A DNA stretch of 62,078 nt, counting the filler. It is 10 parts of 10 records of this genome, joined end to end, with 100 filler letters (N's around TTAATTAATTAA, not from the genome) between each part and the next. Parts side by side here need not be neighbours in the genome. Positions count along the whole stretch, not along the records: positions 56,549 to 62,078 come from SRR31147125_203478; 9 more parts are not named here. One strand, written 5' to 3'. The translations under genes were made by a program, and so were the position numbers. Each line of letters starts with the position of its first letter. Within the stretch, counting starts at the first letter, position 1. Of the stretch, positions 1 through 62,078 are shown piece after piece. The notes under the pieces were generated by a model, which ran no database searches, was not told where the DNA came from, and worked only from the letters and a program-made list of their open reading frames with translations.

Positions 1-22
1 GTCGTCGTCGTCGTCGTCGTCG
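1..22 (+). repeat. (GTC)n microsatellite at the contig end (poly-Thr on the minus strand)
   Basis: gtcgtcgtc... run. Confidence 0.9.
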
Positions 23-3000
23 TTGACGACGCTACACGGCTCAAGCGTTCACGAAATGCCTCCACAGAGGATCCATCCGTGTGTACGGGGGGAGCGGCAG
101 TAGCAGCAGCAGGTGGCTCGCCTCCACCTTCCTGCCCGGGAGCACTGTTGATACCATACCGGGCCTGAATATCACGGAGACGATCCATGTATGGGGTGAC
201 AGCCGGTTTCGTGCTGGTGTCAGGAGGTGTTGCAGGGAGAACGGTTGTAGCAACGGATTTGGAAGGAGTACTGAAGGCATCCGGCGCTGCTCCTGAACCT
301 CCAGGGACACCATAGCGTGCCTGAAGGTCGCGTAACCGATCAAGATAGGATGTCGCAACCTCTTTGGCCCCGGCTGCATTCGAGGCCGTTGACGCAGCGG
401 CTCCTGTCAAGGAGGGAACGGTCAAGCCCTGTCCACGACCCTCGGCCCGCTCCCGTTCTGCTAAGCGATTCAAGTTGCGCTCGATGTATTCACGGAATTT
501 TTCACTCGTTTTCATCAAATATCTGGGACGGGCCATCGTCTCACCACGAACAAAGGCACGCCCACGGGGAGGAACGTACGGTCGGATGTCCACTGCGGAG
601 TTCTGTACTTGGAAATCGTAAAGCTCTTGTAGTCCGTCCCAGGTTGTCTCTTTGGTCGAAATCTTCTTGATGATAGACTCAAGCGCCGTCCCATGAGGGC
701 TGTCTTGTTGCTGGACTTGTGCACGGGCTGCTGCAATACGGCTGCACACCCCAACGGTAAGGAAAGGAAAGAAAGAATCTCACACACGAGGGGATGAATC
801 AAACCTCTCCAGAGAGGCTGACGGTGCAGCAATGGATGCTACGAGGGGCGTTGTTTCCACTCCCATGTTTTTCAGCATGAGGTCAATGTATCTTCGTTAG
901 GGATACAATCAGACCCACACAACACCGGCCTCATCGAAAATGGGTACACGCACTGCACAATGACGGGACCCTTGTCCAGAGGAATACGAGAGAGATGGTC
1001 ACGAATGCTCACCCCTCTTACCTTGACAATCTCGTTAAGGATCGTCTTCACGGTTCGTAGCGGCCGATCATCCGAGTCCTTCTGTCCCCGTCAGCATACA
1101 CCGGCCGATTCAAGTGCCTCACTCCCTAGCAGCACCTTGGTATACTTGGAGGGCGGGTGTGTCGTTAGGAATTGATGCAAGTCGTAGAGCAACACGTCGA
1201 TGTCGATCTCCTCAACGCTCTGACACAAAAGTTACAAGGGAAGTCGGCATCGAGCGAAGAACGCACAGCCGCCAAGGCTTTCGTCAATTTCAAAAGGCAC
1301 TTGAGAACCAATTCCGTGAACTTGCCCGCATCCGTCGGCGGGACCATCCGCAAGAAATAGAGCAGAACAGAAAAGCAGATGGTGCGATCCGCATTCTGGA
1401 ATGTGTTCACTTCGGGGGAAGAAGAGGGGAAACATCTTACCTCCAGGATCTTTAGCATAAGAAGGTTGAGGGCACGAAGAAGTTGGCTCCCATCTTCAAG
1501 AGACGGAAGTTTGTCGTCGAGCAGCCGCTCCAGGAGTTCCTGATAAACGCCACCACCGTGGATCACGCACACCACCAAATAATAACTAACACGCGACCAT
1601 CCATACTCTCATGAGATCTTGCAACGTGTCTTGCGTAATGGCTACGGCAACATCCCGCCGCAGAAACATTTGCATCAGCGTATTCAGAGTGTACCTGGGA
1701 ATAGGTGAGCAATCTTCCAACAGGAACAAGATGTGCATACTTGCAGAAGCGTGTGTAGACGGGATCCAGTGTAAAGGCCGCATGCACCTGTTTCGTCAAG
1801 GACCCTGCCACTCGATCCGCGTCCGGAATAAGTGATTTCTCATCTGATGCCAACTATACTCCCCAATGTGTGAGGATGACAGCGGCGGGCCACACAAACA
1901 AACCTTGAGGCATATTTGTTTCATGGACTCAATACGTTCGTCGATGCTATCCGAAGCAAGTTCTTTCATCCGCTGGGCAACCTCGGCCGTAGGTTGTGGG
2001 GACGGTGCAGTCCTGTGCACAGCAGGGTGAGGGTGAGGGGGAGAGGCCGTCCCGGTGTTCCTGTGTACGAACCGTACGGCACGCTTGGCTGGAGTTGCGC
2101 CGGGCAGGGTGCGACCACGACCAGCAAACGATGTGTTAAGGAGGGTAGGAGCGTTACTCAAAACCTCGGTGGGGGTGGTAGGAGAGACAGGAACGTCGAT
2201 ATTGTCCAGAGTAAGGCCGTACTCCTTTGCAACCTCCTGGGCCTGTGCGGAGCGTTCATGGCGCACATAAACCTCTGCCTCTTGTCCCTTGTCCTCTTCA
2301 TCATCCTCATCCTCGACAGGTTCAGCAGATACGTTTTCGAGTGTGGGACTGTTGTGGAGTGTCAGAAAAACAAGTGTGGTAAATACCTGGGGACGCACGG
2401 AGGAGGTTGAGTACGTGCCAGTCCCTTGCCCGAAGACTGTCGCGACACTCCTCCCACAGGCGGCAAGGGTTCGTGACTTGGCTCTTGAATTTGGGTGTAT
2501 TTGAATTTCTCCATGAGAAGGGTCCTGTGTGCATCAGGAACTCTGCCAAGGAGTTTCCAGATCTTGTCACCTTTAGGTACACGTCAGCAAGGCAGCTGAC
2601 AGAAGCAACACCAAACACAGACCAACTACGGCATAGATATTGGCAATGCAGTTGAGAGTAGTAGACCGAACGGCCTTGTCCGTGTCTCCAATGTTCACCG
2701 CGATCTCCTTGATGAGTTTGGGCTGGCAAACTTCAATTCCATGACGAACAATCATCTGACCCATCTCATCCAGACATTCCACACGCGTGCGTGCGTTCTT
2801 CGATCTGACAAACCAACAACACGTGAGGACACTCCCCCCGCGCCTTCCAAGGGATCTCCGCACTTGGACGCATCAAGGAGATACAGAAAAACCCTACTAG
2901 ATGGATAGAGATTGCATAGTTGCTGTGCATTACAGGAATGAGCAATCGATGGGAGAAGCCCTTCACAAACCTTGAGAAGTCCTCGAAGCCCCTGACGAAT

Positions 3001-5003
3001 GGCCTCTTTGTTATTGCCGGTCTACCCGTGCAGGCATCGTTGAGCTGGGAGACGTGTGCACGAGGAAACACGTGCCTTCTCCGCCAAGACGGGAGCAACA
3101 ATGTTTGCCTCCATTTCGGACATTTGATACTCCTCCCCGTCGAGAAACTCGAAGAGAGTACTGGTAGTCTCTGTTGCCTTGACGAGAATTGTTGTATTGG
3201 TGGAACAAACTTGAAGGGCCAACTATATACACCATGTTCCATTGGTTCACGGCGACAAACCAAGCAGGCACATACCCATTTCAGAAGCAGATCCAAGTTG
3301 TCCATGATTTCGGAGCCATATCTAAACGACACGAACATGTGAACACACACACACAAGAACAACCTTACACCGCGCTTCACCCACTGATCCACCACATTTT
3401 GAAAGTCTGTGAGAGCCTACAGAACACAAAGGTCACAAAGGAATCCATACAGACAAAGGCATACATGGACAACTTTCTTGAAATCCTTGTGGAACATATT
3501 CGCCAGCATGGCACTGCTCACATATCTGGACCATGCAAACCCATGACGAGGGTACAGATCAACACACGCAGGCACGTACGGCATGAGTTCATTTCGAATA
3601 TCATCAGCAGCTCCTTCCTCTTCCCAGTTGAATCTACGATTTCGATCGCGTCGAGAACGAAGGTCCTTTTGATTGTTAGGAAGCAGAAGGGGACCCGACG
3701 CTTCCATTGAATCGTCCTTCACCCGACGCCCAGCACCCACACTCGACATGCGACTATTACGTCCCCCAACCGACGACACTCTCCCACCACTTGTGGAAGG
3801 TCGCTCCTTGCCCTGGGACGAGGTGTCAGAGTGTCCCACCTTTGACAGCAGACAAGACAGGCAAGGGGCAACCTTGACAGTGGGACGACTAGCCTTGGCC
3901 GGAACTGTGGCGGGTCTCGCGTCCTCGCCCTCATCCGCCCCTGTTTCTCGAAGGAGATCCCTCTGTCTGTCCAGAATCGCTACAATGGGATTCATGGCAG
4001 CTGGTTTCAAGTCCAAATCTTGTGGCGTTTTCGTTACTCCTCCCTTCCTTATATGAGCATACACCTCACCTTTCAACACGACACGATGGGTTCTGTATCC
4101 ATGTTTTGCCATGGTCTCCGTCAATACCTCTTCCGCTAGGTGGCGCACGTCCGGTGTCTTGTCCTGTGCACACAAATCAGTTTCTCCGGGGAAGGCTCGA
4201 CCTCAAACCCACTTGAAGACACAATAGGGTAGGTTTGATCAAAGGAATCAAGTCTCCCTCACGTAATCCCTCCGTGTGCTTGATACACCACCCTAAGATC
4301 TCCTTTCGTCCATCGGATCCTTCTTGCTTCAGGACACCCGGAATCGCCTCGATGGCCGGAACACAGGATATTGCCTCGACCCACTTGTCCACAGCTTCCA
4401 CGGCCGTCACGCGCACACGAGGATTCTTTTCCGTCATACAGACAAACATTCCTGGCATGACAACCTGCACCATTCCCCTTGTGTGAAGCCACGGTGACCG
4501 TGTCGTGATGCAACGCGCACGGGTGCGTGTTGTTCAGCAGCCGCGCCCATCGATGTGGCAAGGAGACCGAGGAGGCTCAGGGTTGTGGCAGCTATGTTCT
4601 TGTTACTGTCCCCCAGCCGTACTTGCAAACTCCGCATGAGATCCCCTGATAATCAAGGTGAATAAGGGGAGCGCGTCGTGCCTGCACGGGCAATGTTCTC
4701 ACCAACAGCAGGAGCTATTCGTTTGTTGGCACCCACAACAATCCTTTCCACCTCTTCCAGCCCACTGGCTCGGTTCTAGAACAACAAGTCACACTGGGAA
4801 GAGGACGTGATGCGAACCAACCTTCCAGTTTCCATCTCCCAGCTGGGTAAGAAGTTCTGGTGTGATCTTTGCGGCGATGTTCTCTCGTGGAAGCATATCC
4901 CCGAGGCCACCACCCGCACCCGCCCCCACACCGCCCCCACCACCAGTGGACGCAGCACCCTTGCCCTTCCCGGGCCCACCACCACCACCACCACCACCAC
5001 CAC
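1..5003 (-). CDS. XMAP215: XMAP215/ch-TOG/MOR1 microtubule polymerase (TOG/HEAT repeats); spliced, truncated at both ends
   Basis: Manually spliced exons give RLGDSNKNIA, SKNARTRVECL, LLRALNLLMLKILE|NADRT, DDRPLRTVKTILNEIVK and LESIIKKISTKETTWDGLQELYDF, matching MOR1/ch-TOG segments. Short GT-AG introns separate the exons. No stop codon before position 1. Confidence 0.92.
1220..1266 (-). other. 47-nt spliceosomal intron
   Basis: GTGCGT...TGTCAG; removal joins KALAA|SVEEIDIDVLLYDLHQ. Confidence 0.85.
1396..1440 (-). other. 45-nt spliceosomal intron
   Basis: GTAAGA...TTCCAG; removal joins LKILE|NADRT as in MOR1. Confidence 0.85.
1695..1740 (-). other. 46-nt spliceosomal intron
   Basis: GTATGC...GCTCAC...CCCAG; removal gives RFCKYTLNTL. 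Confidence 0.85.
3022..3075 (-). other. 54-nt GC-AG intron
   Basis: AAG|GCACGT...GGGTAG|ACC; removal gives VLAEK|TGNNKEAIR and eliminates an in-frame TAG. Confidence 0.7.
4976..5003 (+). repeat. (CAC)n microsatellite at the contig end
   Basis: ccaccaccac... run abutting the N spacer. Confidence 0.9.
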
Positions 5004-5103
5004 NNNNNNNNNNNNNNNNNNNNNNNNNNNNNNNNNNNNNNNNNNNNTTAATTAATTAANNNNNNNNNNNNNNNNNNNNNNNNNNNNNNNNNNNNNNNNN
5101 NNN
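5004..5103. other. Artificial contig spacer; also at 13051-13150, 18570-18669, 24318-24417, 31170-31269, 36733-36832, 42156-42255, 48945-49044 and 56449-56548
   Basis: N runs flanking TTAATTAATTAA (stops in all six frames), 100 nt each; gene content changes abruptly across each spacer. Confidence 0.98.
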
Positions 5104-5157
5104 TGCCCGAAGGGCCAAGGAGCGAAGCGACGCAGCGCATCAACAGCTGTTTGCTGA
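5104..5157 (-). repeat. attC-like (integron cassette) site, truncated by the contig end
   Basis: Minus strand reads TCAGCAAAC-AGCTGTTGATGCGCTGCGTCGCTTCGCTCCTTGGCCCTTCGGGCA. The AAC core is complementary to GTTTGCTGA at the other end of the unit (5696-5688). Confidence 0.5.
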
Positions 5158-5277
5158 GGAAAACAGACCTTCCCACCACGCTCTTTGTTGTTCGCACCAT
5201 AAATGTCATGTTCTTCTTTCGTTGTATCCTGCCTGAATAGGCGCCTAGAGTGTAATCTGTTGGTCGAATCCTAGGAC

Positions 5278-5621
5278 CTACCAGCCGCGTTGTTTACGTA
5301 TGGCAGGTAACATGAGGAAGATATACACAGCTATACATCCTGATATTCCGAAAACTGCTCCGATAAACACTAACGAGAGTATTAGTGTGTAATTCACGTA
5401 CCAGCTGAGTCCAGCAACTGAGTAATACTCTCCTGCTTCATTCATCACATAGAATGATCCGTTTTCTCTGTAGCCACTACTAGCATCGCCACCCAGTTTT
5501 TCTATATTCAATTCGTAGGATGTAGCAAGAATTGCCAATAGAATCGCACTAGCGAGGAATGTGAATATTAGGACTCTTTTACCTTATTTGTTCTTTCTAC
5601 TTTAGATTTATGGCTTCTCAC
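5278..5621 (-). CDS. Small two-TM membrane protein (probable 1-nt homopolymer frameshift near 5577-5580)
   Basis: GGAG RBS and GTG at 5621. The hydrophobic segment KRVLIFTFLASAILLAIL continues in frame into ORF 5278-5538, which has a second TM near the C-terminus. AT-rich. Confidence 0.6.
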
Positions 5622-5873
5622 ACGATCTCCAACTGTTTGTGCGATTGAGAGCTTTTTCGCAAATGCTTGGTTGGCTTTCTGGTTTTTTCAGCAAACTGTT
5701 GTTATGCGAAAGTCCATAGGGTAGCCTGAAACCTTCAATTGTTCTCCAGTCTAGCCGTCTATGTTCCATCATAATCTAATTTCACCAGTCTCATTGAAGA
5801 TTGTTCAGATCGCCAGAACTCCATCTGGATGGTGTCGGTGTTGAATCAATATGAATGCTTTTGTATTCAGTGG

Positions 5874-6377
5874 TCATTCTATTGTTCCAGTCTCGATATC
5901 CAATTCTCTTGACTCGTGCTTGAAGAACTCTATTAGGAAGCCCTTCCGGACAAATGGGCGGTAAACACGGCCAGACTCATTTGGGATGTATAGAATCCCC
6001 TCAGCCCAATCAAGGGTGAATTGTTGAGATTCATCAGAAGCGATTGTAGCCACCAGTAGCCTTTTAGGAAGGTCCTCCGGTTTTTTTATATTGGCCGTGA
6101 AATACTCTAGAATCTTGCGTTGAACAAACTGAAGATCCTGTATGATGTCGCTATTTGAAATACCTGCTACTGGAGAATAGCTGATATGCGCGACAGCCGA
6201 TTGGTGCCGATCCTTCTTAGCTATCTTCAACGATACGACCTTAACCATCGTTCCGGATGGCGCTATGAGGCCGCCCTCAAAATGATCAAAGACTCGATTC
6301 GGCGTCCTGTCGCACGCAGTTACAGTCACGAGTAGGACAACAGCTGCCAGGAACAAGCCTGTGCTACGAGAGTTCAC
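5874..6377 (-). CDS. Putative lipoprotein, hypothetical
   Basis: GGAGG RBS; hydrophobic signal ending in lipobox-like VTAC. Confidence 0.7.
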   Translation of the reverse strand: MNSRSTGLFLAAVVLLVTVTACDRTPNRVFDHFEGGLIAPSGTMVKVVSLKIAKKDRHQSAVAHISYSPVAGISNSDIIQDLQFVQRKILEYFTANIKKPEDLPKRLLVATIASDESQQFTLDWAEGILYIPNESGRVYRPFVRKGFLIEFFKHESRELDIETGTIE

Positions 6378-6680
6378 AACGCGGCCTCCAGTAAGACAAT
6401 ACTATACACCAGTTCTCGCCATCATTTCATATTTTACTACCCTCGTCATTCACCCTAAGAATTATTTTTTCGGTTTTCTTTCAGACGCTACTCTATCATC
6501 GCATATGGTTACATTGTAAGAAGATACGAAAAAAGGGTTTGACTGGTCCTGAGAGATATGCCAGTGTAAATCACACTAAAAAAGTGGGTCGCAATATGAA
6601 AGGTAGATCCCCAAGGATTAGACGTCGGGTAACCGTATACTCAGAATTATGTTTGAAAAAAGCCAGGAAAGAGGGAGATG

Positions 6681-7028
6681 CTATTTCATCCTTTTCAGTC
6701 TTTCGGCGGAATCGGCCAGGGCCCAAAGCTGTGTGAGAAGGCTATCGATCTGGGGATCTGACATTCCATCGATAGCATCCATCCACCTCTGTTGTGCCGC
6801 TGATAGTGGTTTTGTCCCTGGCTCTTCTCCTGTAATGAGATACTCAACGGTGGTTCCAAGAGTCTTGGCAATTGGTACAAGCTGAGCTGCAGTTGGCATG
6901 CGGTCCTTGGACCACCACCCATCCAGCGTTCCCTTTGGAATGCCTGTCTCTCTCGATAGCCATGCCCTAGATTTCTTCCCGTTTTGAAGAAGAAGAAGAT
7001 CGATCCTATACAGGTGGTTTTCAGCCAA
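6681..7028 (-). CDS. XRE-family HTH phage repressor (CI-like)
   Basis: SRAWLSRETGIPKGTLDGW...IAKTLGTTVEYLITG HTH signature; divergent from the early operon. Confidence 0.88.
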   Translation of the reverse strand: MAENHLYRIDLLLLQNGKKSRAWLSRETGIPKGTLDGWWSKDRMPTAAQLVPIAKTLGTTVEYLITGEEPGTKPLSAAQQRWMDAIDGMSDPQIDSLLTQLWALADSAERLKRMK

Positions 7029-7120
7029 CCAAAGCCTCCAATCACCCCTCCCCAGAAATACAAGTGTATTACAATCCTTTAGTTCGGCGCACTAAAAATG
7101 CCAATTTATACAATCGAAAC

Positions 7121-7148
7121 TTGACATCGGCACATTGATGGGTATAAC
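7121..7148 (+). promoter_or_regulatory. Sigma70 promoter of the phage early operon
   Basis: TTGACA-N16-TATAAC upstream of an AAAGGAGG RBS. TCGGC(G/A)CA occurs twice (7084 and 7127), possibly operator half-sites. Confidence 0.7.
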
Positions 7149-7180
7149 GTGGTACCTAGAACGGACAAAGGAGGTCCACT

Positions 7181-7378
7181 ATGGACAATGGTGTTGTTGT
7201 GAAATCGATCGTCGATGTAGATATCAAGGCCAAGTCTGAAGCGATTCTGAGCCGCCAGGGCTATACGATGGCTTCCTTTATCAGGAAGACCCTCTGTGAC
7301 CTTGTTGACGGCATAGAATCTGCCAATCCGGATCGGGTGTTATCCGCCACTGGCTTAACTGGCGGAGACGCCGCATGA
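7181..7378 (+). CDS. Ribbon-helix-helix (RelB/DinJ/Arc-like) protein in the Cro position
   Basis: VKSIVDVDIKAKSEAILSRQGYTMASFIRKTL pattern; strong RBS. Confidence 0.65.
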   Translation: MDNGVVVKSIVDVDIKAKSEAILSRQGYTMASFIRKTLCDLVDGIESANPDRVLSATGLTGGDAA

Positions 7379-7568
7379 AGAAGTTTTACTCAGTTCCGGA
7401 ACTGTCCGAATTGACCGGACTCTCAATCATGTCCATCCATCGCCAGCGGCGTAGTGGGCAGCTTGCATATCACCAAACTGGGGGCGGATCTTCTGTTCTG
7501 AGGAAGATGTGAACGATTGGTTGGAGCGGTCCCATGTCGAGGCGTGGGCCAAAAAAATGACCGGATAG
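7375..7568 (+). CDS. Excisionase-like HTH_17 protein (frameshift at G5 run 7480-7484)
   Basis: MKKFYSVPELSELTGLSIMSIHRQRRSGQL...GRIFCSEEDVNDWLE once one G is restored; ATGA overlap with the upstream gene. Confidence 0.7.
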
Positions 7569-7608
7569 CGGTGCAACGCATAACCCGGTCGGTATAGGAG
7601 ATTCAATT

Positions 7609-7794
7609 ATGGGCGAGAAAACGGTCGAGGTCAAGCAGGTGAATCACGGGCTGAACGGCCTGAAGCAATCTGCAGACGAGCTTCTAAAAATGGCGAACGA
7701 AGCCGGATTCGATGAGGTATTCGTGTCCAAGGTTCTGGATCACAAGAGCTATATCTGTGCCATCCAGAACGTTCTTTGTGGAGGTGAGTCATGA
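7609..7794 (+). CDS. Hypothetical phage protein
   Basis: AGGAG RBS; ATGA-coupled to the next gene. Confidence 0.65.
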   Translation: MGEKTVEVKQVNHGLNGLKQSADELLKMANEAGFDEVFVSKVLDHKSYICAIQNVLCGGES

Positions 7795-8111
7795 AGAAAG
7801 AGAAGCCAATCGGACTTCATGAACTGACCATCCAGGGTGCCTGTGTCGAGGTCGATGTGACCGTTCACCCGGCGGATCCGACAGTCGGGATCATGAGTCC
7901 TGAGGTTGAGGTCCATGCTGTCTGGGTCGGTGATCAGGATATCACCGATACCACCATGCACGAGAGCATCCAGGAAGACATCGAAGAGGCGCTCCTCCGG
8001 GAATACCGCCAGTCTCGGAGTCTTTCCGCTCAGATGCAGAAGGCCTACCAAAAAGAACTGGATCAGATTGATGCAAAGGCCCGGGGCTGGGCCAGCGAGG
8101 TGACCATATGA
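7791..8111 (+). CDS. Hypothetical phage protein
   Basis: GGAGG RBS; coupled to its neighbours. Confidence 0.7.
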   Translation: MKKEKPIGLHELTIQGACVEVDVTVHPADPTVGIMSPEVEVHAVWVGDQDITDTTMHESIQEDIEEALLREYRQSRSLSAQMQKAYQKELDQIDAKARGWASEVTI

Positions 8112-8917
8112 GCGATGTAGCACTCCCAACGGGCGAAAGCATGACCATTGAGGTGGTTGAAACCGAAGAGGCCGTGGTCCCTGCGGCAAATGCAGAAGTA
8201 ACTGCGGTACCCAACTCGGGAGTTGCCGTTACCGGCCAGTATGCCTCTCTGATTCAGATGGCGATCGAAAAAGACCTGGACGTGGACAAGCTGGAGAGGC
8301 TTATTGATCTCCAGACTGCAGCCCAGGAGCGCCAGGCGAAAGCGGATTTCGATTTCCATTTTGCACAGATGCAAGGTGAGCTTCCGGCTGTAACCAAGAA
8401 CGCCGAGGCCTACGACGAGAACAAGAGCAAGCACATGTACAACTATGCCACTCTTGATTTCATCCAGAAGCTCTGTGATCCGGTGATTCACAAGCATGGT
8501 TTCTCATATCGATGGCGGGAATCGGCACTGGAGAACGAAGGGAAGCGGACCACTTTGGTCATTTCCGGATACGGACACACCGACGATGCCACGTTCTTCG
8601 ATACACCGAAGATCAACGGTACCCAGTATACCAATGCGATTCAGGTAGCTGGCCAGATGTCTACTTACGGCCGCCGGTACACCTTTGTGGCGGGATTCGG
8701 CGTCAACATCGAAGGCGAGGACAAAGACGGAGTACCTCCGGGTACCGGTACCGAATATGCCAATGAGGTACTGAATCTGCAGTCCTGCGGCAACGCCCAG
8801 GAGTTGATGCTCTCATGGCGAACCCTTTACCCCAAGATCCAGAACAATCCCGGGGCTCTCCGGTACCTGACTGGCATAAAAGACGACAAGAAGAAGGAGC
8901 TCTCCCGTGTCCGGTAA
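8108..8917 (+). CDS. erf: ERF-family single-strand annealing protein
   Basis: YNYATLD...HGFS...GQMSTYGRRY...EDKDG ERF motifs. Confidence 0.9.
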   Translation: MSDVALPTGESMTIEVVETEEAVVPAANAEVTAVPNSGVAVTGQYASLIQMAIEKDLDVDKLERLIDLQTAAQERQAKADFDFHFAQMQGELPAVTKNAEAYDENKSKHMYNYATLDFIQKLCDPVIHKHGFSYRWRESALENEGKRTTLVISGYGHTDDATFFDTPKINGTQYTNAIQVAGQMSTYGRRYTFVAGFGVNIEGEDKDGVPPGTGTEYANEVLNLQSCGNAQELMLSWRTLYPKIQNNPGALRYLTGIKDDKKKELSRVR

Positions 8918-9539
8918 AATCCACTATTTCGAACAGGGAACTGAGGAGTGGCTGAATCACCGTCTCGGAAGAGTGACGGCGTCCAGGGTCCACGGTATCC
9001 TCCGTGGCGCCAAGGGCAACTACCTGGCGTCCCGGAAGAACTATATGGCTGAGTTGATCTGTGAGCGTCTCACCGGAAATCCGACAGAGAGCTTCACCTC
9101 CGATGCAATGCGATGGGGAACAGAGACTGAACCGGTCGCCCGCGCAGCCTTCGAGGCGATCACCGGTATTGAGGTCAACACCGTTGGCTTTGTCGACCAT
9201 CCGTCCATTGAAGGCTTTGGTGCTTCCCCGGATGGAATCGTTCTCAATTCCGGCCTGGAAATCAAATGCCCGAATACCGCCACCCACCTGGAACTGCTGG
9301 AAGGCGGAAAGATCAAGCCCGAATACATCACCCAGATGCACGTCTGCATGATCTGCGATGAGGTGGATACCTGGCATTTCGTTGACTATGACCCTCGACT
9401 CCCGGGGAGCCTGGCATTTTTCCATCAGGTCATTGAGAGAGACGAATCACTGGCTTCCGAGATCGAGATGGAAGTCATGGCGTTCCTAGCGGAACTTGAC
9501 GCTAAAGAGAAATCCCTCCGGGAAAGGATGGCAGCATGA
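8907..9539 (+). CDS. YqaJ/lambda-exonuclease family recombinase nuclease
   Basis: QGTEEWLNHRLGRVTAS, MRWGTETEP, GASPDG, LEIKCP, YITQMH. Confidence 0.92.
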   Translation: MSGKIHYFEQGTEEWLNHRLGRVTASRVHGILRGAKGNYLASRKNYMAELICERLTGNPTESFTSDAMRWGTETEPVARAAFEAITGIEVNTVGFVDHPSIEGFGASPDGIVLNSGLEIKCPNTATHLELLEGGKIKPEYITQMHVCMICDEVDTWHFVDYDPRLPGSLAFFHQVIERDESLASEIEMEVMAFLAELDAKEKSLRERMAA

Positions 9540-10480
9540 ACGATCTGATTATCAAGGACCAGCTGACAGAAGTTGATGAGAGCAAGGCAGCCGAGATAGA
9601 AGCAGACTTCGCTCCGATGGTGAAGATGCTTAAGAGCTTCGAAGAGCAGTATTCCGCCGTGATGGCCATGGAACAGAGCGATGACAAGTGCAAGAAGGCC
9701 AAGCGCCTCCGCCTGGATATCGCCAAGGTTCGTATCGAAGCCGACAAACTCCGGAAGGTAAAGAAGGAACGGTACCTCCGGGCCGGCAACGCGATCCAGG
9801 GAGTCTACAACATCCTCAAGGACGCGGTGGCGGATAGAGAAGCCGCCCTCAAAGAGGTCGAGACCTACTACGACCGGATAGAAGAGGAACGGATCCAGAA
9901 GCTCCATGGTGAACGGGTAAAAACTCTGATGGAGTTTGATGTCGATGGTTCTCCCATGGATCTGGGGAATATGGCCGACGACGTTTGGGAGAACTTCCTC
10001 GCCGGCATCCGGACCAATCACGAAGCCAAGGTTGAGGCCGAACGGAAAGCTGAGGAAAGGCGGGCAGCAGAGGAGAAGCTGCAGGCCCAGTATCAGCAGC
10101 GTCGGGATGCCCTGGCCCCGTATTCCCGCTTCGGTGCCCTGGAGTACCTCTCCAAAGAAACCACCGAAGAAGCCTTCCTTGAGACTCTCCAGCTGATGAA
10201 AGCCAAGGAGCAGGAAGAGACCAACGAACAAGAGCGGATCCGGTTGGAGAACGAGAAGCTCCGGAAAGAAAAAGACGCACGTGAGGCCCAGGAACGCGAG
10301 AAGGCGGCTGCCCGCCAGAAGGCTGAGACAGCGACGGACCGGGAGAAGCTGAACGGCTGGGCTGATTCCCTGGAACGGAACCTGAATTCCCTGGCTTCCG
10401 ACTTCGCAAAAGATGCCGGCCGCCGGGCATGTACCGTTCTCCGGGATGCTGCGGCCAGCCTCGAGGCGGTGGTGGCATGA
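9536..10480 (+). CDS. Coiled-coil phage protein, hypothetical
   Basis: 314-aa E/K/R-rich helical ORF, ATGA-coupled. Confidence 0.8.
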   Translation: MNDLIIKDQLTEVDESKAAEIEADFAPMVKMLKSFEEQYSAVMAMEQSDDKCKKAKRLRLDIAKVRIEADKLRKVKKERYLRAGNAIQGVYNILKDAVADREAALKEVETYYDRIEEERIQKLHGERVKTLMEFDVDGSPMDLGNMADDVWENFLAGIRTNHEAKVEAERKAEERRAAEEKLQAQYQQRRDALAPYSRFGALEYLSKETTEEAFLETLQLMKAKEQEETNEQERIRLENEKLRKEKDAREAQEREKAAARQKAETATDREKLNGWADSLERNLNSLASDFAKDAGRRACTVLRDAAASLEAVVA

Positions 10481-10590
10481 GATTCGGAATCACCTACCGC
10501 ATCGGCACATGGATCAAGGACAGAGCCGAGAGCATGAGAGCTCCCTGGCTGAAACGTATCGGATATCTCGTCCGGAGACACCGGGCATAG
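10477..10590 (+). CDS. 37-aa basic small protein (not in the ORF track)
   Basis: ATGA overlap with the upstream gene; MRFGITYRIGTWIKDRAESMRAPWLKRIGYLVRRHRA; fills the gap up to the next RBS. Confidence 0.55.
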   Translation: MRFGITYRIGTWIKDRAESMRAPWLKRIGYLVRRHRA

Positions 10591-10600
10591 GGAGGGCTTC

Positions 10601-10957
10601 ATGGAACCCATTAAGGCCAGTATCAATTCAATCGGTGGGGGGACCGCCCCCAGTCTTTTCGAAAGAGAGCTACTCAGGATTGCGGAGAACATAGCAGATC
10701 CTGAAACGCCGGCAAAAACGGTCCGGAAGATTACGATCACTTTCTCGTTCATCCCTGATGCGACTCGCCGGGCGACGGTATGTAACATCGACGCCGATTC
10801 CAAGCTGGCGAAAAAGGGCGCAGAGAGTGGCGGGATGGTCTACATCTCCCGCGATGATGAAGGCGATCTCCGGGCGACAACCAGTGATCCCAAGCAGACA
10901 GAGTTGGCCTTCGGGCTGAACAAAGATTTGGCCGGTGTCGGCCAGGGAGGACAGTAG
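10601..10957 (+). CDS. Conserved phage protein (so-called replication terminator-like; partner of the downstream gene)
   Basis: GGG...FERELLRIAENIADPETPAKTVRKITITFSFIP motif. Confidence 0.75.
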   Translation: MEPIKASINSIGGGTAPSLFERELLRIAENIADPETPAKTVRKITITFSFIPDATRRATVCNIDADSKLAKKGAESGGMVYISRDDEGDLRATTSDPKQTELAFGLNKDLAGVGQGGQ

Positions 10958-11679
10958 TGGAAGGAATGGAAAAGGCCATCGACAGAATCGTCGAACTCAC
11001 TGAGGGCCGCGAGAAGACCATCGAGGTCGGCGGGAAGACTTTCACCCGCTTCGACTATAAACGGATCGTCAATGATCCCAGGCCCGGGAGTCTGACCTTC
11101 AGTACTCTCGGTGGGCTGACCGACTACATCGATAAGAATCTGGATGATGTGAAACCGGATCAGTGCATTGTTGTTATCGACAGCTTCAAGCAGGTTTCCC
11201 TCTACTCCCCGGTGAAAGGCGAGAAGAACGACCGTCACCTCATCGCCAAGGTGCAGCTGGAAGGAGTAGAAAACTTCCCCTTCGGCACGTTCCTGGAGCA
11301 GGAAGAGTTCATCATCAAGTTCTCATCGCTGTTCTATCCGGAATTGGACAAGGAAAAGATCCTTTCCTGTGTCTCTACCATGGTCATCAAAGCGGACCAG
11401 ACCAGTGATGACACCGGCGGCGCCACCAACACTAGCGCTTCCAGGAAGATCGAAATACATGGCGAGGAGCCCGGTTCTGTGGTTGACCTGAAACCGTACC
11501 GGACCTTCCGGGAGCTCGACCAGCCCGAATCCAAATTCATCTTCCGGTACAAGGACTTCCAAGGATCCCCGGCCGTAGCTCTGTTCGAAGCTGACGGCGG
11601 CGCCTGGAAGATCGAGGCGAAAAAAAGGATCAGCGAGTACCTGGCCGAACGGCTGGAAGAGACTCCGATCCTCTGCTGA
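10957..11679 (+). CDS. Conserved phage protein (possibly DUF2303/YfdQ-like)
   Basis: LKPYRTFRELDQPES.FIFR...ALFEADGGAWK.EA motif. Confidence 0.75.
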   Translation: MEGMEKAIDRIVELTEGREKTIEVGGKTFTRFDYKRIVNDPRPGSLTFSTLGGLTDYIDKNLDDVKPDQCIVVIDSFKQVSLYSPVKGEKNDRHLIAKVQLEGVENFPFGTFLEQEEFIIKFSSLFYPELDKEKILSCVSTMVIKADQTSDDTGGATNTSASRKIEIHGEEPGSVVDLKPYRTFRELDQPESKFIFRYKDFQGSPAVALFEADGGAWKIEAKKRISEYLAERLEETPILC

Positions 11680-11717
11680 TGCAGATACCGGGCCACCGGG
11701 GAATCAGGTGGTAAAGC

Positions 11718-11788
11718 TGTGGGGTGGTGTAGCGGCAACACGGCGGGCTCATATCCTGTTGTCCTGGGTTCAAATCCCGGCCCCGCAA
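11718..11788 (+). tRNA. tRNA-Met(CAT), initiator-like; no encoded CCA
   Basis: Cloverleaf: acceptor TGTGGGG/CCCCGCA, D arm GTGT/ACAC, anticodon arm GCGGG-CT CAT AT-CCTGT, T arm CTGGG-TTCAAAT-CCCGG, discriminator A. Confidence 0.88.
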
Positions 11789-11808
11789 TTCATGGGAGGG
11801 GAACACAT

Positions 11809-12264
11809 ATGGATTTTTTTCCAGCAGTAGAGGTAGTGGGTAATCCAGGTTGCCAGAAGCTGAATGTCTCCGGCAGGTACGCTGAGGACTTCCAGAAAGC
11901 CTTGGTCAAATACAAGGGCTATGTCCAGGTGATCCTGAAGAAGCCGGAATCCCCGGCGACAGAGAAGCAGAACCGGATGCTTCATGGGCTCCTGGGCCTG
12001 TACTGGAAGTCTGGGCTCCATTCGTACAGCGACTACAAGCAGATGAGAAACACTATCAAGAAGCGGTATGGCGTGGTTCACCATCCAGTGATCGACGGGC
12101 AGGAATACATGTACTTGGTTTCCTGGGCCGATTACACACGGATCCAGCGGTCTCGGACGATTGATGGCTTGAAGGCTGAGATGGAACAGGCTGGCATTCT
12201 TTCTTCCCGGTACGCCGATGAATACTTGGAAATCATCGAAGGTGTGAGGGATGCAGTGGCATGA
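11809..12264 (+). CDS. NinB-like phage protein
   Basis: ATG after GGGAGGGG RBS (the longer ORF call overlaps the tRNA); TEKQNRMLHGLL resembles the NinB QN..LH motif. Confidence 0.6.
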   Translation: MDFFPAVEVVGNPGCQKLNVSGRYAEDFQKALVKYKGYVQVILKKPESPATEKQNRMLHGLLGLYWKSGLHSYSDYKQMRNTIKKRYGVVHHPVIDGQEYMYLVSWADYTRIQRSRTIDGLKAEMEQAGILSSRYADEYLEIIEGVRDAVA

Positions 12265-12554
12265 AAGAGAATGTCGCATTCATCTATTTCATTGAAGCTG
12301 GTCCATTTGTAAAGATCGGTGTTTCCCGGAATCCAGAACGACGATTCCAGCAGCTGCAGAACGGGTGCCCATTCAAGTTCTCCGATACCAGAGTCTTCAA
12401 GATGTCCACCGGCAAGGCCTGGGTCACTGAGCAGCGAATCCACAACGTCATGAACCGCTTCAGCACTCATGGAGAGTGGTACCGGTGTTCCATGAGGATA
12501 GCCCTGGCGATGGCGTCCTGCGCTCTCTGCATACGTAAGGAAGCGGCAGCATGA
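12261..12554 (+). CDS. GIY-YIG nuclease family protein (T5orf172/MUG113-like)
   Basis: IYFIEAGPFVKIGVSRNPERRFQQLQNGCP...EQRIH...GEWY. Confidence 0.85.
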   Translation: MKENVAFIYFIEAGPFVKIGVSRNPERRFQQLQNGCPFKFSDTRVFKMSTGKAWVTEQRIHNVMNRFSTHGEWYRCSMRIALAMASCALCIRKEAAA

Positions 12555-12955
12555 AGACGCGTACAGAGCGCCAGCGGGCGAAGAAAGCAGCTGATGAGGC
12601 CTTCTCAGCCTTCATCAGAGAAAGAGATCACTGGACCTGTCAGAACATCGGTTGTCACCGGACTGCCGCAACGACTCAGATCGACTGCGGCCACCTCTTC
12701 ACCAGAGGGCATGACAGTACGAGATACGATCCAATGGCAGCCAAGGCCCAGTGCCACGAGCACAACATGGCCCACGAAGAGGATCCTGTTCCGTTCACAG
12801 CAGTATTCGAACAGGAGCTTGGAGAAGAGGGCTTGGAAGAGCTCCGCGCCAAGCACTGGGCAATCCAGAAATATATCATCGCTGATCTGAGAGAGATCGC
12901 CCGGGACTACCGGGAAAGAGCAAGGGAGTTGAAAAGGCTCCGGGAGGTAAGCTGA
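12551..12955 (+). CDS. NinG/Rap-like HNH recombination endonuclease
   Basis: FSAFIRERD..C...C...DCGH...TRYD...AQCHEHN. Confidence 0.8.
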   Translation: MKTRTERQRAKKAADEAFSAFIRERDHWTCQNIGCHRTAATTQIDCGHLFTRGHDSTRYDPMAAKAQCHEHNMAHEEDPVPFTAVFEQELGEEGLEELRAKHWAIQKYIIADLREIARDYRERARELKRLREVS

Positions 12956-12956
12956 C

Positions 12957-13050
12957 ATGGCTGAGGACATCAATAAGGTGGCAATCATCGGGCGACTCAC
13001 GCGGGATGCGGAACAATCCTATACCCAGAACGGGTATGCCCTGCTCAAAT
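12957..13050 (+). CDS. ssb: Single-stranded DNA-binding protein, 5' fragment
   Basis: MAEDINKVAIIGRLTRDAE. Confidence 0.9.
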
Positions 13051-13150
13051 NNNNNNNNNNNNNNNNNNNNNNNNNNNNNNNNNNNNNNNNNNNNTTAATT
13101 AATTAANNNNNNNNNNNNNNNNNNNNNNNNNNNNNNNNNNNNNNNNNNNN

Positions 13151-16100
13151 GGTACACGAGGAGTGTCGGGTGCGGGACACAAGCATCTTGGATCTGCCAC
13201 TGTGTGCTTTGCTGTCCCTTGGTTTCCGTTCGATGGATTACATCTGTTTGTGTTTCTTGTTCCTGAGGAGGGGGAGATGTTGCAACATTGCGGACATCAT
13301 TCACTTGGACGCATTCTTCTCGTCTGAGAGGCAGATGAAGCACCGGAGCGTGTGGCTGCTGGGGCTCCTTGGGTCGTTGGGAATGCAAGCGATCTGAATG
13401 TGGAATGACCGCGGGAAGCTCCTTGGCAATGGCAACCATTGGTAGTTCATCTTGGTGGGTCTCATATTCCACCCCCTTTCTTCTTCTGGCTGTTGTTCTC
13501 GATTGACCACCACCTCCACCTCCACCTCCTTTTCTTCTTCTTCTTCTTCTTCGATTGGGGAAACGGCGCGAGGGATCTCTTCTTCATTTTCGTCTTTCTC
13601 GTCTTCCTCGTCTTCCTCGTCTTTCTCGTCTTTCTCGTCTTTCTTGTCTTCCTCGTCTTTCTTGTCTTCCTCGTCTTCCTCGTCTTCCGAAAGCAAACGA
13701 CCCACATCACGTTCTGCCTCCTGGGGCAATCCATCCAGATGAACGTTCTGCCATGCCTCAGTTGGCAGCGTATCGTTCTCTCCACACTCAAGTGCCTCAT
13801 GAACATATGATACAAGCGATCCCGGAACCATGAATTCCGTGACAAACGGTAAGGAGAGAAGACCGTCAATGTACGTAAGATAATCTTCTTCCTTCTCGTA
13901 CTGCCACGAGAACTGAAGGAGGCAGAATGGGGAGGAGTGGGGGGAGAAGGACGCAACACACCTTGTCTGATGCATCAATCCCGAACACTTCAAGGGGGGA
14001 AACATCCGTGAGAGATGGGAAGTCTGCCTTTTCATCGTACTGTCTCGCAAGACGTGCAAATTCTTCAACGAACGATAATTCACGTGTCTGGATCATAGAA
14101 ACCATTCGGGTGTACTTGGGATGCAAGCTGGAAGTATATTTTCAGAAGGAATCATGGCCACACACACACACATCACCTTGGTAAGACACGGTTCTCGGTT
14201 GGAAAGTAGCGTGCAAGAATATCAACAATCTCAAGTGTGCAGGGCAATTGTCCCAGAATGGTTAAGACAACATCTTGCAAACCGAGTTGAGGGTGGAGAT
14301 CCCCTAAAAAGTTCTGAGTGGGCAGGATCACGAAATGTGGCGGCGCGTACGAAAAGGAAGAAGACGCGTCGACCATCGTGCAATCGTGGATGCTTCCTCG
14401 TCACTCAATGTCCCCGATCCATCGAATGCACCCGCCGAACGTATGAGAATGGAGAGTGTATCACGCACGTGGTAGTACCACAGGAAACGACACAGATAAC
14501 GAAAGGGCCAATGGAGGATTCGTGTGTCATATTCGACTCGTTCCATGGGAAAAATCGAAGAGGACAGACGAAAGCCCGAGAGTTTCTTTTTGAGTTCAAC
14601 CAGAGACAGGGGTCTTCCCCCACCCGCCTTGCGCGCCCGTCGCCCCGCAGGAAGAACATTACGACAGGCACCAATATCCGCATTCACAATGAGGAAGCAC
14701 ATCTTAAAGAGGGCAACGGCCACTTCCCGAACAACAGGTTCAGCGGATCGTGGAGCTTCAGGAAAGGGGGTTGTAAGAGCCGCCTTCACAGAAGAGAACT
14801 CCCCTGTACATAGAATGAACACCGAATAGATGAATCCAATGCAGCACCTCCTTCTGGGAAATCCATGGGAGTGGGAAGCGGGAAATCCTGAGCCACCAGT
14901 ACAGGCAACTTGCGATAAGCCTGGCGAATACGCCCAAGCATGAACTGGAAGATCTAGGGTGCTCGTCAGCTTTGTATCGATTAGGGCAACCGTGTGCGCC
15001 ATACCTGGAACCGTAGCGCACACGAATCCATACGGTTCTCTTCCAAGGCCGCCGCCAATGACATGGCCTCACCCACTTCCCCTCGGTCCAGCAAATACAG
15101 TGCATGGCGAACAACGGATGTCGATGGAAGAGATGGGATGATGGCAGGTGCAAGCTGTGTTGACGCGTCGGTAGGCAGACGTACGGATTGGTATACGTGC
15201 GCGTACCGTGTGCCACATGCATTTGCTTGTACAGAGTTGAGCAGCAACATCGAACATATCTGCCATGAGCAAAAGGTCGACAGCCATCCGGGGAGTCCAT
15301 GCACCAGCACCAAGGGCAGCTTCCCTCAAACGGTGTTGATCCAATACAGCATGTTGTTTGTTTCGCTTCTTCAGAATACACGACAGATCGAAATCGCCTG
15401 TACACAGTTACCAATGGGACCATTCGGCGGGTATGACTCACCTCGAAAGACATAAGGCAAAGGAATGGTAACGGCATGCCCATTGAAATAATTGACCATG
15501 GCTAGCCCGGCGAGCGCACAGATTTGATGTACGTGAGGATGTTTAGAGGAGGGAGAAAGCGAGTCATCGAGACACAAAGTCCGTTCCACACGCAGGAGAT
15601 GAATATCGGCTGCATTCATTGCCTCATCTACGTCATATTGAAGAAGGCGTAGGCAGAAGAGAGGTGACAAGCCACGAAACCCCGCCTGATTGAGTACCAG
15701 TTATCTCACGAAAAAAAAGAGACTCTCTTGCGCGTCGATACGCACCACCTGATACGCTGCGCTTGCACCATCCCAATCGCCAAGAAGATATTTCTGGTGT
15801 CCCACTAAGAGGGGATCTTCTGGTTTCTTGGGTTCCTTGGGTTCCTGCGCCTTCTGGAACCGCTCAGGAATTCCTGACAGCCGCGCCCATGCAACCTCTA
15901 CAAGGGGTGCCACTGCGTTTTGCAGGCGTCGGCGTGTTCCGGCTGGACGAGCATGCCGACACAGTGTAGCCGCGTGTCTAATGAGTGCGCGGTAGAGTTG
16001 AACGGGACACAAGGCCGGAATACGAGACATCGCTGTGGAACAACGATGACGCATATATCCCTCGAGAGCGGACGTTGAGTCGTCCTCACCACCGTGTTCG

Positions 16101-18547
16101 GGCGGGATCTCTTGATGTACGTATCCCACCGTCTGAAACACTCGATTCACCGTACACAGCCCGCGCGTGAGGGTGAGCAGTGCAAGGTACAAACTTCCGC
16201 GATCCAACAAAACAGAGAACGCCTCCTGGATTAGGCCCACACCCAGGGGATATGCCGTCTGGTCATGAATGTTCCAGTGAAAGGAATCAAGGGCGACCCA
16301 TGCAGCCCGAAGGAAGGCAGCAGACGGGCATGTGATCAGATCTTCTGAGAAAGGGCAAAGTACGCGGTGGAGTGTCTGTGTCGCTCGACCTGTCGAAGAC
16401 TCAGGCACCCCCGAAGACGGCAACTGCATCCGCATTCCTTGAGTTTGACAGAAATCCCGTGGTACACGCACCTTCATGATAGGAAGCAGCGTAGTGGCTG
16501 CCATGGAGAGTTTTCCCGGAGATCGGGGGAGGAGAAGTGGCAAGGACACGAGAGACCCAGCCGCCAGGATCCTGTTGGGCGAGACTATGAACCGTCTTCC
16601 CATTCTCTGCTGCAGTCTTGCCCCACCTGTTGCCGGGCAAAATTTGGATGTTCCCTCCTCAACGTTCCTCGTTCCCAGTGTCTCCATCACCTCGGGAAAT
16701 GCGAGGACCGGGAATTGGCACACGTACACAAGGTGCCCATCTGAAACGGCAAGCATATTGAGCACGGGATGCATGGAAAGAGAGAATTTCTGTGTACATT
16801 GTGAGATGGGGGTAGGTGTTGAACCACAGTACCTTCGGAAAGGATTTCTTGGAAACCTTTCCAAATGTGAAGACAGGCAAAAAGCGAGTGGGAGAGGGAA
16901 ACTGGGATATATCTGCGCACAATTGCACAGGGTGTCCCGCACGAGTGAGGATAGAAAGTTGACCTATTGTCGTTGAAAACGGTAAGCCGTCGTATCGTAA
17001 AAAGCGTCTCAGCGGCGTACCTCTGCCATTCAAGACAGCAAGAAACAGACCATCGGCTGTCCAGTCCATGTCCCATACCCACCAACTGCAATCTTCCAAG
17101 TCGCTCACATGTCCTCCACCCGGCTGATCGAGCGGTGAGGGTGATAGCAGTACAACTCTATACGAACCAATTGCAAGTGTACCGTCATGCCCGCATGTCC
17201 ACGAGGATTCAGAAAGAGAATGCGGCTGTGGGCGAGAGCGCCTGCATTCACAGCAACGGCCAAGATTTCTCCTTCCGGATCCCATCGGAGCAGAAGGGGT
17301 GGTGCTCCCGCCGTATGCGCTTGCTGCTGATGCGTCTCTTCCACTGTCACTGAAGAGACATCACTTCGAGTGCAAGGACACACCTCAGACAAGAGAGGGG
17401 AATCTCCCTCCCAGGAATCGAGTTCGATGGACATGTCAAAATGGGACACAAGCACAGGCAATTCCTGGGTCGGCAATGTATGCGCATCTGCATCCATCGC
17501 ACACGGACAGGGATCGGCGTTCCATCCACGGTTCCAATGTGCAAGTGAGAGATGTGCATTCGTCACCACAAGACCCACGGAGGCTCGTCGTTGTGAAGGA
17601 CGACGTGGACAGAAATCAGCAGGGTGCCCCGTCCACTCCTGGACACTTTCTTCTTCATCGTCGTCGTCGTCGTTGCCGCCGTCCTCCTCCTGCTCGAAAA
17701 CGGATGATGAACGTCGGATAGAGATGGCGGCCCGCGTCAGATACATACAACGACCAGCCGTCTTTGGGGAGAGCAAATCACGAACGACAATCCGTCAACA
17801 AGGACGCACGCGTACACGCACCACCGAGTCATAGAAGTGTGCACGCTCTGCAGTATGAGAAAGAGGAAGATCGGGAAATGTGTGAGAAGGTATTAAACAC
17901 CAGACCCCGTGGGTATGAAGCCATGCAGATCCGCCTCCATCTACAAGCAAGACATCATAGCCGTCGTTCGACACCATAAGATGGCGACGACTCACCCCCT
18001 GTGATGCTGTAGTGATTCCTCCTGTTCAGCATTCATCGATCTCCACACCTACATCCGATGTACGCACGTTGCGAGGAGGAGAGGTGTCCTGTCGTGTCGA
18101 TCGATCCAACGGACGGGGGAGGTGCAGCCAACATCCGACCTCGCATACTCCACGCATCCCACATCATTAGGTCGCCCGAAGGAAGGGCTCCTGCCACGTG
18201 AATTCCTACGCAGAGGAGTGGGGTGGGGGTCGTCGCCATTCCCCCCATCACGCACCACTCCGTGAGAGGGCTGTACAACAGAAACCAACGTCTTCGTGCT
18301 GGGACGAGACCATTCCGTCAAAGTCGCACGTTTGACTGCCATCGAGAGACGAGAGGGCCAGACGGCGCGCATCATGCAGAAGAAACGAACCGTTCGTCGA
18401 CTCCTACCGCCTGAAGCGTTCAGTAGCCGAGTCCTCCTGTCCCTTGTATACCTAACGTACACGATCGCCTAGCCAGTCTACGCGTTCCCACGGTCGACCG
18501 CGCTTTCCTAACTTGACACGATCCCCTGTGTGTAGTCGGAGGAACAT
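13151..18547 (-). CDS. CPLANE1: CPLANE1/JBTS17 homologue (N-terminal beta-propeller region); spliced, 3'-truncated
   Basis: Ordered motifs MFLRL..GRPWERVDWLG, ALPSGDLMMWD, ILAVAVN..SRILFLN, SWWVWDMDWTADGLFLAVLNGRG|QLSILT and FSLSMHPVLNMLAVSDGH parallel my recollection of vertebrate CPLANE1; short GT-AG introns. Confidence 0.72.
13530..13690 (-). repeat. Acidic low-complexity 9-nt tandem repeat (DEE/DEK/DKK) and poly-Glu
   Basis: Repeated (cgtcttcct/cgtctttct) units. Confidence 0.85.
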
Positions 18548-18569
18548 GGATGGATGGATGGATGGATGG
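18548..18569 (+). repeat. (GGAT)n microsatellite directly upstream of the CPLANE1 start codon, at the contig end
   Basis: ggatggatgg... Confidence 0.9.
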
Positions 18570-18669
18570 NNNNNNNNNNNNNNNNNNNNNNNNNNNNNNN
18601 NNNNNNNNNNNNNTTAATTAATTAANNNNNNNNNNNNNNNNNNNNNNNNNNNNNNNNNNNNNNNNNNNN

Positions 18670-19408
18670 GGACTCCCCGATGCAGCAGAGCCGGCAAAGA
18701 GTAGACACCAGTATCCGCTATCGCCGCGTCGAGCTCTTCCTTGAACTGTGTTTGAAAAAACTGTCCGCTTATCGAGCCACTATGCCACCGGAACGCTGCA
18801 AGTGGTCCTCCGGGAACCAGGATTCCGTTTCCGTAGTGCCAGAGTCGTAAAAACAACTCGTAATCCCAGGCCGCAACCATATCCTCCCTGAGATGCGTAT
18901 CGAGCTCATCAAGAATCGGACGTCGAAAGAACAGCGACGGTTGCGAGACATAGTTAATCGATCGAAAGACAAAGCGTGAGGAAATCGGAAAAAACAGCTC
19001 CTTGAAACGAGTTATCCCTTTCCTTATTTCCTCGTTCTCCTCGTTTATGATCGGGCACCTGCCGAAACAAAACGATGCCTTCGGATTTTGCCGGAATACC
19101 TCCTCCACCCGCTGCAACGTTCCGGGATAGTAAAGATCATCTGCGTTTATCCATGACACCACGTCTCCGGTCGCCCGTCTGAACCCTTTATTGATCGCAT
19201 TTGCGGCACCGGTATCATCTTCGCGGACAACGATATCAATATGGTCTTCATAGCGATCGAGAAGAGCGGCCGATCCGTCAGTCGAATTTCCGTCGACGAC
19301 GATATATTCCACAAGCGCGCCGGAACGCCGCTGTTCCAGCACACTCCGGATAGCCTGTTCAAGGTAGGTCGCACCATTATAGTTGGGAGTGATCACACTG
19401 AACTTCAT
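18670..19408 (-). CDS. Glycosyltransferase family 2, 3'-truncated
   Basis: SVITPNYN, VVDGNSTDG, AINKG, WINADD, AWDYELFLR. Confidence 0.93.
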
Positions 19409-19411
19409 TAC

Positions 19412-21451
19412 TTATCCCTTTTTCTTTCTCGCGATATCAAAACATATCATTGGAATGATAAAGCAGCTGGCGACACAGACGAAGTAGAAATAGCGCCAGT
19501 TCATGATGTTGAGCACGCTGCTCAGCGTAACAACCTGAACGAGTACCACGGAACTGAAAATCGCACTCAGCGGTAGCCATCTGAAGCAAAGAATACACAA
19601 CGGAAAAAGAGCGAGAGCCCAGACAGGGTTCCAGCTCAGGTAAACGAAGGGGGCCTCGTAACTGGCCCAATAAACCGTCATCGCCAGATCTTTCAATGAC
19701 GCCAGAGGACCTGTCCACTTCGAGGTATAGGGATAGATGTCATTCCAACCGGCGTGGTTCAGGAATCCATAGGCAAATCGGTCTCCGAGAAACGCATGGT
19801 ACAGGTCCCATTTCGAGGCGGTCTGGTTTATGTCGAGAATATCCCAATAGTTCCACCAGGTTCGTTGGATAATATCGGTGATCGAACTGCTGACAAACCT
19901 CTCCAGATACGTTTTCCCCTGCGTTATCAGATATCCTGAATCAGAGACACCAAGACTACTGACAAGCCAGGCCGCTCCCCCGACGAACACCCCCGCACCG
20001 AAAATACCCAGCCATATCCGCCTGTCCAGACGAATCACTCCGAGCAGGATGAGCAGTGCAGGTATGAAAACAACGTATATGATGCCGTTATGCCGTATGA
20101 ACCCCAGCGAAACGAGCATCAGTAAGAGTACACCTACCTGCTCCCACGAAAGATCGAGACTACCGTTCTGATTTTTACTGAACAAAAGAGCGGCCATATA
20201 TCCCCAGAACACGATCAACAAGGCGAAGGGGACGTCTTTCCACAATGTTGTATTGTAGAGCCCGATGGGGACCGACAGAATGGTAAACAGGTAGAGCGGC
20301 AGCAGGATCGACAGGGGGACCTTGCTCCGATATACCGAATAGAATATTGAAGCCGTCAGCAGCGCCGCCGCCGTGACATGGAATAACGGCACCACCGCCG
20401 GGTTGTTCCATATGTGGTAGAGAAACATATAGAACAATACATTCAGGATTGGGTGGTCGTTGAGGTATACCTCCGGCAACTGTGCGGCCCGCCAGATCTT
20501 GAGAGAATCGACCGACATGACCCCGGGCCAGAAAATGAGCAGCCAGAGCAGATAGCAGAGAAACGCGCCGGCAAAAAAGAGCACGAACGTACGCTGCCTT
20601 CCCCTGGTCATCGCCTGAAAGCCGCCGCAGGCCATGAACAGCCTTGTCCCGGCCGACAACAGCCAGGTCGCCAGGGCCGCGAAAAGAAGCTGCTGGACGA
20701 ACCGCCCGCGTTCGAAGTATCGTTTCTGATACTGGCTGACGTTTTCTAGCTTCATGCTAGACAACATCTGCGGGTCGGAAAGCAACGGAACCGGGGCGTT
20801 GCCAGCAACGAGAAGATTGACCGATTCCACCGTGAGCGGTCTGCCGTCTTTTCTCTTTATCAGGGCCAGTTCATCAATGTGGTATCGAGGCAGATCGGCC
20901 TGTACCGAAAATCGGTTCTGGTCGTCGACAAGCCAAAATTCAAGCCGCCGTTTGTTCGCCTCGACGTTGGCCATATACAGATCCTTTTCATAGGATCTTC
21001 CATTGACCGTAATCCTGACCACCCCTGACTTATTGTTCGTCGTCAGTTCAACCGCGAGGCTCTTGCCGGCGGAAACAGTGAACGTGATTTCCGGATTCCT
21101 CTGATTCAGTTTGAAAGCGCTGCGAGGCAACCTTCGACCATCGATGTATATTCCGCGACCGAAAATCATCCTGCTCAGCGACGCATTGTTTTTCTTACCC
21201 GTATAGCTGATCTGAATACGGTTTTCCGGCTTCTCTACCGACGTTCGTAAAACCACCTTATATCGCTCATAGCCGTTCAGACCGCTCCCGGAATCCCAGG
21301 CCACGTCGAACCCGGTCGGAATGGCGGTAGTGGTACCGTTGATCTCAAGAACCGCGGGGGCATACCAGGAGCCGTTCCAGACGAAATAGCCGGCAAGCAC
21401 GGCAAAGATGAAGCCGAGAACCAGCGGGTGAACGTGACGCTTCCTGGGCAT
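19412..21451 (-). CDS. Multi-pass membrane protein (GT-C/DUF6020-like) with an N-terminal periplasmic domain
   Basis: WPGVMSVDS, NDHP, LWKDVPF, RHNG motifs and many TM helices. Confidence 0.75.
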   Translation of the reverse strand: MPRKRHVHPLVLGFIFAVLAGYFVWNGSWYAPAVLEINGTTTAIPTGFDVAWDSGSGLNGYERYKVVLRTSVEKPENRIQISYTGKKNNASLSRMIFGRGIYIDGRRLPRSAFKLNQRNPEITFTVSAGKSLAVELTTNNKSGVVRITVNGRSYEKDLYMANVEANKRRLEFWLVDDQNRFSVQADLPRYHIDELALIKRKDGRPLTVESVNLLVAGNAPVPLLSDPQMLSSMKLENVSQYQKRYFERGRFVQQLLFAALATWLLSAGTRLFMACGGFQAMTRGRQRTFVLFFAGAFLCYLLWLLIFWPGVMSVDSLKIWRAAQLPEVYLNDHPILNVLFYMFLYHIWNNPAVVPLFHVTAAALLTASIFYSVYRSKVPLSILLPLYLFTILSVPIGLYNTTLWKDVPFALLIVFWGYMAALLFSKNQNGSLDLSWEQVGVLLLMLVSLGFIRHNGIIYVVFIPALLILLGVIRLDRRIWLGIFGAGVFVGGAAWLVSSLGVSDSGYLITQGKTYLERFVSSSITDIIQRTWWNYWDILDINQTASKWDLYHAFLGDRFAYGFLNHAGWNDIYPYTSKWTGPLASLKDLAMTVYWASYEAPFVYLSWNPVWALALFPLCILCFRWLPLSAIFSSVVLVQVVTLSSVLNIMNWRYFYFVCVASCFIIPMICFDIARKKKG

Positions 21452-21488
21452 ATGGTGCAAAGACCTGTAAAAAGAATTGATTGCGCGG

Positions 21489-22439
21489 CTAACGGCTCCG
21501 CATCATATCGTTGATCCTGTCCGTCAGCGCTTGTGCATGTTCTATCGGACCAACAAAATGATGGGCTCCTGCCCGGTTCGGCCTCCAGAGATTCGAACCG
21601 TCATCGTCAACCGAGTTAACGCCTGGTTCTGACGTTTTGAAAACCTGCCCCCTGCGCCGCTCATCGAGACCGGCGTAGAGAACTGCCAACTGATCCCAGC
21701 TCGGCCTTCCTGTAAATTGATTGTGGAGCAGATATGCCCGCCTCACCGGACTTGATTCCGGATCCTTATTGAGCGGCTGGCCGGTCATGACCTGAAGACC
21801 GAGACTGTAGCCAACAAAGACAATTCGGGTCGGCCAGAGGTTCACAACCTCCTGTGCCGAACGAGCGTCCTGGTAGAAGTTCCACTCCCTTCCACGAGCA
21901 TAATCTCCACCCATGCAGACAAACAGTTTGACCTTTTTCCTCACCAGCTCGACCCCATCCAGAGGGCTGTGCTGATCTCCATCAGAGGCCAGCAGGTCTG
22001 CCAGGTTGCTCAGGTAGCCGATGCTGACGACGGTCACTGAATCATCCGGCTGGGCAGCCAGCATCATTCGATACAGGTCCACGCTTTCGTGATAGTCCTG
22101 TCCTGTCTCATCGAGCATCCCCGCGAGATCCAAGCTGTAGCTGGAATCGTGGGTTATGCGAGGGTTCGCTGCGACCCCGACGGGAATATCCGGTTTGTCG
22201 AAATAGCGGTTGAGAACGGAGACTGTCGGACCACTGTGAGGATCTCCGGAAGAGACCATCACCGCCAGGATCTCGACATCATCGTTCCGGGCCAGCGCAT
22301 GCATCACCGCAACCGCCCCGACATCATCGGCATCCGAAGAAATATCTGTGTCCAGGATCAGCTTTGTAGGGACATCTGCGGCCATGCTGAATGAGTTACT
22401 GAAAAAGAGCACGATGATAAGCAACACGATCCTGTTCAT
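21489..22439 (-). CDS. Nucleoside hydrolase (IUNH) family protein with signal peptide
   Basis: LILDTDISSDADDVGA, IGYLSNLA, MGG, EWNF, SWD; ATGA-coupled start MNRIVLL. Confidence 0.85.
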   Translation of the reverse strand: MNRIVLLIIVLFFSNSFSMAADVPTKLILDTDISSDADDVGAVAVMHALARNDDVEILAVMVSSGDPHSGPTVSVLNRYFDKPDIPVGVAANPRITHDSSYSLDLAGMLDETGQDYHESVDLYRMMLAAQPDDSVTVVSIGYLSNLADLLASDGDQHSPLDGVELVRKKVKLFVCMGGDYARGREWNFYQDARSAQEVVNLWPTRIVFVGYSLGLQVMTGQPLNKDPESSPVRRAYLLHNQFTGRPSWDQLAVLYAGLDERRRGQVFKTSEPGVNSVDDDGSNLWRPNRAGAHHFVGPIEHAQALTDRINDMMRSR

Positions 22440-24078
22440 GGCCCCACGATCTTTCGTAACGTGTTGAAGAGCCCTTTCCCGGTTACACCCTGAGGTGTTC
22501 CTTCCCCGATCTCCCGGATAAAGCGGCCGATTCCCATCTCGCTCAAACTGATCTCCAGGATCAATTCCTGCCCGGGTTCTGCCTCGATCACCGGGAGAAT
22601 AATCTGCGGATCGTTCCCATAGGAATGGAGCGCCCGGCCATCTGCGAGTTCCAGCACCCATCTCGCACTCCCCGTTACGAACAATCGATCGAAATCAGCA
22701 GGGGAATACGATACGAGTTCGCCCCCTTCCTGATTTCTAAGCACAATCCGATAGAGAGAGACGATGCCGATGCGTACGCTGGGATCCACCCGTACCTGGA
22801 AGATACGGTCATGAACGGTAATCCTCCCCGATACCACCGTCCTGCTCCCGGTTAGATAGCGGGTCCAGCCGTGGTCGACGATCCCGCTGTCGGACAGCGT
22901 ATAGAACTGTACGAAGTTGTTGCTGTCCACCTGCTCGGAATCCGACTCCCTTGCTGCATGGCGTTCGAGCTCACGTGATTCGAGCTGAAGCGCCTGGTGG
23001 GTATTGAAAATACGCGAGACATTCTCAAGATAACTCCTGCAGACCGGAGTTTCTTGTGTGAGATCCATCAGGGCACGCTCGAACCCGGCAGCCGCCTCCT
23101 CCCAGTCATGCCACTGCAGAGCGGTTTGTTCCGCCCCCTGCACAGGCGCTGCAGAAGCGTTGGGTCAGCGTTCAGCTCTTCGAGGTATGCAATGACCTGT
23201 TGTTCGTCACCGGATTCCGCCACCAGACCGTTTACCCCGTGTTCAATATACTCGTCATGTCCGGATACGTTGTAGACGACGGCCGTTCCTCCGCAGTGGA
23301 ACATCTCCAAAGGTGGACCGAACATCCCCTCTACCAGAGATAGTTTCACAAGGACATGGCAGGAACGATAGATGTGCGGCGTCTGCTCCAGGCGAACACG
23401 GGAAAACACCCGATCAACGCCATCAACGGCTTCCACATCCGAGGAGGTGAGCAGCCAGATCTCTGCGACCCCGGCCCTCCGGCACAATGCGATCGTTTCC
23501 GGGACGTTCTTGTGAAAAACATCGACTGGTCCCTCGATCAGGACGCGCAGCCCATCCACCGGTTTTTCACTGATGACCGAATTGCCATCGTATAGCTCTT
23601 TCCTGATCCCGTTCCTCACAAGAGAGGGACGCTGGTTGCATTGTGTTTCGAGATACTCCTTGATCCACGTCGCCTCGGTGATAATCGGAAGAGAAAAATA
23701 GTAGCTGTGCTCGCATTTCACCACCCCGGTCGTATGGTCCCTGAGATCCAGACTCTCCAGGTCTTCATCCTGGAAAAAGCGGGACTCGATTGACTGGATG
23801 AAATAGACGTAATGAGTCGAATCAAACAGATGGAGCAGGTACGGGCTCTCCCACCAGGTCGCGATCAGGCAGTCGAATGTCATCTCCCGGGCGTCCTTGG
23901 CCGTTACCCACCGGAGCTGTTCACCCTTCGGGTGCCACCCATACGTGTCCGGCCCGACCTGCTGCCGGGTAATGATGCTCACCTCGTGGCCCAGATCACG
24001 GAGCCCACCCCCGTGTTCGAGGATGACGTTCGTTCCGCCGCTGATGTCGGCAGAGCAGAGGAGAAAACCTATTTTCAT
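22436..24078 (-). CDS. Glycosyltransferase family 4 with C-terminal extension (frameshift at C5 run 23134-23138)
   Basis: SGG, ATWW, EGMFGPPLEMFHCG; ORFs 23068-24078 and 22436-23143 join when one G is restored. Confidence 0.85.
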
Positions 24079-24317
24079 GAGCCAGGACCAAACATCCGTT
24101 TGAATCGTTTCCGACCGTCGAGAGTGGTCAGGAACCCCAGACCTAGCCGTCGGAGGATAATCGGCGGCCACACTCCGGTTTCGAGAAATGCCCCCGGATC
24201 TTTTTTCAGTGCCCAGAGATTTTTCAGCTTCTGCACCGTTGAGACGGACCGGGTATCGTCAAACTCAGTAAACTCAAAAAGACCGAAATTCTCAAGATGG
24301 TAAAGTTTTGCGAAAAA
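24075..24317 (-). CDS. 3' end of an upstream gene, unknown product
   Basis: Open frame ...FKRMFGPGS* with ATGA overlap to the GT4 start. Confidence 0.55.
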   Translation of the reverse strand, partial: FFAKLYHLENFGLFEFTEFDDTRSVSTVQKLKNLWALKKDPGAFLETGVWPPIILRRLGLGFLTTLDGRKRFKRMFGPGS

Positions 24318-24835
24318 NNNNNNNNNNNNNNNNNNNNNNNNNNNNNNNNNNNNNNNNNNNNTTAATTAATTAANNNNNNNNNNNNNNNNNNNNNNNNNNN
24401 NNNNNNNNNNNNNNNNNAGGTTGTGTCACCAAACCTGACACCTTAAATTTGAAGCAACACTAAGAAAGATATTAATTTCTCTGCATGGGGTATGGAAACA
24501 GAGAGGTTATGACTCTCGAGATTATCGTTACTCATTATGAAAAGCAAAATATCTTTAGAAAGAAAACAATGAATCAAAATGGTTGTCAAGATTGTTTTGA
24601 AAATTTAAGAATGACAACTTAATAGATAGTGAGTCACACCCAAACCCAATTTGCGGGAATGGATACTTTGTGGTACTAAAAGTGTTTGGTCAGTGTTGGA
24701 GATAAAAAACGTTGTATCTCTGTTGTTTGGAAAAGTTTTGATCTAAACGTGTGGATTTGGTATAGTTCTCGATTTTAAACAATTTAAGACTTTTTGGTAG
24801 ACTGAAATTCCAGTCATAAACATTAATCTGTTATT

Positions 24836-26407
24836 ATGGAAGAGATAATGACAAAAAAAAGCACGAAAGCCGGATCCGGAAACCCGATCTGGGACTTTTT
24901 TACATCAGTGAAATTGACGGTCGTTGTTTTGCTTTTGCTGGCATCGACCTCCATCATCGGCACATTGATTCCCCAAAACGGGACCGATGCATTTTATATC
25001 CGAAAATATGGGGAGGTGTTTTTCAACCTCTTCAGGACATTGGACATTTTCGACATGTATAGTGCGTGGTGGTTCGTCCTGCTGCTCATTTTGCTTGCCG
25101 GCAATATTGTGGTTTGCTCCATCGATAAGCTGAACAAAACCTGGAAAATCATTTTTCCGGAAAAGGTGACCTTCAATGCCGATCGATTTCGACGGATGAA
25201 ACAAAAGGAAAGTTTCTCATCGGCATCGGAAAAAGGGGATTTGTCCAGTCTGGAAGGCCGATTTGAAGGCGCTCTCGGGAAAAAATTCAACACCGTTGTG
25301 AAAGAAAAAGGGGCGTCCGGAACGCTCATCTTTGCCGAAAGCGGTAGATGGACCCGCATTGGTGTCTATGTGGTCCATCTTAGTATTCTTTTCATGCTGG
25401 TGGGTGCTGTGATCGGTTCCGTATGGGGATACAAAGCATTTGTTACGATCCCGGAAGGAAAAACCGTACATACGGCCACCCTTAGAGGAAGTAACCAGGA
25501 AGTGGATCTGGGGTTCGACCTCACTTGCAATACGTTTTATATTTCATTTTACGATACCGGACATCCGGAAGAGTTTAGATCCAATGTGACTATTAACGAT
25601 GCCGATGAAACCGTCACGACCGATATTATTGTCAACGACCCGTTGCGATATAAGGGCCTCAGTTTTTATCAATCCAGCTACGGCACCGATTCTGCAAGAA
25701 ATGTCGTGTTCAAAATCACCAGCAACGACAGCGGCATGGCTTACTCCAAGTCCATGAAATTTGGTGAGTCCATTGAGATGCCGGAGTTTGGAGGGATGTT
25801 TACCCTGAACCGATTTGTTCGTGGGTATAACTTTCGCGGTCACAATTTAGGAGAAGGGTTTGTGGGAACCCTTGTGTATGAAGACTCATCGGATCATGGA
25901 GAGGAAACAGCAGAATCGACGCCCCAATCCGGAATGCAAAAGGCGATGGCTGCCATGGCAGGCACTTCATCAACCGGAACAGCGATGGCTTCCGAGACAC
26001 CATCAACAAAAATCGATCCGACGACTCAAACGATGCAACGTGTCGAAACTGAGACGCCCAAGCCCCATCGTCATAAAGTGGAAATCTTTGTTCCCGTTAA
26101 ATTCCCGACCTTCGACAAAATGAGAAGAGGGCGATTTATCTTTGAAGTCGAAGATTATGAAAAGAGATACTACACCGGCCTTCAGGTGACCAAAGATCCG
26201 GGCGTCTGGTTTGTCTACCTTGGATTCGTGCTGATGATCGTCGGATGCTGGGTGACCTTTTTCATGTCCCACCAGCAAATATGTGTTGAGGTCACACCGG
26301 ATAAAAATGGGAAATATCACATTCATTTAAGTGGTAGGGCAAATCGAAACAATCAGGGAATGAAACTCAAGCTGGCCAAGCTGGCTGCGAGCTTAAAAAA
26401 TCTGTAA
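24836..26407 (+). CDS. resB: Cytochrome c biogenesis protein ResB (System II)
   Basis: FTSVKL...IGTLIPQN, YVVHLSIL, VNDPLRYKG..FYQSSY, YTGLQVTKDPG. Confidence 0.93.
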   Translation: MEEIMTKKSTKAGSGNPIWDFFTSVKLTVVVLLLLASTSIIGTLIPQNGTDAFYIRKYGEVFFNLFRTLDIFDMYSAWWFVLLLILLAGNIVVCSIDKLNKTWKIIFPEKVTFNADRFRRMKQKESFSSASEKGDLSSLEGRFEGALGKKFNTVVKEKGASGTLIFAESGRWTRIGVYVVHLSILFMLVGAVIGSVWGYKAFVTIPEGKTVHTATLRGSNQEVDLGFDLTCNTFYISFYDTGHPEEFRSNVTINDADETVTTDIIVNDPLRYKGLSFYQSSYGTDSARNVVFKITSNDSGMAYSKSMKFGESIEMPEFGGMFTLNRFVRGYNFRGHNLGEGFVGTLVYEDSSDHGEETAESTPQSGMQKAMAAMAGTSSTGTAMASETPSTKIDPTTQTMQRVETETPKPHRHKVEIFVPVKFPTFDKMRRGRFIFEVEDYEKRYYTGLQVTKDPGVWFVYLGFVLMIVGCWVTFFMSHQQICVEVTPDKNGKYHIHLSGRANRNNQGMKLKLAKLAASLKNL

Positions 26408-26529
26408 ACGGCATTAACGCGAGAGACCCGCACCCCATAAGTTTCGCCCCATTTCTTGTTTTGTGACAAGGATTGGGGACGAAGGCAAAAAAAGCGGTTC
26501 AAGCGATTTTCAATAAGGAATAATACACA

Positions 26530-27360
26530 ATGAATAGTTCACTGCTTCTCTCAATTACGACGTTTGTCTACGCACTGGCATCGGTGCTCTATATCGGCTC
26601 ATGGACATTTAAAAAGGATGCCATGGCAAAAGCCGGCCTGTTTGTTCTGGTGACGGGGTTCACCGGAAATACATTGGGAATTCTTCTTCGATGGATAGAG
26701 TCATATCAGTTGGGGTATGGTCATGCGCCATTCTCCAATATGTATGAATCTTTGGTCTTCTTTTCATGGACGGTGGCGGCCCTCTATCTTTTTGTGGAAT
26801 TTAAATATAAAGAACGCATCATCGGAGTGTTTGCCACGCCATTGGTTTTTCTCGCCATTGCATATGCATCCCTCTCTCCCTCCGTCACCAATAAAATCTC
26901 TCCCCTGATACCGGCACTTAAAAGTAATTGGCTCATCGCCCACGTAATCACCTGTTTTCTCGGGTATGCCGGATTTGCCGTGGCGTTTGGGTTCAGCATT
27001 ATGTATTTGATGAAACCGGAATCCAATGGTGAAAGCAAACTGATGTCAAAACTTCCCTCTCCGGATGTGATCGATGAGCTGATTCATCAGATGGTGATGT
27101 TCGGATTTCTCTTTTTGACCATCGGCATCATCACCGGGGCTGTTTGGGCAAACTCCGCATGGGGGACGTACTGGTCTTGGGACCCCAAGGAGACATGGTC
27201 GCTCATCACCTGGTTTATTTACGCGATACTGCTTCACCTTCGAATGATGAGGGGATGGCACGGCAAGCGGATTTCATGGGTGTCCATTATCGGGTTCATG
27301 GCCGTCCTTTTTACCTATTTCGGCGTCAATCTTCTTCCGGGTCTTCACAGCTACGCATAA
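26530..27360 (+). CDS. ccsA: Cytochrome c biogenesis protein CcsA/ResC (WWD domain)
   Basis: GAVWANSAWGTYWSWDPKETW, HAPFSNMYE, GLHSYA. Confidence 0.95.
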   Translation: MNSSLLLSITTFVYALASVLYIGSWTFKKDAMAKAGLFVLVTGFTGNTLGILLRWIESYQLGYGHAPFSNMYESLVFFSWTVAALYLFVEFKYKERIIGVFATPLVFLAIAYASLSPSVTNKISPLIPALKSNWLIAHVITCFLGYAGFAVAFGFSIMYLMKPESNGESKLMSKLPSPDVIDELIHQMVMFGFLFLTIGIITGAVWANSAWGTYWSWDPKETWSLITWFIYAILLHLRMMRGWHGKRISWVSIIGFMAVLFTYFGVNLLPGLHSYA

Positions 27361-27406
27361 TGTTCGCCCATTTTTAATACAATCGAAAAATTGTTACCAC
27401 CCATTT

Positions 27407-27448
27407 CAAAATCCATCCTGTGCAGCCGAGGTTGCCGGATGGATTTTG
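27407..27448 (+). terminator. Probable terminator hairpin after ccsA
   Basis: CAAAATCCATCC...GGATGGATTTTG inverted repeat. Confidence 0.6.
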
Positions 27449-27450
27449 TC

Positions 27451-27479
27451 TTGACAAGGGTTAGGTATGTTAATATAGA
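27451..27479 (+). promoter_or_regulatory. Sigma70 promoter upstream of qrc
   Basis: TTGACA-N17-TATAGA. Confidence 0.55.
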
Positions 27480-27484
27480 TTAAC

Positions 27485-27831
27485 GGTATTTAGCCTCGAT
27501 ATGGTTTCATTTGAAACCCTTCCAAGGTAAGGCATCGAATTCCTTCACAATTCAATTTATATTGAACTGTGGAGAGATGGTACATGCGGCGTGCGATTCT
27601 TTTTTCGTTTGAAAAAAGAAGTGTCGCAGAACATGTGGAAGTGTCTGTGGGGCAGGAAGCAATTCCTCCCGCAGCGGATATAATTCGGGTTGAGATACTC
27701 CATTTTTTTGTAAAAACTGCAACCGTGGGTAGGGTCTTTCATTTTACCGACTTGCAGGGTTTGACGATTAAATGAGGCGTTCAATCCGAGCGGGTATAAG
27801 TTACATCAACAATTTAATTGATGGGGTTTTC
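27485..27831 (+). ncRNA. Candidate structured leader RNA of qrcABC (family not recognised)
   Basis: At least six hairpins plus a possible closing helix; see findings. Confidence 0.45.
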
Positions 27832-28505
27832 ATGAGTGAATTAGAAAAGAAAACTGAAGATGGCTCAATGGACGCCGCTGACACAAGCGCATCCGGCGAG
27901 CAGAAGGCAGGAGGGGATTCCGGTGTTGGTCTGGGAGTCCTTTTTTCATTGGAGCGTTCGCTGTCTGTTTTCTATCGGGCTGGTTGCTGTTTCCAAGCCT
28001 GCTCTATTCAAAAAAAGAGCAGCCCTTTAACTTCAATCATGCTTTGCACGTAGAAGAGACCGGCGGATGTGATTCCTGCCACTTTTTCAGGGAAGACGGC
28101 AGTTATGCCGGAATTCCGACAACCGCTTCCTGCATGGAGTGCCACGAAAGTCAACTGGGTGAAACCGAAGATGAAGCGATCTTCATCACCGAGTACGTGG
28201 AGAAAGAAAAAGAGGTTCCCTGGCTGATCTATTCCAGGCAGCCGGACTGTGTCTTCTTCTCCCATTCGGCCCATGTGATCAAAGCGCAGATGGATTGCGT
28301 GACCTGCCATGGTCCAATCGGTGAATCCGAAACCTGCAAGCCGTATGAAGAGAATCGAATCACCGGCTACAGTCGTGACATCTGGGGCAAAAACATCTGG
28401 GGAATCAAGAAAAATCCCTGGGATCGCATGAAGATGGACGACTGCGGAGAGTGTCACAAAGAGACAATGGGAAGCAAGGGTGCATGTTTTCAGTGTCATA
28501 AATAG
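27832..28505 (+). CDS. qrcA: Menaquinone reductase multiheme cytochrome c subunit QrcA (frameshift at T6 run 27941-27946)
   Basis: TM anchor, QPFNFNHALH, five CxxCH motifs, YSRQPDCVFFSHSAH, NRITGYSRDIWG. Confidence 0.9.
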
Positions 28506-28559
28506 TCGACACTCCCTTGGTTATGGAATGCTTTAAACGATATTTGAGGTATATACCCT

Positions 28560-30719
28560 ATGAAAATAGACAGAAGAAGCTTCTTGGGACTGGGACTTGG
28601 TGCGGCAGCAGGTGTGGCGGCCTCACCGGCGACCTGGAAACTGACGGATGACTCTTCCATCTGGACCCAGAACTGGCCATGGACCCCTGTTCCTCGTGAT
28701 GGAGAAGTCACATTTGACGATACCGTATGCCGCCTGTGTCCGGGCCGATGCGGCATCAGCGTCCGGAAAATTGCCGGCCGCGCCGTAAAAATCGAAGGGC
28801 GAGACGGATATCCCGTCAACGACGGCGGCGTCTGCCTCCATGGTTTGTCCGCCCTGCAGTATCTGTATGATCCTTCCAGGGTCAAAGCCCCGATGGTTAA
28901 AAAAGGGGGATCCTGGAGAAAGGTGAAATGGGAAGAGGCCATCGCCCTTGTCGCTGAAAAAATTAAAACCATCCGGGAATCCGGTAAGGCAGACGGCATC
29001 GCCTGCATCGCGGAAGATGACAAAGGTTCGACGGCCGGACTTTACAAACGCTTCCTCATGGCGGTCGGCTCCCAGAATTTTTACACCATGGATACCATGG
29101 AAAAGAGCTGGGGCATGGTGTTGTCAAAAATGCATGGGATTTCCAATGCAACCGCCGGATTCGATCTGGCAAACGCCGATTACGTCCTCAGTTTCGGTGC
29201 CGGCTTCATCGAAGGTTGGGGATCCCCTATCAACAACTTTCTTGCCAACAGCTCTCGAAAAGCGCGTCATGCCAAATTGGTTCAGGTGGAATGTCGACTT
29301 TCCAATACGGCAGCTGCTGCAGACAAATGGATTCCTGCCAAACCGGGCAGCGAGGCAGACCTTGCCCTTGGTATCTGCAGCGCCATGATTACCGGTAGCC
29401 TTTATGACAAAGACTATGCAAAAAAGAGTGGAAAAGCCTTTGATTCCTTTGCCAAATTAGTGACGGAAAAGTTTGCACCGGAACAAGTGACGCACACAAC
29501 CGGTATCGATGTGTCGATAATCAAGGAGCTGGCAGCCGATTTTGCAAAAGCAAAAACCCCCTTGGCCATTGCCGGTCGGGGGAAAGGCGACAGTGCCGGG
29601 AGCGTGATGGAATTTGCCGCTGTCCATGCATTGAACTGCCTGGCTGGTAATATCAATAAAAAAGGCGGTGTCTGGACACTTATCCAGGACAATCCACTGA
29701 CTTGGCCCTCTCTTGGTATGGACGACATGGCCACCAAGGGCTATGGCAAGGCGCCCATTGGAGCAAACGGCTCCGCTTCAAAACTGTTTGAAGCCGTCAA
29801 CAAGGCAGACGGTGCCTCACCCGTAGATATGCTCATGACCTACAACGCCAACCCCTGCTTTGCGCTTCATGACGCCAAAGGGGTTCAAAAAGCGGTTGAG
29901 ACAATTCCGTTTGTAGTCAGTGTCTCCTCTTACATGGATGAGACCGCCCAAATGGCAGATCTCGTTCTTCCCACGCATATGTTCCTAGAGATGTCTGAAG
30001 ATCTCTACAGTGGTGCGGGAATGGTGCAGAAAGTCACCTCCCTGTCAAACACCGTTGCCGCCCCTCTTTTCGACACGAAAACCCCGGGTGATGTGGTTCT
30101 CATGATGGCCAAAGCCCTCGAGGGAACCGTGGCTTCGAGCTTCCCTTGGGACTCCTATGCGGAGTGTCTTGAAAGCGTCACCGGAGAGGTGTGGAGCACC
30201 CTGTCGGAAGAGGGATTCATTGCCCCGCCCGCGGAGCCTCCGGCTGTAAAGGCGAGTGTCGATTTTGCACTCTTCAAGAAATTTGGCGGCGTACCCCAGC
30301 CAGAAGGGAATGCAAAACAGTTCCCCCTCACCCTCATTCAGATGGATCACATTCGATTGGCATCCGGCTCCCTTGCTTCCTCTCCCTTTGCCATGAAAAC
30401 CGTCTCCGATAAACTCCTTAAAGGAGATGAGTCCCTGGTCGAGATGAACCCTGAAACAGCGGATCAGGTGGGAGTTTCCGATGGAGATATCGCCGTCATT
30501 GAGACGCCGGTGGGGAAAGCCGTGGTCAAGGTGAACCTCTTTGACGGAATCATGCCGGGAGTCATCGCCATGGCAGAAGGCCTGGGTCACTTTGAGGGGC
30601 CGAACAAATACATCGGCGGAAAAGGTGTGAACGTGAATGAGTTGATCGGCCCTGTAACGGATCCCGCTTCAGGACTGGACGCAGCCTGGGGAATTCGAGC
30701 TCGACTCTCCAGAGCATAA
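28560..30719 (+). CDS. qrcB: Menaquinone reductase molybdopterin-binding-like subunit QrcB
   Basis: TAT motif DRRSFL, WKLTDDSSIWTQNW, CxxCxxxC...C. Confidence 0.92.
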   Translation: MKIDRRSFLGLGLGAAAGVAASPATWKLTDDSSIWTQNWPWTPVPRDGEVTFDDTVCRLCPGRCGISVRKIAGRAVKIEGRDGYPVNDGGVCLHGLSALQYLYDPSRVKAPMVKKGGSWRKVKWEEAIALVAEKIKTIRESGKADGIACIAEDDKGSTAGLYKRFLMAVGSQNFYTMDTMEKSWGMVLSKMHGISNATAGFDLANADYVLSFGAGFIEGWGSPINNFLANSSRKARHAKLVQVECRLSNTAAAADKWIPAKPGSEADLALGICSAMITGSLYDKDYAKKSGKAFDSFAKLVTEKFAPEQVTHTTGIDVSIIKELAADFAKAKTPLAIAGRGKGDSAGSVMEFAAVHALNCLAGNINKKGGVWTLIQDNPLTWPSLGMDDMATKGYGKAPIGANGSASKLFEAVNKADGASPVDMLMTYNANPCFALHDAKGVQKAVETIPFVVSVSSYMDETAQMADLVLPTHMFLEMSEDLYSGAGMVQKVTSLSNTVAAPLFDTKTPGDVVLMMAKALEGTVASSFPWDSYAECLESVTGEVWSTLSEEGFIAPPAEPPAVKASVDFALFKKFGGVPQPEGNAKQFPLTLIQMDHIRLASGSLASSPFAMKTVSDKLLKGDESLVEMNPETADQVGVSDGDIAVIETPVGKAVVKVNLFDGIMPGVIAMAEGLGHFEGPNKYIGGKGVNVNELIGPVTDPASGLDAAWGIRARLSRA

Positions 30720-30744
30720 TTGTGAGAAAATTTAAGAGGTTCTG

Positions 30745-31169
30745 ATGACACAAGATAATCACGCAAAAGCGCATAAATTCGGAATGGTGATCGATCTGGA
30801 CAAATGCACCGGATGCGGCTCCTGCATGGTGGCGTGCATGTCCGAAAACAACGTTCCGTTTAAAGAAGATGAAACCGATAAAAAAGACAGCATCACCTGG
30901 ATGAAGGTATTCAAGCTGACGAATGGCAAATCCTTTCCCGATACCGATGTCTGCTACCTGCCGAGACCGTGTATGCATTGCGGCGGCGAAGGAGATCATG
31001 GTCACTCGCCTTGTGTTTCCGTTTGTCCGGCAACGGCAACGGATTACGGGCATGACACCGGAATCGTCAGTCAGATTTACACCCGTTGTTTCGGATGCCG
31101 ATACTGCATGGGAGCATGCCCCTACCACGCCCGTTATTTCAACTGGTGGGATCCCAAATGGCCCGAAGG
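30745..31169 (+). CDS. qrcC: Menaquinone reductase Fe-S subunit QrcC, 3'-truncated
   Basis: GMVIDLDKCTGCGSCMVACMSENN, PRPCMHC, RCFGCRYCMGACPY. Confidence 0.92.
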
Positions 31170-31310
31170 NNNNNNNNNNNNNNNNNNNNNNNNNNNNNNN
31201 NNNNNNNNNNNNNTTAATTAATTAANNNNNNNNNNNNNNNNNNNNNNNNNNNNNNNNNNNNNNNNNNNNTTTTTTACATGGCTGATATGATTTGTGCTGA
31301 GGTGACAAAT

Positions 31311-32837
31311 ATGAAGTTGTCCGTCGCGCTGATCGTTTATGAACTGCGTCGAAATGCCAAGCCGCCTGAAATAGTGCGCAACGATCATTCGGATGAGCAT
31401 GCCGGCATTGCAGGTATCCGCTTCCTCCGCGATGAACCGTACAGGCAGGACGTTTTATATATTGGTTCTCCCGGCGCTGTCGGGCGCGCCTCCCATTTGC
31501 CGGCGCATCTTTTTATTACGGGACTTCCCGGCACGCCGAAAATCAGCGGCGCCATATATGTAAATTTAACGGTCCCCGAGCTGGTCAATGCCATTGAGGA
31601 GATTTTCTACCGTTATAATGAGATCGACAGTGAACTCAATGACGCGGTCGCCAGAAACGAATCGCTCAGGACAATTTTGAGCATCGGCGCACGTTTTTTC
31701 AATAATCCCATTACCATCAATGACCTGCGCATGCGGTTTATCGAGACCAGTGATAACGCCGTGCGCGAGCTTATGCCGGATTATTTTAAAGTTGTTTTGG
31801 ATACGGGGTATATTGATATCCGAATCATGACCGCCATGAAAAACAAGGGGTACGACCGGCTGATCAACAGCAGCCGGGAAACGCTGCTTTTTGAGCTGGA
31901 GGAAATACCGGTCCGGTATTTTTCGAAAAACATCTATGAGTCCGGACAGATCACGGCCTGTCTTGTCGTTCATGAGGTTTTTACACCGGTCGATATGGCA
32001 CAGACCATTCTGGTGGAACAAATCACGCAGGTTGTTGATCATTACGCGTTCAAGAATTCACGCGGTAAGCCGACCTCGGCGAATAAGGTGGAGCAGATTG
32101 TTCGCACGCTTTTGGAGGGCGCCAAATATAACGAAGAAATCCATGCCTTGTATTTGAAGCAGATGAACTGGGGTGAAAACGACGGTTACTATGTCATTAA
32201 GATTCAGGTCAGTCCTGAAAATGTAACGATGAATACGGCAAGGTATACCTTCGCTTCAGCACAGAGCTTCTTCCCCGGCAGCATCATTGTTGAATACGAT
32301 GATAGCGGTGTGATTGTCCTGTGTGCCGCCCAGATCCGGTATGATTTAAAAGCGGCGCTTAAAAACCTTGAAAAATATGTAAAAGAACGTCGGGATAAGG
32401 TGGCCGTAAGCCGCAAGTTCCAAAGCTTTGGGGCGATTTACGAGCAGAGTCGGGCGCTGTCGGAGGCTATGCAGCTGGGTATGATACTCGATCCGGGCCG
32501 ATGCCTATATGCGTTTGACAATTATTCGCTGCCACTATTGCTTAAAATCTGCAGCAGTGAATTTGATTTAAGGGTTTTCTGTCTGTACGAAGCCGTTATG
32601 CTGTATGAATACGATAAGGCAAACGGGAGCGATTTTTTTAAAAGCTTGTATGTATATCTCCGGCATAGCCGGAGCCTTGCTTCGGCGGCTGATGAACTGA
32701 AGATCCACCGAAACACGCTGTTGTACCGCCTTGGACGTGTAACGGAGATTTCCGGCGTTGATCCGGCTGATAACGAGATCCTGCTGCCGATGATTTTATC
32801 CTACGAGATTTTGCGGTATCGGCTCAAGCTCGAATGA
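31311..32837 (+). CDS. PucR/CdaR-family transcriptional regulator
   Basis: C-terminal AADELKIHRNTLLYRL; GAGGTG RBS before ATG 31311. Confidence 0.9.
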   Translation: MKLSVALIVYELRRNAKPPEIVRNDHSDEHAGIAGIRFLRDEPYRQDVLYIGSPGAVGRASHLPAHLFITGLPGTPKISGAIYVNLTVPELVNAIEEIFYRYNEIDSELNDAVARNESLRTILSIGARFFNNPITINDLRMRFIETSDNAVRELMPDYFKVVLDTGYIDIRIMTAMKNKGYDRLINSSRETLLFELEEIPVRYFSKNIYESGQITACLVVHEVFTPVDMAQTILVEQITQVVDHYAFKNSRGKPTSANKVEQIVRTLLEGAKYNEEIHALYLKQMNWGENDGYYVIKIQVSPENVTMNTARYTFASAQSFFPGSIIVEYDDSGVIVLCAAQIRYDLKAALKNLEKYVKERRDKVAVSRKFQSFGAIYEQSRALSEAMQLGMILDPGRCLYAFDNYSLPLLLKICSSEFDLRVFCLYEAVMLYEYDKANGSDFFKSLYVYLRHSRSLASAADELKIHRNTLLYRLGRVTEISGVDPADNEILLPMILSYEILRYRLKLE

Positions 32838-32963
32838 GCGCTTGAGATATCGGCAAAATATCTAATGAGAGCACCCTCTTGGGGGGTGTAATGTGATAAT
32901 TGTAACTAATTCTCATTATAAGCTCGCTGTAAAACTATGTATTCATACTTACGGTCAGAAATA

Positions 32964-33004
32964 AAGGCCTTCTATTTGTGCGTCTGGCACAAATAGAAGG
33001 CCTT
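32964..33004. terminator. Bidirectional intrinsic terminator between convergent genes
   Basis: AAGGCCTTCTATTTGTGC-GTCTG-GCACAAATAGAAGGCCTT perfect inverted repeat. Confidence 0.85.
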
Positions 33005-33075
33005 GTTGGTTGGCGCGCCTCGTTTATCGGGGTCTGCATGAATGCACGCGCCATATTATTCCAGATGTCGGCGGT

Positions 33076-34380
33076 CTACGGGCATAAAATTGTTTGCGGC
33101 GTTTTTTCGGGGCGGTAGATCGTCACCTTGTTTTTTCCGGTGTTCTTCGAGGCATACATGGCCTCGTCCGCGGCCTCCAGAAAACTTTCCGGAGTCATGT
33201 GCCCCTCCAGCTGAGCCACGCCGATGCTCAGCGTCACAAGGTGCCGGGAGTGGTCAACAGGATAATCGACCAGGTGATCAAACAGGGCCGTTTTCTGACG
33301 GATTCGTTCAGCGACGGCAGCGGCCTGAGCCATATTGGAATTGGACAGTAATACGACGTACTCATCACCGCCGTATCGCGCGCACACATCGCTGTCACGT
33401 GTTTGAGCGAGGATCGTTTCGGATACGGATTTCAATATTTTGTCGCCGGCGACGTGACCATAGGTGTCGTTGATTTTCTTGAAGTGATCGATATCAAGCA
33501 TGATGAGTGACAGTGGTTTGTGAATGTCTTTGGACAGGTGGACTATTGTCTTGAGTCTTTTTTCAAAATAGCTCTTGTTGCACAGCTCTGTCAGATAATC
33601 CTTTTCATAATACTTCTGACGACTTTTGAGCAGAAGATAGAAGACGACGCCTGTCAGCAAAATAATAATGCTGAAGCTGAACGTTACAATATTCCGGAGG
33701 CTGTCGGTGATCTTGTGAAAATGATTTAAAGAGTACTCAACAACGACAATTCCGACGACGTTATCGCTCGAGGGGCTCTTTATAGGCGCATAGCCGGCAA
33801 TGTATTCGCCAACCGCTTCGTCATTTAAAATAGAACTCATAACTGTTATACCATTGTTAAACGCAAGCAGCTCAGCCTCGGTCATCTGATTGCCCGCATA
33901 TCTGGATTTATTCGGATCGTCCTCGTTTATGAGATAGGCCTTGTTCTCTTCCGAAAGCCGTTTTTCGATGTAAATGGCCTGAGCGCCGGTTGCTGCCATC
34001 AGGTCGGCAAAAACCGCCGTGAGCTTGTCTTGAAACGGTTTTTCAGGCCCGTTGGGCTCGTTTTCACTGCTGTCCTGTGAAAAGGCAGTGTTGTCAGATA
34101 AGCCGGCGTCCAGAGACGGCAACCCGGCGGCGTCCGGCTGATGGCCGATCTCGGCGCTGAAGCTTTCAAAGCTGCTGATCGGTATATTTTGATAGCTGTC
34201 AAAATTAAGCTCGGCAAATTCGGAGATCGTCGCGGCAAGATTGATAGCGTTTTTTGCCAGCTCGTTAACGATAATATCTTCAACGTTCCGATATATAAAA
34301 TAAGCCGGAACGGATAGAACCGCTGCAGTGCAAATTATAATCACGATGAGCTTGAGCGTCTTAAACAGAGGCTTTATCAT
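33076..34380 (-). CDS. Membrane sensor diguanylate cyclase
   Basis: Two TMs, DYLTEL, DIDHFKKINDTYGH, I-site RDSD, RYGGDEY. Confidence 0.92.
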   Translation of the reverse strand: MIKPLFKTLKLIVIIICTAAVLSVPAYFIYRNVEDIIVNELAKNAINLAATISEFAELNFDSYQNIPISSFESFSAEIGHQPDAAGLPSLDAGLSDNTAFSQDSSENEPNGPEKPFQDKLTAVFADLMAATGAQAIYIEKRLSEENKAYLINEDDPNKSRYAGNQMTEAELLAFNNGITVMSSILNDEAVGEYIAGYAPIKSPSSDNVVGIVVVEYSLNHFHKITDSLRNIVTFSFSIIILLTGVVFYLLLKSRQKYYEKDYLTELCNKSYFEKRLKTIVHLSKDIHKPLSLIMLDIDHFKKINDTYGHVAGDKILKSVSETILAQTRDSDVCARYGGDEYVVLLSNSNMAQAAAVAERIRQKTALFDHLVDYPVDHSRHLVTLSIGVAQLEGHMTPESFLEAADEAMYASKNTGKNKVTIYRPEKTPQTILCP

Positions 34381-34459
34381 AATCAACCCTTATAAAAGTG
34401 TATTTCAATGTGCATCTTTATTATATATCGGAATTTTGGTGCGTTTATTAAGACATAAA

Positions 34460-34485
34460 AGGCACTTTGTACAAACAAAGCGCCT
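34460..34485 (-). terminator. Intrinsic terminator after the GNAT gene
   Basis: AGGCGCTTTGT-TTGT-ACAAAGTGCCT followed by a T-rich tail on the minus strand. Confidence 0.6.
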
Positions 34486-34568
34486 GGGTCAGCCGCACTT
34501 TCGGCTGATGTATTCGGTTACACGACGTTACTTCCGGTGACAAGGCAGAGCGAACGGCGGCCGGGGCA

Positions 34569-35612
34569 TCAGGCTCGATAAACAGGGAAATACGAGCTGT
34601 CTTGTACCGGACCGCGAAACGCTTCTTTGACAAGGACCAGCTTGTCATATGTTTCGGGGTCATGGATGCGTTTGGCTGTATGGCTTGGAAGCACGCCGCC
34701 GGGAGCGAACGTTTTTTTAAACTGGAGGAGCGAATCCTCAGTACCGCCGTAACCGCCGCCCATTAAAAGCGTGCCGCAGCCCAGTGACAAAAGGTCTTTG
34801 GCGGCTTCGAAATGCAAAAGATTGTTGGCGTTAAGATGCATATATTCGGCGAGATTGCCGCCGAGATGTCCTTTAGCATTGCCGGCTGAATACAAAATGA
34901 GCAGTGCTGACACCACGACGCCGTCATGATGGGCCAGGTATATTTTTGTGTGTTCGGTCAGGTTTGATAAAATACTATCAAAAAACGCGTCGTTAAAGAA
35001 ATAATAGGATTTGGCCTGGCGGCGCTTCATCGTTTCCTCGTAAACGATACGAAATTCCTGCATAAACCGTGCGTCAAATCCGGATGTGACGGTAATATCA
35101 GCGGCATTGGCGTTGCGGATCCTGTTGCGGCAGGAGCTTTTCATATCATTCCAGATTTGCTCCGGCGACTGCATGCGAATACAGACCGTTTTGGAAAAAT
35201 CCGAGCAGTCATACGGCTGGCCGTCATATAGCGAGACATTTCCGCTGACGGGATCAAGCCGCGAATATTCGGCTACCACCCTGTGCTGCTTGAGATACAG
35301 GCTCATTTCGTCGAAAAACTGCTTTAAAAGCGCCTCGTTCGGCGGGCCCTTTATGGCTGTGCCGCCGTACCCGTAAGGCGTCGCGACATCGTAATACCCT
35401 GTGAAATCTTCAAACGGTTCGAGCTTCCAAAGCTCCCGCATCATTAAGACGTTATAGATTCTCGTACGGCCGTCGCTCAGATAAAAAAGCGTCGGCATGC
35501 CGCTGCCGACCTTATAAAAAGCATCGGAATAGCCCCAGTGATAATAGACTTCATCGTCCGCGCCGATCAGCTCGTTCCATAAGTCTCTTTGTCCGTGATC
35601 GCAGACCGTCAT
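34569..35612 (-). CDS. GNAT/FemAB-like acyltransferase
   Basis: DVATPYGYGG, YYFFNDAFF, NNLLHFE, GGG..DSLLQFKKTF, YFPVYR. Confidence 0.88.
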   Translation of the reverse strand: MTVCDHGQRDLWNELIGADDEVYYHWGYSDAFYKVGSGMPTLFYLSDGRTRIYNVLMMRELWKLEPFEDFTGYYDVATPYGYGGTAIKGPPNEALLKQFFDEMSLYLKQHRVVAEYSRLDPVSGNVSLYDGQPYDCSDFSKTVCIRMQSPEQIWNDMKSSCRNRIRNANAADITVTSGFDARFMQEFRIVYEETMKRRQAKSYYFFNDAFFDSILSNLTEHTKIYLAHHDGVVVSALLILYSAGNAKGHLGGNLAEYMHLNANNLLHFEAAKDLLSLGCGTLLMGGGYGGTEDSLLQFKKTFAPGGVLPSHTAKRIHDPETYDKLVLVKEAFRGPVQDSSYFPVYRA

Positions 35613-35767
35613 TCGGTTTTTGCCCTCCTGCCGCTGTGATATGATGGGATCATCATGGCTGCCTGAATACGTTAACCGTATCGGAGCCGACGGAAAGATT
35701 ATACCACACATTTCTGATAATTTTTACAAAAAACTTAATTTTTCGACACGAATCCGTAGATAATGTA

Positions 35768-35791
35768 ATCCCCCTGCCCAGGCAGGGGGAT
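35768..35791 (-). terminator. Hairpin after the zinc-ribbon gene
   Basis: ATCCCCCTGCC-CA-GGCAGGGGGAT. Confidence 0.6.
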
Positions 35792-35808
35792 GCGTGTTGT
35801 TGATTAAA

Positions 35809-36342
35809 TTAACTGCTGTAAGCGGGCGCCTCGTTATCAAAAACAAATTTACAGCCGCATCGGAAGCAATTTTTCCGGTCGCTTAATTGTACGCTGCCGC
35901 AGATGGGGCAGGTGACACGATCCGTATGGTGATCATGGAAATGTGCCGTTTTTTGATTGTCCGAATTTTTATCGTCCGACACCGTGCCGACCGGATACTG
36001 CGGCGCTTTGGGCTTCTCGGCTGAACGATGGTTTGAAGCGAATGTTTCGGCATTGGCAATACTGCGTTGTTTAAACGCCTTAAGATATTCCGTATAAATG
36101 CCTCTTCTCTGCTTCAGGTCCGTAAAAGTACTTTTATCCAGTGTCAAGCCGTGTTGACAAACCGGACAGAGCAAAAAGTAATTAAAAGAGTATGGTATGA
36201 CCGGAATGAAGAAAAAGGTAAACCATTTTGTCTGTGAATACAGCTCCCAATATCGCTCGTTGTGGCAATGAGTGCAGTGCATTTTGCTGAAAGCGCCGTG
36301 CTGCTTTGTTGTTGTTCGTCCCCACCCGAAAATAAAAAACAT
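35809..36342 (-). CDS. Zinc-ribbon domain protein (zinc_ribbon_15-like plus C-terminal double CxxC)
   Basis: MFFIFGWG, CTHC, WFTFFFIPVIPY, CPVC, CPIC..CFRC. Confidence 0.85.
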   Translation of the reverse strand: MFFIFGWGRTTTKQHGAFSKMHCTHCHNERYWELYSQTKWFTFFFIPVIPYSFNYFLLCPVCQHGLTLDKSTFTDLKQRRGIYTEYLKAFKQRSIANAETFASNHRSAEKPKAPQYPVGTVSDDKNSDNQKTAHFHDHHTDRVTCPICGSVQLSDRKNCFRCGCKFVFDNEAPAYSS

Positions 36343-36511
36343 ATCAATACTCCTCTCTAAATATGAAAAGGATATTTGCTCAATGTAATTCATTGCGTGG
36401 CTCGTTCGGTTAGCGCTGTGTCGACAAATATATTGCTTATTAGACAAATTATAGCATTTAAAGACAAAATTAACAACAATTACTTAATAAGGCTAATAAT
36501 ATTGGCAAAGC

Positions 36512-36539
36512 AACACCCCCGCCAGCGGCGGGGGTGTTA
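36512..36539 (-). terminator. Intrinsic terminator
   Basis: AACACCCCCGCC-AGC-GGCGGGGGTGTT. Confidence 0.75.
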
Positions 36540-36543
36540 TAGC

Positions 36544-36732
36544 CTATATGGACAGCATGAGTTTGGTGGCATCGTCCTCATAGTTCAACGCTGTCTTGCT
36601 GAGATCGTCACCGGATGAGAGCAATAGTTTGGTGGCGTAGTCCTCGTTGCGCAAGGCTAGCTTGGCGGCATCGTCCCCGTAGGTTTTGATAAATGCGCGG
36701 ACAAAATCGTCGCCGAGGGATTTGGCAACGGC
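36544..36732 (-). CDS. 3' end of a protein with ~11-aa tandem repeats
   Basis: LGDDFVRAFIKT YGDDAAKLALR NEDYATKLLLS SGDDLSKTALN YEDDATKLMLSI*, followed by a terminator. Confidence 0.7.
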   Translation of the reverse strand, partial: AVAKSLGDDFVRAFIKTYGDDAAKLALRNEDYATKLLLSSGDDLSKTALNYEDDATKLMLSI

Positions 36733-36832
36733 NNNNNNNNNNNNNNNNNNNNNNNNNNNNNNNNNNNNNNNNNNNNTTAATTAATTAANNNNNNNNNNNN
36801 NNNNNNNNNNNNNNNNNNNNNNNNNNNNNNNN

Positions 36833-37480
36833 GACGGCCGCGGCATAGGGGGGCAGCACGCTGCATTCCAGGAGGATGGCCCCGATATCCCCTTTTCCGG
36901 TGAGGATCTTTGCCGCCTGGACCACCTCATCTTCCATGCGTGCCGCATCCAGGGTCCCCTTTTCCCCAAGCACGGCCGAAGAAAATTCAGGGCAGGTTTC
37001 CAGGCCCAGAATGTCAAGATCGGATCTCCCGGGATCCGGTCCGGGCGGGATACCGATCGTTTGTAAAAAATCATGGGTCAGGCTCCGGCCGCTGGCCGTG
37101 AGAATGCCGATTTTTTTTCCAGGGGGCAGAATCTGGCGGATAAAAGGGATCTGGAGGAGGCTGGAGAGAAAGACCGGCAGTCCCAGGTCCTGTTTCAGAC
37201 GATTCTGGTGAAGGGCCATGAACCCGCAGTCCCCGGTAACGGCCCTGACCCCGCTGGCGGCCAGCTTGCGGGCGGCGGCCAGCAGGGCCGGGTAAATCTT
37301 AGGATCCTTGCCCAGGGCCTTGGCCACTGAAAATCCGTTTACCCGTTTGTACCGCACCGGGAAATCATAGGTGGTGGCATTGGCCACATCCCCCGGAATA
37401 AAGGGGATGGGGGAATCCAGGAGCAGAATGCCCACGGCCTCTCCATAGGAGACCTGATTGCCTTTACGCTGATATTTCAA
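36833..37480 (-). CDS. Aspartate/glutamate racemase family protein, 3'-truncated
   Basis: GILLLD..PFIPGDVANA, TGDCGF, VFLSSLLQIP, ILLECS. Confidence 0.85.
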
Positions 37481-37485
37481 TCCCT

Positions 37486-38775
37486 TTATCCTCCCATGGC
37501 CATTTTGGGCAGCCAGAGCGCAATCTCAGGGAATGCAATGAGGATGGCCGTGGCCAGGATTAGTATCAATAAAAAGGGGAGGGCATGGCCGATGACTTCC
37601 AGGTAGGGCCGCCTGAAAATGAGCTGGGCCGTGAAGATGTCACACCCAAAGGGCGGGGTGGCCGATCCGATGGCGGCCTGGAGGGTCACCAGGGTGCCCA
37701 GGAGGATGGGGTCCACCCCCGCTCCGACCACATAGGGCTGGAACACCGGACTCAGGATGAAAATGGCCACGATGGGGTCCACAAACATGCAGGCCACAAA
37801 GTAGACCGCCACCACGATGGTAATCACCCTCAGCATGGAGGGATCTGTGCCGAACAGGGGCGGCAGGATCTGGTCCGGCAGCTGGAGGAAGCCGATGAGA
37901 AAGGAAAAGGCCTGGCCTGCCCCCACCAGTATGAATACCACCCCTGTGATGACCCCGGTCTGGAGAAATGCGTCCTGGATCCGGTCAAAGGTCAGGCTTT
38001 TGTAAATGGCGGTCTCCAGAATCAGGGCGTAGAATACGGCTGCTGCGGCCGCTTCCGTGGGGCTGAAAATCCCGGTGTAGATCCCGCCCACGATGATCAC
38101 GGGAAACCCCAGGACCGGAAGCCCGCCCTTGATGGCGGCCAGACGTTCGGCTGAAGATGCCTTGGGCAGGGTGCCGACCTTGTTGTATTTGGAGTAAACA
38201 TAGCAATAGGCCGAAAACATGAACAGGATCATGAGCCCGGGCAGGATCCCGGCCAGAAAGAGCATGCCGATGGAGGTGGAGGTGGCCACCCCGTAGACAA
38301 TGAATCCGATGCTGGGGGGAATGAGAAAGGCGATATCACTGGAGTTGATGATCAGGCCCAGGGTGAAGGGGCTTTTGTATCCTGCCTCCAGAAGCATGGG
38401 GCGCATGGTGCCGCCGATGGCCGCCACCGTGGCCTGGGTCGATCCGGAGACCGCCCCGAACAGGGTGCAGGAGGCGTTGGCTGTAATGGGCAGCCCGCCG
38501 GGCAGGTGGCCCACAAACACCTTGATCATTTTGATGAGCCGGCTGGCCGATTCGCCCGAGGTGATAATGCTGGCCGAAAGAATAAACATGGGGACGCAGA
38601 CCAGGGCCGGCGGCGTGACTCCGGTGATGACCTGCTGGACCATGGTCAGCAGCATCCTGGGGGCAAAGTCGGGCATGTATACAAAAAGGTAAAGAAGAAG
38701 GGATCCCAACAGGGTGACCATGAAGGGAAACCCGAACAGGAGCATGACCAGAAGGCTGATTCCGAAAAGCATCAT
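37486..38775 (-). CDS. dctM: TRAP transporter large permease (TeaC/UehC-like)
   Basis: FGAVSGSTQATVAAIG, IPPSI, SPTEAAA, TPPFGCDIF. Confidence 0.92.
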   Translation of the reverse strand: MMLFGISLLVMLLFGFPFMVTLLGSLLLYLFVYMPDFAPRMLLTMVQQVITGVTPPALVCVPMFILSASIITSGESASRLIKMIKVFVGHLPGGLPITANASCTLFGAVSGSTQATVAAIGGTMRPMLLEAGYKSPFTLGLIINSSDIAFLIPPSIGFIVYGVATSTSIGMLFLAGILPGLMILFMFSAYCYVYSKYNKVGTLPKASSAERLAAIKGGLPVLGFPVIIVGGIYTGIFSPTEAAAAAVFYALILETAIYKSLTFDRIQDAFLQTGVITGVVFILVGAGQAFSFLIGFLQLPDQILPPLFGTDPSMLRVITIVVAVYFVACMFVDPIVAIFILSPVFQPYVVGAGVDPILLGTLVTLQAAIGSATPPFGCDIFTAQLIFRRPYLEVIGHALPFLLILILATAILIAFPEIALWLPKMAMGG

Positions 38776-39356
38776 GACTGGGGTCCTCCTATGATTTCAT
38801 CTTCATATTCGCTTTGCTGGTCCGGGGACTGCCAGGGATCCTTTTCCGTGAGGTTTTTGACTATGGTTCTCAGGTACTGGACGGCGGCCAGTCCGAACCC
38901 GACGGGCATGATCACGTAAAACTGCCATTTGGGCATCCTCAGGGCCGGGGTCGTATGGCCCTTTTCCATGGCATGGACCAGGTAGTCCCAGGAGGCCAGG
39001 CACATGATGCCCATGACAAGGGCCGAGACGGCGCAGATAAAAATGATAAAGGTTTTTTCCATTTTCGGGGGCATGGCATCCAGAAATGCGCCCATGCGGA
39101 TATGCCTGGCCTTTCTTACACCGTAGCTCACCCCGGTAAAGGTGGTGAGCATGACCAGGAATTTGGAGACCTCTTCGGCAAAGTAGATGCTTTCAAAAAA
39201 GGTCCGGGCAAATACATTGGCGATGAGAAGAACGGCAAGGGAAGCCACACAGAAGACCAGGATCGAGACTTCCATGGCGTTAACCACCGTGCCGGCAACA
39301 TGGTTGACTTGTTTAATCAGGGTGAGAGGAGCAGGGTCTTTTGAATCTGGGTTCAT
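38772..39356 (-). CDS. dctQ: TRAP transporter small permease (TeaB/UehB-like)
   Basis: ANVFAR..FAEE, YGVRKARHIRM. Confidence 0.9.
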   Translation of the reverse strand: MNPDSKDPAPLTLIKQVNHVAGTVVNAMEVSILVFCVASLAVLLIANVFARTFFESIYFAEEVSKFLVMLTTFTGVSYGVRKARHIRMGAFLDAMPPKMEKTFIIFICAVSALVMGIMCLASWDYLVHAMEKGHTTPALRMPKWQFYVIMPVGFGLAAVQYLRTIVKNLTEKDPWQSPDQQSEYEDEIIGGPQS

Positions 39357-39377
39357 GTCAAACCTTATCTGGGTTGG

Positions 39378-39408
39378 GGCAGGCCCCTGGCTCAGCCAGG
39401 GGCCTGCC
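39378..39408 (-). other. Intergenic stem-loop after the solute-binding gene (probable mRNA stabiliser)
   Basis: GGCAGGCCCCTGGC-TCA-GCCAGGGGCCTGCC perfect 14-bp stem. Confidence 0.7.
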
Positions 39409-39416
39409 GGTTCCGT

Positions 39417-40472
39417 TTATTTCACGTTAAGGGCTTTTTTTGCATCTTCGATATCCTTGAGCAGTGTGGCCAGGATTTTTTGGGAACCGTCGCCGCCGAT
39501 CTGGGTAAACTTGGGATAGACGGTTTCAGCTTTGGCCTTGAAGGTGGCGATGGTGGCGTCGTCCAGGACATTGAACTCAAGTTCGGGTTTGGCCTTGAGC
39601 ATCTTTTCCTTGTCAGAGGCATTCCGTTTTGTAATCCATTTGCCGGCCGGGATAATGGCGTCGATCCAGAATTTTTTCATTTCATCCTGGACATTCTTGG
39701 GCAAACTGTCAAAGAATTCCTGGTTGACCGTGGGGATGCCGATAAAGGGTTCGCTCTTGAGCTGGGTGCAGTATTTCTGCACTTCGTAAAACTTCATGGA
39801 ATGAATGGCGAACAGGGGATTGACCTGGCCGTCGATGAGGCCCATCTGCAGCCCGGAGTAGACTTCGCCGTAGCTCATGGGGGTGGGAACAGCGCCGTAG
39901 GCCTTGTAGTCTTCCACCAGCAGCTTGGAGGACATGACCCGAAGTTTCAGGCCCTTGACATCGTCAAGGTTTTTGATTTCTTTATTGGAGGTCATCCACT
40001 GCCATCCTTCGAACATGACCGAGAGGGGCACCAGGCCGTTTTTCCTGAAGGCCTTTTCCAGGAGGGGGAAGAAATCACCGTTTCTGACGATCCAGTCCAG
40101 GATTTCAGGCACTTTTTCAGTGGGGAAAAGGTAGTTCAGGGCCAGCACCTGGGCCTGGGGAACAAAGGAGGAGATCCAGGCATAATCGGAAAAGACATAC
40201 TGGACCACACCCATCTGGGCCAGTTCATTGATGTCGCCGGGCGCCCCGAGGGTGCCGTAGGGATAGACATTGACGTCTATCTTATTGTCAGACCATTTTT
40301 TCATGTGGTCTGAAAAGTTTCTGGCCCATACCGTCATGAAATCCCCTTCGATCTCCTCGGATGCGAGTTTGGCCTTTATCGGTTTACCTGTGTAGTTGGC
40401 TGCCCCTGCCGGTGCGCACAGGCAGAGGACAAAGGCGGTGACGATGGCGAATGCTGCAAAGGTCTTTCTCAT
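39417..40472 (-). CDS. dctP: TRAP substrate-binding protein (TeaA/UehA ectoine-type)
   Basis: Signal peptide, EEIEGD, YPYGTLG, LRVM, EVYSGLQ..IDGQVNP. Confidence 0.88.
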   Translation of the reverse strand: MRKTFAAFAIVTAFVLCLCAPAGAANYTGKPIKAKLASEEIEGDFMTVWARNFSDHMKKWSDNKIDVNVYPYGTLGAPGDINELAQMGVVQYVFSDYAWISSFVPQAQVLALNYLFPTEKVPEILDWIVRNGDFFPLLEKAFRKNGLVPLSVMFEGWQWMTSNKEIKNLDDVKGLKLRVMSSKLLVEDYKAYGAVPTPMSYGEVYSGLQMGLIDGQVNPLFAIHSMKFYEVQKYCTQLKSEPFIGIPTVNQEFFDSLPKNVQDEMKKFWIDAIIPAGKWITKRNASDKEKMLKAKPELEFNVLDDATIATFKAKAETVYPKFTQIGGDGSQKILATLLKDIEDAKKALNVK

Positions 40473-40520
40473 GGATTTCTCCTTTGGTTTAGGGGTAAAT
40501 ATTTTTTGGGGCCCGGCCCC

Positions 40521-41708
40521 TCAGGCGCGGCTGAAGGTCAGGGCGTTTTGCACATGTAAACGTACTCCTTTAATTAAAACCGCTTCATCAATATTGAACC
40601 GGGAATTATGGTGGGGCATGTCCGTCCCCTTGGCCGGGTCTGCACAGCCCAGGAAGATAAAGACCCCGGGGACCCGGGCGGAAAACTCGCTGAAGTCCTC
40701 GGAGGCAATATACCGGCCGGACCGGATGGGCCCGCCCAGGGCCCGGAATGCCGCATCCTTTGCCATGGAAACCATCCGGTCATTATTGACCAGGGGGATG
40801 TTTTCGTGTTCGATCTCAATGGCAACCCGGCACCCGAAGGTGTGGGCACAGGCCTCACAGGTCCGGATGAACCGCTGGGTGGGGGCGTCCGGATCATCGT
40901 GGAAGACGGGGGTGAGAAAGCGGATCGTCCCTTCCAGATAAACCTCTTCCGGAATGATATTGGCCTTTTCACCGCCGTGGACCTGGCCGAACATGATGAT
41001 GGTGGGCTGCCGGGCATCCATCTGCCTGGTCTGGACGGCCTGGACCGACTGGATGATCTGGGCGGCGGCCAGGACCGGGTCCACGGCCTCGTGGGGGTAG
41101 CCGGTATGGCCGCCGTAGCCCTGAACCCGCATTTTAAATACATCCATGCCCGCCATGACTACACCCGGTGTGATGGAGACCTCGCCTGAAGGCAGCTGGC
41201 TCCAGATGTGAATACCGGCCACACCGTCCACATCGGGATTCTTCAATACCCCCTGGGCCACCATCTCTTTGGCGCCTGCGACCTCTTCATCGGGCTGGAA
41301 GACAAATTTGATTTTCCCCTGCAGGCGGTCCCGGTTTTCCACAAGCACCTTTGCCGCCACCAGGAGCATTGCCATATGGGCGTCATGGCCGCAGGCATGC
41401 ATGACCCCCGGATTCAGGGAAACATAGGGCACCTCATTGGCCTCGGTCACGGGCAATGCATCCATATCGGCCCGGAGCATGAGCACAGGCCCGGGGGTGC
41501 CGCTGTCCAGTACCGCCACCACGCCGGTGCCGGCCATGGAGACCGGTTTAAGCCCGATTTCTTTAAGATAGGCCCTGATCCGTTCGGCGGTTTTAAATTC
41601 CTGGAATCCCAGTTCAGGATTCCGGTGAAACCACCGCCGCAGTTCAATCAGTTCGGGTTCCAGTTCCTTGAGCCGCTTTTCCATCCTGGTGTCAATTATC
41701 TGTTCCAT
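40521..41708 (-). CDS. M20 family amidohydrolase (N-acyl-amino acid amidohydrolase-like)
   Basis: HRNPELGFQE, LRADMDALP, MHACGHDAH, FQPDEE, SEDF, PHH. Confidence 0.92.
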   Translation of the reverse strand: MEQIIDTRMEKRLKELEPELIELRRWFHRNPELGFQEFKTAERIRAYLKEIGLKPVSMAGTGVVAVLDSGTPGPVLMLRADMDALPVTEANEVPYVSLNPGVMHACGHDAHMAMLLVAAKVLVENRDRLQGKIKFVFQPDEEVAGAKEMVAQGVLKNPDVDGVAGIHIWSQLPSGEVSITPGVVMAGMDVFKMRVQGYGGHTGYPHEAVDPVLAAAQIIQSVQAVQTRQMDARQPTIIMFGQVHGGEKANIIPEEVYLEGTIRFLTPVFHDDPDAPTQRFIRTCEACAHTFGCRVAIEIEHENIPLVNNDRMVSMAKDAAFRALGGPIRSGRYIASEDFSEFSARVPGVFIFLGCADPAKGTDMPHHNSRFNIDEAVLIKGVRLHVQNALTFSRA

Positions 41709-41720
41709 GGCCTGCCCCTT

Positions 41721-42155
41721 TTAATCAATAACAAACAGCTTTCTGTCGAAACGGGCAAAGGTCTGGGTCCCGGTGTCTGTCACCCGGAAGGATTCCGAGC
41801 ATTCAAACCCGAAATCGCCCATCCACATGCCCAGGATCATGTGAAAGGTCATATTGGGTTTGAGAACCGTCTTGTCCCCGGGCCGGAGGCTTGCCGTATG
41901 CTCTCCCCAGTCCGGCGGGTAATTCAGCCCCATGGAATACCCGATTCTGGATTCTTTTTCGAAACCGTTTTTTTCCAGGTGGGTCCGCCAGACCTTTTCC
42001 ACATCCTCCCCTGTCATCCCGGGTTTGATGGCGTCCAGGGTGAGATTGAGCCCGTCCACGGTGATGGCGGCCAGGGTGTTGAGTTTTTCCGGAGGTGTCC
42101 CCCCGATAAAGGCGGTCCTGGCAATGGGGCTGTGGTAGCGGTTCCGGCAGCCCGG
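41721..42155 (-). CDS. doeA: M24 peptidase, ectoine hydrolase DoeA/EutD-like; 5'-truncated
   Basis: RYHSPIART, SRIGYSMGLNYPPDWGEHTASLRPGD..L.PNMTFH. Confidence 0.75.
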   Translation of the reverse strand, partial: PGCRNRYHSPIARTAFIGGTPPEKLNTLAAITVDGLNLTLDAIKPGMTGEDVEKVWRTHLEKNGFEKESRIGYSMGLNYPPDWGEHTASLRPGDKTVLKPNMTFHMILGMWMGDFGFECSESFRVTDTGTQTFARFDRKLFVID

Positions 42156-42255
42156 NNNNNNNNNNNNNNNNNNNNNNNNNNNNNNNNNNNNNNNNNNNNT
42201 TAATTAATTAANNNNNNNNNNNNNNNNNNNNNNNNNNNNNNNNNNNNNNNNNNNN

Positions 42256-42756
42256 AAAAGAATAGAACTTCTCCATTTTCTTGCGGCCGTATTCGTTCAC
42301 GAGCTCTGAACTGCCGACGATATCCATGCTGGCAACCGTCACGTCATAGCTGCGGCCGTTCTTCAGGGCGCCCCAGTCCGGCCGGACCGCCAGGTCTTCC
42401 CGAAGGGGAACAACTTTGCGCTTCCGGGAATCGTATATGAGTCCGGCTTCAGTAAGCTGCTGGAGGAAGTACTCCAGGCCTTCGATCCGGATCTCTTTAC
42501 CCAGGATCGTTTCCTCATCCATTTCCACCAGGAGCTTGATGAATTCTCCGAGAAGTTTCCTCTGGATCAGGTGCTCGGAGAGTACCTGGGCCGCCATTCT
42601 TGGGGAGAGGGTGAAATTGCTCCTCTTACCGCTGAGTTCGTGGATATTTGTATCCGGGACAAGCATTTGTCCGAGAGTTTCTATCTGGTCCGCCACCAGG
42701 CTGCCTGCAACTGTTTCAATAAGCAGGTTCTTCATGGCGGGATCAAGCTGCAGCAT
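42256..42756 (-). CDS. Adenylate/guanylate cyclase domain protein, 3'-truncated
   Basis: GGAGG RBS; VASMDIVGSSELV starts a class III cyclase domain. Confidence 0.7.
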
Positions 42757-42932
42757 CAGGGCCTCCGAAAACCGACGCCAGTATATCAGGCTAAAGCCCG
42801 TGCAGACAAGATTAAGCCCGGACCCCTCCATGTGAAACAGATAATAGGAACACAGTCCCTTCATGGGTCCTACAACTGAAACGAGTACAGTCATATCAGG
42901 TATCAGCCGATAAGTTACTGAAGGGGAAATGC

Positions 42933-43497
42933 ATGCCGACAGTCGACCAAGCTGAACATCTCATGCGCAAAGGCGCGTTCCAGAAAGCGAAGATCATTCT
43001 TTCCGAAATTATCTCTGATGATCCGGAAGATCTCCGGGCGATCTGCGATATCGGTATCGCCTATACTGAAACCGGTGAAAACCGGAAAGCCATCAAGGCC
43101 CTGGAACACTATGTCCGCAACGACGACGACAATCCCTATGCCTGGGAGGCCCTTGGCTGCGCGAGATTCCGCACCGGCGATCTGGAGAATGCCAGGATCC
43201 ATCTCGAACGGTCCATCAATCTTCTTCCGGACAACCCTTCGTCCCTGAGGAACCTGGGTATTCTAGAAGGCATGGAAGGCAACAATGAAGAAGGCCTCAA
43301 CCTCCTCCAACAGTCCTTCCGCCTCGCCTCGGATGACTACCGGACTCTGTACGCGCTGAACTTCTCGTTCCGTGACCTGAACCGGCGTGCCGAACGGGAA
43401 AAGATCCTGGACAGGCTGGCGGAGCTGGAAATGCCCGAGGAAAATTCGGCGGGACGTGATACTCACCCGTATCCGGATGAGTGTCGGTTGGGAATAA
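42933..43497 (+). CDS. TPR protein (probable extra A at 43441-43444)
   Basis: TPR repeats (AWEALG, LRNLG); removing one A gives EEIRRDVILTRIRMSVGWE* and removes the overlap with the next gene. Confidence 0.8.
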
Positions 43498-43575
43498 ACG
43501 GAGAATCGAAGAAATCCGGGACCGCTTGTTGCAGGCGGTCCCTTTGCTTACAATACGCTACTCAGGAAACCCGAC

Positions 43576-44274
43576 ATGTCCAAGGATAAATTCGGAAACC
43601 CCCACCATCTGGCACTCCTCACCCGAGCGGTGGAATCCGGCGACATCGCGTCCTGGAACGCGATGGTCAGAAAAAAAGGATCTTCCTTCCGGCCCAGGCT
43701 AGCCGGAGCGGATCTGTCCGGTCTGAAAATGGGGGAGATCCGGCTGGATGGAGCCGATCTGAGTGATGCCGATCTTTCGGGATCTGTGCTGAGCCGGGGA
43801 AACCTGTCCGAAGCCCGCCTGAGGGGCAGTGACCTCTCCAAAGCCGATCTCAGCGGAACCCGGCTCATTCATACAGATTTCTCCAATGCGAACCTCAGTA
43901 AAGCTGATCTCAGCAGAGCCCGGGCCCACGGGGCGATCTTCGCAGGCGCCGACCTGAAAGACACCCGACTCGAGAACGCCGACCTCAGCAGGGCGACTCT
44001 CCGGGGCGCCTCGGTAACCGCGTCGTCGAAAGCCGCAACCCGCCGAAAAGTAAAAGTCAGGGTAAGGAAAGACACCGACGATGCCGCTCCCCGGGCCGCA
44101 GGACCGCAACAGGGCGATGGAAGCATCTACAGCCCTTGGCTGAAGGCCCTTGATGAAGAAGAACGCTTGAGAGAACTAAGAAAGTTGAAGGAAGATAAGA
44201 AAGCGGAAACCGAGAAGGTTATGCTGGACAGAAAACTAGGAAGAAAGAAACCTCTGTTCAAGAGGGTGAAGTAG
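43576..44274 (+). CDS. Pentapeptide repeat protein with charged C-terminal tail
   Basis: A(D/N)LS repeats; WN..R N-terminal motif. Confidence 0.9.
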   Translation: MSKDKFGNPHHLALLTRAVESGDIASWNAMVRKKGSSFRPRLAGADLSGLKMGEIRLDGADLSDADLSGSVLSRGNLSEARLRGSDLSKADLSGTRLIHTDFSNANLSKADLSRARAHGAIFAGADLKDTRLENADLSRATLRGASVTASSKAATRRKVKVRVRKDTDDAAPRAAGPQQGDGSIYSPWLKALDEEERLRELRKLKEDKKAETEKVMLDRKLGRKKPLFKRVK

Positions 44275-44290
44275 AACAGCCTGCTAAAGA

Positions 44291-44317
44291 AAACCGGGAC
44301 CGTCGCCGGTCCCGGTT
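44291..44317. terminator. Bidirectional terminator
   Basis: AACCGGGACCG-TCGC-CGGTCCCGGTT between convergent genes. Confidence 0.8.
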
Positions 44318-44329
44318 GATCAGAGCTCT

Positions 44330-44515
44330 TTAGAAATCCTTGTCCTGAACGGTCTTCCGCTTGGCGGCTTTCGCATTCTCGATGGCAGTGTCACACATTT
44401 CCCGAATCTTGTCGGAAAGTACGTCGATCACTGCGGACGAGCATTTCATGTCAGCAGTCGTCTTGATGTAGGCTTTCACTTTGGAAGCCACCACAAGGTT
44501 CTCTTTTTCAGCCAT
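44330..44515 (-). CDS. Bacterial histone (single histone fold, 61 aa)
   Basis: AAAGGAG RBS; MAEKENLVVASKVKAYIK...MKCSSAVIDVLSDKI...AKAAKRKTVQDKDF with the R-x-T-V-x-x-x-D histone motif. Confidence 0.88.
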   Translation of the reverse strand: MAEKENLVVASKVKAYIKTTADMKCSSAVIDVLSDKIREMCDTAIENAKAAKRKTVQDKDF

Positions 44516-44642
44516 TATGGGCTCCTTTCGTTGACGAACGTTTCCGTTATTATACCCCGATTGCCGGTTCCCGTCCCCCCCCTGAAGCACTTATGATGTT
44601 TTCTGTGGCTTTTTTTTCAGATACCTACAGAGAACATGCGGC

Positions 44643-45890
44643 ATGAACAGTAGAATCCGGTGGCCTGCCGGCATGGTCTTCCTGCTGGTACTCGCCCTGC
44701 TGCCTGTCATGAAAGTTACAGCCTCCCGGCTGGAAGCCCACCTGATCATCGTGGGTCCCGGAGACCCGGTGTATACCTACTGGGGGCATATCGGCATCGC
44801 CGTCGCCGATCTGGAGACCGGGGAAAGCAGCTTCTACGACTTCGGCAACTTCTCCTTCCATTCCGATAATTTCTATACCGATTTCGCCATGGGCCGAATG
44901 CTCTACCTCGGTATGGAAACCCCTACCGAATACTTCATTGGCTACTCGCTGACGGAAGATCGGGATCTCCTGGCCTATCCCCTGAATCTCGGCGACAAGG
45001 AACTGGAGATACTCAGGGACAGACTGGAATGGTGGGTGAGACCCGAGAACAGGGAATACCTGTACGACTACTACCATGCCAACTGCTCCACGATCATCCG
45101 CGATGTCCTGGATGAAGCCGTCGGCGGTGCACTGAAAGAAGCATCAACAGCGGGAACGGACGTCAGTTTCCGCCATCTGTCACGGACCGGCGCCGCCTCT
45201 TCGGCTGCCTCGGAAATCCTGCTGCACTTCCTGCTGGGTCCGGCCCAGGACGACAGGATCAGCGAATGGGAGCTGATGTTCCTGCCCCAGGCTGTGGCAG
45301 ACAGTGCCATGGAGCTGGAGTATACCGGCATGGATGGAACAGACCGCTTCCTGGCCGGCCCGCCTCTGGTACTGAAGGAATCCACCCGGCCGCCGGTTCC
45401 TGAGGAACCTCGGACCCTGTGGCCGTTCATGCTGATGGCCGGTGTTGCCCTGGCCGCTCTATGGACCGCCGCCGCGGCTCTTCCGCAGGAAAAGCGGGGC
45501 CGGCGAATCATCGCGATATCCCTGAGGATCCTGATCACGATCATCATCGGTGTTCCCGGTCTCATACTCGGATTCATAATGGTGTTCACCGACCACAACG
45601 CCGCCTATTCGAACCTGAACATCGGCCCGGCTTTCCCGTTGGTTCTGGCCGGAATCGTGCCGCTGCTCCGCATGCGCGGTCGGACCGGGCAGGATCGGCA
45701 CAGGTTCGAGAAGCGGCTGGCTCTGTACTGGACCGTCAACCTTGCCGGGCTGCTGCTGGTGATAATACTGCGGACTGTCGGACTGTCGGCCCAGGATGCC
45801 TTTGCATTCTGGGCATTCTACATGCCCATTCTCGCTGCTGCTTCCCTGCCGGGATACCTGCTCAGAAACAGATACTTCCCGGCAGTCTGA
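44643..45890 (+). CDS. DUF4105 (Lnb-like) membrane protein
   Basis: GPG..YTYWGH, YDFGNFSF, YLYDYYHANCST, LMFLP, then several TM helices. Confidence 0.85.
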   Translation: MNSRIRWPAGMVFLLVLALLPVMKVTASRLEAHLIIVGPGDPVYTYWGHIGIAVADLETGESSFYDFGNFSFHSDNFYTDFAMGRMLYLGMETPTEYFIGYSLTEDRDLLAYPLNLGDKELEILRDRLEWWVRPENREYLYDYYHANCSTIIRDVLDEAVGGALKEASTAGTDVSFRHLSRTGAASSAASEILLHFLLGPAQDDRISEWELMFLPQAVADSAMELEYTGMDGTDRFLAGPPLVLKESTRPPVPEEPRTLWPFMLMAGVALAALWTAAAALPQEKRGRRIIAISLRILITIIIGVPGLILGFIMVFTDHNAAYSNLNIGPAFPLVLAGIVPLLRMRGRTGQDRHRFEKRLALYWTVNLAGLLLVIILRTVGLSAQDAFAFWAFYMPILAAASLPGYLLRNRYFPAV

Positions 45891-45903
45891 ACGGACCTGT
45901 CCG

Positions 45904-48861
45904 TCAGGAAGGGAGAATGATGTGTTCGCCGGTAAACTCGGGCAGGCCGGCGGAGGCTTCATCGAGGGCATCGCTTCCGGCAATGACGGAAACGGACCGT
46001 TCATCCCAGGATGAAAGCAGGTCGGCGGCGACATGACGAATACCATCGGCCCTCACCCTGAGCTGCTCGTCCCTCCTTTCCTGCCGGATGTCGTCGGTGA
46101 TTCCATACAACGTCCTTTTGAATGCGATGAATCCCCGCTGCCCGGGTCCCAGGGGCCGCAGTTCCTTCCCAACCGACCCGATGACGGCCAGATTCAGCGT
46201 ATCGTCATCCAGTTCACCGGAAGCCCATTCCAGAGATTTCCTGAAGGCCTCCAGGCTCGGGACGATCTGGGGATCCCGATAGGTGGAGAATGTGAATGTA
46301 CCTTCGGTTCCGGACTGGGAAGCCATGGCGCCATAGGCCCCGCCCTTCATCCTGATGTTCTCCCAGAGAAAACCGGTCTTCAGAATATGCGCTAGGAGCC
46401 CGGCCCGGGCATGCCCGGCGGTTCCCAGCAGCGGCGAAGGAAGGGATAGAGACGAAAACGAGACAGCCGACGGGGCGGCCAGGGTCTCACCCCTGTCGGG
46501 ATGCAGGAACAGCTCGGGGACACCGGCTTCCTCTCCCGCCCCATCGGGAAGGGTGGACACAGCCGCCAGCGCCTTGTCCAGGGACGACCCGACGGCGTCG
46601 GCATCAGAGGTCACCACCAGCGACAGGTTGCCCTGGCGGAAGACCATATCCTTAAGTTCTGCCAGTGCCGCCGATGCGGCGGCGGCCATTCGGTCGGAAG
46701 GAAGGGACGCCTGTTCCTGCAGGAACTGAAGCTGGGAGACCCCGTACCAGAGTTCTTCCCAGGGTGCGGATGGCGAGTGCTTGGTCGAGGCCCGGAGGGC
46801 GGCGAATGCATGGCCCGATGGAACAACCGCCGATCGGTAGTCGTTTCTCATTTCGAGAAGGAGATCCTTCACCCGGACGGTATCCGAAAAATCAGCGGAT
46901 TCCAGAAGCTCCATGGTGATTTCCAGGGCCTCTTCCCACTTGTCCGAGAGGGCCTTCATATGAACGAAGAGATTCCTGGCAACTCCGCCGCCGGCGGCCG
47001 GCAGGATCGGTGCGGCCTCGAGGGCGCAGCCCATTCCTCCGGTTTTCAGCGCCAGGTCCCTGGCCACCTCGTCATGTCCCCTGCCGGGCAGACCGATGTC
47101 CGTCAGGGCCCTGCCGAAGAGGGGAAGCCATTGCTGCAGCCGCGGCGGCACACTCCTGGTATCGAAGGCCAGGTCCAGGTAGGAGACGCCGTTGGAGAAG
47201 GTCTCATGGCTGTGCCAATCGACGCCCCCGGATCGGCCCGACCGGAGAGGAAGCCTGATGACGTCGGCGGGAAGGTCTTCCCTGGACAGGAAGGGAATCC
47301 GTTCCAGATCTTCTGGACTATCGGGTTCCTCCTGGAATGCCTCCAGCTGTTCCAGAGATTCCTCCAGTCCCTTCAGGCTGAGACCGTCAACTGTGCCGCC
47401 GGACTTGAGTTCCTGTTCAATTCTGTCCAGCTTGCGACGTTCCTCATCGTCAATCCGGGCCTGGAGCTCAGGATCGGGACTGACGATCACCGTGCTTCGA
47501 TGGCGATTGTCCAGCAGACTGCGGCGGATCAGGGAGCTGAAGAAGCCGGAAGTGGCCTGCCGGCGCAGTTTTGTCATCGGCTCGTCGAAGGCCAGACTCT
47601 CAACAGGCGCGCAGCCGTGGAGCCACCCCCGGAGGGCCCGCTTCATCAGCCTCATGCCGAAGGGTGTTCCACCGCGGATTTCCCTGGCACGGAACTCGAC
47701 GGTTCGCAGGGCGCCTTCCACGAGATCCTCGTCCAGGCCGCCGTCGGCCAGGCCGGAAAGAGTGTCGCTGACAAGGTTTTCAAAGTCATCGGTTTTTTCG
47801 GGATCGATGCCCCGGACAGCGGCGGAAAACACCATCTGCCGGAGGTCTGACTCCAGACCGCTCACGGGAGAGAGGTCTTCGCCGATTCCGCTGTCGATGA
47901 TGGCCTTCTGCAGAGGAGCTCCTCCATGGCCGAGGAGAATGAAGGAGAGCACCTGAGCTGACAGAGCGGCGGCTGGATCGGTGGTTTCATCCCACATCCA
48001 GTTCATGCTGATTGTGGACTTGCCGTCCTCGGTGTCACCGGGAACCGACGGCCACCAGGCCTGAACCCTTCGGGGCTCCGTCCAGCGGGGCTGCAGGGGG
48101 ATGTCCGAAGGAATATCCCGGCGATCGAATCGGGCGAGGTATTCACTATCGAGAATCGCCAGGGTTTCGTCCAGGTCATGATCGCCATAGAGGAAAATCC
48201 GAGAGTTGGAGGGATGGTACCAGCTGTTGTGGAACTCCCGGAACTCTTCATAGCTGAGGGAGGGGATATGCTCCGGGTCGCCGCCCGAATCCCAGCTGTA
48301 GGGGGAATCGGGAAACAGGGAACGCAGGGTCCAGTCGCCGGCGATCGATTCGGCAGAGGAGTAATTTCCCTTCATCTCATTCAGTACGATACCGGCCCGG
48401 ACCAGCTTTCCGTCTTCGTCCCATTCCAGGCGATGGCCTTCCTGCTCGAAAGCCTCCTTCTTCAGTTGGGGAAAGAACACGGCGTCACCGTACACCCTCA
48501 GAAGATTCAGGAAATCAGCCTTCACGGTACTGGCCGCCGGATAAACGGTTTTATCCGGATAGGTCATGGCGTTCAGGAAGGTATGAGCGCTTCCCTTCAG
48601 CAGAACCAGGAACGGATCCTTCAGGGGATATCGTTCGGATCCGCAGAGTACGGCATGTTCCAGGATATGGGGCACGCCGGTATGGTTGGCAGGCGGTGTG
48701 CGGAAAGTGAAGGAGAATAGATTCTCCTGATCGTCGGCCAGCACCCTGTAGACTTCGGCGCCGGTTTTCATATGTCGGAGATGGATGCCTTCGGCCCTGT
48801 ATTCGGATAGAGGATCAACCGAAACGGTCTCAAATCCCCTGGAGGTATAGTTGTCTTTCAT
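45904..48861 (-). CDS. M16C insulinase-family (presequence protease-like) metallopeptidase
   Basis: TGVPHILEHAVLCGS.RYP.KDPF, FLNAMTYPDKTVYP, NEMKG, IRMKGGAYG, YRDP. Confidence 0.95.
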   Translation of the reverse strand: MKDNYTSRGFETVSVDPLSEYRAEGIHLRHMKTGAEVYRVLADDQENLFSFTFRTPPANHTGVPHILEHAVLCGSERYPLKDPFLVLLKGSAHTFLNAMTYPDKTVYPAASTVKADFLNLLRVYGDAVFFPQLKKEAFEQEGHRLEWDEDGKLVRAGIVLNEMKGNYSSAESIAGDWTLRSLFPDSPYSWDSGGDPEHIPSLSYEEFREFHNSWYHPSNSRIFLYGDHDLDETLAILDSEYLARFDRRDIPSDIPLQPRWTEPRRVQAWWPSVPGDTEDGKSTISMNWMWDETTDPAAALSAQVLSFILLGHGGAPLQKAIIDSGIGEDLSPVSGLESDLRQMVFSAAVRGIDPEKTDDFENLVSDTLSGLADGGLDEDLVEGALRTVEFRAREIRGGTPFGMRLMKRALRGWLHGCAPVESLAFDEPMTKLRRQATSGFFSSLIRRSLLDNRHRSTVIVSPDPELQARIDDEERRKLDRIEQELKSGGTVDGLSLKGLEESLEQLEAFQEEPDSPEDLERIPFLSREDLPADVIRLPLRSGRSGGVDWHSHETFSNGVSYLDLAFDTRSVPPRLQQWLPLFGRALTDIGLPGRGHDEVARDLALKTGGMGCALEAAPILPAAGGGVARNLFVHMKALSDKWEEALEITMELLESADFSDTVRVKDLLLEMRNDYRSAVVPSGHAFAALRASTKHSPSAPWEELWYGVSQLQFLQEQASLPSDRMAAAASAALAELKDMVFRQGNLSLVVTSDADAVGSSLDKALAAVSTLPDGAGEEAGVPELFLHPDRGETLAAPSAVSFSSLSLPSPLLGTAGHARAGLLAHILKTGFLWENIRMKGGAYGAMASQSGTEGTFTFSTYRDPQIVPSLEAFRKSLEWASGELDDDTLNLAVIGSVGKELRPLGPGQRGFIAFKRTLYGITDDIRQERRDEQLRVRADGIRHVAADLLSSWDERSVSVIAGSDALDEASAGLPEFTGEHIILPS

Positions 48862-49044
48862 TGTCAGTCCTTATCTCTTGAATCGTTTTCCCGGGGACCT
48901 CGCCAGCCCCGGAAGGGGCCGTGGCAGGTCACGTTGAAATAGCCNNNNNNNNNNNNNNNNNNNNNNNNNNNNNNNNNNNNNNNNNNNNTTAATTAATTAA
49001 NNNNNNNNNNNNNNNNNNNNNNNNNNNNNNNNNNNNNNNNNNNN

Positions 49045-49380
49045 CCTGGCCAGGGCATGGTCGTAGTGAGGGTGCGCGATATCCAGGTCAGCCTGCCGTA
49101 CGGTCTTCGGAATCTCCCTGAAGGACGTGTCGCCATGAATCGATGTGGTCTCGAAGGCCGGCTGACTGTCTTTGTGGAAAAAACCGCCGCTCGTAATGAC
49201 AGCAAACGTCTTCTGTGAGGCATCCCCGTCATAGGGAGTCCAGGGTATGTCCGCAGATACGATAAATGGGTATTTTTTTACAATCTCTTTCGTGTTGCCG
49301 GCCTGATAATCTGCCAGACTCTCTTTCACCCATTTCTCATAGGCTGGTTTGAAGTTTTCAATCGCTACGGGCATATTCAT
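49045..49380 (-). CDS. Glycine/sarcosine/betaine reductase B (GrdB/PrdB) family protein, 3'-truncated
   Basis: IPWTP, AVITSGG, QPAF, GDTSFREIP, IAHPHYDH. Confidence 0.8.
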
Positions 49381-49622
49381 TCCTCTCCTTTCGTCTGACA
49401 CGCTCCTGGAAATTAAACGTTTCCTTCATCGTCTCACCGATAGCAGGTTCTGGTCTTTTTGATTACTGCGTTCAGTTAAACATACCACTATTTTTCTTGA
49501 TTGGGAGATTAAGAGAGCTTCAAAGTCTCTTCCGGAGGGCACCCTGGCTATGCAAATGAATACAAGGATAAATCGCTCAACATACAGCTCGGAAAAGTGA
49601 ACTCAGCATTCCTCACCCTGAC

Positions 49623-49686
49623 TTTGTCGACAATGCTGGCCATTTTCATTGACCTGACCAAAAATACCGCCTATATTGTCGACAAT
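49623..49686 (+). promoter_or_regulatory. Promoter with two PrpR-type GntR operators
   Basis: TTTGTCGACAAT (49623-49634) and ATTGTCGACAAT (49675-49686) flank TTGACC-N17-TATATT; the second operator overlaps the -10 box. Confidence 0.8.
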
Positions 49687-49694
49687 CAAGACAG

Positions 49695-50402
49695 ATGCAT
49701 ACCATGAAACCATCAACACTGACCACCGATCGTCCCATTACCAATGCAGATAGAACATTTATCCTGCTGCGAAATGACATTGTTGAAGGAGTCGTTCAGG
49801 CAGGCTCAAAACTGAGTGAGACTGAATTATCGGCAACCTATCAGGTCAGTAGAGCAGTGATCCGGGAGGCGATCAGTCGACTGGAATCCTGTCACTTGGT
49901 GGGACGCAAGGCCAATATCGGTGCCCGTGTGGTGGCCTTGACCCCTGAAGGACTCGCCGAACTCTACCAGGTACGCGAATCACTGGAAGGCATGGCTGCA
50001 CGACTTGCTGCACAAAACATGTCTGATGAAGAGATTGATGAACTTGCGGGTTTGTTGAACATCCACTTCGAAACCGTCCAGGCCGGAGAAACCTATTACC
50101 AAGATGCCGGTGAACTGGATTTCCACTATCGGATCATTCAGGGGAGCAAAAACTCTCAGCTGATCGGTATGCTGATTAACAGCATGTATCACCTGATCCG
50201 GATGTACCGCGTTCAGTTCGGCATGGCCGGACCTCGTGTCGCCACCGCGTTCGACGAGCATAAGCAGATCGTAAAAGCCATCTCGAACCGTGATGCCGAA
50301 TTGGCGGAAATGCTGATGCGACGTCATATCCTGTATACCAGGAATTATCTGCACAAAAAGTTGGATCAAACAGATAGCACGCCACAGAGAGTCAAACCAT
50401 GA
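49695..50402 (+). CDS. prpR: GntR/FCD regulator, PrpR-like
   Basis: GSKLSE..L...VSRAVIREA, ELYQVRESLEGMAARLAA, YYQ..G.LDFHYRI. Confidence 0.85.
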   Translation: MHTMKPSTLTTDRPITNADRTFILLRNDIVEGVVQAGSKLSETELSATYQVSRAVIREAISRLESCHLVGRKANIGARVVALTPEGLAELYQVRESLEGMAARLAAQNMSDEEIDELAGLLNIHFETVQAGETYYQDAGELDFHYRIIQGSKNSQLIGMLINSMYHLIRMYRVQFGMAGPRVATAFDEHKQIVKAISNRDAELAEMLMRRHILYTRNYLHKKLDQTDSTPQRVKP

Positions 50403-53005
50403 ATACGACTTACCGCATACCGTTGCCAGGCACACAACTGGACTATTTCGATACCCGTTCAGCGATCGATGCCATTCAACCGGGCGCCTACGAAAAACTC
50501 CCCTACACCTCGCGTATACTGGCAGAGCAGCTTGTGCGCCTCTGCGATCCGGCCACGCTTGAGGATTCACTTAAACAGATTATCGAGCGTAAACGTAACC
50601 TGGACTTCCCCTGGTACCCGGCACGGGTCGTATGCCATGACATCCTCGGCCAGACCGCCCTGGTAGACCTGGCCGGCCTGCGTGATGCCATCGCGGACCA
50701 GGGTGGTGATCCGGCCAAGATCAACCCGGTCGTCCCCACCCAGCTGATCGTCGACCACTCCCTCGCGGTCGAAGCACCGGGATTCGATCCGGATGCGTTC
50801 GAGAAGAACCGCGCCATCGAGGATCGCCGCAACGAAGACCGGTTCCATTTCATCGAGTGGACCAAGACAGCCTTCCGGAACGTGGACGTGATCCCGGCCG
50901 GGAACGGCATCATGCACCAGATTAACCTGGAAAAGATGTCGCCGGTCATCCAGTCTCGAGATGGTGTGGCATTCCCGGACACCTGCGTGGGCACGGACAG
51001 CCACACCCCCCACATCGATTGCCTTGGAGTAATCGCGATCGGAGTCGGCGGCCTGGAGGCGGAAACGGTCATGCTGGGAGGTCCATCGATGATGCGCCTG
51101 CCCGACATCATCGGTGTCAGACTGACCGGCAGGCGTCAGCCCGGCATCACCGCCACCGATATCGTTCTGGCATTAACCGAATTTCTGCGCGGGCAAAAGG
51201 TTGTCTCGGCGTACCTGGAATTCTTTGGCGATGGGGCGGCTGATCTGACCATCGGAGACCGCGCAACCATCTCCAACATGACCCCGGAATTCGGCGCGTC
51301 GGCCGGCATGTTTTACATCGACCGACAGACCATTGAGTATCTCACCCTGACCGGGCGTGACGCCGACCAGGTGGAACTGGTAGAGAACTATGCAAAAACC
51401 ACGGGTTTATGGGCGAACAGCCTGAACCGGGCCGAATACGTGCGCGTGCTCGAGTTCGATCTCTCCGGCGTTGTCCGCAACATGGCCGGACCTTCCAACC
51501 CGCACCGGCGCCTGCCGACATCGGCGCTTGCAGAAAAAGGTCTCGCCGGTGATCTGGACAAAGCGCTGGCCGAAGAAGCGGAAGGCCGAATGCCCGACGG
51601 CGCCGTCATCATTGCCGCCATCACCAGCTGTACCAACACCAGTAATCCTCGCAACGTGGTAGCTGCCGGCCTGGCGGCCCGCAAGGCAAACGAGCTGGGG
51701 CTGACACGCAAGCCCTGGGTCAAGTCATCGTTTGCACCCGGATCCAAGGTTGCCCGGTTGTATCTCGAGGAAGCCGGGCTGTTACCGGAACTCGAAAAAC
51801 TGGGATTCGGTATTGTCGCCTACGCCTGCACCACCTGTAACGGCATGAGTGGAGCACTGGATCCAGACATTCAGCAGGAGATTATCGACCGTGACCTCTA
51901 CTCCACCGCGGTGCTATCCGGGAATCGCAACTTCGATGGCCGGATCCACCCCTACGCGAAACAGGCCTTCCTTGCGTCACCTCCACTGGTAGTTGCTTAT
52001 GCGATCGCCGGTACCGTGCGTTTCGATATCGAACAGGACGCGCTGGGAACCGACGACAACGGCAACCCGATCACGCTGAAAGACATCTGGCCGAGCGATA
52101 ATGAAATCGATACGATCGTAAGCAAACACGTGAAGCCCGAGCAATTCATCCAGGTATACAAGCCGATGTTTGACCTGGGAGAGGTGAAAGAGGCGGACAG
52201 CCCGCTGTACGACTGGCGCCCGCAATCCACCTACATCCGCAGACCGCCCTACTGGGAAGGCGCGCTGGCAGGTGAGCGCACCCTGAAAGGAATGCGTCCG
52301 CTGGCATTACTCGGCGACAATATCACCACCGACCACCTGTCCCCGTCCAACGCCATTCTGGCTTCCAGCGCCGCCGGCGAATACCTGACCAAGATGGGGC
52401 TGCCCGAAGAGGACTTCAACTCGTATGCGACTCACCGTGGGGATCACCTGACGGCGCAACGGGCGACCTTTGCAAACCCCAAACTTTTGAACGAGATGTG
52501 CCGTGATGAAAACGGCGAGATCAGGCAGGGTTCACTCGCGCGTATCGAGCCCGAAGGCACCCAGACCCGCATGTGGGAAGCCATCGAAACCTATATGGAG
52601 CGCAACCAGCCGCTGATCATTGTCGCCGGGGCCGACTACGGGCAGGGCTCCTCCCGTGATTGGGCTGCCAAAGGTGTACGGTTGGCCGGCGTCGAGGCCA
52701 TCGTTGCCGAGGGGTTTGAACGGATCCACCGCACCAACCTGGTCGGGATGGGTGTGCTCCCGCTGGAGTTCACAAACGGACAGACCCGTAAATCCTCCAC
52801 CATCGACGGCACCGAGACCTTTGATGTTCTCGGCGAACCCACCCCCGGTGCCGAGCTGACTCTGGTCATGCACCGGACCAATGGAGAAACAGTCGAAATA
52901 CCGGTGATCTGCCGGCTGGATACGGCAGAAGAGGTTTCCGTGTACGAAGCGGGCGGTGTGCTGCAACGATTCGCCCAGGATTTTCTCGAGTCGTCAGCTG
53001 ACTAA
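50399..53005 (+). CDS. acnD: Fe/S-dependent 2-methylisocitrate dehydratase AcnD
   Basis: RVVCHDILGQTALVDLAGLRDA, AAITSCTNTSNP, YACTTCNGMSG, YGQGSSRDWAAKG. Confidence 0.96.
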   Translation: MNTTYRIPLPGTQLDYFDTRSAIDAIQPGAYEKLPYTSRILAEQLVRLCDPATLEDSLKQIIERKRNLDFPWYPARVVCHDILGQTALVDLAGLRDAIADQGGDPAKINPVVPTQLIVDHSLAVEAPGFDPDAFEKNRAIEDRRNEDRFHFIEWTKTAFRNVDVIPAGNGIMHQINLEKMSPVIQSRDGVAFPDTCVGTDSHTPHIDCLGVIAIGVGGLEAETVMLGGPSMMRLPDIIGVRLTGRRQPGITATDIVLALTEFLRGQKVVSAYLEFFGDGAADLTIGDRATISNMTPEFGASAGMFYIDRQTIEYLTLTGRDADQVELVENYAKTTGLWANSLNRAEYVRVLEFDLSGVVRNMAGPSNPHRRLPTSALAEKGLAGDLDKALAEEAEGRMPDGAVIIAAITSCTNTSNPRNVVAAGLAARKANELGLTRKPWVKSSFAPGSKVARLYLEEAGLLPELEKLGFGIVAYACTTCNGMSGALDPDIQQEIIDRDLYSTAVLSGNRNFDGRIHPYAKQAFLASPPLVVAYAIAGTVRFDIEQDALGTDDNGNPITLKDIWPSDNEIDTIVSKHVKPEQFIQVYKPMFDLGEVKEADSPLYDWRPQSTYIRRPPYWEGALAGERTLKGMRPLALLGDNITTDHLSPSNAILASSAAGEYLTKMGLPEEDFNSYATHRGDHLTAQRATFANPKLLNEMCRDENGEIRQGSLARIEPEGTQTRMWEAIETYMERNQPLIIVAGADYGQGSSRDWAAKGVRLAGVEAIVAEGFERIHRTNLVGMGVLPLEFTNGQTRKSSTIDGTETFDVLGEPTPGAELTLVMHRTNGETVEIPVICRLDTAEEVSVYEAGGVLQRFAQDFLESSAD

Positions 53006-53017
53006 CGGAGGCTCATC

Positions 53018-54196
53018 ATGGCACACGTACCGCAGATAAAAATCCCTGCCACCTACATGCGCGGCGGTACCAGTAAAGGTGTATTCTTCAACCTGGCTGA
53101 CTTGCCCGAGTCTGCACGAGTCCCGGGTAAGGCACGAGACAAATTGCTGCTTCGCGTGATCGGCAGCCCTGATCCGTATGAGAAACAGACCGATGGCATG
53201 GGCGGGGCAACATCGAGCACCAGTAAAACGGTTATCCTTACCCGAAGTGACAAATCGGATCACGATGTCGACTACCTGTTCGGGCAGGTATCCATCGACA
53301 AACCCTTTGTCGACTGGAGCGGCAACTGCGGCAATCTCTCTGCAGCCGTCGGCCCGTTCGCGATCGCGAGCGGACTCGTCGATGCGGACAAAATCCCCGA
53401 GGACGGTATGGCCACCGTACGTATCTGGCAGAAAAACATCGAGAAAACCATTGTCGCCCATGTGCCCATCACCGGCGGTGAGGTTCAGGAAACAGGGGAT
53501 TTCGAGCTCGACGGCGTGACCTTTCCGGCCGCCGAAGTTCAGATTGAGTTCATGACCTCGGTGAATGCATCGGAGACCATGTTCCCCACAGGCAACCTGG
53601 TTGATGATCTGGACGTCCCCGGGGTCGGTACATTCAACGCGACCATGATCAACGCCGGCATCCCGACCATTTTCCTGAACGCTGTTGATCTCGGCTACAC
53701 CGGTACCGAACTGCAGGAGGCCATCAATGGCAACGACAAGGCGCTGGAACTATTTGAAACCATCCGCGCCCATGGTGCGGTTCGAATGGGCCTGATCGAT
53801 GATATCGCCGAAGCGGCCGACCGGCAGCATACGCCGAAAGTGGCGTTTGTAGCCGAGCCCGCAGACTACGAGGCGTCCAGCGGCAAGAAAATCAGCGCCG
53901 CTGATATCGACCTGAACGTGCGCGCGTTGTCGATGGGCAAGCTGCATCATGCGATGATGGGCACCGCCGCCGTTGCCATTGGCACTGCTGCCGCGATTCC
54001 CGGTACCCTGGTCAACATCGCAGCCGATGGCAGGCAACGCAACGCAGTGACGTTCGGACACCCTTCGGGCACATTGAGAGTCGGTGCGGAAGTCGTGGAG
54101 AATCAGGGAAGTTGGAGCGTGAACAAGGTCGTTATGAGCCGCAGTGCGCGGGTACTGATGGAGGGATGGGTTCGCATTCCCGGTGATGCGTTTTAA
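53018..54196 (+). CDS. prpF: 2-methylaconitate cis-trans isomerase PrpF
   Basis: YMRGGTSKG, DWSGNCGN, SMGKLHHAMMGT, MSRSARVLMEG. Confidence 0.96.
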   Translation: MAHVPQIKIPATYMRGGTSKGVFFNLADLPESARVPGKARDKLLLRVIGSPDPYEKQTDGMGGATSSTSKTVILTRSDKSDHDVDYLFGQVSIDKPFVDWSGNCGNLSAAVGPFAIASGLVDADKIPEDGMATVRIWQKNIEKTIVAHVPITGGEVQETGDFELDGVTFPAAEVQIEFMTSVNASETMFPTGNLVDDLDVPGVGTFNATMINAGIPTIFLNAVDLGYTGTELQEAINGNDKALELFETIRAHGAVRMGLIDDIAEAADRQHTPKVAFVAEPADYEASSGKKISAADIDLNVRALSMGKLHHAMMGTAAVAIGTAAAIPGTLVNIAADGRQRNAVTFGHPSGTLRVGAEVVENQGSWSVNKVVMSRSARVLMEGWVRIPGDAF

Positions 54197-54217
54197 TCAC
54201 CTCACCACCTATGGGAA

Positions 54218-54909
54218 TTACATCAGCGGATCGATCAAACTTGCCAGGCTTTGCCGTGCCGATTGCAGATGTCTCTTCATGTAGACGCCAGCAAGTTCCG
54301 AGTCCCCATCGGTAATAGCCTCCAAAATATTCCGGTGTTCCTCGAGCGCTTGCGCCCCCGGCCCTTGATATGCTGATGCTGGCTTCGACACACTAATATT
54401 TTGGGATACAGATCTTCACAGAGTATATTGAAAAGGACGGGGTTCCCGGAGCCTTTCGCAATAGCATAATGAAAATCAAAATCCTCCGGGGATTGAAAAT
54501 AGGGATTTATTTTCTCCCGCGAAAACATTGAAAGGTGATTCTTATACAGCTTTTCCAGCCCCGATCGCTCCGCCGCCGTCATCTTCTCTGCAGCCAATCC
54601 GGCGGCCAGTATTTCAAGCGATTCACGTACCTCCGTCAGGTAGAGCATATCAACCAGCGAGGTGCTGGCCACCCGCGCCCCTGCGTTCGGGATAAAATCC
54701 ACGAAATTGCGCTCGGCCAGACGCCGCAACGCTTCGCGTACCGGTCCGCGACTTATCTTGAAGCGTGAGGCGATGACGGCCTCATTCAGTTTCTCACCCG
54801 GTTTGAACTGACCCCTGATTATCTCTTCGCACAGTATATTCGCTATAATCTCCGAGCGTTCCCGGCTTTCAGTGTGAAGGAGTGTGGGTTTATCGTCCAC
54901 CTTTGCCAT
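54218..54909 (-). CDS. Second GntR/FCD regulator (frameshift at C5 run 54355-54359)
   Basis: GEKLNE..ISRGPVREA, DFDFHY; restoring one G gives ALEEHRNILEAI...MKRHL. Confidence 0.85.
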
Positions 54910-54994
54910 ATTGTCTACAATACTTCCTGATTCAATTGAATTCTGACACATATCTGCAGCTTTCTGCCAAAGACTACAGTATATTGTTGACAAT
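54910..54994. promoter_or_regulatory. Two PrpR-type operator variants in the gntR/tctC divergent region
   Basis: ATTGTCTACAAT (54910-54921) and ATTGTTGACAAT (54983-54994). Confidence 0.7.
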
Positions 54995-55145
54995 GTCCAA
55001 TGTATATTCTAAAAAAAGATCAGAGACGTGCAGACTTAAATAATCATCAATCATAGCGATCTGATGGATCAGGAGGGCAAAAGCAGAGCAGGAACATCAA
55101 AGTACACATTAACGGTGTTTTGAATTCACAACTGAGGAGGAGACC

Positions 55146-56114
55146 ATGAAAATCAAATCGATGAGAGTGTTGTTGTTAAGTTCGTTGTTTGTCGTTGCGT
55201 CTACCAGCCTGGTTTTTGCTGCTGAGTGTATCGCACCGGCTAATCCCGGCGGAGGGTGGGATTTTACCTGCCGCCAGATCAGTAAAGTGATGTACGATCT
55301 CGGCGCTATCGACAAACCTGTCCAGGTAACAAATATGGCCGGTGCCGGCGGCGGGCTGGCATTCAACCATGTCGTGGCCGAGCGCAACGACGATGCAGAA
55401 CTGATCGTTGCAGCATCGTCGGCAACGACGACCCGTCTGGCCCAGAACGCCTATGCAGGCATGACCGCCGACCAGGTTCGCTTCGTCGGTGCGATAGGCG
55501 CTGACCCTGGAATAATCCTCGTCGGTGCCAAAAGCCCGTTCAACTCGCTTGGCGACCTGGTTGATGCAATCAAGAAAGATCCCAACTCCGTCGCCTTTGC
55601 CGGCGGTTCAGCGGTGGGTGGCTTCGATCACCTGAAGCCATTGATGGTTCTCCAGCGCGCCGGCGTCAAAGACGTCACGAAGGTACGCTACATCTCCATG
55701 TCCGGTGGCGCTGATGCGATCACCCAGACCATCGGAGGTTTCACCCAGGCGATGACCGGAGATATGTCCGAAGCAGTTGGCTTCATCAAGTCCGGCGATG
55801 TCAAGGTTCTGGCCGTATTGACCGAAGAACGTGTACCAGGCTTTGACGATATCCCAACCGCCAAGGAACAGGGGTTTGATATCGTTGCCGTCAACTGGCG
55901 CGGCCTCTATGTACCCAAAGGTGTTTCGGACGACGTATTCAACACGTGGGCCGACCGTCTCCAGAAAGTTGCCGACTCGGATGAATGGAAAAAGATCATG
56001 ACCGACAACGGGCTGGCTCCGTTTACCAAGGTGGGCGGTGATTTCCAGGGTTACGTCGACCAGGTGGTTGCCGAGGTTCAGAAACTCAGTAAAGAACTCG
56101 GGGTAATCCAGTAA
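55146..56114 (+). CDS. tctC: Tripartite tricarboxylate transporter substrate-binding protein
   Basis: ECIAPANPGGGWDFTCR, NMAGAGG, NWRG. Confidence 0.93.
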   Translation: MKIKSMRVLLLSSLFVVASTSLVFAAECIAPANPGGGWDFTCRQISKVMYDLGAIDKPVQVTNMAGAGGGLAFNHVVAERNDDAELIVAASSATTTRLAQNAYAGMTADQVRFVGAIGADPGIILVGAKSPFNSLGDLVDAIKKDPNSVAFAGGSAVGGFDHLKPLMVLQRAGVKDVTKVRYISMSGGADAITQTIGGFTQAMTGDMSEAVGFIKSGDVKVLAVLTEERVPGFDDIPTAKEQGFDIVAVNWRGLYVPKGVSDDVFNTWADRLQKVADSDEWKKIMTDNGLAPFTKVGGDFQGYVDQVVAEVQKLSKELGVIQ

Positions 56115-56448
56115 TGTCCAGCGATCGGATTTTCGGACTGATTGCAGCAGTCGTGGCGCTCGCGTACATCGCGAGCGCCACCCAGATCAAGACGGGATTC
56201 ATGACCGACCCGGTGGGACCGAAAGGCTTCCCGCTGCTGGTAGGTGTGGTCGGGGCGCTCTGTGCCATGTTCATGGTGTTCAAGCCGGACGACAACCCGA
56301 CCTGGCCGGAGCTGCGTACGCTTGGCGCGTTGCTGTTCTCCGTCATCGTTCTGGTCTGCTACGCCTATGCCCTGAAGCCCCTGGGGTTCCTGGTGCCGAC
56401 AGCCCTGACGGCAGGCATTCTGAGCTATCAGATCTCGCCCGGTATCAA
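56114..56448 (+). CDS. tctB: Tripartite tricarboxylate transporter TctB, 3'-truncated
   Basis: DPVGPKGFP, LGF; follows tctC. Confidence 0.88.
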
Positions 56449-56548
56449 NNNNNNNNNNNNNNNNNNNNNNNNNNNNNNNNNNNNNNNNNNNNTTAATTAA
56501 TTAANNNNNNNNNNNNNNNNNNNNNNNNNNNNNNNNNNNNNNNNNNNN

Positions 56549-56810
56549 GGGTGACTGAACCCGTCTCCGCACCCGAGCCGCTGTCTGAAAACAATGGGGG
56601 AAGCGTAGTATCGAGAAAAGATACGTCGATCGCTTCGACCGGGCATACCGCATAACAATGGCCGCACTGCATGCATGCATCACCGTGCAGACCGACCCGA
56701 CCGGATTCATCGAGTTTCAGGATTCGATCCGGGCAGACGCGCACGCATGCTTCGCACCCGGTACAAACGGCTGTATCGATGACCGGCAGGGAGCTGAGAT
56801 TATCTTTCAT
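56549..56810 (-). CDS. 2x[4Fe-4S] protein, probably the N-terminus of a nitroreductase-family protein; truncated
   Basis: CTGCEACVRVCP and CMQCGHCYAVCP. Confidence 0.75.
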
Positions 56811-57283
56811 CGCGTCATCCCTATCACAGCAGTGATCAGTTTCCTCGCCGCATCGTAGATGTCGGCATCCGAGCTTGCCCGCGGACCCGCAACGTTGAGA
56901 ATTTTAGCCCCGCAGGACACGACCCAGGCCGTCACATCCGCCCCAGCCTCATCAGCACCACAGGTATCGAAATCGACATGCAGACACGGTTTGCCCAGAC
57001 GATGCGCAATTTTCATCGTCAGCGCTGATCCTCCGGTAAGCGGTCCGTGGGAGACAATCAGCGTCGCATCGGCGTCCCGCACGTTTTTCTCCGTCCGGTC
57101 GGCGTAGTTTCCAGAGGCAAGTTCTTCCATCAGATATGTCTCCGGAAGCATCCCCTGTTCGGTTTTCCGCCCAGACGGGATGGAACCGCCATAGGGAAAT
57201 GAGAGAGAGATCGCCCCGTCAAGCGCTCCCTGATCGGCACCCGTCTGTCCACCTGATATGATTTTTTGAAGTTTTGTCGTCAC
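56807..57283 (-). CDS. Putative molybdenum-carrier (SLOG superfamily) protein
   Basis: KIISGGQTGADQGALD, RTEKNVRDADAT, LNVAGPRAS. Confidence 0.9.
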   Translation of the reverse strand: MTTKLQKIISGGQTGADQGALDGAISLSFPYGGSIPSGRKTEQGMLPETYLMEELASGNYADRTEKNVRDADATLIVSHGPLTGGSALTMKIAHRLGKPCLHVDFDTCGADEAGADVTAWVVSCGAKILNVAGPRASSDADIYDAARKLITAVIGMTR

Positions 57284-57521
57284 CGCTTTTTTTCATTTCC
57301 TGGTGGCACCCGGGAGGCAGTTCTCCTTTCTACGTACATGAAAAGCGTGGACAGAATGATTTTCGCATTCCACCGCGAAAAAAGTCAGTCCCCCAGTCCC
57401 CTTATCGCTCAGTATGCCAGATACGGCTGGCAGGGGCAAGATCATCCCTGCCTGTGCAGGACTGCTTTGACATTATCATCGACCATCAGGTATATATCAG
57501 CAACCCTAATCCGGAATTTTC

Positions 57522-58313
57522 ATGTCAAAACAGATTGTCTACCGCACCCATTTTGAAAACCAGGTGGTCGAGGTCATCGATACCGGTGACAGGCGCTCGC
57601 TCTACTTTGGAGGGAACTCGCTGCAATCGGCGATGTACCACTCCGCTCCCCACCAGCTCGCGCTATCCTACACCCGCTTCATGATGGCACCGCTGGTACT
57701 CAATGACGATCCACAGCGCATCCTGCTGGTGGGAATCGGTGCCGGATCGATGATCCGATTCTTCCACCACCATTTCCCCTCCGCACGGATCGACGGGGTC
57801 GACAACTCATCAGCCGTTATCGATCTCGCCAGGGAATATTTCCATCTTCCCGGCAGCGACATCATCACTATCCACTGCTGCAGCGGGTTCAACTTCCTGA
57901 CCGAGCGCACGGAAGAATATGATTATGATCTGATCATGGTCGATGCATTCGATGCATTCGGCATGGCTGAAGCGATCTACAACCGTGAATTCTTCGAACT
58001 CTGCCAGCACCACCTCTCCGTCACCGGCATCGCAAGCCTGAATCTATGGAGCGGGGATCAGCCCCGCATGGAGGACATCGCCGGGGACATCGGCGCGTAC
58101 TTCGAATCGTGCCTCGAACTGCCGGTACCCAACCGCGGCAATGTGATCGTACTGGCCGGACGGGGGGACATCCTGTCACCATTCGTCGAGGCCAACCCCG
58201 AAATCCTCGACGAATTGCAGAGTCGATTCGAACTCAACTTCAGGGAGATGGTCAAGATCGGCAGAAAGGTCAATCTCGGATTCTTTGAGCGGCTGCCGCG
58301 CCTTTGGTCATAG
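57522..58313 (+). CDS. Spermidine-synthase-like SAM-dependent methyltransferase
   Basis: LQSAM, LSYTRFMM, LLVGIGAGS, DLIMVDAFD. Confidence 0.85.
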   Translation: MSKQIVYRTHFENQVVEVIDTGDRRSLYFGGNSLQSAMYHSAPHQLALSYTRFMMAPLVLNDDPQRILLVGIGAGSMIRFFHHHFPSARIDGVDNSSAVIDLAREYFHLPGSDIITIHCCSGFNFLTERTEEYDYDLIMVDAFDAFGMAEAIYNREFFELCQHHLSVTGIASLNLWSGDQPRMEDIAGDIGAYFESCLELPVPNRGNVIVLAGRGDILSPFVEANPEILDELQSRFELNFREMVKIGRKVNLGFFERLPRLWS

Positions 58314-59288
58314 CTGGTCTCCGATCGCTTTCCTGATCACCTGCACCTGATCGACGAGGTCATCGATCTCCTGCCGCCAGTAGTTGTAGGAGCCAAAGTC
58401 TTCATTGACCTTTGTGAATCCGTCATCGACGAACTGGTGCGCGCACCAGCTGATATAGTGGATGAAGCGCATCGCCCGGAGCGGTTCGATCAGCCGAAGG
58501 GTCGAACGATCAAAGGTGTTGAATGTCTCGTAGCCCTCCAGCAGAAGCGCCAGCTCTACCCGGGAGTCGTCGATGCTGCCGGGCAGTAGCATCCACAGAT
58601 CCTGAATCGGCGGACCCACCACCATGTCGTCGAAGTCTATGATATAAAAGGACTCGTCCGGACGATAGATCAGGTTACCGCTGTGGCAGTCACCGTGCAG
58701 CCGGCACATCCTGACCGAACGAAAAGACGGTTCGATGATCTCGAGCAGTTCTGCGCTCACCGATTGGAACTCTGCCGCAAGGTCCTGCGGGATCAACGCA
58801 GTGGCGACAAGCGCGGCGACCTGGGCGCGGGTCGTGTCGTGCGGGTGTAACCGGTTCCGGTTCGGTGCATCCCCGCCTTCACCGACCGTGTGCAGCCTTC
58901 CGAGCAATCGGCCCAGCTCGAGCCATTGCTCGTCGGAGTATTCATCGACCAGTCGACCACCGAGACGCGGATAGACCGCGAAACTGACGTTCTCGCACGA
59001 GGCGAGACGGCTGCCGTCCTGCAGTTCAAACGGTGCGATCACCGGCAACTCAGCTGCGGCACATTCGGATACGAACTGGAGCTCATCTTCGAGGGCCGCC
59101 CGTCTCCACCTCGTGGGCCGGTAGAACTTGGCGACCAGAAACTCGCCATCTTCATCCTGCAGCTCGTAGACACGGTTGATGTAGCTGGCATGGGGACGGC
59201 ATACATTGAGCAGTCTCCTGCCGGTCGCCTGCTCGACCGAGTTCAGGATAGTATCCGGATTCAGTGCTCCAAAGGGGGAATCTGTCAT
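58308..59288 (-). CDS. srkA: Ser/Thr kinase SrkA/RdoA (YihE)
   Basis: SYINRVY, VAKFYRP.RW, RLHGDCHSGN, DFDD, IQDLWMLL, IEPLRAMR. Confidence 0.92.
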   Translation of the reverse strand: MTDSPFGALNPDTILNSVEQATGRRLLNVCRPHASYINRVYELQDEDGEFLVAKFYRPTRWRRAALEDELQFVSECAAAELPVIAPFELQDGSRLASCENVSFAVYPRLGGRLVDEYSDEQWLELGRLLGRLHTVGEGGDAPNRNRLHPHDTTRAQVAALVATALIPQDLAAEFQSVSAELLEIIEPSFRSVRMCRLHGDCHSGNLIYRPDESFYIIDFDDMVVGPPIQDLWMLLPGSIDDSRVELALLLEGYETFNTFDRSTLRLIEPLRAMRFIHYISWCAHQFVDDGFTKVNEDFGSYNYWRQEIDDLVDQVQVIRKAIGDQL

Positions 59289-59380
59289 GTATCAAAACCA
59301 ATAGTTTTCATGAGTGCGGTCAAAATGGTATGGTGTGCACCCTACTCACTCGATGACAAAGAAACCACCAGAATTTTACG

Positions 59381-60142
59381 ATGAACCACCCCGTCGACGA
59401 CCTTCCCCGGCATTGCACCGCTTCAGGCTACTGCCGCACGTGTTGCACCACGCATGCGCTGCCGACCGGCACTGCGCGCCAGAGGGCCCTGGACATCATG
59501 GAACTGTTCGAGCACACAGAATCGATAGCGCTCAACGCCGGCTGCTCTGAGCTTTCGGACCACTCGACCGCGCCGCTTTTCGGCGAGGCGCGCGGCAAGA
59601 TGTTCGGCGTGCTCGAGTGTGTGGATCGTGACGGCCTGATCCACTGGCTTTATTCGTTTTCCGGGCAGTACAGCAGCCGCTGGCTCCTGCCCGGGTGGGC
59701 GCCACCACTCTTCGACGTGGAGCAGTTTCAGCAGATCAACGATCCGGAAGAGCGGCACATCAAGGATATCACCCGGCAGATTGAAGCAGGCATGGAGGCG
59801 GCGCGTGAGAAAGAACTGAAAACCGAGCGTACCCGGCGCTGCCGGCAGCTGATGAAAGATATCCATGCGCTCTACTCGCTTACCAACTTCCGTGGTGAAA
59901 CAGCCACGCTGGACGAAGTGGTGGGGGCTGAACGCAACCACCCCACCGGAATGGGCGACTGTTGTGCACCCAAACTGCTCAACAACGCGGCTCGGCGGGG
60001 ATTGAAGCCGGTTTCAATGGTGGAGTTCTATTTCGGTCGGGAGAATCGCTCACGAACCAGAAAGCACGCTCAGTTCTATCCACCCTGCTCCGACAAATGC
60101 AGACCGCTGCTCGGCTTCCTGCTGTGCGGTGCGCAAGAGTAA
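59381..60142 (+). CDS. Stand-alone TrcP-like cytidine-deaminase domain protein
   Basis: GKMFGVL, SFSGQ, WAPPLFD, GMGDCCAPKLL, MVEFYFG and FYPPCSDKCRPLLG match the N-terminal domain of long RluA/TrcP proteins. Confidence 0.7.
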   Translation: MNHPVDDLPRHCTASGYCRTCCTTHALPTGTARQRALDIMELFEHTESIALNAGCSELSDHSTAPLFGEARGKMFGVLECVDRDGLIHWLYSFSGQYSSRWLLPGWAPPLFDVEQFQQINDPEERHIKDITRQIEAGMEAAREKELKTERTRRCRQLMKDIHALYSLTNFRGETATLDEVVGAERNHPTGMGDCCAPKLLNNAARRGLKPVSMVEFYFGRENRSRTRKHAQFYPPCSDKCRPLLGFLLCGAQE

Positions 60143-60145
60143 TCA

Positions 60146-60778
60146 ATGAATCCTGCGATCATCTACCAGGACGATTCGCTCGTGATCGTCGACAAGCCCG
60201 GCGGGCTGCTGGCGGTTCCCGGACGCGGCCCGGACAAACAGGACTGCGTCGTCTCCCGGGTGCGGGCACAGTTCCCCCGGATGATGGACCAGCCGGCGGT
60301 GCACCGTCTTGACATGCAGACCTCCGGGATCATGGTGCTGGCAATGCACCCCGCCGCCCACAAATCGCTCAGCAGACAGTTCCAGGGTCGTCAGGTAGTC
60401 AAGAGGTACGAAGCGGTGGTGGACGGCATCATCGAGAAACCGTCCGGCGTGATACGGCTCGCCTTTCGCCTCGACCCGGAAAACCGGCCCCACCAGATCT
60501 ACGACCCGGTGAACGGTAAAGACTCGGTAACCCTGTGGAAACGGATGTCCATAGATGGACAGACCACCCGGGTCGAATTTACCCCGCTGACCGGACGCAC
60601 CCATCAGCTGCGCGTGCACAGTGCCCACCACCTCGGTCTCGCCGCCCCGATCATCGGGGACGCGCTGTACGGAACCGGCAGCGACGGCGACATGATGTAC
60701 CTGCATGCAGTCTATCTCTCGTTCAACCACCCCGACGATGACCGAATCGTGGAATTTTCCAGCCGCCCGCCGTTCTGA
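60146..60778 (+). CDS. rluA: RluA-family pseudouridine synthase
   Basis: VDKPGGLLAVPG, VHRLDMQTSG, KRYEA, TGRTHQLRVH, IIGDALYG, LHA. Confidence 0.95.
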   Translation: MNPAIIYQDDSLVIVDKPGGLLAVPGRGPDKQDCVVSRVRAQFPRMMDQPAVHRLDMQTSGIMVLAMHPAAHKSLSRQFQGRQVVKRYEAVVDGIIEKPSGVIRLAFRLDPENRPHQIYDPVNGKDSVTLWKRMSIDGQTTRVEFTPLTGRTHQLRVHSAHHLGLAAPIIGDALYGTGSDGDMMYLHAVYLSFNHPDDDRIVEFSSRPPF

Positions 60779-60889
60779 GCACATTTGTATTTACGCACCC
60801 GCTGCCAGCGCTTACCGTATGTAGTAAACGCACCGGTTCCGAGGCAGCCGGGTTGAGCACGTATCATCTGATCACGAGGACATGCAGCC

Positions 60890-62053
60890 ATGCAGCAGGT
60901 AGTTGAAAGTGAAGCGATCCCGATCAAGCTCTGGCTTAACGACATGGAGGAAGGCGCGATGCAGCAGGCCCGCAATCTCGCCAACCTGCCATTCGCGTTT
61001 CACCATGTCGCGATCATGCCCGATGCCCATTTCGGGTTCGGGATGCCGATAGGCGGTATTCTCGCCACTGAAGACGTCGTGATCCCCAACGCGGTCGGGG
61101 TGGATATCGGCTGCGGCATGTGCAGCGTGAAGACCTCGCTCGAGTATATCGACAGGGACGCTCTGAAACAAATCATGCAGTCCGTTCGCTCGCGCGTCCC
61201 GCTGGGCTTCAAGCACCACAAGAAGAAACAGCCCCACGACGCGATGCCGGAAGAGGAGATCGCCGATCTGCCGATCGTCAAATCGGAGTACGACAACGCA
61301 CGGACCCAGGTCGGGACCCTCGGCGGCGGAAATCACTTCATCGAGATCCAGCGGGGGACGGACGGACGCATCTGGTTCATGATCCACTCCGGCAGCCGCA
61401 ACCTCGGCTTTCGGGTCGCCAACCACTACAACAAACTGGCCGCCACCCTGAACAAGAAGTGGAAGAGCCCGCTTCCCGCATCCTGGCAGTTGGCCTACCT
61501 GCCGATGGACGACACCGCCGGGCGAACCTATTTTCGGGAAATGAGTTATTGCGTGAAGTTCGCGGAGGCGAACCGGGCGCTGATGCAGCGGCAGGTCGAG
61601 CACTGTTTTCGAGAGCACCTGCCCGATATCCACTTCGATGCTCCAATCAACATCGCCCACAACTACGCAGACCGGGAGCTTCACTTCGGCAGACAGGTCT
61701 ATGTCCACCGCAAGGGTGCAACCAGGGCGGAAACCGGAGACACCGGCATCATTCCGGGATCCCAGGGAAGTGCGAGTTTCATCGTGAGCGGCAAGTCGAA
61801 TCCCGAGAGCTTCAACTCGTGCTCCCATGGCGCGGGCAGGAAGATGGGCAGGAAACAGGCCCAGAGACAGCTCGATCTCAACGGGGAGCGGCGGAGGCTC
61901 GAGAAAAATAACATCCTGCACAGCCTGCGGGGGAAGAAAGATCTCGATGAAGCCCCGGGGGCATACAAGAACATCGAGCGCGTTATCGACTATCAGCAGG
62001 ACCTGATCGAGGTCCTCGACGTGCTGCAGCCGCTTGCGGTGATAAAAGGGTAA
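60890..62053 (+). CDS. rtcB: RtcB 3'-phosphate/5'-OH RNA ligase
   Basis: MPDAH, VGVDIGCG, GGGNHF, HSGSR, HNY, HRKGA, SHGAGR, DEAPGAYK. Confidence 0.96.
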   Translation: MQQVVESEAIPIKLWLNDMEEGAMQQARNLANLPFAFHHVAIMPDAHFGFGMPIGGILATEDVVIPNAVGVDIGCGMCSVKTSLEYIDRDALKQIMQSVRSRVPLGFKHHKKKQPHDAMPEEEIADLPIVKSEYDNARTQVGTLGGGNHFIEIQRGTDGRIWFMIHSGSRNLGFRVANHYNKLAATLNKKWKSPLPASWQLAYLPMDDTAGRTYFREMSYCVKFAEANRALMQRQVEHCFREHLPDIHFDAPINIAHNYADRELHFGRQVYVHRKGATRAETGDTGIIPGSQGSASFIVSGKSNPESFNSCSHGAGRKMGRKQAQRQLDLNGERRRLEKNNILHSLRGKKDLDEAPGAYKNIERVIDYQQDLIEVLDVLQPLAVIKG

Positions 62054-62078
62054 GACGGCAGAACAAGCTGTGGGACGA

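Follow-up and report, generated by a model that had tools for sequence, protein, structure and literature searches.

A split, compact TrcP-like gene pair of sediment bacteria as a putative two-protein tRNA C-to-U-to-pseudouridine editing system

Results

The window, which is the whole stretch of 62,078 nucleotides that was analysed, carries two adjacent genes, ORF A and ORF B, that probably represent a true TrcP-type system for the C-to-U-to-pseudouridine editing of tRNA, compact in form and divided between two genes; judged from sequence, we give this reading a probability of about 0.68. TrcP of Vibrio cholerae (VCA0104) is described as editing C32 of tRNA-Tyr to pseudouridine (Kimura et al. 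2022, PMC9553926); its N-terminal domain by itself turns C32 into U, and its C-terminal domain is active only if covalently linked. In the pair described here (Table 1), the split between the two genes is genuine and did not arise from a nonsense change or read error, and across the loci surveyed the two-gene arrangement is conserved in many sediment bacteria.

Table 1. Features of the gene pair and its surroundings (window positions)
Feature	Position	Strand	Details
Divergent APH-family kinase-like gene, upstream	58308..59288	-	PF01636 8.7e-33
ORF A, stand-alone compact TrcP-NTD-like putative Zn-dependent RNA cytidine deaminase	59381..60142	+	253 aa
C18-x2-C21-x3-H25 (CRTCCTTH) codons, turn of N-terminal beta-hairpin	59432..59455	+	
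Short helical hairpin, residues 109-165 (57 aa)	59705..59875	+	model; structural matches
Predicted catalytic core of ORF A	59960..60100	+	aligned to Vibrio sp. HDW18 TrcP ortholog
C194 codon	59960-62	+	core
E215 codon	60023-25	+	core
C236 codon	60086-88	+	core
C240 codon	60098-100	+	core
C249 codon (LLCG), fourth member of co-varying Cys/His set	60125..60127	+	
Gene junction TAA-TCA-ATG, 3-nt gap, same frame	60140..60148	+	TAA 60140-60142, ATG 60146
ORF B, minimal RluA-type pseudouridine synthase	60146..60778	+	210 aa; PF00849 7.4e-27
Catalytic HRLD of ORF B, D56	60311-60313	+	
RtcB RNA ligase gene, directly downstream of the pair	60890..62053	+	PF01139 1.1e-111

ORF A and its kinship with the TrcP deaminase domain

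An earlier note on this DNA had described a 253-aa ORF with four motifs, and all of them were located as claimed (CRTCCTTH at residues 18-25, GKMFGVL at 72-78, GDCCAPKLL at 192-200 and FYPPCSDKC at 232-240). ORF A is most unlikely to be a chance reading frame: a near-length search returned 937 relatives at E<=1e-3 and an exhaustive search 1185 related representative clusters. No Pfam or NCBIfam model matched it at E<=0.1, the protein Atlas placed it only among 'hypothetical protein' clusters of Thermodesulfobacteriota, and PADLOC matched neither ORF A nor ORF B.

The same note had read ORF A as a TrcP-like deaminase, which is borne out by homology and by the catalytic positions. In tblastn searches ORF A matched the N-terminal domain of Vibrio TrcP orthologs (E 1e-15 to 3e-14) within a set of 18 records from Vibrio, Pseudoalteromonas and Photobacterium replicons (E 1e-15 to 9e-11), and the genes matched were annotated as 'RluA family pseudouridine synthase'. 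Alignment of ORF A with the 559-aa protein of Vibrio sp. HDW18 and with cyanobacterial and Bacteroidota long forms left 38 invariant columns. C194, E215, C236 and C240 aligned with C282, E303, C324 and C328 of the Vibrio sp. HDW18 ortholog, the same numbering that PMC9553926 gives for V. cholerae TrcP, where the three cysteines are described as Zn ligands and E303 as the catalytic Glu, all four being required for C-to-U editing. These four positions were kept in 333 of 335 family members. ORF A is thus predicted to hold a catalytic zinc on C194, C236 and C240 and to use E215 as proton shuttle.

The full structure model of ORF A reached a pLDDT of 94.5, and its globular domain was modelled with a cytidine-deaminase-like fold resembling blasticidin S deaminase. 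Wider comparisons gave little. With a threshold of E<=0.001, Foldseek against the PDB matched neither the full model nor its 166-253 fragment; a wide VIA search with the full model retrieved helical hairpins over residues 109-165 only; and when the family profile was compared by hhalign with 19 PF00383 domains, the canonical dCMP/cytidine deaminase type, the probability was 0.08%. These three results count against the two-gene TrcP reading. The family profile reached PDB sequences only by way of the RluA portion of fused members, and the canonical H/C-A-E and P-C-x-x-C deaminase motifs (PF00383) were not detectable in the sequence of ORF A with Pfam at E<=0.1.

The extra N-terminal CxxC..H motif pointed out in the earlier note is real and belongs to a larger set, co-varying with C249. 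In alignment A1, C18, C21 and C249 were invariant and H25 nearly so. When the N-terminal set and C249 were scored over 335 proteins, 219 had both, 101 had neither and 15 were discordant. The model places strands at residues 12-18 and 23-28, on either side of the motif. This pattern of co-variation suggests that C18, C21, H25 and C249 probably form a second, structural zinc site, in which the N-terminal Cys2-His knuckle would be closed by C249.

The helical region is much reduced, as the earlier note had proposed. Helices were modelled at residues 113-135 and 140-162, all structural matches of the hairpin type spanned residues 109-165, and the insert was 91 alignment columns shorter than that of the Vibrio ortholog. 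It corresponds to the base of the long helical domain of TrcP, a domain of about 135 aa whose distal basic patch tethers tRNA and is essential (PMC9553926); being a 57-aa hairpin, the insert of ORF A therefore lacks that patch. R150 was invariant across compact and long forms, and the second helix of the hairpin carries 8 K/R versus 4 D/E.

ORF B and the gene neighbourhood

ORF B scored 94.9 bits against PF00849 (cut-off 26.8) and matched E. coli RluA (2i82) with an E-value of 7.3e-36 over 200 residues. Scores for the more specific models were below their cut-offs (138.3 bits versus 286 for NF007543, the RluA equivalog, and 171.5 versus 192.7 for TIGR00005). In an alignment of 49 sequences, H53, R54, L55 and D56 were invariant, as was GRTHQLR. 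ORF B was 54-56% identical to the pseudouridine synthase part of compact fused forms and 44-47% identical to that of long fused forms.

Among the flanking genes, the APH-family kinase-like gene was syntenic in Desulfobulbales relatives, and the RtcB gene lay downstream of the pair only in the closest Desulfobulbales loci. The window contains one tRNA gene, for tRNA-Met. Rfam gave no match over 58000-62078, and a promoter/terminator scan of 59000-61200 yielded counts at shuffle level.

The gene junction

The 3-nt spacing and shared frame of the two ORFs (TAA-TCA-ATG), noted earlier, were confirmed in the sequence, and they are what gives some appeal to the idea of a recently broken fused gene, whether the break at the TAA came from a nonsense mutation, from pseudogenisation or from an error of sequencing or assembly. 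Compact fused forms of 445-500 aa, about 50% identical, are in addition known in Kiritimatiellota and Verrucomicrobiota. We nevertheless regard this idea as barely credible. In a survey of 80 loci taken from species genomes, 46 carried separate adjacent deaminase-like and RluA genes, so that relatives do share the split; the RluA-type enzyme is encoded by its own ORF both here and at those 46 loci, in agreement with the earlier note that the editor consists of separate proteins. The start of RluA was callable at 45 split loci, and in all 45 it was out of frame with the deaminase gene (+1 in 20, +2 in 25, in-frame in none). The only in-frame HSP was partial (RluA residues 139-210) and came from a locus, L003, in which RluA is broken across frames; the match spanning the RluA start of that locus was in frame +2. 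Gaps between the genes ranged from -29 to +83 nt, with -4 nt at 14 loci and -11 nt at 9. On a quick tree of 76 rows, the starred clade that includes ORF A had 16 rows, and every one was split.

Closer relatives point the same way. A relative about 92% identical (64 differences in 806 nt), present in three runs from two other studies, is still split, but its stop codon is elsewhere: CAA is changed to TAA at 60134-36 and TAA to TTG at 60140-42, which moves the stop two codons upstream. Of the 74 differences, the 40 that were listed changed 34 codons, 20 of them synonymously, and the changes at C195 and C240 were synonymous only. An independent assembled contig from a further run, which may be the source sample, was identical over 59300-60900, TAA included. 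In the isolate Desulfobaculum bizertense SY-1, a 'hypothetical protein' and an 'RluA family pseudouridine synthase' are annotated 6 nt apart. Moreover, both ORFs are full length with every conserved residue present, and the linker of about 25 aa that joins deaminase and RluA in fused forms has no counterpart at the junction. The caveat in the earlier note that a nonsense change or read error could have created the split is refuted by the reading frames, the shifted stop of the relative, the identical contig and the isolate pair.

Discussion

We infer the enzymatic activity, the tRNA target and an ORF A-ORF B complex from sequence. According to the model that we favour, the two-gene TrcP system, ORF A would deaminate a cytidine in a tRNA anticodon loop, by analogy with V. 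cholerae most likely C32 of tRNA-Tyr. The U so formed would then be isomerised to pseudouridine by ORF B, which would either be bound non-covalently to ORF A or act in a later step; in relatives, the overlap of stop and start codons would couple the translation of ORF B to that of ORF A. The long tRNA-tethering helical domain of TrcP would be reduced to the 57-aa basic hairpin. In Desulfofustis glycolicus, which has the split pair, tRNA-Tyr(GTA) encodes C32, although C32 in tRNA-Tyr is not discriminating. Standing against this model is the report that the separated N- and C-terminal halves of V. cholerae TrcP, mixed in trans, made no pseudouridine (PMC9553926).

It is also conceivable, though we consider it unlikely, that ORFs A and B are independent neighbours, ORF A being a lone C-to-U editor or another deaminase and ORF B a housekeeping RluA with tRNA pseudouridine 32 and 23S pseudouridine 746 as its targets, with no complex or channeling between them. 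The unaided C-to-U editing by the TrcP N-terminal domain quoted above (PMC9553926) fits such independence. So does the distribution of the genes: three genomes have the RluA orthologue (62-64% identity) 3.6-8 kb further downstream, beyond other genes, two Desulfocapsa MAG loci have an intact deaminase gene with no RluA beside it, the one Desulfocapsa genome searched had no RluA orthologue (best match 36% identical), and four Nannocystaceae loci had no adjacent RluA. MAGs may be incomplete, however, and adjacency with overlapping stop and start codons has been kept in several phyla (Thermodesulfobacteriota, Gemmatimonadota, Latescibacterota, Lentisphaerota and Krumholzibacteriota). Fusion to the same RluA type, too, recurs, the fused or split state having changed at least 5 times on the tree. 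In D. glycolicus the adjacent RluA is the sole RluA-type enzyme among 5 PF00849 genes and could be housekeeping, a point that also weighs against the two-gene TrcP system; a separate RluA is also missing in genomes with fused forms, and therefore being the only RluA in a genome cannot separate the paired from the independent reading. The proposal that splitting frees RluA for housekeeping was discarded as not distinguishing for the same reason.

A different doubt concerns ORF A itself, which might be something other than an RNA cytidine deaminase: it could lend RluA specificity as a subunit with no catalysis of its own, or deaminate a different substrate, for instance a nucleoside antibiotic as blasticidin S deaminase does. 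The closest solved fold is indeed that of a small-molecule deaminase, ORF A has no sequence similarity to canonical nucleic-acid deaminases, and the part of TrcP that tethers tRNA is missing. We find this very improbable, since the sequence homology of ORF A is to TrcP and not to blasticidin S deaminase. The retention of the four catalytic residues in 333 of 335 proteins argues against a non-catalytic role, and the persistent genetic association with an RNA pseudouridine synthase, whether fused or in one operon, favours an RNA substrate.

It is a tentative possibility that the stand-alone proteins of about 250 aa form an independent family of small cytidine deaminases acting on RNA, in which a small second zinc knuckle replaces the long tRNA-tethering helices of TrcP and which act in trans with a pseudouridine synthase or, in some lineages, with none at all. 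If such a family exists, covalent tethering and channeling would be dispensable for bacterial C-to-U tRNA editing, some bacteria would stop at U32, and few natural RNA C-to-U editors would be smaller than these proteins. The scaffold of about 250 aa could also be of use in RNA base-editing work, and the survey points to cultured carriers, namely Desulfofustis glycolicus DSM 9705, Desulfopila aestuarii DSM 18488, Desulfoprunum benzoelyticum DSM 28570 and Desulfobaculum bizertense SY-1.

To our knowledge, TrcP is the only characterised enzyme of its kind. It is described as a single protein with a synthase half that needs the covalent tie and an essential long helical domain, and both domains are stated to be present in every TrcP homologue (PMC9553926). 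The split form appears to match or exceed the fused one in diversity, with deaminase-only proteins making up 104 of the best 150 representative clusters, a ranking that favours relatives of the query. Separation of the halves, with most of the helical domain gone, raises questions on the requirement for tethering, the role of the extra zinc knuckle and bacterial C-to-U editing without pseudouridylation. We found no report of split TrcP forms in the literature searched; 'Desulfo', 'Gemmatimon' and 'hypothetical protein' were absent from four text/xlsx supplements of PMC9553926, while stand-alone homologues might be listed in its other supplements if these contain its phylogenetic figure or its list of BLAST hits.

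Comparison with known systems

ORF A has no detectable sequence or profile similarity to canonical deaminase domains and differs from blasticidin S deaminase (PDB 2z3h, 2z3g) and the cytidine deaminase fold in carrying the helical insertion and the N-terminal knuckle; in the TrcP deaminase the Glu is described as coming from a different element than in blasticidin S deaminase (PMC9553926). E. coli RluA (PDB 2i82) has its catalytic Asp motif in common with ORF B, whereas ORF B falls below the NCBI equivalog cut-off and is genetically coupled to a deaminase gene.

The deaminase domain of TrcP is homologous to ORF A and has a helical insertion at the same place in the fold, its synthase half is RluA-type with HRLD, as in ORF B, and the deaminase precedes the synthase, as in the gene order described here. 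TrcP differs in being one polypeptide instead of two, and the long TrcP-type forms lack the C18/C21/H25/C249 set present in ORF A. The compact fused forms of Kiritimatiellota and Verrucomicrobiota, which are annotated as 'RluA family pseudouridine synthase', align with 95% of ORF A, share its short hairpin and have the complete Cys/His tetrad in 52 of 77 proteins of 401-520 aa; unlike ORFs A and B, they are single polypeptides, and they form a starred clade of their own on the quick tree.

The split TrcP-like gene pair and its neighbourhood

The motifs that the earlier note had attributed to ORF A, the putative Zn-dependent deaminase (GKMFGVL, GDCCAPKLL, FYPPCSDKC and CRTCCTTH), were all present in its translation. 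The RluA that the note had placed beside it was also recovered: judged from its sequence, ORF B belongs to the RluA-type pseudouridine synthases, matching PF00849 at 7.4e-27 and E. coli RluA 2i82 at 7.3e-36, with NF007543 as its best specific model (138 bits, below the 286-bit cut-off). Searches of ORF A against Pfam and NCBIfam (E<=0.1) and against the PADLOC models were all negative. A tblastn search with ORF A matched 18 records of a plasmid collection that includes several Vibrionaceae second chromosomes. Genes annotated 'RluA family pseudouridine synthase' were among them, in Vibrio, Pseudoalteromonas and Photobacterium at E 1e-15 to 9e-11 and also in Bacteroidales. Residues C194, E215, C236 and C240 of ORF A shared alignment columns with C282, E303, C324 and C328 of a 559-aa Vibrio sp. 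HDW18 protein, and the zinc ligands (C282, C324 and C328) and catalytic glutamate (E303) of V. cholerae TrcP, the fused deaminase-pseudouridine synthase, carry the same numbers in the available text of PMC9553926. All four residues were found in 333 of the 335 family members in which both ends could be aligned. On these sequence criteria, the tblastn matches and the four aligned catalytic columns, ORF A is, as had been proposed, a homologue of TrcP's N-terminal domain.

Structural comparisons gave a more qualified picture. Foldseek with the ORF A model returned no match, a wide VIA structure search returned hairpin matches only (residues 109-165), and a fragment model of residues 166-253 found nothing. 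A profile-profile comparison of the ORF A family with 19 canonical deaminase domains also found nothing, in agreement with the statement of PMC9553926 that the TrcP deaminase domain lacks sequence similarity to known deaminases. The closest solved fold to ORF A is that of a small-molecule deaminase, the protein which PMC9553926 also gives as the closest structure. The match score was modest, and the predicted deaminase-like fold of ORF A is supported, not proven.

Coordinates of the gene pair, its neighbours and related loci
Feature	Sequence	Coordinates	Strand	Basis or remark
ORF A (253 aa)	window	59381..60142	+	ORF reading
ORF B (210 aa)	window	60146..60778	+	ORF reading; RluA-type by profile
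APH-family kinase-like gene	window	58308-59288	-	profile match
Spermidine-synthase-like methyltransferase gene	window	57522-58313		profile match
RtcB RNA ligase gene	window	60890-62053		profile match; directly after the deaminase-RluA pair
RluA-RtcB spacer	window	60778-60847		
Desulfocapsa 235-aa deaminase gene	L029	3968-4675		
Nannocystaceae 496-aa fused paralogue	L101	637-2127		genome G006
Desulfobaculum bizertense SY-1 pair	L139	3001-4467		72.5-kb plasmid NZ_CP090010.1

The methyltransferase and divergent kinase-like genes upstream (window 57522-59288) were syntenic with the pair across Desulfobulbales (loci L002-L035), and this synteny reached wider than that of RtcB. RtcB lay directly 3' of the pair in the window and its closest Desulfobulbales relatives (62-76% identity; L001, L003-L009, L011-L015 and L020) and not directly after it in remoter carriers; this neighbourhood may reflect synteny alone or a small cluster for RNA repair and RNA modification. 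The RluA-RtcB spacer is variable, since 68 of its letters were replaced by 111 others in a relative from the public sequencing run X4.

The split into two genes is real

ORF A and ORF B share a reading frame across the junction TAA-TCA-ATG, and it had been cautioned that one nonsense change or read error could have created the split. A word-indexed search limited to proteins of 139-443 aa gave 937 relatives of ORF A at E<=1e-3; the best 120 were of about 250 aa, were named, where at all, 'hypothetical protein' of Desulfofustis, Desulfocapsaceae, Desulfopila or Desulfotalea, and lacked an RluA part in every case. An exhaustive search listed 1185 related representative clusters, and the best 150 comprised 104 deaminase-only (median 263 aa) and 46 fused to RluA, a ranking biased to the kin of the query and in which some short proteins may be fragments. 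When 80 loci from species genomes were classed by arrangement, 46 carried a separate deaminase-like gene followed directly by RluA and 21 were fused (in 19, a long form of 539-600 aa in Pseudanabaena-type cyanobacteria; in two, a compact form cut by the contig end), while eight had no RluA within the locus, one had it 3.6 kb downstream, three stopped at the contig end and one was partial. In L003, L005 and L013, metagenome-assembled loci among the 46, the downstream RluA matched only piecewise and in different frames, probably through frameshifts from assembly errors, or else through decay.

For all but one of the 46 split loci the RluA start was callable. Among these 45 it lay in frame +1 in 20 and +2 in 25, and was in frame with the deaminase gene in none; overlaps of 4 nt (14 loci) and 11 nt (nine) were the commonest junctions. 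The aligned frames also differed in the remaining locus, L049. Because RluA always occupies another frame in related split loci, a single nonsense change cannot give this pattern, and the 3 nt that separate the two genes in frame in the window are a local exception. A 16,674-nt contig from run X1 was identical to the window over 59300-60900 and, as X1 may be the source sample, is not independent. Runs X2-X4, from two other studies, contained a relative with 64 differences over 806 positions, with a contig spanning the junction: there the Q252 codon CAA reads TAA, and TTG replaces the TAA of the window, so that the stop lies two codons further upstream and the split is kept. The 40 differences listed, out of 74 between the window and this relative, changed 34 codons, 20 of them synonymously, and those of C195 and C240 showed synonymous change only, a codon pattern expected if ORF A is under purifying selection. 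In the isolate D. bizertense SY-1, the pair is annotated on a complete plasmid as two genes 6 nt apart. Altogether, the two proteins are separate as proposed, and neither a nonsense change nor a read error explains the split. The annotated start of the SY-1 'hypothetical protein' (locus position 3127) was probably called too late, since it falls 126 nt inside the aligned region and the CxxC..H knuckle would be lost.

Spread of the pair and its link to RluA

A quick maximum-likelihood tree was built from 76 deaminase domains; it has long branches and is unrooted as to the direction of change, and on it the fused/split state changes at least five times. All 16 Desulfobulbales rows of the starred clade that contains the window were split, and the compact fused forms made up one starred clade. 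Split pairs were seen in Thermodesulfobacteriota, Gemmatimonadota, Latescibacterota, Lentisphaerota and Krumholzibacteriota. The split TrcP-like pair is real and widespread.

The link between deaminase and RluA was strong but not absolute. In three genomes an orthologous RluA (62-64% identical) lay further downstream, at 3.6, about 6 and about 8 kb, and in L026 a 211-aa ORF and a HEAT/cNMP-binding protein lay between the two genes. Two Desulfocapsa sp. MAG loci (L029 and L030) held an intact deaminase gene, with complete catalytic and knuckle motifs, and no adjacent RluA; a search of the one genome behind L029, a MAG that may be incomplete, found no RluA orthologue (best match 36% identical). 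The Nannocystaceae genome G006 had a fused paralogue without the Cys/His knuckle and also a stand-alone compact copy (L036) with no adjacent RluA. Of the five PF00849 genes of Desulfofustis glycolicus, only the counterpart of ORF B encodes an RluA-type enzyme, and the fused RluA domain is likewise the only one in Pseudanabaena genomes; a sole RluA in both split and fused carriers does not separate the models. P0177, a 480-aa single-member cluster, joined an N-terminal GDSL lipase/acylhydrolase to a deaminase-like domain (46% identity to ORF A) and may represent either a genuine fusion of another kind or two genes run together in gene calling.

Proposed mechanism and comparison with TrcP

We infer a deaminase activity for ORF A. 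In a zinc-dependent step it would convert a cytidine of the tRNA anticodon loop, most likely C32 of tRNA-Tyr, to uridine, which ORF B would then convert to pseudouridine. The tRNA-Tyr(GTA) of D. glycolicus encodes C32, which is compatible with the V. cholerae target and not diagnostic. Stop/start overlaps in relatives suggest that the two proteins are made in a coupled, equimolar way, as would suit a putative non-covalent complex. The separated halves of V. cholerae TrcP, however, failed to cooperate in trans (PMC9553926, section 8). That some lineages have no RluA beside the deaminase suggests that it can also work without the pseudouridine synthase.

In the full-text literature, as far as the available texts go, bacterial TrcP appeared only in PMC9553926, the review PMC11802342 and PMC12588516, a map of V. 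cholerae modifications in which trcP is described as 'so far reported as Vibrio-specific'. Every TrcP homologue is said to hold both domains (PMC9553926), and split or stand-alone forms were not described in the available text of PMC9553926 or PMC12588516, although the supplements of the former might list such homologues. The split pair, with its putative activity, is testable and bears on the tethering model of TrcP.

TrcP is one polypeptide, whereas here deaminase and pseudouridine synthase are separate proteins. The helical insert was short, as anticipated: in the structure model, helices 113-135 and 140-162 form a hairpin of 57 aa, and the alignment gives it 91 columns fewer than the insert of the Vibrio ortholog. 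The distal basic patch of the TrcP helical domain, described as essential for tRNA binding and editing in PMC9553926, is therefore absent from ORF A. Basic residues still prevail in the returning helix (8 K/R versus 4 D/E), and R150 was invariant in every form aligned, compact or long. The extra N-terminal CxxC..H motif was likewise present. C18, C21 and C249 were invariant and H25 nearly so in compact forms, while long forms lack this Cys/His tetrad. Over 335 proteins, related and sharing states rather than independent events, 219 had the N-terminal trio together with C249, 101 had neither and 15 were discordant, and the full tetrad occurred in 161/185 proteins of <=400 aa, 52/77 of 401-520 aa and 6/73 longer ones. 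In the ORF A model, the turn of an N-terminal beta-hairpin carries C18 and C21. The tetrad is a candidate second, structural zinc site that would join the N-terminal knuckle to the C-terminus, and it may compensate for the helical domain that TrcP has and the compact forms have lost.
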